Below, piece by piece: positions 1-64,000 of a DNA stretch of 64,000 nt. How positions within the stretch are numbered: the first letter of the stretch is position 1; every line of letters starts with the position of its first letter. The position numbers and the translations under genes are program-made. The stretch spans positions 1,922,001 to 1,986,000 of the forward strand of contig OZ024762.1 in NCBI GenBank assembly GCA_964016885.1, read 5' to 3'. This DNA comes from Eledone cirrhosa. Its lineage: Eukaryota. The notes below the pieces were generated by a model. It saw nothing but the letters and a program-made list of their open reading frames with translations, made no database searches and had not been told where the DNA came from.

Positions 1-15
1 TCCTATATATATATG

Positions 16-46
<31 letters not shown>

Positions 47-49
47 ATA

Positions 50-135
50 CAGGGTGTCACCAAAAAATGCATACACACTTCAATAGCATTCTAATAAACG
101 TTGCCTATACAGGTGACATTTTTGGGGGTACTATG
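50..135. mobile_element. ~100-bp Tc1/mariner-type MITE (degenerate copy; family also at 16121-16219, 57409-57508, 59010-59109)
   Basis: CAGGGTGT... terminus after TA; internal ttctaataaa..ttgcct.tacaggt is shared with three other copies. Confidence 0.5.
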
Positions 136-1216
136 TATATATTATAAAAGAAATGATTTGCGAAAATTGTAGTTTACCTGTAAGAATAAAACTCCAATAT
201 GTTACTGTAAAAAAAAAATTGATTAAAAAACTTATAATTTACCTCTGAGAGTAGAACTCCAAAAAAGTATTATAGAAAATATCCATTGGGTTCTTTTAAA
301 CATGGCTACCAATATCCAGGTATTGGTAAGGCCACATATGATTGATTATTGAATATTGGTAATTGGTTATTGATTATCAGCAAATTAACGTAGCAAATCA
401 ATACAGCTTCTGTGACTCTAATCGAAACAATAAAAAGAAAATGGTGTAGCTGAGCTTCTTGTTTAATTGGTCATACAATAATATCCCAGCATTCAGCTAT
501 GTATGTGTGTGTGTGTGAACTGACCAGACTTCTGAGAAGGGAGATGACAACAGCGCTTTACTTCACAATTCGGTCAATACCTTATCTTCTTCTTCTGTAT
601 TCTTCTTCTTCTTCTTCTTCTTCTTCTTCTTCTTCTCCTTCTTCCTTCCCATCCTTCTTCTTCTCCCAATTTCCCCTTCCTCCACCTCTTTCTTCTTTTC
701 CTTCTACTTCTTTTTCTTCTTCTTCTTCTGCTTCTCCTCCTTCTCCTCCTCCTCTCACTCTCTCTCTTTTTCTTCCAATAAACTTTTTTTCGTACAACAA
801 CAGCAACAACACAACTCTAATGTCACGTTCCTCTCCTCACATTAAAACAAAACAAAATAAAACAAAACCACAAATTAAAAAAAAAAAAAAAAAAAATTAC
901 AACAAACAATGACAAAAAAACAACAACAAAAAAAAACCTGTCCTTCCGATTGGCTTTGGAGTAGAAAAAAAAAGCTGTCTTTTAAAATAAAAAGACTAAA
1001 TGGTAAATATAATAAATATTAGCCACTCCTGAAGTAGGTAAAACTGTTTGAATCAGTAGGTGGTGGTGAATGTATCGCAAAGTTTCCTTCTGGTCAAACT
1101 GGTTTTCTGGAGGAAAAAATAAAAAAATACAAACAGTCCTGTGTATATTCATTGGTTTTAAGTTATTGTAAGTATAATGGCTTGAAACTTAATGGGCCTG
1201 TTTGGAATTTATTTAT

Positions 1217-1282
<66 letters not shown>

Positions 1283-1289
1283 TAGATAG

Positions 1290-1500
1290 ATTTCTTTATT
1301 AGCCACAAGAGCACACAAGAAAAGGGGACAAAACAAAGACATGCCGGGGATCTTACATACAATCATGTAAAAAAATATAAAACAAACAATTATAACAATC
1401 GAAATCCCCAATAGGGGGGAGGCGCCACAAATGGGTTGTTTCATACCCCGTTGATAGAACAACCCTCAACTTCAGGAGCGTGTTGTGCAAGTGCTCCACG
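1290..1500 (-). mobile_element. 3' UTR fragment of an L1/Tx1-like LINE in a GATA-type repeat
   Basis: Reverse complement of 31670-31880; ends ...GTGGCTAATAAAGAAAT; flanked by GATA-type repeats. Confidence 0.6.
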
Positions 1501-1632
1501 AGAATAGATAGATAGTTAGATATAAATTAATATGAAAGTTCTAATACTTATTCTTCAAGTTGTCTTTTTATTTGTTATTATTATTATTATTATTTTTATT
1601 TTTTTATTTTTTATTAAAGATCAAATTAATTT

Positions 1633-1684
<52 letters not shown>

Positions 1685-2278
1685 AGTTTGGTGGTTCACC
1701 AGTCTGGCCTCTTGTCAATTTACTCAGTAATATGAATATATATATATATGATAGCTGCAACTCAATTTTTAGTAATGCCATCACTTGAAACTTAAGTATG
1801 AGCATCACAGACATGGCTTCCTAGTCCTGCTAGGGACTTGCCTATGGCCAGCAATGCCATGCATCACAAAAAATGTCACAGATCAAGCAATGCCTGTGTT
1901 TGAAGCTTTTTTAAGTGAGGAAAGGCTTTGCACGGAGCCAATCCCACTCTCTGAACATCAAATGAATTTACCCAGAAAGTAGAACTGGTCTACATCATTG
2001 GATGCAAATGAAGTTGCAGGTTTTATATCAGAGTAACCTTCTCCTAGAGAGATGTCTTAATGAAGACTAGGAGTCTCTTGCTCCACAAAAAAAAAAAAAA
2101 AAAAAAAAAAACTTTATTGGATGGCCATTGACTCCACGGGGAGTCCAAAATCACCCTCCTCACCAAGCAAGTTTGGTGGGGTTGCCAGTTTAGTCGCCGA
2201 CAACCAGACCATGCACAGGGTTACATGTTACCAGTACAGCATTGAACCCTAGAGCAAGGTTTCAACCATTTTGCAAGA

Positions 2279-2700
2279 TGTCTTACCACTAGATCACCAA
2301 GACAATCTTGGAAGTACAGTGAAAATTAATTTATATAAACTTACTTCAAAGTACTGTGAAAATTAATCTATATAAAATTAATTAACTTATAAGTGAATAA
2401 AGTAAGTTTATATAAATTAATTATCACAGTATTTTCAAGGCAGTCTTGGTGGTCTAGTGGTAAGACAGGTTGTCTGATAAATGAGACCTTAGTCTAGGGT
2501 TCTATCTCAACTAGGACCAAAATTTGGTTGCTGTTTTTTTTTTTAAACATTAAATTGGAAAGTAGGTTTATATAGAATAATTTTCACAATTCTTTTGAGG
2601 CAATCTTGGTGGTCTAGTGGTAAGTAATGAGAGTGCTGAGAGTGCTGAGATCCTGGTTCCTTTTACACACAAAGGCATTCTTGGTGGTCTAGTGGTGGGC
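2279..2700. repeat. Inverted plus tandem copies of a tRNA-like SINE head
   Basis: TCTTGGTGGTCTAGTGG (A-box-like) at ~2443, ~2604, ~2678; inverted copy at ~2280-2345. Confidence 0.45.
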
Positions 2701-2979
2701 ACTTGCTCAGCCTGGGTTCTTTGTTTTATCAACCACATAAAAAAGCTATATGGTTATTTGTGTTAGATTTTTTGTTTTTGTTTGAAAGACCCTCTAAGAT
2801 TTGAACCTACAAATTTGTAAGACATGTTGAGAGATCGTTGAGATCCTGGTTGTGGCAGGGGTCTTACTAATCCTTTCCACTTTTATGTGGTGGTTTCCAC
2901 GAACAATTATTAGTTAGGTTCTGAGGAAAATTCCGCAAATAACTGGGACCGCGAATGCCAGGGGTAAACTGTATATATC

Positions 2980-3150
2980 ATCATCATCATCCTTTAACGT
3001 CCATTTTCCACGCTAGCATGGGTTAGATGGGAGTTGTCCCACTTGAGGCAAGATTGATTGGGTGACCGTGTCTCGGTCGTATAGGACTGTATCTGGCAGG
3101 GTTTCTACGGCTGGATGCCCTTCCTAACACCAACCACATTTACTTTGAGG
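2980..3150 (-). mobile_element. 3' part of a SINE with a (GAT)n tail
   Basis: Reverse complement of the family at 19589-19920. Confidence 0.6.
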
Positions 3151-3542
3151 ACTGGGAGCCTTATCTATATATATACATACATACATACACACATAAATAC
3201 AAAGGGAGGGAAGCTCTGGAGTCCCTTGTACATACATAAATGCGTTTACATAGAGAGAGGCTCTCGTACATACATAAATGCAGACATATTTACATATGTA
3301 CATACAGACATTGCTAAATATATAGCCATACACACATGATAAATTATTCCGAATGTAGAGTAGTTTCAGTATATACTATACACATACTGACTCAAGCAGC
3401 TCAAAGCCTAGAATCAACATATTAAGACGAAACTAAGAAAAGTGATTGAGAATGGAATATAAAACAGTAGATGTAAATAAACAATTGTATTTTTGCAAGA
3501 AACGTTGAATGAATTATAAATGTTGAATGTAGGTTAATTTAA

Positions 3543-4620
3543 CCCTTTACCATTTACATTACTCTATATGTACTATTGTATTTTCATGGTAAAGGCTTCA
3601 CCTCACATAACATTTACATTACTCTATATATACTATTGTATTTTCACTGTAAAGGCTTTACCTCACATAATATCTCATAACATTTACATTACTCTATATA
3701 TACTATTGTATTTTCACTGTAAAGGCTTTACCTCACATAATATCTTACATAACATTTACATTACTCTATATATACTATTGTATTTTCACAGTAAAGGCTT
3801 GACCTCACATAATATCTCATAACATTTACATTACTCTATATATACTATTGTATTTTCACAGTAAAGGCTTTACCTCACATAATATCTCACATAACATTTA
3901 CATTACTCTATATATACTATTGTATTTTCACAGTAAAGGCTTTACCTCATAATATCTCACATAACATTTACATTACTCTATATATACTATTGTATTTTCA
4001 CAGTAAAGGCTTTACCTCACATAATATCTCACATAACATTTACATTACTCTATATATACTATTGTATTTTCACAGTAAAGGCTTTACCTCACATAATATC
4101 TCACATAACATTTACATTACTCTATATATACTATTGTATTTTCACAGTAAAGGCTTTACCTCACATAATATCTCACATAACATTTACATTACTCTATATA
4201 TACTATTGTATTTTCACAGTAAAGGCTTTACCTCACATAATATCTCACATAACATTTACATTACTCTATATATACTATTGTCTTTTCACAGTAAAGGCTT
4301 TACCTCACATAATATCTCACATAACATTTACATTACTCTATATATACTATTGTCTTTTCACAGTAAAGGCTTTAGCTTACATATCTCACATAACATTTAC
4401 ATTACTCTATATATACTATTGTCTTTTCACAGTAAAGGCTTTAGCTTACATATCTCACATAACATTTACATTACTCTATATATACTATTGTATTTTCACA
4501 GTAAAGGCTTTACCTCACATCAGTTTCACATATAATATTGAATCTACGAGATTTTGATATTATTTATTTTGAGAACAATACCTTAACATAAGTATGAGTG
4601 GCCAGTTACAGCCAGTTTAA
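3543..4620 (+). mobile_element. piggyBac-type MITE with an internal 72-bp tandem expansion (right end truncated)
   Basis: TTAA|CCCTTTACCATTTAC start; tandem 60-72-bp units; then the gagattttgatattatttattttgagaacaatacc body shared with unexpanded copies. Confidence 0.75.
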
Positions 4621-5662
4621 ACTCTACAGTATATACCTGGGTATGCAGTACCCTAGGTTAGCTCTATAATGTTTATACATATATGGTAAATACTCATTCG
4701 AGGGGTCAGCAATTCTGACAGGGGTCTATTACCAGCTTTATGTTTATGGGGCCTACTCCCTCCTTTGGAGGTCCTATCCTTTACATCCAGCCTGGGCCTA
4801 CAACCAGCCATTCTACTAAAGGTCTGTAGAAAGCCGATCACCTTTGAATTGATATGAGCATTTTAGACATAACAGGCAGGTATCTAGCTGGGATGAGAGG
4901 AGAGGGGGTCTGTTTATTTATATTTATATATTTTTGTGTTCATATCAAGGTAAAAAGAGTTCTCTATACTGTGGGGAGGATGGTGAAGGATGGAGGGGGA
5001 CAGTGAAGGTGTGAGGGAAAGGAAAATAGTTGTCTTTCTCTTTTTTTTGTCGTCTTTTAAGATGCCATTGCAGCTAGAGGATGGGGAAGGAAAAACTTAA
5101 GTAAACACGTTATTTTAAATTAATCTACCCTTTATTATTTGTGATATGAATGGCGGCTTAGTCAGACAGCCTCCCTTGGTAAACATGTCGTGTTGGAGCA
5201 GCGGAAATGTTAGGTATAAATATAATATATACTCACATCTCCACCCAATCTCACACATACACACGAACAGTCGTACACACATTCACACACATGCTCAGTC
5301 TCTCTCTCTCTCTCTCACACATGCAGTCACACATACACATGCTTATACACAGTGTTACATACACATACTTATACAGACAGTCTCACAATCATATACTTAT
5401 ACAGACAGTCCCACATACACATACTTATACACACAGTCTCACATACACATTCTTATACAGTCTCACATACTTATACAGACAGTCTCACATACACATATAT
5501 AGTAACATAGACAAACACATGCACACACACACACACATGTGTGTGCATCTATATATATATATATAAATCCTGGTTTCAATCGGAGGTAACCACAGTTAGT
5601 AAGGTACTCAATACATTAGTAGAGTGTAAACATCAAGTTTAATATAGAAATGGTTTCTACAG

Positions 5663-5718
<56 letters not shown>

Positions 5719-5869
5719 ATATCCATATGTATTTTAGTCAATTTCGAAATTAGTGCTCAATGAGGGACTTTTTAGGGGGTAGTTTGGGATGAGGTTTAAA
5801 CCATTGTTAGAGTTAGACTTAACAATTCATGAGGATTCAGGTATCTTTCCCAAACTACCAATGATAGTA

Positions 5870-6760
5870 TTTAGCACCTTAGGTTAGCTCTACGATGTAT
5901 ACCTGGGTATTTAGTACCCTAGGTTAGCTCTACAGTACATACCAGGGTATTTAGTAACCTTAAGTTAGCTCTACAATGTATATCTAGGTATTTAGCACCT
6001 TAGTTAGCTCTACAATGTATACTTGGGTATTTAGTACCCTAGGTTAGCTCTACAATGTATACCTTTGGTATTTAGTACCCTAGGTTAGCTCTACAATGTA
6101 TACTTGGGTATTTAGTACCCTAGGTTAGCTCTACAATATTTACCTTGGTATTTAGTACCCTAGGTTAGCTCTACAATATTTACCTTGGTATTTAGTACCC
6201 TAGGTTAGCTATACAGTGTTTATCTGGATAGTTATTATCCTAGGTTAGCTCTACAATGTTTACCTGGATATTTAGTAACCTAGGTTAGCTCTATAATATA
6301 TACCTGGGTATTCAGTACCTTAGGTTAGCTCTACAATGTTTACCTAAGTATTTAGTACCCTAATCTATCCCTACAATGTAAGTCTAGGTATTTAGTACCC
6401 TAAGCTTGCTCTATGTGTGCCTAAGTGTTTAAGATCCTAGGCTTACTCTGCACCATGTTCCTGGATATTGAGTGCCCTGGGCTTTCTCTACAATATGTGC
6501 CTTGGCTTTTAGGGTCCAAGTCTAGCTCTACAGTGTGTTCCCAAGCATTTAGCGTCTGAGGCTAGACCTAGAATGTGTTTCTGGATAATTATAACTCCCT
6601 AGGCTAGCTCTACAGTGTGTGCCTAGGTATTGAGCACTCTATAATGTGTGCCTTGCTGTTTAGGGTCTTAGGTTAATTCTGCCCAGATATTGAGTGCCCT
6701 AGGTTAGCTCTACAATGTGCGCTTATGTATTGAGTACTCTAGGGTATCCCCTACAAAGTG
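5870..6760. repeat. 40-bp minisatellite (GGTATTTAGTACCCTAGGTTAGCTCTACAATGTATACCTG), decaying rightwards
   Basis: 40-bp period visible at 6121-6240; short copies at 4620-4680 and 38725-38825. Confidence 0.85.
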
Positions 6761-7854
6761 TGTATCATTCTCCCAAATGAAATAATTCCAATTTACTTTA
6801 GACACTTCTTGCTCTGATCCCTCACTAAGAAAATTACTGAGCCTGCATTTCTCACTACACAATCCACATCTTACTTCTTTGTTTGTTTGCTTATATCATC
6901 TGCTAAAACTGTCAGTTGTATATTTAAAAGGGAGAAGAGTAGGACCCTCTTCAAGGATGTTGATCAATTGTGTGGAGAAATGTCTAATGGGTGAGAGGGA
7001 ATATGTGTCTATGTATGTGTGTAAGAGGGCATGAGAGAGAGAGGAGGGGAGAAAGAGGGAAAGGGAGAGAGAGAAGAAGAGACACACACAGAGAAAGAGA
7101 GAGAGAGAAACAGAGAGAAAGAGGGAAAGAGAGAGAGAAGAGGAGACACACACACAGAAAAAGAGAAAAAGAAAGAGAGACAGACAAAGAGAGACATAGA
7201 AAAAGAGAAACAGAGAGAGATACAGAGAGAGAGAGAGAGGGGGGGGGGAGAGAGAGACCTATTATCAAAATGCCTATAGGTCGAGTCTACATACATCTAC
7301 GTCGTTGTGCCAGCTTGAGTAAATATAAGGAAAAACCATGAATAATGGAAAAAAATAGCTGCTAATGTTTGCCTGGTTATCGCTTTTGTTAAGATATATA
7401 TGTGTGAAATATGTTTAAAGAAATGAATGTCTTTTGAATAAAAAGCAATGTTTGTTTAAGATATTTATTTAGTTTCTGAAATGACAAAGAAATATTTTGG
7501 CTATGAAAAGAGCCTAGAAGAAAGAATATCCTTGGGTCAAATTAGAACAGAACTGTGTATTGTTGATGGGAGAATACTGGTGGGAAACTTTGCATGTCTC
7601 AGTAATGGTTGGGTCAACTTAGGACAGAATTTGGTGGTAGAATTCTGGGAGAGACTTTACATGTCTCAGTAAAGGTTGGGTCAATTTAGGACAGAACTAC
7701 CTCTGTATTTTTGATGGGAGAATAGTACTGGGTGGGGGTACTTGATACTAATGTGTCTCAGTAAAGGATGAGAGAGGTTTGTTCTTGTATGACTAGCAAA
7801 GGAGAGGTTAGTACTAGGCTGGTGACAAGAATTGGTAGAGCGTGCCTTAACACC

Positions 7855-8150
7855 GTTCCAATAAAACAAAGATAAGCACCAGATAGACAAGACTTTAGGC
7901 TTAAGACAGACTTTAACTCTGCAATGGACTAACGTCCTGTCCAGGGGAGTCTTGTACTCTCAGTTTCTTAACACCAATAAAACAAAGATAAGCACCAGAA
8001 AGATGAGACTTCAGGCTTAAGACAGACTTTAACTCTGCAATGGACTAACGTCCTGTCCAGGGGAGTCTTGTACTCTCAGTTTCTTAACACCAATAAAACA
8101 AAGATAAGCAATGGCCTCATGAACCTCTTGTCTTGGAACAAACTTTAACT
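7855..8150 (+). repeat. ~118-bp tandem duplication of a SINE tail
   Basis: GGCTTAAGACAGACTTTAACTCTGCAATGGACTAACGTCCTGTCCAGGGG occurs twice; single related copy at 19103-19220. Confidence 0.65.
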
Positions 8151-8350
8151 TAACATTATATATTTTACATAACCTTGTGATAGATTGATGCCCTGTCCAG
8201 GGTAGAGTCTTGTACTCTAAAGAGTTAAACTGAATGGAGATTTTTTTTTTTGACAGAATCTAGCTGGAACTCCTCTCCGCTTACTCTGCTTTCAAACTTA
8301 TATCTAAACGAAGGAATTTGTAGTTTATTTGAAGCATTGTATATGGTGTC

Positions 8351-8690
8351 AAGAATTCGAAGCTTGAAAGCCGCGACAATACAGGTTTGGATGGAGAATA
8401 ATTAAATCATAAGAAACAGGGTTTGTTTTTTACCTTAATTTATTCATATGTCCTGATATATCGTGATTAATATCTCTTCTTCCGAGGAAAATAAAGGAAC
8501 TATTCCAGTGTCCAGGGCTGGCTAGACCATGCTGGAATAGTTCCTGTATTTTCCTCGGAAGAAGAGATATTAATCTCAAAATATCAGGACATCTGAATAG
8601 ATTAAGGTAAAAAAACAACCCCTGTTTCTTACCATTTAATTATTCTCTGTCTAAACCTACTTTGTCGCGGCTTTCAAACCTTGAATTCTT
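8351..8690. mobile_element. Foldback/MITE-like imperfect palindrome (~155-bp arms)
   Basis: aagaattc..ttgaaagccgcgacaa...ggaactattccag / ctggaatagttcc...ttgtcgcggctttcaa..gaattctt. Confidence 0.75.
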
Positions 8691-9382
8691 TACATTTAAA
8701 CATTTTGTTGAGTTTGGAAAAATAACATTGGTAGTCATGGCAGTGGTAGTCATGGTAGCGGTGAGACGTCAACTGCGTCACTGCCGCCAACTCTTAAATG
8801 TGATTTAGACAAAAAAGAAGTTTATAAGTAGTTGACATGTTTATTTCCGAAACAAAAAAAAACAAAAAAAGGAGAGAGAGGGGTGGAGGACGGGGTAGAG
8901 AGAGGGTGGAAGAGATAGAGGGAGGGAGAGAGAAAGGCGGAGTGAGAGGGGGAGAAAGAGAGAGATAGGTAGAGAGAAAGAGGTAAAGTGAGAGGGGGAG
9001 AAAAAGGGAGAGAGAAGTTGGAACATTGGTATGGACTATTGCGATCCAAAATGATACAGAATGGAATAAATAAATAAATAATTTAGATTGCATATACAAA
9101 AAAAAAATGAAAAAAGTTAAAAAAATAAAACAAGTGAATCATTATTGACAAATGACAATATCATATTGATTAGGACAATATCAATATTTCAATAGAGAAA
9201 AAATCAATATCTGTAACATGTAAAGCTATTTCTTAATCTTTTGACATGAAAAGTCTTATCTGGGAGTTTCTTTGGGCAGATTTAAATATAGTTTTGGTTT
9301 AGTATAGCAGTCAGTTTCCTATATATATATATATATACACACATACATATATATATATACACACATATATATATATGTATAT

Positions 9383-9420
<38 letters not shown>

Positions 9421-9653
9421 ACACATATATATATATACGTATATATACATTTAAATACCTATATATATATATACATTTATATACCGATATATATATATTT
9501 GTGTGTGTATATATATATATATATCTATATATATATACATATATATATATAGATATATAAATATATGTATATATATATATATTGTTATACTTGGGGAGGG
9601 TCACATTGTTGTAATAATATTGCTTTCACCCTTAACGGGATCTTCAGAAACTA

Positions 9654-9703
<50 letters not shown>

Positions 9704-9907
9704 TATATAATGGGCTTCCACGCAGTTTCTGTCTACCAAATTTCATTCACAAGGCATTGGTCAACCTGAGGGTATATATATAGCAGAAGACTCATGCTCA
9801 AGATGCTGCCAGCACCACCACCACGGCGCTGTATGTTTAAACCCCAGAACCACATGGTTTTGAAGCGAACCCCTTCACCACACAGACATGCCTGCAAATA
9901 GGTTTAA

Positions 9908-10128
9908 CCCTTTAGCATTTAAACTGGCTGTATCTGGCCTTAATTCTCTCACCTTTTTTCTGTTCAAACCGGCTGAAACCAGCTGCTCATACTGATGTTA
10001 TGGTATTGTTCTTAAAATACATAATATCAAAATCTCGTAGATTTGATATCATGTGAGATATTTATGTAAGATAAAGCCTTTACCATGAAAATATAATATA
10101 AATATAGAGTAACGGAAATGCTAAAGGG
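9908..10128 (-). mobile_element. Complete ~220-bp piggyBac-type MITE just 3' of the receptor stop codon
   Basis: TTAA TSDs at 9904-9907 and 10129-10132; TIRs CCCTTTAGCATTT / AAATGCTAAAGGG. Confidence 0.85.
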
Positions 10129-10150
10129 TTAATGTCTGGTTTAATTAGTT

Positions 10151-11315
10151 TTAATTACAATTGTCATTATTATTTGACCCTAATTGCATTTCACAGTAAA
10201 CGTTTGAATTGTATAGGTCTTCGTTAAAGTCTGTTGGTGAGGGTGGGGGAGGGAAGATGAAGTTGCCGTTTGAAGCTCTCCTCGGAGTTTTGTAATGGTT
10301 TGGTTCCGGGTAGAAGCTCCCTTGGGGGACGTTGCCATTCTCTAGATTCAGATCATAGGTGGCGGCGCTATTGGTGGGGTTGTTGTTGGGATTGTCGACA
10401 GTGGTTTTGGCAGTGTTGGTGTTGGTGGTGTTGGTGGTGTTGGTGGTGTTGGTGTTGGTGGTGTTGGTGTTGGTGTTGGTGGTGTCTTTCTCAGAAGCAG
10501 GGATATTTTCTCCGATAACATAATTATCGTTTTGGAATGTCGGAGAAGGGAGAAAACTTTGGTCCTCTGACACTGTGTCGTAGATCGGATGAATAACTGG
10601 GGTCTTGTAATATGTTCCTCCTACTACTCCTACTCCCCTTTCTACACCACCTCCCCCTCCCCTTTCTACTCCTCCTCCCCCTCGTCTTAAAGACCTACAA
10701 TCATAGTTGTCGACAGCCATTGGTGAAACCGGTGTTGGAGTGTTGTAGGAGGAGTTGGAATAATACTCTTCCTTGTCCTCGTCGGACATGAATGATTCCA
10801 GAGGAGGAGGGAGAAACTCCAGAATCTCGTCTTCGGCCGTTAGTTCCGATGAAAAGCTGGCACTGTTCTTGGTTCTCCTCAGCGTGTCTTGCTCAAAGGT
10901 AGGCGCAGAGAATGTTATGTTCGCGTAATGGCTACCACCTGGAAGTATATCACCTTCATGATGACACGAAGAAGTCTCGTATCTCGGTTTCTTAGTTGTT
11001 GCTGCCGTCTTCCTACTCAACGTACCAAATACCTCCTGGCTTGGTTCTTCCGGAATGTTCTCCATTTCAAACTCATTTAAATAATGGTTACTTAGGTCAC
11101 CATTTTCGGTGCCATTTCCAAAAGATTTTGGCGGGTTTTTTTTCTTTGTCACTGCCTGTAGAGTGCTATATGTTGAAACTCTGAGTGGACTTCGACGAAT
11201 GGAAATGTAGTGATCTTCATTATAGTCATAGGGGTCTTGTTTGTTCTCTAGTTTGGAAGGATTAAAAACAGACGATTTTTGAAGCTGCGATAATCTTCTC
11301 CTCTTCCTTTTCACT
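10151..11315 (-). CDS. Receptor gene, coding exon 6 (last): 387-aa disordered cytoplasmic tail with many Tyr motifs
   Basis: Acceptor ttttcag|A at 11315 (phase 2, matches the TM exon); basic stop-transfer RVKRKRRR; open to TAA at 10151; motifs STYSTL, SHYANI, YNTP, YKTP x2, IYDTV, YCEM, FPPPP. Confidence 0.9.
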
Positions 11316-11438
11316 CTGAAAATATAAAGAAAAAATAATAAAATGGCCATGATAAAAAATAATAACAACAAAAAAACTAATACGATTTAAAAAAAAAAAT
11401 TAACTCCAACATAATTTTATATAAGAACCTTACATTAA

Positions 11439-12565
11439 TCCTTTAGCATTTACATTACTCTATATATACTATTGTATTTTCACAGTAAAGGCTTTACCTC
11501 ACATAATATCTCACATACCATTTACATTACTCTATATTTACTATTGTATTTTCACAGTAAAGGCTTTACCTCACATAATATCTCACACAACATTTACATT
11601 ACTCTATATATACTATTGTATTTTCACAGTAAAGGCTTTACCTCACATAATATCTCACATAACATTTACATTACTCTATATATACTATTGTATTTTCACA
11701 GTAAAGGCTTTACCTCACATAATATCTCACATAACATTTACATTACTCTATATATACTATTGTATTTTCACAGTAAAGGCTTTACCTCACATAATATCTC
11801 ACACAACATTTACATTACTCTATATATACTATTGTATTTTCACAGTAAAGGCTTTACCTCACATAACATTTACATTACTCTATATATACTATTGTATTTT
11901 CACAGTAAAGGCTTTACCTCACATAATATCTCACATAACATTTACATTACTCTATATATACTATTGTATTTTCACAGTAAAGGCTTTACCTCACATAATA
12001 TCTCACATAACATTTACATTACTCTATATATACTATTGTATTTTCACAGTAAAGGCTTTACCTCACATAATATCTCACATAACATTTACATTACTCTATA
12101 TATACTATTGTATTTTCACAGTAAAGGCTTTACCTCACATAATATCTCACATAACATTTACATTACTCTATATATACTATTGTATTTTCACAGTAAAGGC
12201 TTTACCTCACATAATATCTCACATAACATTTACATTACTCTATATATACTATTGTATTTTCACAGTAAAGGCTTTACCTCACATAATATCTCACATAACA
12301 TTTACATTACTCTATATATACTATTGTATTTTCACAGTAAAGGCTTTACCTCACATAATATCTCACATAACATTTACATTACTCTATATATACTATTGTA
12401 TTTTCACAGTAAAGGCTTTACCTCACATAATATCTCACATAACATTTACATTACTCTATATATACTATTGTATTATCACAGTAAAGGCTTTACCTCACAT
12501 AATATCCATCTGAGATTTTGATATTACTTATTTTGAGAACAATACCCTAACATCAGTATGAGTGC
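11439..12565 (+). mobile_element. piggyBac-type MITE with ~14 tandem 72-bp units (intronic)
   Basis: TTAA then TCCTTTAGCATTTAC; exact 72-bp period; source of the artefact ORF 11472-12521. Confidence 0.8.
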
Positions 12566-12615
12566 CCCCCCCCCCCCCCTCTCTCACCATCACCATTCAC
12601 CATGTCTTTACTTAC

Positions 12616-12697
12616 CGTCTGCAATAAAAGATGAGACCAACTAAAGCCAGCACCAAAATCAGGAGAACTGCACCAGCTGCACCTCCTATTGCATACA
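12616..12697 (-). CDS. Receptor gene, coding exon 5: transmembrane helix (VYAIGGAAGAVLLILVLALVGLIFYCRR)
   Basis: Acceptor ctcttctgctgcag|TG, donor CG|gtaagt; 82 nt, phase 1 to 2; not in the ORF track. Confidence 0.88.
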
Positions 12698-12906
12698 CTG
12701 CAGCAGAAGAGATGGTGTAACTATAGCAACAACGTACAACAACAACAACAGGAATAATGTCAAGAACAGCAACAACAACAGGAACAATTGCAGTAGAGGA
12801 GTTTTTTTTTCATTGATCCTTGTTCAACAGTAGGAGGGGGGGGGGAAGGTGAAGAGAGAAGATGGATAGTAAGAGAGACTGAGAGACATAAGAGAGAAGA
12901 GAAGAG

Positions 12907-12946
<40 letters not shown>

Positions 12947-13043
12947 AAGAAAAGAGGATGAGAAAGAGAAGAGGATGAAATAGAGAGAGAGAGAGAGAGA
13001 GAGAGAGAAGAATATGAAAGAGAGTGAAGAATATGAAAAATGG

Positions 13044-13094
<51 letters not shown>

Positions 13095-13124
13095 TAGAAG
13101 GGAGGACATATTTATTTTAATTAC

Positions 13125-13346
13125 CCAAGTTAGTTAAGTTCGTTTCATTGCTTTCGTCGTTAGTTTCAGGTTTCCCCTCTCTGATGGTTTCTATGGAACT
13201 GGTCGGCCCTAAGCCTGAATTGTCCCCAGAAGCATCAACCACCTCAGTTTTATCAACGTGTGGGTTGTCCTCTCGTTGTTCAGGTCTTGGTACAGTCACT
13301 CCATCTTCGTGACAATCCACAATAACATAATCACCGTTATCCGCAG
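13125..13346 (-). CDS. Receptor gene, coding exon 4: end of CUB-like domain plus acidic stalk
   Basis: Acceptor tttggtttatag|CT, donor G|gtaatt; 222 nt, phase 1-1; AADNGDYVIVDC...ETNLTNL. Confidence 0.85.
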
Positions 13347-13429
13347 CTATAAACCAAACAAAATAAATACATTTTTTAGAAAAATCCATCAACGGGTTAT
13401 AGAATTATTAATAATGGTTTTAACAGTAG

Positions 13430-13830
13430 ACACAAGGCCAGCAATTTTGGGGAAAGGGTAAGTCGGTTAAATCAACCCCAGTGCATTACTGGTACTTTAT
13501 TTTCTACCGATACTGCCAATCCACCTCCCTAAGAGACAGCTTTATATGGAGGCAGGTAGGCAGGCAGAAGGGAACAGCTTTATAATAATAATAACGAAAA
13601 TTATTGTGTACAGTGCTCAGGTGCACTACAACTCATCAAAGGTGCATGTATAGTACATAGGATAATTGTTTCTACTTTTGGCACAGGACCAGTAATTACC
13701 CCGTACATTACTGGTACTTTATTTTATCGACCCCGTAAGGATGAAAGGCAAAGTCAACCTCGGCAGGATTTGAACTCAGATCGTAAAGGGACGTAACTCT
13801 ATGCTGGAAAGCATATCCGACCCTCTAAAT
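13430..13830 (-). mobile_element. tRNA-derived SINE fragments interleaved with CR1 tail fragments
   Basis: ccagtgcattactggtactttattttatcgaccccgtaaggatgaaaggcaaagtcaacctcggc core shared with 20881-21050, 30851-31170, 35465-35640, 56936-57120. Confidence 0.7.
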
Positions 13831-14002
13831 AATGTACAAAAGTCAGGAAAGTGTATGAGTCATGATGTACACACAGACACACAGACACACATGCGCGTAT
13901 GGAGGGAGAATATCAGGTGTAGTGTTGGCGAATCTCAGGAAAACAAACAGACAGAAGGAAGGGGACAGCTTTATATAGGGGTGTATCAAAAGAGTTACCT
14001 AC

Positions 14003-14368
14003 CTTTAGCCTGAAGCCACACATATCCACGAGAATCTTCAGAAAGGCTGTGAAGGGTTATAGTCAAATTATTAGCTCCTTTATTATAAATTTTCCGGAAG
14101 CCATACAGACCCTTATATCCACAACCGATGTTGACTTTATTCCCGTTGATGTCAGAAATCTTGAGACCTTTCTGACATACCAGCTTGCTACTGGTGCTTA
14201 TTGTGATGTCCACAGCATGTAGGGTAACTGCACTGCCAAAGCCTGTGTATATATGACATTGGCATTGGTGAATACCACCAGAAATAGACTCGGGGTAATT
14301 CTTGTTTCCAAGAAACACAGATTTCCCTCTCTGTCTTCCAGAATGGCAGAATGGCACTATGTTGCTCT
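14003..14368 (-). CDS. Receptor gene, coding exon 3: CUB-like beta domain
   Basis: Acceptor tttctacag|AG, donor G|gtaggt; 366 nt, phase 1-1; PFC...VFLGNKNYP...CQCHI...C...L.I.D...C...LTITL...GYVWLQ follows the CUB consensus. Confidence 0.87.
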
Positions 14369-14375
14369 CTGTAGA

Positions 14376-14413
<38 letters not shown>

Positions 14414-14644
14414 GTCAGCACTACTGCAATGGTAAAGAAACACATATATATCTATATCTATATCTATATATATCAAAAAAAGCACCCAGCTCTCACTGTA
14501 AATGAGGTTGGTGTTAGGAAGGGCATCCAGCTGTAGAAATCAAGCCAGAATCAGTTCCTGTATGAGCAAGGCAAAGTCAGCCGACCGGACACTGCCCACA
14601 ACAGGACAATCCGTCTAACCCATATATTTATAAAACCATATTTA

Positions 14645-14702
14645 TTCTATTATATATATTTCAAGGGTACCAAAAACTTTGGTACGATTTCATCAGATAA
14701 AA
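14645..14702 (-). ncRNA. Type I hammerhead ribozyme, family E
   Basis: Minus strand: TTTTAT-CTGATGA-aatcGTACCAAAgttTTTGGTACcctt-GAAA-TATATA-TA-ATAGAA; stem I pairs (one G-U); stem III is the palindrome ATATATAT. Confidence 0.7.
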
Positions 14703-14916
14703 TACAAAGTGTGTTTTATAAATTTTGACATAGTCAAGGAAAACATAGCTTATCAGTTGAATATTCCTTGGATAAATATGGTTTTATAAATATAGTTTCC
14801 ATTTATTTAATATCATTGAATATTTACTCCAGAAATCTGTCGAGTGCTTTGATTCAGATATAAACATTTATATTTGTTGAATTTCCAACAAATTAAATAT
14901 CCCTTCTATCTATCTA

Positions 14917-14971
<55 letters not shown>

Positions 14972-15222
14972 CTGAAGACAGCATATATATGTGAAGGTAT
15001 GTATATTTCCTCTGATAGAATGTAATATTTTTACATAGATCTATATGATATACATACCAACACATATATATCCTAGAAACGATTGTAAAATGATGAATTC
15101 TTTAATATAAGGAACTTGTTCTTTGTTTTTATTCATTGTTTTTATTAATTTATATATATATATAAAAGTACCAGTAATACACTGGTTAATTGCTGGCCTT
15201 GTGCCTAACGTAGAAACAATTA

Positions 15223-15262
<40 letters not shown>

Positions 15263-15785
15263 GATGATGATACATGTAATTTTGCTTTCTGCATTTTGTT
15301 TTGTTCATTTATTAACTATATATATATATATATATATATATACTAACAAGGAACGTTAAATGATGATAATGATGATGATGATATAAAAAGCATATATATA
15401 TATATATATATATACGTGCATATGAGTGAGAGAGGGTCTGTATAGAAGTGTGTGTGTGTTCCTGTGTGTATGTTTATATGTGTGTGTGTATGTGTATATG
15501 TGTGTTTATGTATAATTGCATGTGTTGTCGTGTATATGTGTATACGTATGTATATGTGTATATGTGTATATGTGTATGTATACATGTACTTAGATCACAG
15601 CACCCATTTATCTATCCCTAAATTTCGAAACTAAAGAAACCAGATGAAGGCAGATTATTTTAATTGAACAACTTCACTGGTTGAGTATCTCTATAAATAC
15701 ACATTGGAGGCAGAACATATGTTAGTATGGCAACAGATAAAACAGAGAGAGATATATAGATGATAGATATATACAGATAATGCAG

Positions 15786-15827
<42 letters not shown>

Positions 15828-16077
15828 ATAGTTTGAGAGGGTCGTGCTGCCATTAAATACATAAACGAAATAAGTGTATATATATATATATATATATACA
15901 CATATATTTATATATATATGTTCATATGTATATATATATATATACATATACATATATTTATATATATATGTTCATATGTATATATATATATATACATATA
16001 CATATATTTATATATATATGTTCATATGTATATAGATATATAAATATTTACATATTTACATACACACATACACAGAA

Positions 16078-16110
<33 letters not shown>

Positions 16111-16120
16111 CATACATACA

Positions 16121-16219
16121 CAGGGTGTACCCAAAATTATATACATACTTCAACACTATTCTAATAAATATTGCCTGTACAGGTAATCAAAGTATGTATA
16201 CATTTTTTGAGACGCCCTG
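16121..16219. mobile_element. Tc1/mariner-type MITE
   Basis: Imperfect TIRs CAGGGTGT...ACGCCCTG inside a TA/CA repeat. Confidence 0.6.
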
Positions 16220-16255
<36 letters not shown>

Positions 16256-16320
16256 TATATAGCGTGAAGCTAATAACACTATGTACCATTGACTCCTACG
16301 TGTATGAGTGAGTGTATGTA

Positions 16321-16357
<37 letters not shown>

Positions 16358-16491
16358 GTGTATGTGTATATATATATATATTATATTATATATCTGTATT
16401 ATATATATATATATATAAAAATAATAATGAAATTATTGTGTAAAGTGCTCAGGTGCACTACAACTCGTCAATATAGTACATAGAATAATAC

Positions 16492-16565
16492 ATTGGGTTG
16501 TAACATAAATTCCTACCGTTTTTTTATTAAGAAGTTTTATAACAATGGCGGGAAGTTATGTTACA

Positions 16566-16572
<7 letters not shown>
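16492..16572. mobile_element. Mariner-type mini-MITE (related copy at 37925-37995)
   Basis: GGGTTGTAACATAA...TTATGTTACAACCC inverted termini. Confidence 0.55.
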
Positions 16573-16609
<37 letters not shown>

Positions 16610-16610
16610 T

Positions 16611-17078
16611 ACACTGGTGTGTATGATTGTGTATAAAAGATTATATTAATAAAATTATATTAATAAAATTTATAATGGTATTAGAATGAAATAGTATGGT
16701 AAAATATTAAATGTTAAGTGTTAATTGAACAAGTACAGTCAAGTTTTCAATTTTCAACTTTCAGAGTTAAAAATTGCAAACTTGACTGTCACCACAGAAT
16801 ATGAACCTAAAGATTGCAAAAGCATGAAACTACTTGTTGCTTCAGGTTCATATTCTGTGTGACAGTCAAGTTTGCAATTTTCAACAGTTGAAAATTGCAA
16901 ACTTGACTGTCACCACATATTATGATCCTGAAGATTGCAAAAGCATGAAAGTACTTGTTCAATTAACACTTAACATTTAATATTCTACCATACTATTTCA
17001 TTCTAATACCATTATAAATTTTAAAGGATTGTAAATAAAACGAGTAAATCAGACAAAGTTGGAATTCCTTTTATTAAT
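16611..17078. mobile_element. Rearranged copy of the family-A hammerhead palindrome
   Basis: Same arms as 34561-34937 with an internal duplication/inversion; plus-strand hammerhead with intact core at 16923-16961, degenerate copy at 16802-16838. Confidence 0.8.
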
Positions 17079-17242
17079 ATATATATGCAAGCAAGACAAC
17101 CACTCTTGCCTCAAGTGGGAAAACTCCCGTCCAAACCCATGCAAGCGTGGAAGATGGACGTTAAACGACGATGATGATGATGATGATGATATATATAGTG
17201 ACAAAACATAAGTCAATTGCATGAACTCATAATCCTTTATTT

Positions 17243-17299
17243 ACTGCTATATATATTTTCGATGATAGCCATTGAATGGTTATGACCTCATCAGGCAGT
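17243..17299 (-). ncRNA. Type I hammerhead ribozyme, family C
   Basis: Minus strand: ACTGC-CTGATGA-GGTCATAACCATTCAATGGCTATCATC-GAAA-aTATATA-TA-GCAGT. Confidence 0.7.
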
Positions 17300-17977
17300 T
17301 AGTCAGTACTTAGATATGCCAGCTCTGTTTTTATGGTGTTGATGGTATCAGAGCCTTGGGACATATATATATATATATATATATACATATATATATGAAA
17401 ATATGGGTGAGAAGAATACTGCTGGTTGCACATGGATAACATGTTATAAAATGAGTCCCTCATCAGTGATTTACCAAACGATCATGGGTATTTCATCGCA
17501 TTAAAAATCATATACCTCACGTTGGAGCGGTAATAACTAAAATAAGTTATTAGGACAATAGAAACGCGTAAAGCGAGTGAGACAAGTAAACAACACAGGG
17601 GGAAGCTAACCGAAGATGGAAATAAACACAAGCAACATAGTTATTCTTTCAGCATAAGCTGTGTGAATATATGAGCGAGTCATATATGTATGTATGTATG
17701 TGTGAGTCATGATAAGGAAGCTGTGTATATCTGGTACACAAGATATAAATGTAATAACTTCAGATATATCTGTTATCAGGTTCTCCATCTCTGATGATAT
17801 TTCTTACTGTAACATCTCAGAAGATAATACATTCCTGTTATTACCAACAGAAATATACAGCTTTCACAACACACAGCTATGTGTGTGTGTGTGTGTGTGT
17901 GTGTATGTATATATATATATGTGTGTGTGTGTGTGTATGTGTATATATCTATATATATATGTGTGTGTGTGTGTATG

Positions 17978-18028
<51 letters not shown>

Positions 18029-18170
18029 CTATATCTATATTTATGTGTGTCTGTATATATATCTATATATATGTGTGTGTGTGTGTGTATATATATAATA
18101 TATATATATGTGTGTGTATATATATATCTATATATATGTGTGTGTATATATATATCTATATCTATATATA

Positions 18171-18227
<57 letters not shown>

Positions 18228-18374
18228 ATTTATATATATATATATAATATATATATGAGTCTATATATATATATGTATGTATATACACACATATTTCAAA
18301 ATTATAAGAAAGTCAAGGATATGAAATTATTATTCATACATACCAAAGTAAATTGTGAAGTACTACACTATAAT

Positions 18375-18417
<43 letters not shown>

Positions 18418-18586
18418 TCACTGTAAATGTGGTTGATGTTAGGAAGGGCATCCAGCTGTAAAAAAACCTGCCAGAGACACTTCCGTACGAGCGTGACCAC
18501 TGTCTCCCGACTATTCCCACATGAAATGAAGAAAACTGTCTAACCCATGCTACTGTGGAAGATGGACGTTAAACGATGATGATGAT

Positions 18587-18659
<73 letters not shown>

Positions 18660-18833
18660 TATTCAAAATATTAACAAATGAAGATATTCATATAATCAAA
18701 ATATATGCTTTATTATATATATTTTGAAGGTACTATGTTGTTTTTTTCCAGTATGTCCTCGTCAGATAAAATATATGATTTGATATATGACATAACTCTA
18801 CAGTCTTGATATTTCAATTCCAGTATTGGCAGT

Positions 18834-18897
<64 letters not shown>

Positions 18898-18900
18898 AAC

Positions 18901-19000
18901 GAGTAGGACCCCAACGGTTGAGCTCAAGCCATTTCGACGGCTAATTCTGGACTGAATTAGCCGTCGAAACGTCTTGAGCTCAGCCGTCGGGGTCCTACTC
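18901..19000. repeat. 100-bp palindrome with a hammerhead 3' remnant (GAAACGTC)
   Basis: gagtaggacccc..cgg.tgagctcaag...cgacggctaattc / gaattagccgtcg...cttgagctca.ccg..ggggtcctactc; partial copy at 39308-39348. Confidence 0.7.
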
Positions 19001-19588
19001 TTTCCTATTTCCCACTCTACTACCCTAGGTATTGAGTACTTTGGTGCGTTATGGACCATCTGGTTCCTTACCACATTTCCTTCGTTATATATATATATAT
19101 ACTGCCATGGACTGGCGTCCTGTCCAGGGGAGAATCTTGTACTCTCAGTCGCTTCACGCCATCAAACCGGGATAAGCACCGGCCAAATGAGCCTTCTGGC
19201 TTAAGACAGACTTTAGACTTTTAGATATATATATACACACATATATATATATTAGGTGGCCCTTATTTCTTAACTTTAGTTAGCTCCCACTCCCCTATCT
19301 TGTTCCAATTAACAGAAACCCAATCTTTGCAAAATTTTACCTCAATCAGACAACTGCAAGGCGACCCTCATCAACTGTGAAATTTTGAACTTTTCACCCG
19401 GAAAGTCATTTTTTCAGATAAAACTTTTTCCTTTGCCTTTCCATCAGAATTACCTAACATTAATCCCGGTGTTTGCATAGCTACGACTTCCTAAAACCGT
19501 GTTTCTTTAGAAATACGAAATTTCTATACATATTTGTATAAAGCTATGCTTGAAGTGAAATCTTATTTCTTATATATATTTATATAAT

Positions 19589-19920
19589 GGAGGCACATGG
19601 CTTAGTGGTTAGAAAGCCTTGCAATCGAAAGGTTGTGAGTTCAATTCTCAGACCGGGTGATGTGTTGTTTCCTTGAGCAAGACACTTTATTTCACATAGC
19701 TCCAGTTTACTCAGCTGTAGAAATGAGATGATAGGGACTGGGGTCCATATCATTCCACTGTAAAGTGGTCGTGGAGGTGCCACGGCAAAAAAGCACCCAG
19801 CACTCACTGTAAATGAGGTTGGTGTTAGGAAGGGCATCCAGCTGTAGAAACCAAGCCAGCATCAGTTCCCGTCCCAACCTTGCAAGCAGGGAAAAGCGGA
19901 CGTATGATGATGATGATGAT
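19589..19920 (+). mobile_element. Near full-length tRNA-derived SINE with a CORE-like central segment and (GAT)n tail
   Basis: A box TGGCTTAGTGG, B box GAGTTCAATTC, CCTTGAGCAAGACACTT, tail GGACGTATGATGATGAT; partial copies at 14477-14620, 18415-18585, 27701-27960, 42057-42175, 57600-57830, 61975-62200. Confidence 0.8.
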
Positions 19921-19970
19921 ATATATATATATATGTGTGTGTGTTATATATATATATATATGTGTGTGTG

Positions 19971-20039
<69 letters not shown>

Positions 20040-20060
20040 TATATATATATATATGTGTGT

Positions 20061-20122
<62 letters not shown>

Positions 20123-20161
20123 AGGAAACTCAGTACAACAACAACAACAACAATAACTCAC

Positions 20162-20518
20162 CTTGAACACAATGGTAGACAACTTGCTGATAATGTGTTT
20201 CTTGATTAGGTTTCGAACACATCGAGGTACTCTTCACAGCAGCCACTCTCCGATCACACGACCGATAGCCGGAGCAATATATCGTGTAATTCGTGTACTG
20301 GGAATCATCTAGAACAATGCAGTCCTTGGGCCCAGCACGGCAGCACATCTGGGGTACCCTTTGTGTCCTTATCAATGATTCGTTGTTACAAATAGTATTT
20401 GGCTTGATCCCGTAGTAGAGGCGCTTGATGGCAATTTTGTGGGAATATGGACAATTAATGACAAGTTTATGATAGGAACAGACTGTCTTGTAGAGGCTCT
20501 CCATCTCTGTTAAGACTT
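20162..20518 (-). CDS. Receptor gene, coding exon 2: SUEL/galactose-binding-lectin-like Cys-rich domain
   Basis: Acceptor gtcttttcag|AA, donor G|gtgagt; 357 nt, phase 1-1; C...L.I.CP...IAI..LYYG...C...CC...DC...CSG..SC...C...Y..V.Y.C pattern. Confidence 0.87.
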
Positions 20519-21087
20519 CTGAAAAGACATTTTGAAAATACATGAGTTTTAAAAGAAATTTTTTTTTGTCAAAATCTAACAAAAATTATGCAACTACGTC
20601 ATGATAGGGCCACGGACTGGTGTTGGGGCTCCAGCACAACCACTTTATAGGATGGACTGGGTGCTTTTTGTTGTGGCACCAGCACAACCACCTTACAGGG
20701 TGGACTGGGTGCATTTTGTCATGGCTTCAGCCCAACCCCTTTACAGGATGAACTGGTTGCTTTTTATTCAAGATGAATACCACAAATCATTTCATCTGAC
20801 AATCTAAAAACTGCACTATTCAAATTTAATCAAAATAAAATCAAATTTATTTCCTGAAATCTTTAAAACAAAAAATAATTGTTTCTACATTTGGCACAAG
20901 GCCAGCAATTATCCCAGTGTATTACTGGTACTTTATCTTATTGACCCTGTAAGGATGAAAGGCAAAGTTAACCTCGGCGGTAACTCTATGCCACAACTCT
21001 ATGCCACAAAGCATGGCATCCGACACTACCGGTTTACTACGAATCCACCAGCCCCTTTTTGAAAACAAAGAATAATAACACTCTTAA

Positions 21088-21307
21088 CCCTTTAGCATTC
21101 ACATTATTTTATATTTACTATTATATTTTCATAGTAAAGGCTTTACCTCACATAATTATCTCACATAATATTGACTCTATGAGATTTTGAAAGTATTTAT
21201 TTTGAGATCAATACCTTAACATCAGTTTAAGCGACCAGTTACAGCCAGTTTCAACAGAAAAAAGTAGAGAATTCTGGTTGGTTTTGGCCGGTTTGAACAC
21301 TAAAGGG
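21088..21307 (+). mobile_element. Complete unexpanded piggyBac-type MITE
   Basis: TTAA|CCCTTTAG...CTAAAGGG|TTAA. Confidence 0.85.
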
Positions 21308-22304
21308 TTAATCAAATATTTAATTACATTAATGAATAATTAGAAATATTATTAAATAGGTTATTTATTTTTAGAGGATCCATTGTGTACAATGTGTGCA
21401 AAAGTCGTCGCTTGTACAAAGAAAACAAACAGAAAAAGGGGAAAGAAGAAAATCAACTAAGAAAGAAATATAGTATTTCAGTGTGAACTAGAACACCAGA
21501 CTACTAATAAAATAGAAATACCGAAACTAACAGTTAGTAATTCACTGATATATTTAAACTTCTTTGTATTTTTATTGTTTGTTTTTGTGTTGGTTTGTTT
21601 TTTTTAAATTATTAAACAAAAGATTAAAAATTCTTCAGTGTTGTATTTTTATTTTTTAAATTTTTATTTTCATTTTATTTAAATATATTTTTAGGGTGAA
21701 AAACTTTGCCTTTCATCCTTACGGGGTTGATAAAATAAAGTACCAGTAATACACTGAGGTAATTGCTGGCCTTGTGCCAAAAGTAGAAACATTTATTATT
21801 ATTATTATTACTATTTTTGTTCCAACTAATTATTTCCATTTTAGAAGTAAAGAGTTATCTTCTTACATCTATTTACAGAACTACTGCAAATTCATTCTTC
21901 ATTTTTCAAGCATACTTGGTTGAGCTTTTCTAAGACACTAACTAACTAACTGACCATAGGGTATTAGCTAATTCTTATTTCTTACATTTCCTGTAACAGA
22001 TGCAGACTATTGAGTGAGCTAAGTGCTGCTACTTGAGTTAAGGCCAGTGTTACAGAAAGGCATAGCATTACACACTGATTCACCACATCAAAATCACTGA
22101 AAAAACTTCCTCTTAGTATCACTTTTAACACTTCTTTTTTAGAAGAGTCATATTGTTATCAAACAGACATGGGGTCAGAGTTCCCCCAACAAAAACTGTG
22201 TCTCATGGTCTCGGGGTCATTGAAAAATAATGTTTGATAAGTGCTTATACATTTACACATTTTGAATATATGTATTTATATATTTATGTGTGTATGTATG
22301 TGTG

Positions 22305-22341
<37 letters not shown>

Positions 22342-22462
22342 GTATATATATACATAGACAGAGAGAGATATATGAAGAAATATAGTAGTTTAATATATAC
22401 ATAGACAGAGAGAGATATATGAAGAAATATAGTAGTTTAATGCTTGATATAGTAAGAAAAGA

Positions 22463-22500
22463 GTCTTAACGTTTCAGGCATTAGTCCTTCATCAGAAGAT
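22463..22500 (-). ncRNA. Minimal hammerhead ribozyme, family H (one stem II mismatch)
   Basis: Minus strand: ATCTT-CTGATGA-A-GGACtaatGCCT-GAAA-CG-TT-AAGAC; homologous to 40259-40296. Confidence 0.6.
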
Positions 22501-22608
22501 AGAGTGAGAAATAAAAGATGAAATAGAAAGATAGATTGAGAGGACGAAGGAATGGAAAACAGAAATTTTTGAGAAAAAGCATGTTGGTATTCAGTCTGGT
22601 TTCCAAAT

Positions 22609-22657
<49 letters not shown>

Positions 22658-22979
22658 TACATGTATGTATATATGCATATATATATATATCCATATATAC
22701 ATATACATACATACATGTATATATGCATATATATATATATATCGTTATATTTGGGGAGGGTCATATTTGCGTAATATTGCCAGAATTAATAACAGAACAC
22801 ACTCACTGTTTGGTTGGTTTTCGCTTCTCGCTGTCTTTTATATATATATATCTGCGATCTAACTTACTCGGTCCTCAATGGATATATATCCATATATACA
22901 TATATATATATATCCATATATACATATACATACATACATGTACATAAATATATATATATATATATATATAAGTGGTTAT

Positions 22980-23038
22980 ACAACAGTTAGTTCACCATAC
23001 CGAGATCAATTGTTCTCGGTATGGTGAACGAACTGTTG
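22980..23038. repeat. Collapsed palindrome of hammerhead family F
   Basis: caacagttagttcaccataccgaga-tcaattgt-tctcggtatggtgaacgaactgttg; flank 23040-23117 is the reverse complement of 39931-40010. Confidence 0.7.
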
Positions 23039-23113
23039 TGTTACCACTTCTACCTAACTCGTCCCATGGACTGAGTGCTCTACCACTACGGATATTACCT
23101 TCCAGCGTTCTAC

Positions 23114-23162
<49 letters not shown>

Positions 23163-23420
23163 TGCATGTATATATGATGGCTGCAAACTCTGCTAAGAGT
23201 ATTGCAATCGCTTGTCAGATTATAGAGTTTGGTACACTTTTAGGCTACGGCCAGCCACATGAACCTGTAGCATATCCTGAACAAGCAATGCCTGTGCTTT
23301 GAAGGTTTTTTAAATGGGGAAAGGCCTTGCACCTCGATCAATCCCACTCTCTGAGCATCGAAAACACTACCCGAGAAGGAGAACTGGTCAACATCATCGG
23401 ATACATATATATATATATAT

Positions 23421-23463
<43 letters not shown>

Positions 23464-23622
23464 TATAGCAAGGGTTGGACATGTTGTCACAAATGAATTC
23501 AGTACTCAAGCAAAGCTACAGACCCCTTAGATGATCTGAAGACCTGTTATACCCTTCACACAACTGAAGAGATGGGACCTTATCAAATGTGATATGGGAA
23601 GTTAAATGATGTAAGAACTTAC

Positions 23623-23698
23623 CATTTGTGAATAGGGTGATGAAGATAGCAAACAATGGTGGAATTAACTTAGGAATGTGATTCTCTTTTCTGGCCAT
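23623..23698 (-). CDS. Receptor gene, coding exon 1: start codon and signal peptide (MARKENHIPKLIPPLFAIFITLFTN)
   Basis: ATG at 23698 with an in-frame upstream stop; donor G|gtaagt (phase 1) fits exon 2; acceptor attttcag at 23738 implies a further upstream 5'UTR exon. Confidence 0.78.
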
Positions 23699-24564
23699 GT
23701 TTGAGGTATTTTACAAGGAACTCTCATAACATTCTTTCTGAAAATAATACAAAGGGATTTTAATAACATAGTAAATTGTAATGACATAGGAATTGTATCT
23801 CAACCTACAGTTTTACACAGTTAAAAAACTCCATATACATAATCTACTTTTCAAATCTAATTGCTGGCTCTATGCTGTTTCGATGTGTTTATTCCTGAAA
23901 CCTTTGAAGTTGGGAAACTTTATGATATTCTTTATAATTTCCTGAGGGTATACAAGTTATAGGTAACATCTTTGGTGTAGTTAATTGTTTAATTGTTTAC
24001 AAATAATTTCCAGTTGTTCTACAAATACATGTTACATTGTAACCGCATTGAAACAGATGTAGAAATAAAGGAATGAATGTAAGTTGGTAACCTTGATTTT
24101 CTTGAGAGAGATAGATAGATAGATATACATATAAATATATAAATATAGATATATAGATATACATATAGATATACACACATATATATGTGTATAGAAATAA
24201 CTACACACACATATATACATACTCATACATATATATACACACACTTACACACATATGTATATATACATACACATATATACACACAGCTGTTGAAAGCAAT
24301 GCAATCTAACACTTCTAATAAACAATCATCAGAGACTAATTAACTCCAATTACTTGGAATTGTGAAGACATTGGTTATTACTAACAACTATCAGTTTCTT
24401 TGGTGGGCGGGGGGGGGGGGGGTGATAGGCCATTAGACAAACAGATAGACAGATGGACGGACAGACAGATGGAGGGAGTGAGAGAGAAGGGGACAGCTAG
24501 ATAGATAGATAGAAAGACAGATAGATAAATAGATAGATAGACAGATAGATAGATAGATAGATAT

Positions 24565-25860
24565 ATTTCTTTATTAGCCACAGGGCAAAAGAAGGGGACA
24601 AATACAAAGGGGGAAGTTTACATACAATAAAAACGTGTAAAATGTTATCACAGATGGAATTTAAAAGTTAGTCGATTTTCCCCAATAGAGGGAGACAGTT
24701 TATATGGGTAACACATACCCCCGAAAAAAATGTGCAACCCTCATCTCCAGGAGTACGAAGAGCTTGTACTCCTTTCCTCTCCTCCTCCTTTTCCTCAATC
24801 TACAGGCTGATATAGAGAGAAGGCCCATTCACTCGGGCCATTCTCGCCACTTTCACCCACCTTTCATAAAACTTGCTGGGGTACAGCACCTCTCTCTCCA
24901 TCCTGATTCTTCTTCCAAAGTGGTAGATAGATAGATAGATAGATAGACAGATACAGACAGATAGATAGATAGATAGATACAGACAGATAGATAGATAGAT
25001 AGATAGATAGACAGATAGATAGATAGATAGACAGATACAGACAGATAGATAGATAGATACAGATAAATAGATAGATAGATAGATATATTTCTTTATTAGC
25101 CACAGGGGCACAAAAGAAGGGGACAAATACAAAGGGGGAAGTTTACATACAATAAAAACGTGTAAAATGTTATCACAGATGGAATTTAAAAGTTAGTCGA
25201 TTTTCCCCAATAGAGGGAGACAGTTTATATGGGTAACACATACCCCCGAAAAAAATGTGCAACCCTCATCTCCAGGAGTACGAAGAGCTTGTACTCCTTT
25301 CCTCTCCTCCTCCTTTTCCTCAATCTACAGGCTGATATAGAGAGAAGGCCCATTCACTCGGGCCATTCTCGCCACTTTCACCCACCTTTCATAAAACTTG
25401 CTGGGGTACAGCACCTCTCTCTCCATCCTGATTCTTCTTCCAAAGTGGTAGATAGATAGATAGATAGATAGACAGATACAGACAGATAGATAGATAGATA
25501 GATACAGACAGATAGATAGATAGATAGATAGATAGACAGATAGATAGATAGATAGACAGATACAGACAGATAGATAGATAGATACAGATAAATAGATAGA
25601 TAGATAGATATATTTCTTTATTAGCCACAGGGGCACAAAAGAAGGGGACAAATACAAAGGGGGAAGTTTACATACAATAAAAACGTGTAAAATGTTATCA
25701 CAGATGGAATTTAAAAGTTAGTCGATTTTCCCCAATAGAGGGAGACAGTTTATATGGGTAACACATACCCCCGAAAAAAATGTGCAACCCTCATCTTCAG
25801 GAGTACGAAGAGCTTGTACTCCTTTCCTCTCCTCCTCCTTTTCCTCAATCTACAGGCTGA
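24565..25860 (-). mobile_element. 525-bp tandem repeat (~2.5 copies) of an L1/Tx1-like LINE 3' end plus (GATA)n
   Basis: Identical ORFs 525 bp apart (24704/25229); minus strand YHFGRRIRMEREVLYPSKFYERWVKVARMARVNGPSLYISL* then 3'UTR with AATAAA. Confidence 0.75.
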
Positions 25861-26056
25861 TAGATAGATAGATAGATAGATAGACAGACAGATAGATAGA
25901 TAGACAGATACAGACAGATAGACAGACAGATAGATAGATAGACAGATACAGACAGATAGACAGACAGCCTGTGTGTTCGACCATGCCTGACCAAATCATT
26001 ATTACTTACAGAAACTGTGGTTAAAGTTGTGTTCACTAGAAATCTGTTGTATATAG

Positions 26057-26566
26057 GCTGTATATACACAATGCTGTATATACACAATGCTGTATATACA
26101 CAATGCTGTATACATATACAACGCTGTATATACACAATGCTGTATATACACAATGCTGTATACATATACAACGCTGTATATACACAATGCTGTATACATA
26201 TACAACGCTGTATATACACAATGCTGTATACATATACAACGCTGTATATACACAATGCTGTATACATATACAACGCTGTATATACACAATGCTGTATACA
26301 TATACAACGCTGTATATACACAATGCTGTATACATATACAACGCTGTATATACACAATGCTGTATACATATACAACGCTGTATATACACAATGCTGTATA
26401 CATATACAACGCTGTATATACACAATGCTGTATACATATACAACGCTGTATATACACAATGCTGTATACATATACAACGCTGTATATACACAATGCTGTA
26501 TACATAGACAACGCTGTATATACACAATGCTGTATATACACAATGCTGTATATACATAATGCTGTA
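26057..26566. repeat. 34-bp (16+18) minisatellite TACATATACAACGCTGTATATACACAATGCTGTA
   Basis: Direct periodicity. Confidence 0.9.
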
Positions 26567-26922
26567 TGTTTTTATTATCTTACATCTGATTGAAACTCAC
26601 TCAGGCACCAACTACTGGGAGAGGCAGAGAGGCATGAAAGCCCTCACCCCAACATGCAGCATTAATCATTGCTTTTGTTTATCAATTCTATACATATGAG
26701 AGGCAGGTGATATCATCTCATCAATTATCCAAATTATCCAGCTATCTACATTGACAGCTGGTGTATATACATATATATATATATGTATATATGTATATAT
26801 ATATGTATATATATACACACACACACATATACATATACATACACACACACATATATATATACATACACACACACATATACACACACACACACATATATAT
26901 ATATATACACACACATATATAT

Positions 26923-26983
<61 letters not shown>

Positions 26984-27153
26984 CACATACACATATGTGT
27001 ATATTTATATATGTGTGTGTCTTTGTGTATGTATATATAACTTCACTTGTAGTTGGTATATTCTCATACTTTTATAATTTTGCTATGTAGATCTCTCTCT
27101 ATATATATATGTGTGTATATATATATATACACATATATATAGAGAGAGAGATC

Positions 27154-27194
<41 letters not shown>

Positions 27195-27301
27195 ATAATA
27201 ATAAATTTGAAAACTAAAATCCAAAGAGGGCTCGATAAGGATAAATATATATCAAATATATAAGAACCGTAGAGCAAATATTTATTTAAATAACAGACTA
27301 A

Positions 27302-27353
27302 AGTTTAAGCAAAGTAATCGCCGCTTTCACCCTTAATGGGATCTTCTGAAACT
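27302..27353 (-). ncRNA. Type I hammerhead-like motif, family D (CAGAAGA core variant)
   Basis: Minus strand: AGTTT-CAGAAGA-TCCCattaaGGGT-GAAA-GC...GC-TT-AAACT; partial copy at 9620-9652 has canonical CTGAAGA. Confidence 0.55.
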
Positions 27354-27649
27354 AACAAAGTCAATCTGTAAACGCAGAAGTGAATATTTCAAAAAACGTT
27401 GCAAGGAAGACAGGAAGACAGGAAGACGATACTTTGGTTCGTGGAAACGTTCCTTGGCAAATTATATAATGACTGGAATTGAATAATCAAAACCGTAGCA
27501 GTATGTCACATATCAAATCATATATTTTCTCTGATGAATATGTACTTAAACACCTTTGTACCTTTCAAATATGTATAATAAAATATATATTTTCATTATA
27601 TATATATATATTTTCATTATGAGAATATTTTTCATTTGTTAACATTTTG

Positions 27650-27702
<53 letters not shown>

Positions 27703-27979
27703 GGGTGATGTGTTGTTTCCTTGAGCAAGACACTTTATTTCACATTGCTCCAGTTTACTCAGCTGTAGAAATGAGATGATAGGGACTGGGGTCTCTATCA
27801 TTCCACTGCAAAGTGGTTGTGGAGGTGCCACGGCAAAAAAAAAACACCCAGGACTCACTGTAAATGAGGTTGGTGTTAGGAAGGGCATCCAGCTGTAGAA
27901 ATCAAGCCAGAATCAGTTCCCGTCCCACCCTTGCAAGCAGGGAAAAGTGGACGTAAAATGAAAATGAAATATATATATA

Positions 27980-28117
27980 CACATAATAAATCTAAGAGTT
28001 CAGAAAGTGTTTAAAACATTTTAATTTGTGTCACACATGTTTCATCAAGTGACACAAGGAAACGTGTGACACAAATTAAAATGTTTTAAACACTTTCTGA
28101 ACTCTTACATTTATTGT

Positions 28118-28118
<1 letters not shown>
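27980..28118. repeat. ~140-bp palindrome in (TA)n; left arm repeated at 28531-28600
   Basis: taagagttcagaaagtgtttaaaacattttaatttgtgtcacac / gtgtgacacaaattaaaatgttttaaacactttctgaactctta. Confidence 0.8.
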
Positions 28119-28175
<57 letters not shown>

Positions 28176-28796
28176 AAGTAAGTCCTTCATCAGTGGCCCT
28201 CCAACCGTCCTAGACATTTCATCGCTTTAAGGGCCATATACCTCAAGTTGGTGCGAACAACGGCTAAAAAAAGTCGTTGGGACACGTAAATAAAGGGGAC
28301 GCTAGGGTGAACAAACAAAATGGTTTAAGCAACAGAAAGTGAGAAGAAAGAGACAAGTCCCAGATTTCTATGAATATAAACTCGGTGAAATCGTGAACGA
28401 GAGACAAAAGACCATCAAACCTGGTTGAAATGTGAGCAAGGAAGGAATTTCGCACAGGTCTAACGGGGGGAAGAAGGGGTCTGGTCTGCGAATTCGGTAA
28501 ACATAAGTTCTGTGAAGTCGCAGACGAGATACACAATAAATCTAAGAGTTCAGAAAGTGTTTAAAACATTTTAATTTGTGTCACACATGTTTCCTCAAGT
28601 GAATTAACAATGTAGAATAGAGAAAAGATTTACACTTAAAATATATTACAATAGAAATCCAGGAAATCACACTTTGATTATATGAAAAGGTGGAGTACTT
28701 GAGTTAAGGTGCCTCTGTGGTACCTTGGTCTCAACGCTGTAATAATAGGATAAAATTAAAACAAAACTATAGAAAATCACACCTTGATTATATTAA

Positions 28797-29390
28797 CTCA
28801 TTACCATTTACATTACGCTATATATACTATTGTATTTTCACAGTAAAGGCTTTACCTCACATAATATCTCACATAACATTTACATTACTCTATATATACT
28901 ATTGTATTTTCACAGTAAAGGCTTGACCTCACATAATATCTCATAACATTTACATTGTTCTATATATACTATTGTATTTTCACAGTAAAGGCTTTACCTC
29001 ACATAATATCTCACATAACATTTACATTACTCTATATATACTATTGTATTTTCACAGTAAAGGCTTTACCTCACATAATATCTCACATAACATTTACATT
29101 ACTCTATATATACTGTTGTATTTTCACAGTAAAGGCTTTACCTCACATAATATCTCACATAACATTTACATTACTCTATATATACTATTGTATTTTCATG
29201 GTAAAGGCTTTACCTCACATAATATCTCACATAATATTTACATTACTCTATATATACTATTGTATTTTCATGGTAAAGGCTTTACCTCACATAATATCAA
29301 ATCTATGAGATTTTGATATTATTTATTTTGAGAACAATACCTTAATATCAGTATGAGTGGCTGGTTATGGCCAGTTTAAATGCTAAAGGG
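28797..29390 (+). mobile_element. piggyBac-type MITE with ~7 internal 72-bp units
   Basis: TTAA flanks; right TIR TAAATGCTAAAGGG|TTAA. Confidence 0.8.
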
Positions 29391-30537
29391 TTAAAAGGTG
29401 GAATACATGAGTAAGGTGGCTTAGTGCTACCTTGGTCAACTCATTCTGTCCTCCTGACAGTAATGTGGGATTTGTGGGAAACTTGGCTGCTATATCTTGC
29501 AGATGGAATGACCACATAGAGGCTCCCATCCTAGCAATTCAATCCCTCACCCACGTACCACACACACACTTCAGATGACAGGCTAGTCAACCTTATGAAT
29601 AAAATACAGCCCTACTCAAAATGGCCAAGACATGCCATATGTGATTTGCTGGTGACCACTACAGCACCTCACTCAGGTATTCCACTCTGACAGCGCCATC
29701 GAGAGTTAAGAGCGCTGCACATGGAATTTAAGGGTAACTTTGTATTGATTGCTGTGATGAGAGCAAACTGTAGGTTTATTCTCAGCAGAATTTACATCAT
29801 CATCATCATCATTTAATATCCATTTTTCCACGTTTGCATGGGTTTGACGGGTTTTCTTGTTATGTAATGAGTCAGGCCTGGAGACCATGTCTTTCTCATA
29901 CAGAGCTGTATATTGGCTTGCTTTCTACAGCTGGCTGCCCTTCCCAATGCCAGCAACCACTTTACAGGGTGGATTGGGCGCTTTTTTGTCATATCACCAA
30001 CATGACCACCTTACAAGGTGGACTGGGTGTTTTACATATGAGGGAATTTATTAAATTTAGATTTCTCAAATGTAGTTGATGAATATAGGAGGGAGGGGGG
30101 AAGAGGAAGTGGATGAAGAGGTGGACCAGGTGGGAGGTAGGAAGAGGAAGGGGTGGACTAGGTGGGAGGTAGGGAGAGGAAGAGAGGGTGAGCCAGGTGG
30201 GAGGTGGGAAGAGGAAGGGGTGGGCCAGGTGGGAGGTGGGAAGAGGAAGAGAGGGTGAGCCAGGTGGGAAATTGTAGTTTAATCATAAATAACTTATTTA
30301 TTTAATTACAGTCAGAAAGTCTGTACCAGTTTACTACAGTGAATATTACTGAGAAACAATACCTAGTAGGTGTGTGTGTAGGGGGGTATGAGTGTGTGGG
30401 TACGGGGTGTATGCGTGGGTGTGTGTGTGTGTATGTGTGTATATATATATATATGTGTGTGTGTAAGGGTGTCTCTGTATATATATGTGTATATGTAAGG
30501 GTGTCTCTGTATATATATGTGTATATATATATGTGTG

Positions 30538-30654
<117 letters not shown>

Positions 30655-31193
30655 TGGTATATTTTTGTGTGGCTACTGGTCTTCTACGATAACACCTTAA
30701 CCTAGGGTTTGTCCCTTCACAAAGGTCAACCGATGGCCAGTCAGTCCGTCTGGGGTCCATAAACCAGGGTCAGTAGTGACCAACAAAGGTTCCCTTTGCT
30801 GTTGAGAAAGATCTTTAGAAATAACTGGGAATGTTGATACTAACAATGCTTTCTACTATAGGCACAAGGCCACCAATTTTTCAGGGGGTGGGAATCAACC
30901 CCAGTGCATTACTGGTACTTTATTTTATCAACTCCGTAAGAATGAAAGTAAATACTGGTTTTTGATTTAGGCACAAGGCTAGCAATTTGGGAAGGAGGGA
31001 AAAGTCGATTAAATCGACCCTAGTGCATTACTGGTACTTTATTTTATGGACCCTGTAAGAATGAAAGACAAAGCTAACCTCAGCAGGATTTGAACTCGGA
31101 ACATAAAGGGTCATAACTCTATGCTGCAAAGCATGGTGTCTGACAATCTACCGATGCTGCCAATCCACAATCCTAATGTTGTAATAAGTTCTA

Positions 31194-31338
31194 GTGTCTC
31201 CCTCACTCAAGGGGGAAGTCATTATTGTTGTGTGTCTCCCTCACTCAAGGGAGAAGTCATTATTGTTGTGTGTCTCCCTCACTCAAGGGAGAAGTCATTA
31301 TTGTTGTGTGTCTCCCTCACTCAAGGGAGAAGTCATTG
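31194..31338. repeat. ~39-bp tandem repeat (TGTGTCTCCCTCACTCAAGGGAGAAGTCATTATTGTTG), about 4 copies
   Basis: Direct periodicity. Confidence 0.85.
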
Positions 31339-31551
31339 CACTGGGTAATTGCTGGCCTTGTGCCTAAAGTAGAAACAATTATTATTGTTGTTTAGGTTTT
31401 CACTTGGGTTGAAATAACAGCTCCAAATATCAGTTGAACAGTTCCTATAAAACTGAACGACAGTTTACGGTTTACTGAGAGCTGCAATCAAAAGGCTGTT
31501 GCTTCAAACTTATATACTTTATACACACATATATCTATCTATCTATCTATC

Positions 31552-31960
31552 TGAGGCACTGCACCCCAGTAAATTTACTGAAAGGTGGGTGAATGAAGCG
31601 AAAATGGCCCGAGTGATTGGGCCTTCTCTGTTTATAAGCCTGTAGGTTGAGGAAGAGAGCAAAAGGAAGAAAGGAGCACTTGCACAACACGCTCCTTGAG
31701 TTGAGGGTTGTTCTATCGACGGGGTATTAAACAACCCATTTGTGGCGCCTCCCCCCTATTGGGGATTTCGATTGTTGAAATTGTTTGTTTTTATATTTTT
31801 TACACGACTGTATGTAAAATCCCCGGCATGTCTTTGTATTGTCCCCTTTCTTGTTGCGCCCTTGTGGCTAATAAAGAAATTACACGTTTTTATTGTATGT
31901 AAACTTCCCCCTTTGTATTTGTCCCCTTCTTTTGTGCCCCTGTGGCTAATAAAGAAATAT
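31552..31960 (+). mobile_element. L1/Tx1-like LINE 3' end with a duplicated terminus, inserted in (ATCT)n
   Basis: EALHPSKFTERWVNEAKMARVIGPSLFISL* then 3'UTR; TGTGGCTAATAAAGAAAT twice; (ATCT)n on both sides. Confidence 0.7.
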
Positions 31961-32114
31961 ATCTATCTATCTGTCTGTCTATCTATCTTTCATCATCACC
32001 ATCACCACCATCATCATTTAACATTTATTTTCCACGCTAGTATAGGTAGAATGGGCTGTCCCTTTGTGAGAGATCAGGTCGGAGGGCTGTGTTTCACCCA
32101 CACAAGAGACTGTG

Positions 32115-32164
<50 letters not shown>

Positions 32165-32336
32165 ATCATCATCATTGTTTAACGTCCATCTTCCACGTTA
32201 GCATGGGTTAGACGGCTTTGTTCCATTTGATGCGGGAATGAATGGTCGGGAGACTGTGTCTTGCTTGTACGGAAGTGTCTCTGTATATATATATATGCAC
32301 ATATATACACATATATATGCACATATATACATATAC

Positions 32337-32377
<41 letters not shown>

Positions 32378-32813
32378 ATACATGTTTGTGTATGTATATA
32401 TATATATACACACACATATGTATATATATACATATGTGTGTGTGTATATATATATATATATACACACACACACATGTATGTATGTATATATATATATATA
32501 TATATATACATATGTGTGTGTGTGTGTATTGTTGTCCAGAGTGTGTTTCCCTTCTTTATCAATATTCAATTTACTACGACAGTGATTGGTATATTTACAA
32601 TGTAATAATAATCATATGATCCCCACCCAGGGAGAAAGTTTCCCCACCTCCCCTCTACACACACCTACTACACCTGGATAACATGGTAACCATGGTAACT
32701 ATGTTTACTCTAAAAATCCTTTATTTGATTGGGGCCCTTTTTCCTCCAGCTATACAGCCCCTCAAAAAAAGGACTAACATTGAGTGCACATCATATACAC
32801 AAACATATATACA

Positions 32814-32861
<48 letters not shown>

Positions 32862-33927
32862 TACACAAATGTATGTATGATTATATGTATATACATACAC
32901 GTGTCTATGCACATATACAAACACACACAGCGAGATATATATGTGTGTGTGTGTGCATATATACATATATAACTAATAGGACCCAGTACACTCTGTAAGG
33001 TGGTAGTGTTGGTGTCATGACAAAAAGGACCCAGTACACCCTGTAAATTGGTAGTGTTGGTGACATGATAAAATACACCCAGTACACTCTATAAAGTAGT
33101 AGTACTAGTGCCATGACAAAAAACACCAAGTACACCCTGTAAAGTGTTAGTGCCTGTGAAATTATGAAAAGCAGCCAGTACACTTTGTAAAGTGGTTGAT
33201 ATAGGGAAGATCATCCAGCTACAGGAAACCAAGCCTAAAACACAAGAGGAAGACATGAATGATCACCTGGCTTGTCAAAATTTAACATGACAACCATCAA
33301 ACCTGTACTACCCACCACTAATGATGATGATGATATGTACATATGTATGTATCCAAAACATTAAGACTCATTTCCTATTATCTCAAGCATTAAATGAGTA
33401 TATTTCCTCATTGTACTGTGTGTGTGTGTATATAAATATATACTTTCATCCTTAACAGAATCTTCTGAAACTAAAAAAAAAATCAATCTGTGAACACAGA
33501 AGTAAATATTTCGAAAAACATTGCAACCGAAGGAAAACAGTTTCCTAAATAGAATATTAGTCTAATGACTCCATTTATACCATAAACGTGGTTTTGTCTT
33601 TACGTGTAATTGTTCTCATCGCTCTCATATTTGCTCTATGGTTTTTATATATTTGATATATATTTATCCTTATCGAGCCCTCTTTGGAATTTAGTCTTCA
33701 CATTTATTATTATTATTACTATGTATGCATGTCTATATATAAATATAAATATATACATATAAACATTATCATCATCCTTTACCGTCTATCTTCCATGCTA
33801 GCATGGGTTAGATGGGTTTGTCCCATTTGAGGCAAGTTGGGTAAGGTGACCATATCTCGCTCATATAGGACTGTATATATATATGTATATATATATCAAC
33901 ATCATCATCATTTTATTATATATATAC

Positions 33928-34032
<105 letters not shown>

Positions 34033-34047
34033 CATATATATACATAC

Positions 34048-34170
<123 letters not shown>

Positions 34171-34673
34171 CATATATATGTGTGTATATATACATATATA
34201 TATATGCGTGTATGTGTGTGTGTATATATATATATATATATGTAAACATTAGAAAGTTGAGGGTCACTCGATATTATGTAAGAGTGACTCATGGTGGGCT
34301 TTGTTTCTGGAGTGGTGAATGTTTCGATGAGTTTATAGTAAATGAGAATATGACTAATATTGTTGTTGTCGGTGTTGTCATAAAACATGAAATATATACT
34401 GTAACCAACACAAAGAAAACCTATGCAATATATAATACAAACACACACACGTATGTATGTATACATCTATATATATATAAATATATGTGTATATATAAAT
34501 ATATATATATAGAGATAAATATACACGGGTGTGTATGATTGTGTATAGAAGATTATATTAATAAGAGGAATTCCAACTTTGTCTGATTTACTCGTTTTAT
34601 TTACAATCCTTTAAAATTTATAATGGTATTATAATGAAATAGTATGGTAGAATATTAAATGTTAAGTGTTAAT

Positions 34674-34712
34674 TGAACAAGTACTTTCATGCTTTCGCAA
34701 TCTTCAGGTTCA
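34674..34712 (-). ncRNA. Type I hammerhead ribozyme, family A
   Basis: Minus strand: TGAAC-CTGAAGA-TTGCgaaaGCAT-GAAA-GTAC-TT-GTTCA; 5-bp stem I, GAAA tetraloop in stem II, palindromic stem III AGTACT. Confidence 0.8.
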
Positions 34713-34785
34713 TATTCTGTGGTGACAGTCAAGTTTGCAATTTTCAACAGTTGAAAATTGCAAACTTGACTGTCACCACAGAATA

Positions 34786-34824
34786 TGATCCTGAAGATTG
34801 CAAAAGCATGAAAGTACTTGTTCA
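34786..34824 (+). ncRNA. Type I hammerhead ribozyme, family A (mirror copy)
   Basis: TGATC-CTGAAGA-TTGCaaaaGCAT-GAAA-GTAC-TT-GTTCA. Confidence 0.7.
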
Positions 34825-34932
34825 ATTAACACTTAACATTTAATATTCTACCATACTATTTCATTATAATACCATTATAAATTTTAAAGGATTGTAAATA
34901 AAACGAGTAAATCAGACAAAGTTGGAATTCCT

Positions 34933-34974
<42 letters not shown>

Positions 34975-35298
34975 TATATAAATGAAAATATAGAAATCAT
35001 TGTGAGCGTGAAGCCAACAGTATGTTATAACATAAAATGACTATAATGTCAAAATGGAAAATAATTAACGTAAGATGTGGGAAAATAATTCAAACTCAAT
35101 TAAAAAAAAATCAAGACAGAGATTTTATCCACAGATTTTGTGAAATCCAGGGAAAATATATGTATATATAAATATACATATATATATATAAATATATATA
35201 TAAATATACATATATATATATATAAATATGTGTATATATAAATATATATATATATATAAATATATATAAATATACATATATATATATAAATATATGTG

Positions 35299-35340
<42 letters not shown>

Positions 35341-35417
35341 TATATAAATATATATATACATATATATATATAAATATATGTGTATATATAAATATATATA
35401 TATATACATATATACAT

Positions 35418-35452
<35 letters not shown>

Positions 35453-35464
35453 CTAAGAATAATT

Positions 35465-35640
35465 GTTTCTACTTTAGGCACAAGGCCAGCAATTACCCAG
35501 TGCATTACTGGTACTTTATTTTATCGACCCCGTAAGGATGAAAGGCAAAGTCAACCTCGGCGGGATTTGAACTCAGATCGTAAAGGGACGTAACTATGCT
35601 GGAAAGCATGGCGTCCGACCCTCTACCGATACTGCCAATA
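35465..35640 (-). mobile_element. tRNA-derived SINE (second family), near complete
   Basis: Minus strand: TGGCAGTATCGGTAGAG (A box), GAGTTCAAATCC (B box), GCCGAGGTTGACTTTGCCTTTCATCCTTACGGGGTCGATAAAATAAAGTACCAG. Confidence 0.8.
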
Positions 35641-35832
35641 AGAATAATGAGTTCTAAACTCAAGCAGTCCTTTACAATGAAATAGCTCAAAAAACGAAAT
35701 ATTTCTGAGCCATGTAATATATATATATATTATATATATATATATACACATACATATAAACACATATATATACATATATATATACATATATATATGTATG
35801 TATGTATATAAATATATATAAATATATATATG

Positions 35833-35866
<34 letters not shown>

Positions 35867-36810
35867 TATATTCATATATAAATACGTATGTATATATAAC
35901 ACACACTCACACACACATATATATAAACACACAAACACACACATATATAAATGAGACAGACAGACAGAGCTGCTGCGGTGGGGACCAGGAGTAAAATGAC
36001 AGGGGCTAGATGACAGGCGGTGGGGACCAGGAGTAAAATGACAGGGGCTAGATGACAGAGTCAGAGGGTGTTTTACAAACAAAAGCAATCTGTTAGGGGG
36101 GAAGAACAAAAAAAATCGAAGTCAGGCAACCTAAGTAAAACAGTTACAATGATGGATGGGAGTGTGTGGTGTAGTGGGGCTGGGATCTTGGTGGTGGTGG
36201 GGTCTTGGTGGTAGTGGTAGGTGGGGTTATGGTGGTGGTGGGGTGGGGGCAGGGGTATTGGTGGGGTCTTGGTGGTAGTGGTAGGTGGGGTCATGGTGCT
36301 GGTGGGGTTAGTGGTGGTGGAGTCTTGGTGGTGGTGGGGTGTTGGGTGTGGTAGTGATGATGGTTACTAGGGTGTGATGGATGGGAGGGTGTGGTGGTGG
36401 GGGTAATCTTGATGGTGGTGGTGATCATGGATGGGAGGGTGTGGTAGTGGTGGTGGTGGTGGTGGTGGTGGTGGTGGTAGTGGTAGTGGTGGTGGTGGTG
36501 GTGGTGGTGGTGGTGGTGGTGGTGGTGGTGATGTTTAATTGCTTAGTCAGAGCAGTAAGGGAAGTACCTATGTCCTTATTGCAAGGGCCACTAAGATTGG
36601 TGTTGGTGGTGGTGATGTTTGTAGTGATGCTGGTGAAAGTGGTGGTGGTGTTGGAGGTGATAAGGGTGGTGTTTGTGATGTTGGTGGCGATGATGGTGTC
36701 TGTAGTGGGTATTTGAAGCCTAGAGGGGCCAGACGATTTCTTCCAGAGAGAGAGTGTGTGTATGTGTGTGTGTATGTATGTGTGTATGTGTGTGTATGTA
36801 TGTGTGTATA

Positions 36811-36841
<31 letters not shown>

Positions 36842-37288
36842 ATCTGTATGTGTGTGTATGTATGTGTGTGTATATATGTGTGTGTGTATGCGCGTATGTG
36901 TGTATATGTGTGTGTGTGTGTATGTATGTGTGTGTGTATGTATATGTGTGTGGGTATATATGTATGTGTGTGTGTATATGTGTGTGTATGTGTGTGTGTG
37001 TGTATGTGTGTGTGTGTATATGTGTATGTGTATGTGTGTGTATGTGTGTGTGTGTGTATATGTGTATGTGTGTGTGTGTGTATCCATCAGTGTTATCTTA
37101 ATAATTCTCATCAAAGACAAGAGAAAGAAATAATTCTTTTTTCTCTCTCTCTCTCTCCCTCTCCCCCTGTCTCCCTCTATCACCTTCTCTCTCTCTATCT
37201 ATCTCAATGTCTCTCTCCCTCTATCTCCTCTCTCTCTTTCTCTCTCTCACTATCTCTGTCAACCTCAATGTCTCTCTTCCTTTTTCTA

Positions 37289-37326
<38 letters not shown>

Positions 37327-37551
37327 AATGTCTCTCTTCCTCTATCTCCCCCTCTCTCTCTCTGCCTCTCTTTATCTATCTATCTATCTATCTCTCTCTC
37401 TCTATCTATCTATCTCAATGTCTCTCTTCCTCTATCTCCCCCCTCTCTCTCTCTGCCTATCTTTATCTATCTCTCTCTCTCTCTCTCTCTATCTATCTCA
37501 ATGTCTCTCTTCCTCTATCTCTCCCCCCCCCTCTCTCTCTTCCTCTCTTTA

Positions 37552-37603
<52 letters not shown>

Positions 37604-38156
37604 AAGTACTTCTTCAAACAAGAATTACACTTGACTGATATACAATCTTGTAAGTATTTTGTCTCATCCTTCCCACTCCCTCTCCCCTCCCCTCCTCTCA
37701 TCCTCCTTCTTTCAAGGTTGAAACTACCTGAAAGCTTTTGAACTTGACCTCCACTCCACTCAACAAGTGAGGGTTGAGACCCTCCACTCAAGAGACAGCA
37801 ACATAGTGTGACATAGTGTGAAGTAGAGTCAGTAGTGTCAGTGAATAATGTAGAGCATGACCAATATTTCTGTCTCTTCCCAAACCAAGCCATATATATA
37901 CATATATATATGTCTATATGATATATTGGGTTGTAACATACATTCCCGCCATTTTTTAAAATTAAGTAGTTTTATAACAACAGCGAGAATGTCTACATAT
38001 GATTTTTTAAGTAGATTTAATTTGATTTGATTTGATTGAAGGAGTCAAATATTAGCGATCTATGACTGATATGTAATACATACGATGAAACACGTGTAAG
38101 TGTTATGCAATAAATGTTATTCCCACTTTTCGGGTGTGTGATGTTTTAAATAATAA

Positions 38157-38250
<94 letters not shown>

Positions 38251-39448
38251 CTTTTTCTGGCTCAGAAGACTAGAACGAAAATCTGGCTTGGAATCCGTGC
38301 TTTCATTGTTATAGACTTGGAATCATCGAAACTGCTGGAGATCCATTTAGTCATTTATTTTACAGTATGAATCAATTGTCTTTTGTTTAAAATTCTAACA
38401 TCCTACACACAGTTCTAAATTGGAATCTCTATTATAGAGTTCAGTTTTCATAATAAACAATAGAGGATCTTTTTTGCTTGTTCTGTGATTTAATAACATT
38501 ACTCCAGTACAGAGAAACTAAGTGTTCTTTGTATATATATAATCTGACACATCCTACATGATGTGCTCTCAATTGCAAACACTGTTGTAGAATTCAGTTT
38601 TAATATTAAAAATACATTTATTTCTCTAATTATTCCCATCCATTATTCTAGTACTTTTGTTGTCATTGTCTGTAGTTTTTTACAGACCCAACATTCTACC
38701 AGAAATTTGTGGTGAGGTGAGCCTGGGTTTTTAGCACCCTAGGCTAGCTCTACAATGTGTACCTGGGTTTCTAGCACCCTAGGCTAGCTCTACAATGTGT
38801 ACCTGGGTATTTAACACCGTAGGTTAGGAGGGGTGGCTGCGTTTTTTGAATTATGACAACAGTTTGCTCTATTCTCAAATGTGTGACCACCACCACCACC
38901 ACCACCACCACCCTCTCTCTTTCCCACACACCTCTCCCATCCATCGACCCCCCTCCCCTCCTCTCTTCCATGTATGACCACCTCCCTATCCACCTCCCCC
39001 ATCCTCCGCTCCATACATCCTCCCCCACCAGTCGACTGCCCTACCCCACCCCACCATCATGTCACCGATCTTCCATCTTCCTCTCCTCTCCTCACTGAAA
39101 CACAGGATGTCCAGGTTTTAATGTATGTCAGATGAAATTTTAAATGGCAACCATTTCAATTAACCTCTCACCTACACTCACCCTCCTCCACTCAGTCAAC
39201 CTCACACTCTCCCCCCCCCACTCAGTTTGTCACCCACCCTCACTCAGTTAATCTCACTCTTTCTCAACCATCCCCCGCTTAATCTAAATATATATATAGG
39301 AAAAGACAGGACCCCGACGGCTGAGCTCCGGCCGTTTTGACAGCTAAACCTACTCTACTATTGAGTACTCTGGTACTATGGTCCACCTGGTATCTTACCA
39401 CACTCTCTTTGTTATATATATATATATCTAGAGTGGGTCAAATACCCG

Positions 39449-39596
<148 letters not shown>

Positions 39597-39733
39597 GTAG
39601 ATAGATATGAAAAGTATCAGAAATGAAAAGTACCCGTCCAACCCATGCAAGCATGGAACAACAAAGGCAAAGTGATGATGTTGATGATGATTGGGCCGTA
39701 GTGTCCAAATCTTGATTGAAAAGACTTCACCAA

Positions 39734-39865
39734 GTGGTGCTATTGTTAGACATGACCTGGGCCAATACTGGCCAAAAACTATCAAAGTTATATATACACA
39801 TATATATAACTTTGATAGTTTTTGGCCAGTATTGGCCCAGGTCATGTCTAACATAATAGCACCAC
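39734..39865. repeat. Near-perfect hairpin with ~60-bp arms
   Basis: gtggtgctattgttagacatgacctgggccaatactggccaaaaactatcaaagttatata and its reverse complement. Confidence 0.85.
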
Positions 39866-39886
39866 ACATATATATATAACATCACC

Positions 39887-39931
<45 letters not shown>

Positions 39932-40025
39932 GTAGAACACTGGAGCGTTATATCCGTAGTGGTAGAGCACTCAGTCCATGGTCCGAGTTTGGTAGAAGTA
40001 GTTCCACAACAGTTAGTTCACCATT

Positions 40026-40068
40026 ACCGAGAACAATTGTTTCACCTTATTCGGATCATCAGCTCGGT
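40026..40068 (-). ncRNA. Type I hammerhead ribozyme, family F, in an inverted repeat (mirror remnant on + at 40100-40136)
   Basis: Minus strand: ACCGAG-CTGATGA-TCCgaataaGGT-GAAA-CAATTG-TT-CTCGGT. Confidence 0.78.
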
Positions 40069-40258
40069 CTAAATGAAGTTTCCATACAACTTCATTTAGC
40101 TGATGATCCAACTAAGGTGAAACAATTGTTTTCGGTAACAATTGCGGAACCAGTTTTCCAAGAGATGTCAACATGAATGGACCTGTTATTTTTATCTAAA
40201 GACATTTTTTTAAAATTCCACGCCACCTGTCCCCTCAATCTATCTTATTTCTCATTCT

Positions 40259-40296
40259 GTCTTCTGATGAAGGACTAGTGTCCGAAACGTTAAGAC
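40259..40296 (+). ncRNA. Minimal Penelope-type hammerhead ribozyme, family H
   Basis: GTCTT-CTGATGA-A-GGACtagtGTCC-GAAA-CG-TT-AAGAC; stem III is reduced to an ACGT palindrome. Confidence 0.8.
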
Positions 40297-40392
40297 CCTC
40301 TTCCTGCTATTTCAAGCGTTAACCTAATATATTCCTTCCATATACTGTACTGATTGTATTGTTATTTCTGTTTACTTTTTACATACATAAAT

Positions 40393-40453
<61 letters not shown>

Positions 40454-40632
40454 AACCTCGGTCTACCTCTTCCAGTGCGTCCAAGCAGGGGCTCCCACAG
40501 GAGCACTGAGTGCAATGTCAACTCTGGATGTCGGTGAGCACGTCCAGCTAACCTCAGTCTCCTCTGTGTCATTTTTGACCTGACTTTTAGGAGGCTCCCA
40601 TTCACCTCTGAGTTTTTCATCCTCAGTGTATA

Positions 40633-40756
40633 CTGATTAACGCCCTAAGGACAGACACTGGTCTGTTGGAGACGCAGGACATGGCAATGATAATGAGGGA
40701 CAGAGACCGCTGGAGAGAACTCGTCCATGGATCTCGGGAATTTTACCCGCCCTAGA
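40633..40756 (+). mobile_element. RTE-type LINE 3' terminal fragment
   Basis: LINALRTDTGLLETQDMAMIMRDRDRWRELVH, similar to RTE-clade C-termini (M.DR..WR); followed by (TA)n. Confidence 0.55.
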
Positions 40757-40765
40757 TATATATAC

Positions 40766-40806
<41 letters not shown>

Positions 40807-41070
40807 TATATTTGGTACTTATAAATGGCCTCAGATTACTAACACATACAGACAACTGTGTGCCTCATACTTCTCACCTATATGTTTTTAAATGCTTAAT
40901 TGTACACGACATCCTGCAACCACAGACACACATGTATCTATATATACACACACACATAGACATACACACACATAGACATACAGATACACACACCAACCCA
41001 TATATATATATATATATGTATATATGTGTGTGTGTGTGTGTGTATGTATATATATATATAATATAGAAAT

Positions 41071-41121
41071 GGCTTCTACAGGACTAGAACTGTTTCATTC
41101 GGGAGAAATCATCAGGAAGCC
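41071..41121 (-). ncRNA. Type I hammerhead ribozyme, family B (conventional stem III), inside palindrome 41060-41182
   Basis: Minus strand: GGCTTC-CTGATGA-TTTCtcccGAAT-GAAA-CAG ttctagtc CTG-TA-GAAGCC; GUA cleavage triplet. Confidence 0.8.
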
Positions 41122-41645
41122 GACTCCTGATGATTTCTCCCGAATGAAACTGTTCTAGTCCTGTAGAAGCCATTTCTATATTAAATATTTATACTCTGCT
41201 ATGCATTGAGTACCTTACTGTCGTTACCCCTGATTGAACCTGGGATAAACTTATATATATATAGAGAGAGAGAGAGAGACAGATGGATAGATATAGATAT
41301 ATATAAACATGCATACACACAGACAGACAGACAGACAGACATATATAAACGCCCACTGTCACATGCCCCCTCAATACCCTCCTCTCCCCATACCCCACCC
41401 CCTCATATCATACCACCTCCACTCCACCCACAGCCGGCACAGAGTAGAGTGTGAATAAACTGTGACATACAGAGGCACGTGCAGGTAACATACACCAACA
41501 GACACACACACACACATATATACACATACACACACACACATATACATATATATATATACATACACACACACATATATGCACACGTATACACACACACACA
41601 CATATATATGCACATTTATACACACATACATACACACACATGTGC

Positions 41646-41684
<39 letters not shown>

Positions 41685-41769
41685 TACAACCCTCTTATCA
41701 CACATCCCCATCTCCACCTGCCTGGTTAGTCAAAGCAGGTGACAACAATGATCACAGACCATTTAATAC

Positions 41770-41805
<36 letters not shown>

Positions 41806-41998
41806 TACAATATACATATATGTATATACATGCATATATATATGTATGCATGTATATATAATGTATGTCTGTTTATATATATATATATATATAATACATT
41901 TAAAATGAATACAATTACACACACATAAATACACGTGTGCACACGCACACGTACACACACACACAATATATATTATATATTTTTTTTTTTTAGGAATG

Positions 41999-42265
41999 AT
42001 CGACTTTCGTCAAATCGGACCGAGGAAACAATGTTTCCATTGGTCTTTCCAGTTGTGAAGGCGCGTGGCTGAGTGGTTAGGGAATTGGATTCGCAATCGT
42101 AAGGTTGTCAGTTCGATTCCTGGACCAGGCGATGCATTATGTCCTTGAGCAAGACACTTTATTTCACGTTGCTCCTTCTACCTGGAGTTGCGACTGATAG
42201 ATAGTACTAGCAATTGGAAAGACCAACGGAAACATTGTTCCTCGGTCCGATTTGACAAAAAGTCG

Positions 42266-42267
<2 letters not shown>
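41999..42267. mobile_element. Inverted repeat (~57-bp arms) enclosing a SINE head
   Basis: tcgactttcgtcaaatcggaccgaggaaacaatgtttcc..tggtctttcca / tggaaagacca..ggaaacattgttcctcggtccgatttgac..aaagtcga; SINE at 42057-42175. Confidence 0.7.
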
Positions 42268-42313
<46 letters not shown>

Positions 42314-42342
42314 AGAGATATAGCATATCTAAGAACTGACTA

Positions 42343-42398
42343 ACTGCTTGATGAGGTCATAGCCATTCAATGGCTATCATCGAAATATATATAGCAGT
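42343..42398 (+). ncRNA. Hammerhead family C with a C3U core change
   Basis: ACTGC-TTGATGA-GGTCATAGCCATTCAATGGCTATCATC-GAAA-TATATA-TA-GCAGT. Confidence 0.6.
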
Positions 42399-42562
42399 AA
42401 ATAAAGGATTATAAGTTCATGCAATTGACTTATGTTTCATCACTATATATATATATATCAGTTACTGTCCCACCCTTGCAAGCAGGGAAAAGCAGACGTA
42501 AAATTATGATGATGATATATATGTAAATGAAACTTCCTTATTTTTTCTATTATATATATATC

Positions 42563-42660
<98 letters not shown>

Positions 42661-42701
42661 AGAAACATAAGTCAATTGCATGAACTCATAATCCTTTATT
42701 T

Positions 42702-42757
42702 ACTGCTATATATATTTCGATGATAGCCATTGAATGGCTATGACCTCATCAGGCAGT
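42702..42757 (-). ncRNA. Type I hammerhead ribozyme, family C (intact)
   Basis: Minus strand: ACTGC-CTGATGA-GGTCATAGCCATtcaATGGCTATCATC-GAAA-TATATA-TA-GCAGT. Confidence 0.8.
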
Positions 42758-42786
42758 TAGTCAGTTCTTAGATATGCCATATATCT

Positions 42787-42827
<41 letters not shown>

Positions 42828-42951
42828 ATATAATAATAATGAAATTATTGTGTAAAGTGCTCAGGTGCAATGTATAGTACATAGAAGTATATATGTATAT
42901 ATGTACATATGTATATATATATGTATATATGTATATATGTATGTATGTATG

Positions 42952-42984
<33 letters not shown>

Positions 42985-43284
42985 GTATATGTATATGTGT
43001 ATATGTATGTGTGGACCCATAGCTCCTAGTTGAGTCATAGGGTAACCATAGAGACACACAGCTCTCTTCTTCCAGAAAAGAACAGAGAAAGAAATAGATA
43101 GAGAAGAAGAATTGACCCCAGTATTTGATTGGTACTAGTTTATTTTATCAACCTCGAAAGGATAAAAGGTAAAGATGACTTTGCTGGGATATGAACTTAG
43201 AGGGTACTGAGATAGAGAACACTGCAAAGCATTTTATCTGATGTTCTAACGACTCTGACAATTCGCCGTATTTTTCAATTGCAA

Positions 43285-43765
43285 GAATTGCAGAAGCTGG
43301 TGCAGTAATGCACCAGATTCTGCATTCAGTAATCAGCAAGGAGGTAGGTGTAAAAGACAAGCTGGTTATCTTCAATTTGGTTTTCATGCCAACCCTTACC
43401 TACGGTCATGAATCTTGGGTGACGACCGAAAGAATACGATCGCAAATATAAACAACTGAAATGGGGTTCCTCCAAATGGTCTTCGGAGTAATGCTACTTG
43501 ATCAGAAATCAGAAATTCACTCCAAGTAAAGCCATTACTTTTCTGAATTGAGAGATCACAGTTCAGATGCTATGGACATATGGTTAGAATGTCTCAGGAA
43601 AGAAACACTGGACAGATTTTACAGGCAAAACCAACCAACAGGAGACCCAGGGGTAGACCCCGAGCAAGATGGTTGGATAACACCAATGAGTTTGGCTGGT
43701 CTTGCTTGGAGATCCAGCTGGATCAGTTGGAAACAGTTGCTTTTGACAGGACCCACTGGAAGGAG
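43285..43765 (+). mobile_element. Degenerate RTE-clade LINE, C-terminal ORF fragment
   Basis: RIAEAGAVM...KLVIFNLVFMPTLTYGHESWVTTERIRSQI*TTEMGFL...YGHMVRMSQER...RRPRGRPRARWLD, with stops and frameshifts. Confidence 0.85.
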
Positions 43766-44194
43766 AGTATATTTATGTATATGTGTGTATATATATATAT
43801 ACACACATATACATTTATATACATATATATATATATTTATATATGCATCTAAATATGTATGAGTATTTGTGTGTATCAAATACACTGGGTAATTTCTGGC
43901 CTTGTGCCAAAAGTAGAAACAAGTATATATTTATTTATTATAAAAACAGATTAAAGTTTAAGCAAAGAATTGCTGCATTCACCCTTAATATATACATATA
44001 TATATCTTCTATATATAATCCTTATTGAGCCCTCTTTACATTTTAGTCTTGACATTTATTATTACTATATATATATATATATATATATATACAACCATAT
44101 ATATATATATATATATATACATACATATAAATATACATATATATATATACATACATATATATATACATACACACATATATATATATATATACAT

Positions 44195-44231
<37 letters not shown>

Positions 44232-45092
44232 TCTAATTATGTGTGACTGTGGGTCTGTATGTATACATAATATATATATATATATATATACATATATACA
44301 CACATACACATATACACACATGTAAGTAGAATGTATTAAATAAAATCCTTGCCCAGTTGTTTGTCTAAAACCAAGAGATTTATGTTAATCTGTTTGTTTA
44401 TAAAATACTTAAACTCTATTCTTTATTCTCTTATTCCAGTATTCTCTCCCCACTGTCTCTAAATCCTTTAACTTATATAATCCATAAAGGTATCTCTTAT
44501 TCCTCTATTCTGTTATAACCACCACCACCACCACACTTCTTGTCTCACTCTTTAAATCCATGATCACAGCAGCTGTCCTCTGTCACTATCTAAACAGTAT
44601 ATGTGTGACAGTGTGTGACTGTGTGACAGTGTGTGACACTGTGTAAGTGTGGGGCCCTATACTGGTCCCTTCCTCTTCCTAGCTTGGTGTGGGGGGTACA
44701 TGTCATATCTGGCCTGGATCCAATGTTACATAAACATAAGGACCAAGGCCTCAGCCTTTCGGGTATTTTGGGGTCCCTTCAGACACTTCAAACTTTCATC
44801 CCAGCACAGCAAAAAGAATTGATGGGTCCCTTGTATTTTCATGGTAAAGTCTTTACCTCACATAAATATCTCCCATAATATCAAATCTATGAGTTTTTGA
44901 TGTTGTCTATTTTGAGAACAATACGTTAACATCAGTATGAGTGGCCAGTTACGGCTGGTTTGAAGAGAAAGGGGTCAAAGAATTCTGATCAGATAGGGCC
45001 GGTTTAAATGCTAAAGGGTTAATTCAGCAATACAAGCTACTAAATAACATTTAATTATCACAGATAATTAATTAGAATACAAATTAACTTAC

Positions 45093-46230
45093 GTTTAGAA
45101 AATATCCATTGGAGGTTGGTTGATTGTTGTTAGACTGAATATCTTTGTTAACGAACAAGCCATGACCAAAATTGGGAAGTTCCGGTACTTTAAAGACTTC
45201 CTGCTGTCAAAACAGATCGGTCCAATATTAAAAGACTGCCTGCGGTCAATTTTGGACAAAGTCCTGAATAAGAAGACTGGCTATTATTAAACTTGACAGG
45301 TCCATTACCAAAACACTCTCCCTTCCCTGCTAAAAGTGAACAAAATAAACAAGAATCTATGTAGTATTTTTCATGGCTGTAAGATGATGTAGAGAGAGTT
45401 TCTTTGGCTGGTGTAACTTCCAAGTTTTCATTTGTAAAAACTTAATATGTTCCATGTAATATATACCAAGGTGGTGATAAGAAAACATTTGAAACTTTTA
45501 AAACTTGTTTCGTTTTTTGGGGAGGGTTTTTTTCCAGTTGTTACCGTTTTTTTTTTCTTTCTTTCTCTTTAAGTAGAAACTCTCTAGGGAATTATTAACA
45601 TTCTGGGAGCTTGGTGTTTCATTTGTGAAAGCTTAGCACATTCCAGATAATATAATATCAAGGTGCTAGTAATAATACAGGGGTCAGTTTCAAAGTTGTT
45701 TCTAAGTCCAAACAAACTGTAAATGAAAATGTAAGTAGTTTGGGAGATTAGTTTTTTTTTCATTTATGGAAAAGATTAACAAGTTACAGATAAATATATC
45801 AAGGTGATGTAAATAAGTTAAAAGGGGTTTTTCTTTTTTAGTTGGGGAAAGGGGAGAACTTTTTCAGGCCCTTTCTTTTTAAGTCCAAACTGTATACTAA
45901 TAAAATGAATGAAATATTTAGTAGTTTGGGACAAGGTACAGATAAATTTATGAAGGGAATGTAAAATAATACATTGGGGAATAAAAAAAGTTAAAAGGGT
46001 TTTTTTCTCTTTTAGTTAAGAGGAGGAGAGAGAATTTTTTCAGGAGGGTCCTTTTCTTTTTTAAGTCCAATCAGTATATGAATAAAATGAATGAAATGTG
46101 TTTAGTAGTTTTGGGGGAGGCTGGTTGTCGAGGAAGGGTTAACACGGTCAGTTCTCTCTCTGGATTCAACCACCCTCCTAATCCTGTCGTTGCACACCAA
46201 TTAAGTCAGCTTCTCTTTCAACATCCTGCT
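45093..46230 (-). other. Candidate 5' non-coding exon/promoter region of the receptor gene
   Basis: Repeat-poor unique block ending in a consensus donor AAC|gtaagt at 45092; the ATG exon has an acceptor at 23738 that needs an upstream exon; 5' limit not defined. Confidence 0.3.
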
Positions 46231-47262
46231 AGCTTAGGTTATGTACATTCTGTTTTCTATGGGTATCTCTCTCTCTCTCTCTTTTTGTGTGTGTATGTGT
46301 ATATGAGTGTGTGAATGTGTGTGTTTTGTATTTTTTTCTTTGTTCAGTTTCTTTTTTTTTTTTTTTTCTCCCTTCTTCCTCACACCCTGTTCAATGACAA
46401 AAAGTTCAGTTGCCAGGGTTTGTGATAATGGTCTGTTGTGATAATTTTCTTTTTTCACGGAAGAAGCAAGGATGAGAAGAGAGAAAAAGAGAGAAAGAGA
46501 AAAAAATTAAAGAACAAAAAGGTTAGAGAGAGAGAGATGTTGGTAGAAGAGGGAGGTGGTGGTGGTGGATGTGTTGTTGCTGATGGAGGTGGTAACGTTG
46601 GTGATGGTGGTGGTTGATAATAATGGTGGTGATGGTGAGGGTGGTGGTGAGGGTGGGGGTTGATGGGGGGAGATAGTGGTGATAATAATGTTGGCGATGG
46701 TGGGGGGAGGGTGATAACAATGGTGGCGGTGGTGATGGCGGTAGGGGGAGGGGTCGTGATAGTGGTGGGAGTATTTAATGGTGGTGGTGGTGGTGATAGG
46801 GATGGTTATGATCGAGTGGAGGGGGGCGGTGGTTGTGGTGGTGGTGGGGTTTACAAAAAAGGGAGAGTAATGAAAGGTAGAGAGAGAGAGAGAGAGAAGC
46901 AGTGTAAAGTGTTAACGGGGGGGGGGGCGCTGATGAATGATGCTGTGGTGGGGGGGACTGGTCTTTGTTGATTAAGGCCCTCATTCTGAGGAAGAGAAAG
47001 AGAGGGGGAGGGGCCTTTATTAAGTGTGTATGTATATAGAGGGGGACGGCAGCGGATGCAGGGAGGGGGGATAATAAGGTTGTGGCTCTAGGAGGAGGAG
47101 GGGAGTGATATGAGGGGGTGGGGGCCCTGTTAAGTGTGTATGTAGAGGGGGGAGGATATAGCTGTGAAGCAACAGCCTCTTTACCCCCCCCTCCCCTCAC
47201 AGCTCCAATTTCTCATATATATAAATTATCATTGCATGATGTGACGCACACTTTCTGTAGAT

Positions 47263-47295
<33 letters not shown>

Positions 47296-47297
47296 AC

Positions 47298-47364
<67 letters not shown>

Positions 47365-47421
47365 CATATATATATATACATATATATATATACATATATA
47401 TATATACATATATATATATAC

Positions 47422-47490
<69 letters not shown>

Positions 47491-47529
47491 TTAATAGATT
47501 AGATATATATATATATATGATATTATATA

Positions 47530-47577
<48 letters not shown>

Positions 47578-47640
47578 ATATGAATATATATATATATATA
47601 TACATATATATATGTACATATATATGATATTATATATGAA

Positions 47641-47727
<87 letters not shown>

Positions 47728-48072
47728 GTATATATGATATATATATATATATATGTATATATATGATATATATATATGATATATATATATATGATATATA
47801 TATGATATATATATATATCATATACATATATATATATATATATGTATATATATGATATATATATATGATATATATATATATATATGATATATATATATAC
47901 ATACATATATAGGACTATATATATATACATATATATATATATACATACATACATATATATGACTATATATATATATATACACATATATATATATATGATA
48001 TATATATATATATTCATATATATATATATATGATATATATATATATATTCATATATATGATATATATATATC

Positions 48073-48123
<51 letters not shown>

Positions 48124-48364
48124 TAATATTATACACAGTTTCACTCTCAACTCATCTCTACTTGGCCGTTCACACCCAGAGACACTGCACACAATTGTTG
48201 TTATAACGGAAATTTTACCTCTACATGAAATCCTCTTTGAAAGTTTCATCATCATGGCATGATGGTTGCATGGATCACCTTCACTCTTCTTCTCCATCCA
48301 TACCAGTTCTCCATGGCTCATGGCAGGTCACCCATCTTGCATTCACCACCCTCACATAGCTGCC

Positions 48365-49447
48365 TGGTGTCGGTTCTGTGAGGTTTGCCCACACTGGAAT
48401 AGCTGTCTGGTGTAGGTTCTGTGAGGTTTGCCCACTCTGGAATAGCTGTCTGGTGTAGGTTCTGTGAGGTTTGCCCACACTGGAATAGCTGTCTGGTGTA
48501 GGTTCTGTGAGGTTTGCCCACTCTGGAATAGCTGTCTGGTGTAGGTTCTGTGAGGTTTGCCCACACTGGAATAGCTGTCTGGTGTAGGTTCTGTGAGGTT
48601 TGCCCACACTGGAATAGCTGTCTGGTGTAGGTTCTGTGAGGTTTGCCCACTCTGGAATAGCTGTCTGGTGTAGGTTCTGTGAGGTTTGCCCACTCTGGAA
48701 TAGCTGTCTGGTGTAGGTTCTGTGAGGTTTGCCCACACTGGAATAGCTGTCTGGTGTAGGTTCTGTGAGGTTTTCCCACACTGGAATAGCTGTCTGGTGT
48801 AGGTTCTGTGAGGTTTGCCCACTCTGGAATAGCTGTCTGGTGTAGGTTCTGTGAGGTTTGCCCACACTGGAATAGCTGTCTGGTGTAGGTTCTGTGAGGT
48901 TTGCCCACACTGGAATAGCTGTCTGGTGTAGGTTCTGTGAGGTTTGCCCACTCTGGAATAGCTGTCTGGTGTAGGTTCTGTGAGGTTTGCCCACTCTGGA
49001 ATAGCTGTCTGGTGTAGGTTCTGTGAGGTTTGCCCACTCTGGAATAGCTGTCTGGTGTAGGTTCTGTGAGGTTTGCCCACACTGGAATAGCTGTCTGGTG
49101 TAGGTTCTGTGAGGTTTGCCCACACTGGAATAGCTGTCTGGTGTAGGTTCTATGAGGTTTGCCCACTCTGGAATAGCTGTCTGGTGTAGGTTCTGTGAGG
49201 TTTGCCCACTCTGGAATAGCTGTCTGGTGTAGGTTCTGTGAGGTTTGCCCACACTGGAATAGCTGTCTGGTGTAGGTTCTGTGAGGTTTGCCCACACTGG
49301 AATAGCTGTCTGGTGTAGGTTCTGTGAGGTTTGCCCACACTGGAATAGCTGTCTGGTGTAGGTTTTGTGAGGTTTGCCCACACTGGAATAGCTGTCTGGT
49401 GTAGGTTCTGTGAGGTTTGCCCACACTGGAGTAGCTGTCTGGTGTAG
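48365..49447. repeat. 43-bp minisatellite, ~25 near-identical copies (CTGGAATAGCTGTCTGGTGTAGGTTCTGTGAGGTTTGCCCAC[A/T])
   Basis: Direct periodicity with mainly one A/T variant site; no spacers. Confidence 0.95.
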
Positions 49448-50097
49448 GAGGTTACCACCAGGCTCGGTAGATAGCTAAGGCTATATATGTGATCAAGATA
49501 TTTGAGCAAGACATTTGTTAAAGTTACCAAGTTGATTGTTGGCTCAAAACCTTTGACCTGAATAGTTTCTTCAAACCACAATCTAGGTTAATTCCACCAT
49601 CTTCTTCTTCCCTTGTCTAGTAGTCCACCCCTTCTTCCTCTTCCTCGTAATCTTCTTCTTCTTCCGTCTCAATCTTCACTTGATCTGCTTTTTACAGCTG
49701 CTGCTCTTCTGTGGCGTGTGATATATACATACACACATATATAGATGCATATATACATATATATATATTCATACACACACATATATAGATGCATATATAC
49801 ATATATTCATACATACATATATACATATATTCATACATACATATATACATATATTCATACATACATATATTCATACATACATATATTCATACATACATAT
49901 ATTCATACATACATATATACATATATTCATACATACATATATATATATATTCATACATACATATATATATATATTCATACATACATATATATATATATTC
50001 ATACATACATATATATATATATTCATACATACATATATATATATATTCATACATACATATATATATATATTCATATATACATATATATATATATTCA

Positions 50098-50128
<31 letters not shown>

Positions 50129-50247
50129 TCATACATACATATATACATATATATATATATTCATACATACATATATACATATATATTCATACATACATAT
50201 ATACATATATATATATATTCATACATACATATATACATACATACATA

Positions 50248-50286
<39 letters not shown>

Positions 50287-50501
50287 TAAACAACAGTGAT
50301 GATGATGATATATATATATATATACATACACACTTCCTTCTATATTAAGACTCTGTTAATCCCCCCTCCCCGCTACTGTCTTCCTTTTTAAAGCTGATAA
50401 ATTGCTAAAGGTTAAATCTCTCCCCTACACTCACTGTAACTCTCCCTCTCTCCCCTACACTCCCTGTAACTCTCCCTCTATCTCCCCTACTCACCCGTTA
50501 A

Positions 50502-50719
50502 CCCTTTACCATTTACATTACTCTATATATATATATATACTATTATATTTTCATGGTAAAGACTTTACCTCACATAATTATCTCACATAATATCGAATCT
50601 ATGAGATTTTGAAAGTATTTATTTTGAGAACAATACCTTAACATCAGTATGAGTGACCAGTTACAGCCAGTTTCAACAGAAAAAGGTAGAGAATTCTGGC
50701 CGGTTTGAACACTAAAGAG
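50502..50719 (+). mobile_element. Complete piggyBac-type MITE
   Basis: TTAA|CCCTTTACC...CTAAAGAG|TTAA. Confidence 0.8.
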
Positions 50720-50785
50720 TTAAGCACTATTCCAAAGATTCACAACTTCTTTCTAAATGGCATCATTGTTATAAAAAAAATTCTA

Positions 50786-51081
50786 AATAAACCTAAGAGG
50801 AAAAACTTAAAAATGGTCATCGCGGACCACTCTGACTGGTCAGGTGGGCCGGATTGTGGCCCGTGGGCCGCCTGCTGCACACCCCTGGTTCTGGTCTGGT
50901 GGGCCGGATTGTGGCCCGCAGGCCGCCTGCTGCACACCCCTGGTTCTGGTCTGGTGGGCCGGATTGTGGCCCGTGGGCCGCCTGCTGCACACCCCTGGTT
51001 CTGGTCTGGTGGGCCGGATTGTGGCCCGTGGGCCGCCTGCTGCACACCCCTGGTTCTGGTCTGGTGGGCCGGATTGTGGCC
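50786..51081 (+). mobile_element. hAT-type right terminus tandemly repeated (55-bp unit, ~4.5 copies)
   Basis: GGGCCGGATTGTGGCCCGTGGGCCGCCTGCTGCACACCCCTG resembles hAT/Charlie ends (GGCCCGCGGGCC...ACCCCTG). Confidence 0.65.
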
Positions 51082-51094
51082 ACGCCTGTATCAC

Positions 51095-54000
51095 TACTAA
51101 TAGACACTCTACTAATAGTATTACCACAACAACAACAGATACTACTGATACTATTACAACAACAACAGATACTACTAATACTATTACAACTACAACAGAT
51201 ACTACTGATACTATTACAACAACAACAGATACTACTAATACTATTACAACTACAACAGATACTACTGATACTATTACAACAACAACAGATACTACTAATA
51301 CTATTACAACTACAACAGATACTACTGATACTATTACAACAACAGATACTACTAATACTATTACAACAACAACAGATACTACTGATACTATTACAACAAC
51401 AGATACTACTAATACTATTACAACAACAACAGATACTACTAATACTATTACAACAACAGATACTACTAATACTATTACAACAACAACAGATACTACTGAT
51501 ACTATTACAACAACAGATACTACTAATACTATTACAACAACAGATACTACTAATACTATTACAACAACAGATACTACTAATACTATTACAACAACAACAG
51601 ATACTACTAATACTATTACAACAACAACAGATACTACTAATACTATTACAACAACAGATACTACTAATACTATTACAACAACAACAGATACTACTAATAC
51701 TATTACAACAACAACAGATACTACTAATACTATTACAACAACAGATACTACTAATACTATTACAACAACAACAGATACTACTAATACTATTACAACAACA
51801 ACAGATACTACTAATACTATTACAACAACAACAGATACTACTAATACTATTACAACAACAACAGATACTACTAATACTATTACAACAACAGATACTACTA
51901 ATACTATTACAACAACAACAGATACTACTAATACTATTACAACAACAACAGATACTACTAATACTATTACAACAACAACAGATACTACTAATACTATTAC
52001 AACAACAACAGATACTACTAATACTATTACAACAACAACAGATACTACTAATACTATTACAACAACAGATACTACTAATACTATTACAACAACAACAGAT
52101 ACTACTAATACTATTACAACAACAACAGATACTACTAATACTATTACAACAACAGATACTACTAATACTATTACAACAACAACAGATACTACTAATACTA
52201 TTACAACAACAACAGATACTACTAATACTATTACAACAACAGATACTACTAATACTATTACAACAACAACAGATACTACTAATACTATTACAACAACAAC
52301 AGATACTACTAATACTATTACAACAACAACAGATACTACTAATACTATTACAACAACAACAGATACTACTAATACTATTACAACAACAACAGATACTACT
52401 AATACTATTACAACAACAACAGATACTACTAATACTATTACAACAACAGATACTACTAATACTATTACAACAACAACAGATACTACTAATACTATTACAA
52501 CAACAACAGATACTACTAATACTATTACAACAACAGATACTACTAATACTATTACAACAACAACAGATACTACTAATACTATTACAACAACAACAGATAC
52601 TACTAATACTATTACAACAACAGATACTACTAATACTATTACAACAACAACAGATACTACTAATACTATTACAACAACAACAGATACTACTAATACTATT
52701 ACAACAACAACAGATACTACTAATACTATTACAACAACAACAGATACTACTAATACTATTACAACAACAACAGATACTACTAATACTATTACAACAACAA
52801 CAGATACTACTAATACTATTACAACAACAACAGATACTACTAATACTATTACAACAACAACAGATACTACTAATACTATTACAACAACAGATACTACTAA
52901 TACTATTACAACAACAACAGATACTACTAATACTATTACAACAACAGATACTACTAATACTATTACAACAACAGATACTACTAATACTATTACAACAACA
53001 GATACTACTAATACTATTACAACAACAGATACTACTAATACTATTACAACAACAACAGATACTACTAATACTATTACAACAACAGATACTACTAATACTA
53101 TTACAACAACAGATACTACTAATACTATTACAACAACAACAGATACTACTAATACTATTACAACAACAACAGATACTACTAATACTATTACAACAACAGA
53201 TACTACTAATACTATTACAACAACAGATACTACTAATACTATTACAACAACAACAGATACTACTAATACTATTACAACAACAACAGATACTACTAATACT
53301 ATTACAACAACAACAGATACTACTAATACTATTACAACAACAACAGATACTACTAATACTATTACAACAACAACAGATACTACTGATACTATTACAACAA
53401 CAGATACTACTAATACTATTACAACAACAACAGATACTACTAATACTATTACAACAACAGATACTACTAATACTATTACAACAACAGATACTACTAATAC
53501 TATTACAACAACAGATACTACTAATACTATTACAACAACAGATACTACTAATACTATTACAACAACAGATACTACTAATACTATTACAACAACAGATACT
53601 ACTAATACTATTACAACAACAACAGATACTACTAATACTATTACAACAACAGATACTACTAATACTATTACAACAACAACAGATACTACTAATACTATTA
53701 CAACAACAACAGATACTACTAATACTATTACAACAACAACAGATACTACTAATACTATTACAACAACAACAGATACTACTAATACTATTACAACAACAAC
53801 AGATACTACTGATACTATTACAACAACAGATACTACTGATACTATTACAACAACAACAGATACTACTAATACTATTACAACAACAACAGATACTACTGAT
53901 ACAACAATAGTTAGTGCTACTCAAAAGCAACAGTAACAACAACAACTATAAGAACTGTAACAACAACAGTAACAACAGCTATAAGAACAACAACAACAGT

Positions 54001-54202
54001 AACAACAACTATAAGAACAACTATAACAACAACAGTAACAACTATAAGAACAACAACAACAACAGCTATAAGAACAACAACAACTATAAGAACAACAGTA
54101 ACAACTATAAGAACAACAACAACAACTATAAGAACAACAACAACAGTAACAACAGCTATAAGAACAAGAACAACAGTAACTATAACTGTAACAACAACAA
54201 CA
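51095..54202. repeat. 2.8-kb 27/30-bp triplet-derived minisatellite ((ACA)3-4 GAT ACT ACT AAT ACT ATT) followed by an (AAC)-rich tract
   Basis: Direct periodicity; produces three ~1000-aa artefact ORFs. Confidence 0.9.
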
Positions 54203-54331
54203 ATGGCCATTTCTGGAGAAGGGGACACAGTGAGATAACTCACGCCTTTTCTCATGGAACAACCTGAGAGAGGGGGAGAGGGAAGAGAAAGAAAGAGACT
54301 ATGGTCGTTTCAACAGCTAGTTCCTCCATTC

Positions 54332-54373
<42 letters not shown>

Positions 54374-54391
54374 TGTATGTGTGTGTATGTA

Positions 54392-54426
<35 letters not shown>

Positions 54427-54585
54427 ATGTGTGTGTGTGTGTGTGTGTATGTATGTGTGTGTGTGTGTGTGTGTGTGTTAAGTATTTCCGTAGAAAAGGT
54501 AAAGAGTGCTCTATGTATTGTACAGAGCTATTTAATTACATAATAAACACAGTATAATTATTCCATTATATTGTGTTGTTTATTA

Positions 54586-54630
<45 letters not shown>

Positions 54631-54776
54631 ATAATAACAAATGCGAAGACTAAAATCCAAAGAGGGCTCAATAAACGATTCTTTGCTTAAACTTTAATCT
54701 GTTATTTTAATATATATATATATATATTATAAAATAACAGGAAGCTGGACTGGTGTAATTCCTTAAAAGGTTTATT

Positions 54777-54834
54777 ATACTATGATCATTTCAATGATCA
54801 GGTTCAGTATGAATCCAGTGACATCATCAGGTAT
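54777..54834 (-). ncRNA. Type I hammerhead ribozyme, family G
   Basis: Minus strand: ATAC-CTGATGA-TGTCActGGATTCAtacTGAACCTGATCAtt-GAAA-TGATCA-TA-GTAT; stem III palindrome ATGATCAT. Confidence 0.6.
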
Positions 54835-55093
54835 TCGAAATATAACAAAGGAATATAATAGAAAAAAATCGATGGGGCTGAAAATCAGAGACATGAGGGC
54901 GACCGAACATTTAGCAGCTTCTACCCTGGTCAGCCACACATATTTATATACATATATATTAGTAGTACAGATTAAAGTTTAAGCAAAGAATTTAATTAAT
55001 CTGTAGATACAGAAGTCTTCAGCATCTACAGATTAATTTTTCCCAGTTTCAGAAGACCCTGTTATGGGTGAAAGCAGAAAATTGTTTGCTTAG

Positions 55094-55295
55094 CCCTTTA
55101 GCATTTAGAGTACTCCATATTTACAATTATATTTTCATGGTAAAGGCTTTACCTCACATAATATCAAATCTATGAGATTTTTATATTATTTACTTTGAGG
55201 ACAATACCTTAACATCAGTATGAGCAGCCGGTTTGTTCAAACAAAATGAGGTGAGAGAATTCTGGCCCGATATGGCGAGTTTAAATGCTAAAGGG
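55094..55295 (+). mobile_element. piggyBac-type MITE inserted into a family-D hammerhead
   Basis: ...GAAAGCAG...TTTGC-TTAG|CCCTTTAGCATTT...ATGCTAAAGGG|TTAA-ACT. Confidence 0.8.
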
Positions 55296-55609
55296 TTAAA
55301 CTTTAATCTGTACTAATAATATTTGCTCTACAAGTTTATATATACTCATATATATATATATATATATATATACAATCTTCAGATTTTGGTCTTTGTATTT
55401 ATTATTATATATCATCACCATTTAAGATCCATTTTTCACACTGGCATGGGTTAGAGGGGTCATCCACATTATGAGATGGTCAGATTGGCCACACCAGCCC
55501 TTGCTCAGACTATAAATTTGGCTGGCATTTTTACAGCTGGTTGCCCTTCCTAACACCAAGAACATATATGTTGTTGGTGTTAGGAAGGGCATCCAGCTGT
55601 AAAAATGCT

Positions 55610-55870
55610 GGCCAAATTATATATATATTATATATATAAACTTCCAAATTATATATATATTATATATATAAACTTCCAAATTATATATATATTATATATA
55701 TATATCAACTTCCAAATTATATATATATATATATATATATCAACTTCCAAATTATATATATATATATATATCAACTTCCAAATTATATATATATATATAT
55801 ATCAACTTCCAAATTATATATATATTATATATATCAACTTCCAAATTATATATATATATATATATCAATT
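55610..55870. repeat. Tandem CAACTTCCAAATT(AT)n units, about 8 copies
   Basis: Direct periodicity. Confidence 0.8.
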
Positions 55871-55928
55871 TCCCACCAGCCTTTAGGCCTATATAAAATA
55901 TATTCTTGAGGTTTGTACTTTCATTTAA

Positions 55929-56139
55929 CTCTTTAGCATTTAAAACGGCCAGAATTCTCTCACCTCTTTCTGTTCAAACTTGCTGTAGCTGGTTGCTCAT
56001 ACTGATTTTAAGGTATTGTTCTCAAAACAAATAATATCAAAATCTCAGAGAATCAATATTATGTGAGATAATTATGTAAGATGAAACCTTTACCACGAAA
56101 ATACAATAGTATATATAGAGTAATGTAAATGCTAAAGGG
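55929..56139 (-). mobile_element. Complete piggyBac-type MITE (reverse orientation)
   Basis: TTAA TSDs; TIR AAATGCTAAAGGG. Confidence 0.82.
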
Positions 56140-56935
56140 TTAAACCTTTGTAAAATATACAAGGTTCACTCCAGCCTTTAGGACTATATAAAATATAGTC
56201 CTGAGATTCACACTATCATTTAAACCTTTGTAAAACATAGATGGAGGTTCGCACCAGTCTAACTAGCCTATATAAAATATATTGCTGAGATTCGCAGCAG
56301 GATGATGTAATATTCATTTGAATTCCAAAATAAGAATTTCCTTTAGAAGTTCTGTTAAACTGTTGTCATCCATCCTGCTATGTATCTAAAGAGAACCACA
56401 CCACCACCACCACCACCACCAGACCACTACTACACCACCACCACCACCAGACCACTACACCACCACCACTTTCTCTCCTCACAACTGTTTATCAGTTTCT
56501 CACATTCAGCTGTTAATTATATATATATATATATATATCTATATACAGACAGATATATATATATATATATACATAGACATACATACATATATATATAGGC
56601 ATAATATATATATATATATACATAGACATACATATAGATATTTATATATATACATAGGCATATATACATATATATATATATATACAAACACACATATATA
56701 TATATATATACCTCGTCATATTTCCTTCCTAATTAAAAACACAACAGTTCAGCCACCTCACTGATTTGTTCTCTCTTAACATCTCAGCCACCCTCCTTGA
56801 TTTAACCCTCCACACCACCACAATACCACACCATCACACAGCACACCACAAACCAGAAGCAGTGCCACTGTAAACCAACTACTTCAGGCGGAAGGGGAGG
56901 AGGAGATCAGATTTATTAGAGTTTTCAAATTAGTC

Positions 56936-57120
56936 GGTGGATTGACAGAATCGGTAGAGGGTCGGACACCATGTTTTGACGCAAAGAGTTACGGCCCTTG
57001 CCATTCCAAGTTCAAATCCAGGCAAGGTTAACTCTGCCTTTCATCCTTACGGGGTCGATAAAATAAAGTACCAGTAATGTACTGGGGTAATTGCTGGCCT
57101 TGTGCCTAACGTAGAAACAA
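56936..57120 (+). mobile_element. tRNA-derived SINE (second family)
   Basis: Plus-strand copy of the family at 35465-35640. Confidence 0.75.
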
Positions 57121-57967
57121 TTATTATTAATATTATGTATTTTTTCTGGTTAATGTTAATTTTATTAGTATTAATACTTGTGTGGTTTGGAATACCACAC
57201 TGAATAAATTATATACAAGTCTTTCTCTCTCACTATATATATATATATATACACATACATATAACTCATACATACATGTGTGTGTATGTATATATATATA
57301 TGTGTGCGTGTGCATACTTACATTTATGTATCAGCTGTGCTAGGGCGAGAAATATAATTCTTATTTTATATATATATATATATATATATACATATTTATA
57401 TACATATACAGGGTACCCCAAAAAGGTATACACACTTTGGTTACCTGTACAAGCAATATTTATTAGAATGCACAACCTTTGTGTATACATATTTTTAGGA
57501 CACATCTATATATTTATATACACATACGCACACATAAAGAGAAGAGGGGAAAAAAAAAAGGAAAGAGAGAAGGGAAAAAAACCAAAAAGAAACACACAGT
57601 CCACATTGTAAAGTGGCCATGTAGGTAACACGGTAAAAAGCTCCCAGTCCACACTGTAAATGTGGTTGGTGTTAAGAAGGGCATCCAACCGTAGAAAACC
57701 TGCCAGGTAGTCCCATACGTGCAAGACACAGCCACCGCCCAACCAATCTTGCCTCAAAATGGGACAACTCCTATCTAACCCATGCTAGCATGGAAGATAG
57801 ACGTTAAACGATGATGACGATGATGACGATGATAGATGCGTGTGTGTTTATCCCGGGATCAATCGGGAGTAACCACAGTAAGTAAGGTACTCAATACATA
57901 GCAGGGTATAAGATATAGAAATGGCTTTTACAGGACTAGAACTGTTTCATTCAAAGGAAATCATCAG

Positions 57968-58019
57968 GGCTTTCCTGATGATTTCCTTTGAATGAAACAG
58001 TTCTAGTCCTGTAGAAGCC
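57968..58019 (+). ncRNA. Hammerhead family B inside palindrome 57913-58029
   Basis: GGCTTTC-CTGATGA-TTTCctttGAAT-GAAA-CAG ttctagtc CTG-TA-GAAGCC; stem II loop differs from the 41071 copy while the stem is kept. Confidence 0.72.
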
Positions 58020-58572
58020 ATTTCTATATATATATATATATTTATTAAAATAACATATGTAGGGTGAAAGCAGCAATTCTTTGCTTAAACTTTTAATAAA
58101 TATTTGCTCTAGGGTTCTTATATATTTGATATATATTTATCCTTATCTCTTTAGATTTAAGTCTTTACATTTATTATTATTACTATTATATATATATATA
58201 CACACACACACACGCAAGTGTGTATAAATATATATGGGTGTGTATATAAATATATATATATATAAATATCTGTATGTAGGTGTGCGTATAGCATAGCTTT
58301 CTGCTGTTTGGCGATGACTTATTTGAAGGTCAGATTTTTCTCAAGCTTTCATTCATAACTTCTGTTCATACAACCTGTTTGGTATAATAGGGGCTAATAA
58401 TTTATGGGCCCATGCTAAACCCAATTAAATTCTTCTCATATAACATTATAAAGGGAAAACAAAGCTAAAACTAAATATTTTCTTGAATTAAATCTATTCA
58501 AGGTTATTATATTGTTAACTGTTAAGAGAGGAATTTGGCAATCTAGAGTAACCTGCCTGATGGAGTTGGTAC

Positions 58573-58614
<42 letters not shown>

Positions 58615-58690
58615 CACACACACACATATATATATATACATATATATATGTACATAAATACATATATATATATGTATGTATATATATATA

Positions 58691-58869
58691 TATTGTTATA
58701 CTTTGGGAGGGTCATGTTGCCAATAAGAAACACACGAACCAGTTGCTTTCACTCCAATTTATTATAAATTAAACAAATTTTTTTTTTTAATTTATAATAA
58801 ATTGGAGTGAAAGCCAACAGGTGCGGGTGTTTCTTATTGGCAACATGACCCTCCCAAAGTATAACAATA
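58691..58869. repeat. ~180-bp palindrome in (TA)n
   Basis: tattgttatactttgggagggtcatgttgccaataagaaacac...ctttcactccaatttattataaattaaa and its reverse complement; arm fragments at 9581, 15821, 22741. Confidence 0.85.
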
Positions 58870-59264
58870 TCGGTTTCAACACACGTTTTCAGATAAAGAA
58901 TCTTGCTGAACAAATTCAGAAACGAAATATATATATATATATATATACATACATATATATATACATATATATATACATACATACATATATATATATACAG
59001 ATATATATACAGTGTCTCAAAAAAAATACTGAGACACTTCAACAGCATTCAAATAAATATTGCCTATAGAGGTAATCAAAGTGTGTATACAATTTTAGGG
59101 AACACACTGTATATATACACACTGTATTATATATATGTATATAAATATATATATATAATGGTGATGATGATGACATCACTTCACACCATAAAACCCTTGA
59201 CCCTCAAGGGTCGCGAGAGAATTGTATCATGTACCTTGGAGAAATACAACACCAAAACAGTATG

Positions 59265-59316
<52 letters not shown>

Positions 59317-59354
59317 TATATTGTATATATACATACATATTTATATACATATCT

Positions 59355-59390
<36 letters not shown>

Positions 59391-60059
59391 GTGTGTGTAT
59401 ACATATACATTTGTATATATGTGTGTGTATACATATATATATACATACATTTGTATATATATAGGTCAGACAGTCAATTTAATGTCATGCGATCCTAAGA
59501 GAGAGAAGCAGCAAGTTAACATCGCTAAATGAGACATCAAAGATCTGACACCGGAAACAGATTCACTTCCGGGTAAAATTACCATATTCTTTCTTCGTCA
59601 AGTATCTCACCTCTAACAATCCTCCACCTCCACCACCCTCCCCATCTTCTGCTCTCCCTTTCCCCGCTCCTCTCTAATGAATACAACAATAAAAGACATT
59701 TCTGTTGTTGTTGTTGTTGTTGCTATTCCTGTTCGACAGCATAATTAACATTTGAATAAAACAGATTATAAACAAACATTTACGTGTTTGCTCGAACCTA
59801 CTAGAAATAGCTACCAAATCTCCCTCAAATTAACCACCACCACCACCACCACCACCATCTTCATCATCATCATCATCATTAGCTGCATTTCTACGTTCAT
59901 TTATCCATTGCTATCATGGGCTGGACAGGATGGTTTGGGACTGTTTTATAACCAGATGTTCTTCCTAATGAATAACTTTACTTTCAGATGTCTCATATAT
60001 ACAAGGGAAGATACAGTGTATCTACTCTAAAAAAAGGAGGGGGGACATATTTTCTTTAA

Positions 60060-60920
60060 CCCTTTATGATTTACATTACTCTATATATATATACTATTGT
60101 ATTTTCATGGTAGTCTTTACCTCACATAATATCTCACATAACATTTACATTACTCTATATATACTATTGTATTTTCACAGTAAAGGCTTTACCTCACATA
60201 ATATCTCATATAACATTTACATTACCCTATATATACTATTGTATTTTCACAGTAAAGGCTTTACCTCACATAATATCTCACATGACATTTACATTACTCT
60301 ATATATACTATTGTATTTTCACAGTAAAGGCTTTACCTCACATAATATCTCACATAACATTTACATTACCCTATATATACTATTGTATTTTCACAGTAAA
60401 GGCTTTACCTCACATAATATCTCATATAACATTTACATTACTCTATATATACTATTGTATTTTCACAGTAAAGGCTTTACCTCACATAATATCTCACATA
60501 ACATTTACATTACTCTATATATACTATTGTATTTTCATGGTAAAGGCTTTACCTCACATAATATCTCACATAACATTTACATTACTCTATATATACTATT
60601 GTATTTTCATGGTAGTCTTTACCTCACATAATATCTCATATAACATTTACATTACTCTATATATACTATTGTATTTTCACAGTAAAGGCTTTACCTCACA
60701 TAATATCTCATATAACATTTACATTACTCTATATATACTATTGTATTTTCACAGTAAAGGCTTTACCTCACATAATATCTCACATAATATCTCACATAAT
60801 ATCGAATCTATGAGATTTTGATATTATTTGTTAGCAGTATGAGCGGCTGGTTGCAGCTGGTTTGAACAGAAAGAGGTGAGAGAATTCTGGCCGGATATGG
60901 CCGGTCTAAATGCTGAAGGG
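60060..60920 (+). mobile_element. Complete piggyBac-type MITE with ~10 internal 72-bp units
   Basis: TTAA|CCCTTTA...TGCTGAAGGG|TTAA. Confidence 0.85.
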
Positions 60921-61101
60921 TTAAAAAAGAAAAGATGAGATATCAAGAAGATGGTCGTGATTGGAACATCTTTTACAGATATGGCCGCTTGACCAAAATT
61001 GACCTAGGGTCAAACAACAACAACAACTTGAAACATTTAAATAAATAATTATCAATAAATACACTATTTCAGTGGATTAGTTTTTCATGGAAAAAAAAAA
61101 T

Positions 61102-61242
61102 TTATTTAGTATCAGCAGCAGCATCAGCATCAGCAGCAGTAACATCAACAGCATCAGCAGCAGAGATCGAAGTAGGTGTGAGACTGTCCAAGGAATCGGC
61201 GTGGAGTTGGTCAAGGAAATGATTGATTTCGTTTTTGTTTAA
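61102..61242 (-). CDS. NPAT: Terminal coding exon of gene 2; NPAT/Mxc-like C-terminal helix (tentative)
   Basis: Acceptor tttattttgcag|TTA (phase 0, matches donor at 62319); LNKNEINHFLDQLHADSLD...DTK*; EINHFLDQLH resembles the NPAT C-terminal DVDKFLLSLH as recalled; not in the ORF track. Confidence 0.5.
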   Translation of the reverse strand, partial: LNKNEINHFLDQLHADSLDSLTPTSISAADAVDVTAADADAAADTK

Positions 61243-61288
61243 CTGCAAAATAAATGGGAAAATTGTAATTGAAATTATGTGTGTATAT

Positions 61289-61291
<3 letters not shown>

Positions 61292-61323
<32 letters not shown>

Positions 61324-61760
61324 AATTATTGTGTACAGTGCTCAGGTGCACTACATCTTATCAAAGGTGCATGTATAGTACATAGAATAATGTACAAATG
61401 TCAGGAAAATGAAGAGTGTATGAGTCATGATATACATGTGTGTGTGTATGGAGGGGGAACATCAGGTGTAGTGTTGACGAATCTCAGGAAGCATGGAGGT
61501 TTTAAAGGATGCAGTGTCCCAGCAGCTAACAACTGATGCAGGTAGATTGTTCCATGGAGGTTTTAAAGGATGCAGTGTCTCGACAGCTAACAACTGATGC
61601 CGGTTGTTTGTTCCATGCTTCAGCAACTCTGAGCGTGAAAAAATGTTTCCAAAAGTCATAAGAACTGTGCTGTTTCTGACTTTGTGGGCATGCCCACGTG
61701 TGTTAGACATATGGAATTCAAAAAGGTGCTAAGGGTTGTTGTTGGCAAGATGGTTAATAA
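61292..61760 (-). mobile_element. CR1-type LINE 3' end with an (ATT)n tail (intronic)
   Basis: TRGHAHKV...FF..RV...WN.LPASVVS...SFK motif across frames; internal ~60-bp duplication; tail fragments at 13585-13945, 16420-16490, 42835-42885. Confidence 0.8.
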
Positions 61761-62318
61761 TTTATATATGTTTTTATATATGTTTATCATCATCATTTAA
61801 CACCCATTTTTCACACTAGCATGGGTTATATATATATACATTTCTGTAAAAACCCTGGTCAAATTTACAGTCCCATCAGAGCCAATCCTGGCCAGACTTG
61901 TCTCTCAATGCAGACGATCCATCCAAGCATGATAAAATAGAAGTTAAACGGTGATGATATATATATATATGTGTCATCATTAACGTCCATCTTCCATGCT
62001 AGCATGGGTTAGACGGGAATTGTCCCACTTGAGGCAAGATTAGTCGTGTGACCGTGTCTCGCTCGTATAGGACTGTCTGGTAGGTTTTCTACAGCTGGAT
62101 GCCCTCCCTAACACCAACCACATTTACAGTGTGTGCTGGGTGATTTTTACCGTGTTACCTACACGACCCCTTTACAGTGTGGACTGGATGTTCTGTGGTA
62201 CCAACATAACTTTATGTGTAGATATATGTATGTGTGTATGTAGATATATGTATGTGTATGTAGATAAATGTATGTGTGTATGTAGATTATATATACGTAC
62301 ATATGTACCCTTCCTTAC

Positions 62319-63685
62319 CTTATTTAATAACACCCCTGATCCACCATACACCTCCTCCCCCTCCACATCATCATCATACAGTTTTCGCTTTATCCCCCTC
62401 ATCTTTACACTACCATCATCATCATCATCATCATCATTAGTTTTATTTATAGTTTTCTTTCTACAATTTTTTTTCAGACTTTGAGTGGGTGTGGTGGTGG
62501 TGGTAGTAGTAGTAACAGTGGTGTTACAGGTACTAGTAGTAGTAATAGTAGTAGTAGTAGTAGCAGTACTAAGGGATGTAGGGAAAATTGCAACAGCTTG
62601 CAATGACCTGGTGGTAAAATGCACCGGTGAATGCACATAGCCTAATGTGTCGTTTAGATTTAAAGGCTGCGGGCTGTCCCCTTTAGAAGAGAGTTTGTGA
62701 GCAGTTTTCTCAGGTGTCTTTATACTGAGGATGTCTAATGTTTGGTCATGATGATGATAATGTTGTTGTTGTTGTTGTTGTGAGGGAGTTATCGCAGAAT
62801 GTGACGGTGGCTGTGACGATGTCGTCGCTGCAGACTCTTCGTAACATCTAGTCCGGTTGTAGCGCAGAGTCGATAGGATGTCGATTGCCACTTGTTCATC
62901 GTCTTCGCTAAACTGGGCCCCTTTTGAGGCGTCGCTGCCGACATTTTCAACGGTGTCTCCTCCCGTTTCATCGGCAGCAGGTTGCGGTGCAGCTGAATTG
63001 TCTTTCGATAGAGTCTCGGGCCGGTTACCCTGCAGCGGAGAGAAATCACACAATGCCTTCTTTGCAGGTGGTGCTCCAAAATGGGGTGCCACAAATGTCG
63101 CACTAGAAATTTGTCCAATTCTGGACCCAAGGATACACGACGTCATTTTAGTGTTTGCAGTTACAGGCACAGAACTGGCGCCGTTTCCTCCACACCCAGC
63201 TTCTTTCTTATCGTCTCTTAATCTGGTTAAATTCCAAGGAACACTACCATCAAGACCATTCTCCAAGACCTCTTTATTTCCATCATTCTGATGGACAGAA
63301 TCATAACCTTGCTCTCTGCTGGAAGAAATATCAGAATTTCTCAATTTCGAAAATTCCTGACTTGAAGAATTCCTGTCTGAAAGTGAATCTGGAGTTTTCT
63401 CCGTTGATGTTTTTGAAGAGGGCTCCTTGTCCGAGTTATTAACCGGAACAGATTCTAACTTGGACATGCAATTTAGAACATGTTCCGTGAGAATCTGTGT
63501 ACCAATAAAACTACTCAGTTGGTCACGAACATTTTTGGCATTCATCAAGTAACTTGATATTTTGTTGGTACGCTGGTTTGTCATCTTCAAGAGAATATTA
63601 CTGGTATTAGGCTTCATTTCAATCAAAAGAGAATTATCGGAGGCTTCCACTAGAACAATACTCTTGTCTTCCTTCAGGTGCGAAG
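62319..63685 (-). CDS. NPAT: Large internal exon of gene 2: low-complexity nuclear protein, NPAT-like (tentative)
   Basis: Acceptor tttttctttaacag|CT at 63685, donor AAG|gtaagg at 62319; 1367 nt open; SP/TP sites (KTPEK, HSP, TPTQ), PPAKK and a KRKLY NLS/RxL-like motif. The exon is well supported; the identity is less certain. Confidence 0.55.
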
Positions 63686-64000
63686 CTGTTAAAGAAAAAT
63701 CAAAGATCAATATTAACCTACAAGTAAACACATACAAAAGTTTGTAGAGGCTGGCCAAGATACTCTCATGGAATGACCAAAGAAACAGTGTAGTTATTAA
63801 TAAGAAGAGTTGAAATTAATGTATGCAAGATTTCACAGCTCTAGCATCACTCCTTCATAGTCAGCCTACCCATGTACATACATATGAGAGTAGACTGATA
63901 ATTTCATAGGTCAAAAACGTTCATAGGCTGACCAAGATACACTGGACAGATTTGTAGCTCAGATATTAGAGAGTCACTCCAGGTAGAGCCGTTACTTCTC

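Follow-up and report, generated by a model that had tools for sequence, protein, structure and literature searches.

The palindrome at 34561-34937 of the window (the whole stretch of 64,000 nucleotides of Eledone cirrhosa DNA that was analysed) is an ordinary by-product of insertion, without the status of a stand-alone unit. It is almost certainly a head-to-head pair of pLTRs from an abundant Penelope-like element (PLE) lying in a TA repeat; that this identification holds and that, in addition, the centre of the palindrome lies at the start of the element's RNA is, taken jointly, very probable. The palindrome is a new family member of a PLE insertion structure that has already been described. 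The structure is known; its remaining interest lies in the probable placing of its centre at the start site. The parts of the insertion are as follows:

about 34460-34520, no strand assigned: TA-rich run upstream of the tail, on the left side; insertion target
34521-34562, minus strand: the PLE 'tail', 42 bp, on the left arm only; it follows the arm in the parent element
34561-34748, minus strand: tail-bearing arm, a pLTR/5'UTR of a Penelope-like element, sense on the minus strand
34747-34751, no strand assigned: junction, the 5-nt imperfect palindrome ACAGT, whose first A is the probable RNA 5' end
34750-34937, plus strand: tail-less inverted arm, a reverse-complement match, which runs to the (TA)n target
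34938-34982, no strand assigned: (TA)n run on the right side; insertion target

A sequence-only reading of this DNA had described 188-bp arms, a 1-nt centre and about two mismatches, and reverse-complement comparison bears this out: along all 188 bp on either side of A34749, the arms (34561-34748 and 34750-34937) pair as reverse complements, mismatched at exactly two places (34709/34789 and 34696/34802). At each of these it is the right arm that departs from the family majority, the T at position 40 being present in 2 of 229 arms and the A at position 53 in 36 of 229. The reading had placed the mismatches in stem I and loop II of a ribozyme, and this siting holds for the hammerhead-like motif described below. 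Its expected fold was also recovered, the region being predicted to form one hairpin of -295 kcal/mol.

The exact-centre junction occurs 503 times genome-wide, against 0 for a reversed control, and in two other DNA runs raw reads extend across the centre, some with A there and some with T (T in 12 of 27 and 12 of 18 reads); the whole palindrome is spanned by no read or contig in the other DNA runs examined. Because the junction recurs so often and is crossed by raw reads of other samples, an assembly artefact at the palindrome, the explanation held in reserve by the earlier reading in case raw long reads lacked the structure, is unlikely.

In a search of the same genome with one arm, 61 matches came from 40 of the 281 candidates scored, and several of them extend upstream into one conserved body (a repeat search over the whole window was dominated by microsatellites). 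The arm at 34561-34748 is 97% identical to the 3' end of two bodies with RT and GIY-YIG domains (L012 and L017) and 92-94% identical to the pLTRs of full-length copies. The full-length parent was described from three long copies, L093, L094 and L095. L095 is a 4,202-bp tandem unit in the order promoter, arm, tail, ORF1, ORF2, 3'UTR, promoter, arm, tail; in the full-length parent, the tail (42 bp plus a few variable bases) ends about 50 nt before the ATG of ORF1. In L095, ORF1 has about 448 aa and is overlapped in the -1 frame by ORF2, of 775 aa. The overlap (L095:2119-2209) lies around a T TTT TTA run, a type of motif that we take to be a likely programmed frameshift site. ORF2 is intact, with DKG at 158, YLDD at 428, a C-x4-C-x2-C linker and GIY-YIG; the linker, C650-NDNR-C-GT-C, is zinc-finger-like and matches CX2-5CxxC before the endonuclease. 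Pfam scored GIY-YIG above its cut-off and RVT_1 (E 2.9e-6) just below it, and 471 of the 8,000 candidates scored are relatives of ORF2 at E<=1e-50.

Direct pLTRs, from partial tandems, are present in L093, L094 and L095, and inverted pLTRs adjoin two of these three full-length copies (L093 and L094). Exact matching, which gives lower bounds throughout, counted at least 7,245 arm 3' ends genome-wide, at least 3,691 arm 5' ends of one allele and at least 1,422 arms joined exactly to an element body; arms also occur solo. At one locus (L013:1320-1500), an arm is joined upstream, via CAG, to unrelated sequence in place of the element body. Genome-wide, copies of the element are located in TA runs, most of 100 listed arms end in (TA)n (a count made without a background comparison), and the tail-less arms of different copies end near one common TTATTAATA site. 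The traits that mark a pLTR insertion of an endonuclease-positive PLE are present, namely RT with GIY-YIG, direct and inverted pLTRs, a tail and AT-rich targets. The sequence-only reading had given an inverted pLTR of a Penelope element as its second option and had held that constant attachment to long Penelope bodies would make the palindrome an ordinary inversion by-product. The arms on RT and GIY-YIG bodies and the 4,202-bp tandem unit favour that option, and the attachment was largely found, in the body junctions just counted.

Long inverted arms in a TA context could also be those of a MITE, or hairpin DNA transposon with long TIRs at TA, or come from an assembly or library artefact. Even taken together these possibilities deserve hardly any credence: the ends are asymmetric, with a tail on one side in place of symmetric TIRs; arms occur solo and on RT bodies; centres vary; the parent is an RT element; and the arms carry mismatches, while raw reads of other samples cross the junction.

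Head-to-head pairs mostly have one arm, and one only, with a tail: this holds for 55 of the 58 close pairs (gaps up to 45 bp) and for 7 of the 9 with long spacers (339-2,552 bp), in a sample that mixes random and pattern-selected loci. Since the one-tail rule runs through close and long-spacer pairs, the palindrome at 34561-34937 can be placed as the shortest in a series of insertions with inverted arms. In 46 copies with the exact centre, the A strand carries the tail in 17 and the T strand in 18; 1 copy has it on both and 10 have it on neither. An impression from six loci of a link between centre base and tail side was dropped in view of this 17:18 ratio.

The fixed centre is likely to be the first base of the element's RNA, because 5' ends pile up at a single A, 31 nt past a TATA box. 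They were surveyed in the first 100 exact matches to the arm's 3' motif on one contig (C1), a selection blind to the 5' end. Fifty-six of these arms end within -5..+9 of the centre, 34 of them within -3..0. Of the others, a single one stops between -6 and -221, 26 have their end inside the arm and 17 continue further upstream; among these 17, 3 reach the edge of the examined stretch and 4 may belong to the UTR of another subfamily. An adjacent inverted partner is present in 60 of the 100. The peak falls on the A that opens ACAGTTG; counted from the first T of the TATA box, the distance to it is 31 nt in both old and young subfamilies, and CCAAT boxes lie upstream. A distance of 31 nt from the TATA box is the usual spacing of a start site. 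The exact centre falls where the 5' ends of arms in general accumulate, whether or not the arm is part of a palindrome.

Among 45 junction sites, 15 lead into the body, 8 are exact centres and 22 are of other kinds (after 6 body-variant rows were reassigned from an initial 28); these 22, which include joins to plain TA runs, begin at the same A as the centre. In exact centres, an end at -2 is forced by the symmetry of ACAGT. A cap is expected to give an extra G at cDNA ends. In the main family this signal is mixed: genome-wide, G+ACAG occurs 387 times and C+ACAG 695 times, and a recurrent junction, CAACTG-ACAG, which is suggestive, provides 8 of the 20 G rows among the junctions listed. A cap-derived G as proof of the start in the main family was set aside, C being the commoner base genome-wide. 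The arm ends begin 3 nt upstream of an AG that was considered as a splice acceptor. Asked, as the earlier reading had proposed, whether the centre is fixed among copies, the genome gives a divided answer: 503 centres are exact, yet many others vary. A literature search, thin on older Penelope papers and supplements, found no paper that equates the inverted junction with a start site.

A second family of head-to-head, hammerhead-bearing palindromes is present in the window at 41060-41249 and 57847-58030, with different centres. It has the layout of the main family (41060-41182 and 57915-58030), a one-sided tail of about 65 bp and 5,965 exact motif matches genome-wide. Its ends (30 of these 5,965 matches) gather 30 nt past a TATA box seen in two body-attached copies, and 7 of 9 ends have an extra G where those two copies have C; the start check is based on these two copies only, whose RT is presumed, and one false-match row was left out of the end survey. 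Seven near-identical larger repeats with a fragment of this family lie in the first 5.6 Mb of contig C1 (L228-L232, L236 and L239 of G000:C1). The window also contains, at about 51000-54000, a long tandem array whose units measure 27-30 bp, with sub-periods of 9 bp and a strong GC skew.

The main inference of the sequence-only reading was that the palindrome itself spreads, as an ambisense viroid-like unit, and it pointed to a second copy in the window:

16604-17081, no strand assigned: rearranged second copy, centre at 16886, tail on the left; private variants link it to the first copy and to L269, a locus about 1.07 Mb away

This copy does have the same centre and the same left flank as the first, but the flank is the element's tail, not host DNA. 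Nor is the copy an independent witness, for it shares private variants with the first copy and L269. Two changes co-occur only in the right arms of both window copies (2 of 12 hits). The private rearranged junction of copy 2 is found at two loci only, window 16604-17366 and L269 (G000:C23:3009915-3012938), and it recurs in the latter at C23:3011462 with the tail on the opposite side; L269 lies about 1.07 Mb from copy 2, and a downstream flank repeat is common to both. Between the two window copies, no shared flanks were found beyond the element and common repeats. L269 and copy 2 suggest duplication plus flipping or conversion of the palindrome, and the simplest reading of the window copies and L269 is local duplication and conversion. 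The haplotype shared by the two window copies, with the junction shared by copy 2 and L269, thus indicates that some palindromic copies were duplicated or converted after insertion. A dispersed repeat with CTGATGA...GAAA and a longer stem II lies beside copy 2 and L269 (window 17189-17366, 42323-42458 and 42589-43008).

In 29 full one-tail copies, distances between copies are 4.9% from tail arm to tail arm, 4.6% from short arm to short arm and 4.8% across, and arms inside one copy differ by 1.6% (30 copies). A marker of the young subfamily occurs 706 times on bodies and in 294 arm matches at centres, and the polarity of centre and tail is mixed inside this subfamily. No A>G/T>C excess was found among the rare changes in palindromic arms (49 of 211 against 66 of 217), that is, no A-to-I signature, and the promoter lies upstream of the arm, outside the palindrome. 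Mixed polarity, equal distances, a marker on bodies as well as centres, no editing signature and an absent promoter all fit a palindrome that is formed afresh at each insertion. The spreading unit proposed by the earlier reading is not supported by these results, its arms being body-attached pLTRs and its recurrent centre lying at the pile-up of 5' ends.

It could still be supposed that some palindromes are a non-autonomous mobile unit, for which the parent's proteins would copy the hairpin anew, as RNA or DNA, and insert it again in one piece. The 503 exact centres, the two jointly private changes in the right arms of both window copies (2 of 12 hits) and the recurrence of the private junction at C23:3011462 with its tail switched would be in keeping with such a unit. 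However, the equality of the 4.9, 4.6 and 4.8% distances means that no left or right lineage is inherited, polarity is mixed in the young subfamily, the palindrome has neither a promoter nor an editing signature, and the downstream repeat common to L269 and copy 2 points to local duplication. Such a unit is quite improbable, and formation afresh at each insertion is retained.

The ribozyme-like sequences of the palindrome are two:

34674-34712, minus strand: minimal type-I hammerhead-like motif with the family-majority sequence (from sequence and drawn structure)
34786-34824, plus strand: second copy of the motif, likely damaged, with a stem I mismatch at 34789 and loop II changed from GAAA to AAAA at 34802

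The core occupies arm positions 37-75, on either strand. In the left arm, the motif has a 5-bp stem I (TGAAC/GTTCA), CTGAAGA, a 3-bp stem II with a GAAA loop, GAAA and the palindromic AGTACT, and the predicted cleavage would be after U34679 (CUU). Core positions C3-A9 and G12-A15.1, stem I and the palindromic 15.2-16.2 are present in this arm and in the family majority (229 arms). Minor alleles of the core, at 1.3%, are close to the arm median of 1.7% and are no proof of selection. The motif is atypical in that its 10.1/11.1 pair is U.U in place of G10.1-C11.1, and the calculated energy of the drawn structure is -5.0 kcal/mol for the left-arm motif and -0.3 kcal/mol for the right-arm one. A search of the window with Rfam gave no family at gathering score and, at E<=10, generic hairpin matches only, with no hammerhead. 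The earlier claim of a hammerhead on each strand is therefore to be narrowed: each strand does carry a minimal motif, without an Rfam match or G10.1-C11.1, and the right copy is likely damaged.

Further hammerhead-like cores lie in the window at 39928-40160, 40264, 22495 and 9647, among them a third pair on opposite strands, 40062 (minus) and 40100 (plus). The U.U at 10.1/11.1 recurs in two other families in the window. The 40062/40100 pair and the core at 9647 have it, and it may be a host-wide variant of the PLE hammerhead.

By its geometry alone, with a motif on each strand and a full-length hairpin, the palindrome might pass for a viroid-like rod RNA that has ribozymes active in both polarities, replicates as RNA and occasionally integrates. 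This is extremely improbable. With one motif per strand, a transcript would undergo a single cleavage, which defines no unit-length circle; the type is that of the dimer-dependent minimal hammerheads, whose monomer was inactive in the accessible text of PMC4209133; G10.1-C11.1 is missing and the right-arm motif is likely damaged; and the sequence is entirely the pLTR of a protein-coding element. The RNA hairpin and the presence of a hammerhead on each strand would follow from the head-to-head geometry, without any design. A caution follows: a genomic hairpin can come to carry a hammerhead on each strand with no viroid-like biology involved.

As to how the pair was formed, a route through two cDNAs is somewhat favoured. 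The stumps would be double strong-stop products, for which a PLE dimer copies the first 195-240 nt of the capped sense RNA at both ends of a break, the copies being joined at the first base. The element's protein would cut both strands of (TA)n, and reverse transcription would be primed at two internal sites near the 5' end of the sense RNA, one with the tail and one without. As in a retroviral strong-stop product, either cDNA would end by running off the first base of the RNA, at a length of about 195 or 240 nt. The 3' ends of both cDNAs would then join through the imperfect palindrome ACAGT, and its central mismatch would resolve to A or T at random. Such joining would explain why the tail is on one side only, why the centre is fixed and why its base is random. 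The accessible part of PMC11167929 reports that the anole PLE protein, a predicted dimer, cuts and extends both strands of AT-rich DNA, and that it initiates internally on the RNA, at two sites with the tail between them, ribozyme cleavage being unneeded. Two-site priming in Eledone is proposed by analogy with this in vitro anole system.

Rare variants common to both arms number 28 in the 58 close pairs and 1 in the 9 long-spacer pairs, against 0.0095 per pair among random pairs. Snap-back, one RNA copied twice or later arm-to-arm conversion would fit these shared variants as well as the two-cDNA model does. Chimeric arms were considered as evidence of two RNA templates, some pairs differing at linked common alleles (32/34, 87/88); but such alleles, being located within small inverted repeats of the arm, may have arisen more than once.

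Another route, for the same element, is that a cDNA that has reached the RNA 5' end snaps back, or that an antisense RNA primes itself, so that the mirror arm is copied from the first; antisense-RNA self-priming was proposed for inverted pLTR junctions in PMC3846280, in the text available. This would replace the mechanism only and keep the identification. In the snap-back variant, one A-T pair closes a 3-nt loop, and, to judge by the sequence, snap-back at CAACTGT would yield exactly TTTTCAAC-T-GTTGAAAA. The difference of 1.6% between arms inside a copy, against 4.8% between copies, the rare variants common to both arms and the repeated fold-back pieces at some centres (L003, L025, L196 and L205) are also what this route would give. 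However, it predicts a centre base tied to the side of the tail, where the observed ratio is 17:18 (later flipping of the centre by arm-to-arm recombination could mask such a tie); it has no source of a tail for the second arm when the first cDNA is tail-less; and long-spacer pairs, which have no fold-back centre, obey the one-tail rule in 7 of 9 cases. This second route is rather unlikely, and the joining of two cDNAs remains the preferred reading.

A centre that is the start site bears on how inverted pLTRs form, an origin that is called unresolved in the available portions of PMC8557442 and PMC11167929. If the double strong-stop proposal is true, hundreds of genomic junctions map the start site, and inverted pLTRs arise from sense templates, contrary to the published proposal of antisense self-priming. 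The family offers material for a direct test: its young copies number in the thousands, its full-length elements look intact and its junction is sharp.

Inverted pLTRs, palindromic junctions and a one-sided tail were already described in PMC3846280, as far as its accessible text goes. The inverted-pLTR PLEs in the available parts of that paper and of PMC8557442 resemble the Eledone family in having a pLTR of ~200 bp, an adjacent inverted pLTR, a palindromic junction, a 30-40-bp tail at one end, partial tandems and (TA)n targets; they differ in that the insertion described here is without any body and that one junction recurs in 503 copies at the probable RNA start. In contrast to the antisense self-priming of PMC3846280, as set out in that portion, the Eledone copies fit copying of a sense template better.

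By features given in the accessible sections of PMC8557442, rather than by a tree, the parent appears to be Neptune/Nematis-like, sharing with these PLEs a C-terminal GIY-YIG, the CX2-5CxxC linker, a (TA)n preference and the -1 overlap of ORF1 and RT; Neptune is paraphyletic according to the same sections. Bivalve proteins are among the named relatives of the ORF2 protein at 50-60% identity. PAc (Poseidon of Anolis carolinensis), in the available text of PMC11167929, is alike in its two 3' ends separated by the tail, in its AT-rich target and in a predicted dimer that cuts and extends both strands; its tail lies inside the ORF, whereas that of Eledone ends about 50 nt before ORF1. The inverted junction is not treated in that text.

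The minimal hammerheads of metazoan PLEs, in the part of PMC4209133 available, have the same type-I layout, 5-bp stem I, palindromic stem III, location in the pLTR and occurrence as opposite-strand pairs, which in Schistosoma are 100-700 bp apart; the Eledone motif differs in its 3-bp stem II, its U.U for G10.1-C11.1 and its CUU triplet. In its accessible portion, PMC13282606 mentions neither hammerheads nor palindromes. The non-LTR retrozymes of bioRxiv 10.64898/2026.07.22.740005, which in the text available covers head-to-tail retrozymes only, are likewise derived from pLTRs, hammerhead-bearing and non-coding. They are arranged head to tail with two ribozymes on one strand, whereas the Eledone palindrome is head-to-head with one on each strand.

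Follow-up and report, generated by a model that had tools for sequence, protein, structure and literature searches.

Two short palindromes, at 41 and 58 kb of the 64-kb stretch of DNA analysed here (the window), carry a hammerhead ribozyme motif within inverted arms, and they raise the question of how such a sequence came to be paired head to head, and whether the ribozyme's own cut had any part in it. The initial annotation, which placed both palindromes correctly, proposed that the second arm had been copied from the first near a ribozyme-defined RNA end. In our reading, each palindrome arose when the 3' end of an endonuclease-positive (EN+) Penelope-like element (PLE) inserted once, its arms being generated by twin priming on uncut RNA and not by cleavage; we assign this reading a probability of roughly 0.7.

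Layout of the two palindromes

The window is AT-rich, with a GC content of 0.23–0.44 per 2 kb, and is crowded with microsatellites, as in animal genomes; its repeats appear cephalopod-like. Its unrelated features include another repeat with 39-bp inverted arms and a 26-nt spacer (55515-55618), a 3-kb array of 27/30-bp units (50978-53936) that is open in several frames, one of them Thr-rich, and two long non-repetitive frames on the minus strand (10154-11386, 411 aa; 62175-63815, 547 aa) which are probably host exons. Neither frame matched a Pfam family above the cut-off, and the 547-aa frame had no usable match in the protein atlas.

At 41 kb, the tail-less arm (41060..41125, minus strand), whose outer end runs into (TA)n, contains a complete type I hammerhead motif of 51 nt (41071..41121, minus strand) with a predicted cut at 41077/41076. 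The tail-bearing arm is on the plus strand, its shared part spanning 41125..41183 with C3 at 41127, and is followed by a 67-nt tail (41184..41250, plus strand), a one-sided 3' extension that passes into (TA)n. At 58 kb, the 67-nt tail (57846..57912, minus strand) adjoins the tail-bearing arm (57913..57968, minus strand, C3 at 57967), and this in turn adjoins the tail-less arm (57968..58029, plus strand, C3 at 57975, predicted cut at 58013/58014), which again enters (TA)n. Both palindromes are thus asymmetric, with the tail on one arm only; the initial annotation had left it out of the unit at both loci. The 136-nt palindrome stretch folds as a single hairpin (z = -22 against 200 shuffles). A third copy of this sequence, which we call family B, is present at 5567..5667 (minus strand); it is non-inverted and 5'-truncated, its 5' end falling within loop III, some 10 nt short of the cut, and has a homologous tail (5567-5641) and (TA)n on both sides. 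Across the three copies, (TA)n adjoins five of the six outer ends, the 58-kb locus having it on one flank only, and no target-site duplication was readable at the family B insertions.

The arms of each locus overlap by one base, 41125 and 57968 respectively, and begin at different points of the element. The tail-less arms begin 10 nt (41 kb) and 7 nt (58 kb) before C3 and the tail-bearing arms 2 nt and 1 nt before it, the tail-less arm extending 6–8 element bases further in the 5' direction. At both loci the tail-less arm alone holds the 5' strand of stem I, which both tail-bearing arms lack. With all four arms starting 1–10 nt before C3, the fold-back point does lie just 5' of the catalytic core, as had been noted. 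The accompanying claim of one intact stem I per locus holds for the tail-less arm at 41 kb, and at 58 kb (57968-58019) only if a bulged U is allowed in the stem. The 8-nt spacer at 41 kb is element sequence, the same letters being found in loose ends before 41125 in sequencing runs X7, X1 and X4 (4, 225 and 136 contigs). From the junction, which lies on its 5' side, the predicted cut is 40–49 nt away.

Arm-to-arm and locus-to-locus comparison from C3 onward revealed one difference in 55 positions between the arms of the same locus, at each of the two loci, and four to six in 55 between loci. Four of the latter constitute loop II. At each locus the two arms have the same loop, TCCC at 41 kb and CTTT at 58 kb, confirming an earlier observation. 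The 41-kb tail-bearing arm has a private A>T at 41151 that disrupts stem III (the majority letter is A in all four runs), and the 58-kb tail-bearing arm has a G>A directly past the predicted cut at 57929/57928. In the reads, loop II is hypervariable, with C kept at 41140 in 26% of X16 reads and T at 41141 in 12%, and chance alone is therefore unlikely to have given matching loops at both loci (at most about 0.26 × 0.12, ~0.03, as a rough bound). To this extent the proposed common origin of the arms stands, as one source variant per locus; and as both the junctions and the loops differ, the two loci are separate inversion events. The further claim, that the second arm was copied from the first, is not supported: each arm holds element sequence absent from the other, the extra bases on the tail-less arm and the tail on its partner, so neither is a plain copy. 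Had a cDNA started in the tail folded back, the spacer would be on the tail-bearing arm, and a tail-less cDNA folding back would have had no tail to contribute; copying therefore fails to explain the asymmetry.

The hammerhead motif and its relatives in reads

The type I core, CUGANGA...GAAA...UH with stems I–III, is complete in the 41071-41121 arm. As first annotated on the minus strand, the 51-nt motif combines CUGAUGA and GAAA with a stem I of 6 bp, a stem III of 4 bp bearing an 8-nt loop III, and a GUA site. Stem II consists of 3 bp and is closed by a U.U mismatch in place of the G10.1-C11.1 pair. Predicted pair probabilities are 0.92–1.0 for stem I, 0.07–0.10 for stem II and 0.39–0.46 for stem III. 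A relaxed custom type I descriptor detected six motifs in the window whose stem I has at least 4 bp, where 60 dinucleotide shuffles gave 0.03 on average and 1 at most, and among the six only the 41115 arm had a 6-bp stem I. Rfam returned no hammerhead match at gathering score across the whole window; at E up to 10, the interval 40900-41400 gave 59 weak matches, mostly to generic hairpin models, with no hammerhead among them.

The 8-nt loop III has a central CUAG which permits two copies to pair (16-mer duplex at -12.8 kcal/mol, hairpin at -1.4 kcal/mol), and by analogy family B could encode a hammerhead able to switch between monomer and dimer. Self-pairing is unexceptional for the letters of this loop, with 12.5% of 840 permutations pairing equally well, and the dimer reading hence rests on that analogy. 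The monomer expected in the initial annotation is likewise a candidate form, in view of the modest stem III probabilities. In a transcript reading through both arms the pair probability of stem I is predicted to be 0.0, so palindromic copies are, on this model, probably inert as ribozymes; the hammerhead would be a passenger in them, masked in such transcripts.

Reads were matched to 41110-41256 at 80% likeness in four runs (X1, X4, X16 and X7), which yielded 11,330 contigs (X1), 9,391 contigs (X4), 9,020 reads (X16) and 122 contigs (X7). With three copies in 64 kb and 9,020–11,330 records in three of the four runs, family B is a dispersed multi-copy sequence. No change in the core or in stem II occurs among the 40 variants listed (there are 69 further variants). 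Stem I covaries: an X16 subfamily has AGAUUC/GAAUCU where the window has GGCUUC/GAAGCC, two compensatory double changes, and both strands are changed within the same reads, namely 52 reads of a 78-nt head-to-tail unit with 14 different starts. This unit is a retrozyme-like relative of family B with a whole hammerhead and the covaried stem I. The reads also contain head-to-tail units of ~70 nt without the core, one of them at a contig depth of 3293 in X1 (satellite-like).

Junctions and the origin of the inverted arms

Were the arms made at a ribozyme cut, ends should gather there. Read depth has no step at the predicted cut, neither in X16 (8213 at 41160-64, 7903 at 41165-69) nor in X1 (1.759 then 1.764 million), and the ends listed include no pile-up at that position. 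Among the 15 joints listed of 49, 12 connect opposite strands, with one end at 41125-41160 and the other at 41125-41205, positions that are approximate as up to 40 unlisted letters may sit inside a joint; the ends 41125, 41142 and 41152 coincide with private letters of the reference. Four of these 12 link an arm end at 41130-41144 to a piece whose first base is at 41184-41195, where the tail begins and where 41186-41195 is indel-rich; short tail-less arms are invisible to this analysis. A single listed joint, 41127/41167 (4 contigs, X1), has a piece starting no more than 2 nt from the cut, and the same sequence is also expected from inversion or from fold-back through stem I.

Inverted pairs with a one-sided extension also occur in other hammerhead-type families of the window and have the same anatomy as family B; the five head-to-head inserts described next come from three families. 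The family A pair (22970-23118) joins at 23009, within the palindrome of stem III, some +25 from the would-be C3 and a few nucleotides from the predicted family A cut. In the family D pair (18893-19087) the junction, at ~18956, is in the predicted stem II loop. A pair at 39931-40138 has its junction about -19 to -26 from C3, its arms differing by three substitutions and a 6-nt gap in 57 columns. The family C pair (34511-34935) joins at -42, in a palindrome at 34749, with the extension seen in one copy only, and a head-to-head insert at 16664-17080 comprises at least three pieces; these two family C loci, at 34.7 and 16.9 kb, have in common a central palindrome 42 nt before C3. Finally, at 39293-39413, in the same family as the 18893-19087 palindrome, a tail directly follows an inverted tail-less arm, with zero overlap and (TA)n on both sides; neither of the two pieces can have served as the template of the other. 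Junction offsets across the window thus extend from about -42 to +25 from C3, all within ~45 nt of the core, a clustering to be read in the light of the shortness of the inserts and of most having been found through the core motif. These offsets differ by family and by copy, and junctions do not track the cut.

Further hammerhead-core motifs were observed at 9647(-), 14696(-), 22495(-), 40264(+) and 54830(-), and U.U closure recurs with different stem II pairs at 9647, 16928, 34707/34791 and 40062/40100. The 9.6-kb insert emerges from (TA)n ~4 nt before C3. Another hammerhead family has three copies that start ~26 nt before C3 (17200-17320, 42323-42446 and 42654-42779), the latter two lying tail to tail with an upstream flank in common. 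The tails of family B (41191-41216) and family D (19013-19038) have in common a short motif with a predicted ACUC/GAGU hairpin, a candidate RT-binding stem-loop.

The proposal that the second arm was copied by fold-back at a ribozyme-made RNA end accounts for the near-identity of the arms within each locus, and could draw on the 41127/41167 joint, one of the 12 opposite-strand joints listed, and on the family A junction close to its cut. Against it, the joint is open to two readings, the family B junctions sit 5' of the cut at a distance of 40–49 nt, each arm lacks part of the other, the depth is level across the cut with no listed pile-up of ends, the junctions of the window scatter on both sides of C3, and PLEs lacking canonical hammerheads invert too, PMC8557442 describing the same inversions in Naiads despite absent canonical hammerheads. 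Moreover, each full arm spans the predicted cut, and the template RNA was thus likely uncut. We consider cleavage-directed fold-back very unlikely, and at the two family B loci it is largely refuted.

A palindrome that spreads as a unit, as a MITE-like foldback or non-autonomous palindromic element, or one that is an assembly artefact, is more improbable still. The central palindrome common to the two family C loci means that fixed inverted units may exist in this genome. In family B, however, junctions and loops differ between loci, the unit is asymmetric and a solo copy is present; independent runs contain opposite-strand joints at many offsets, and X1 contigs provide depth across 41110-41124.

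Among the candidate mechanisms for an arm pair made on uncut RNA we lean towards twin priming, at somewhat better than even odds. The element's endonuclease would cut both strands within (TA)n; one DNA end would prime cDNA at a far start site, the tail end at 41250, and the other at a near site around 41183, where UAUAU in the RNA can pair with the target, both cDNAs extending toward the 5' end of the RNA. Should the far cDNA halt at the near primer, an inverted arm plus tail alone would result; should it continue behind the near cDNA, a palindrome would form whose tail-less arm extends beyond its partner in the 5' direction, the arrangement at both family B loci (the evidence on which arm reaches further being from these two). 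The two cDNA ends would then be joined via minimal homology. The insert at 39293-39413 matches the simple product, an inverted tail-less arm and a tail. According to PMC11167929, a purified PLE protein, predicted to be a dimer, cuts and extends both target strands in vitro using sense RNA, two reverse transcription start sites bound the tail, and hammerhead cleavage is dispensable in vitro.

The model parallels that for L1 5' inversions (10.1101/2024.08.27.596794), in which two primers at the target break give an inverted 5' piece and either deletion or duplication of internal sequence accompanies the inversion. The second priming site in PLEs would differ from that of L1 in being apparently fixed, at the near start site, where L1's is spurious, and whole-arm overlap is common in PLE-type inserts by comparison with L1. 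In the literature searched, with partial coverage, we found neither a twin-priming model for PLE inversions nor junctions mapped against the hammerhead.

The same element may have been inverted in another way, in which the 3' end of an antisense transcript folds back on itself, reverse transcription proceeds from there to the tail, and the resulting hairpin is copied into the target. Self-priming of this type has been proposed for PLE head-to-head junctions (PMC3846280). Like twin priming it places the spacer on the tail-less arm, and the junctions of other families in natural hairpins (23009, ~18956 and 34749) would suit it. Yet the overlap is merely 1 nt at both family B junctions, the model does not predict the arrangement at 39293-39413, where the inverted arm adjoins a tail that begins just beyond the near end, and the in vitro system works on sense RNA (PMC11167929). 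We therefore judge antisense self-priming improbable, and retain twin priming.

A more speculative extension, which we regard as doubtful, is that the 5' edge of the hammerhead fold, and not the cut, sets the ends of PLE cDNAs, the sites that bound the tail being a programmed twin-priming pair. The ribozyme would then signal reverse transcription to stop or to hand over, or would mark the 5' end of the RNA. The positions of the four family B arm ends before C3 are consistent with this, as are the starts of other window families, which lie ~4, 26 and 42 nt 5' of C3. In the loose ends the consensus fades immediately 5' of stem I, with agreement of 0.40 and 0.45 (225 contigs in X1 and 136 in X4). 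Against it, a variable number of Ts in stem I would likewise blur that consensus, X7 contigs extend beyond this point in the upstream direction, the end of the solo copy is at +29, and arms of one locus are not independent. Should ends prove to gather at the fold's 5' edge, the ribozyme would have a role besides cutting; the function of hammerheads in EN+ PLEs and the origin of the inverted units are both called unclear in PMC8557442 and PMC11167929. Family B offers test material, as a high-copy family with near site, far site, fold and cut within 130 nt and loop II as a natural barcode, and junction mapping in it could separate twin priming, antisense self-priming and cleavage.

Comparison with known Penelope-like elements

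The palindromes are very probably 3' ends of an EN+ PLE. In each, a 5'-truncated copy faces its inverted neighbour head to head, one end only bears a tail and the target is AT-rich or (TA)n. This is the anatomy that PMC8557442 describes as typical of EN+ PLEs, which combine an inverted and 5'-truncated copy with a one-ended tail and insert into microsatellites (general head-to-head scheme in its Fig. 2). An inverted 5'-truncated copy at the 5' end of PLEs and (TA)n targets are described there and in PMC3846280, and hammerheads close to each other on opposite strands are described in Schistosoma (PMC4209133). Pfam matches to RT or GIY-YIG domains were found in none of the 150 frames screened, of 156 in the window, which gave one weak match to DUF4834 below the cut-off. 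Pattern scans for family B gave no match in prokaryote genomes; in metagenomes they gave none and then one locus (L001), whose flanks are unlike family B and which was discarded as a chance match.

Within the EN+ PLEs, family B is probably Hydra-clade-like, by analogy in ribozyme type, its position and the target alone. Examples of this clade are Penelope-1 to -18_HM, Hydra-1_aJap, Penelope-1_NV and Hydra-1_oBim (Craig et al. 2021, PMC8557442). Hydra-clade elements have a type I hammerhead ~100 nt from the 3' end and a (TA)n target, as does family B, and Penelope-13_HM has a similar 5'-truncated inverted copy. Of the 26 Hydra-clade rows in File S2 of that paper, 14 have the CUGANGAU...UGAA U.U closure seen in family B, the common form in the clade, and four have the ACAG/CUGU stem III of family B. 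Loop III, by contrast, spans 1–3 nt in every row, whereas that of family B spans 8 nt around a central CUAG, its length being the one unusual feature of the motif. The tail is longer, at 67 nt against 30–40 nt in the published PLEs covered there, and four family B motifs of 11–13 nt had no match in the supplement text of PMC8557442, in which line breaks could mask one. In the Poseidon element (PMC11167929) an ORF starts at the ribozyme; not so in family B, where both ATGs meet a stop within six codons.

The head-to-head pLTR units of Pen2a from Adineta vaga (PMC3846280) likewise place an inverted 5'-truncated copy beside a direct one, with a tail on one arm. Family B copies differ in being only 60–125 nt long, without an ORF, and in their junction overlap of 1 nt, compared with 15 bp or a long palindrome in Pen2a-type units. 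Metazoan non-LTR retrozymes (10.64898/2026.07.22.740005) are hammerhead units of type I that originate from PLE ends and do not code for protein. They form tandem arrays, unlike the inverted pairs and solo copies of the window, and the retrozyme-like point of family B is the 78-nt head-to-tail unit in the reads. The layout of the palindromes is thus already known for the EN+ PLE class, to which family B adds another instance.
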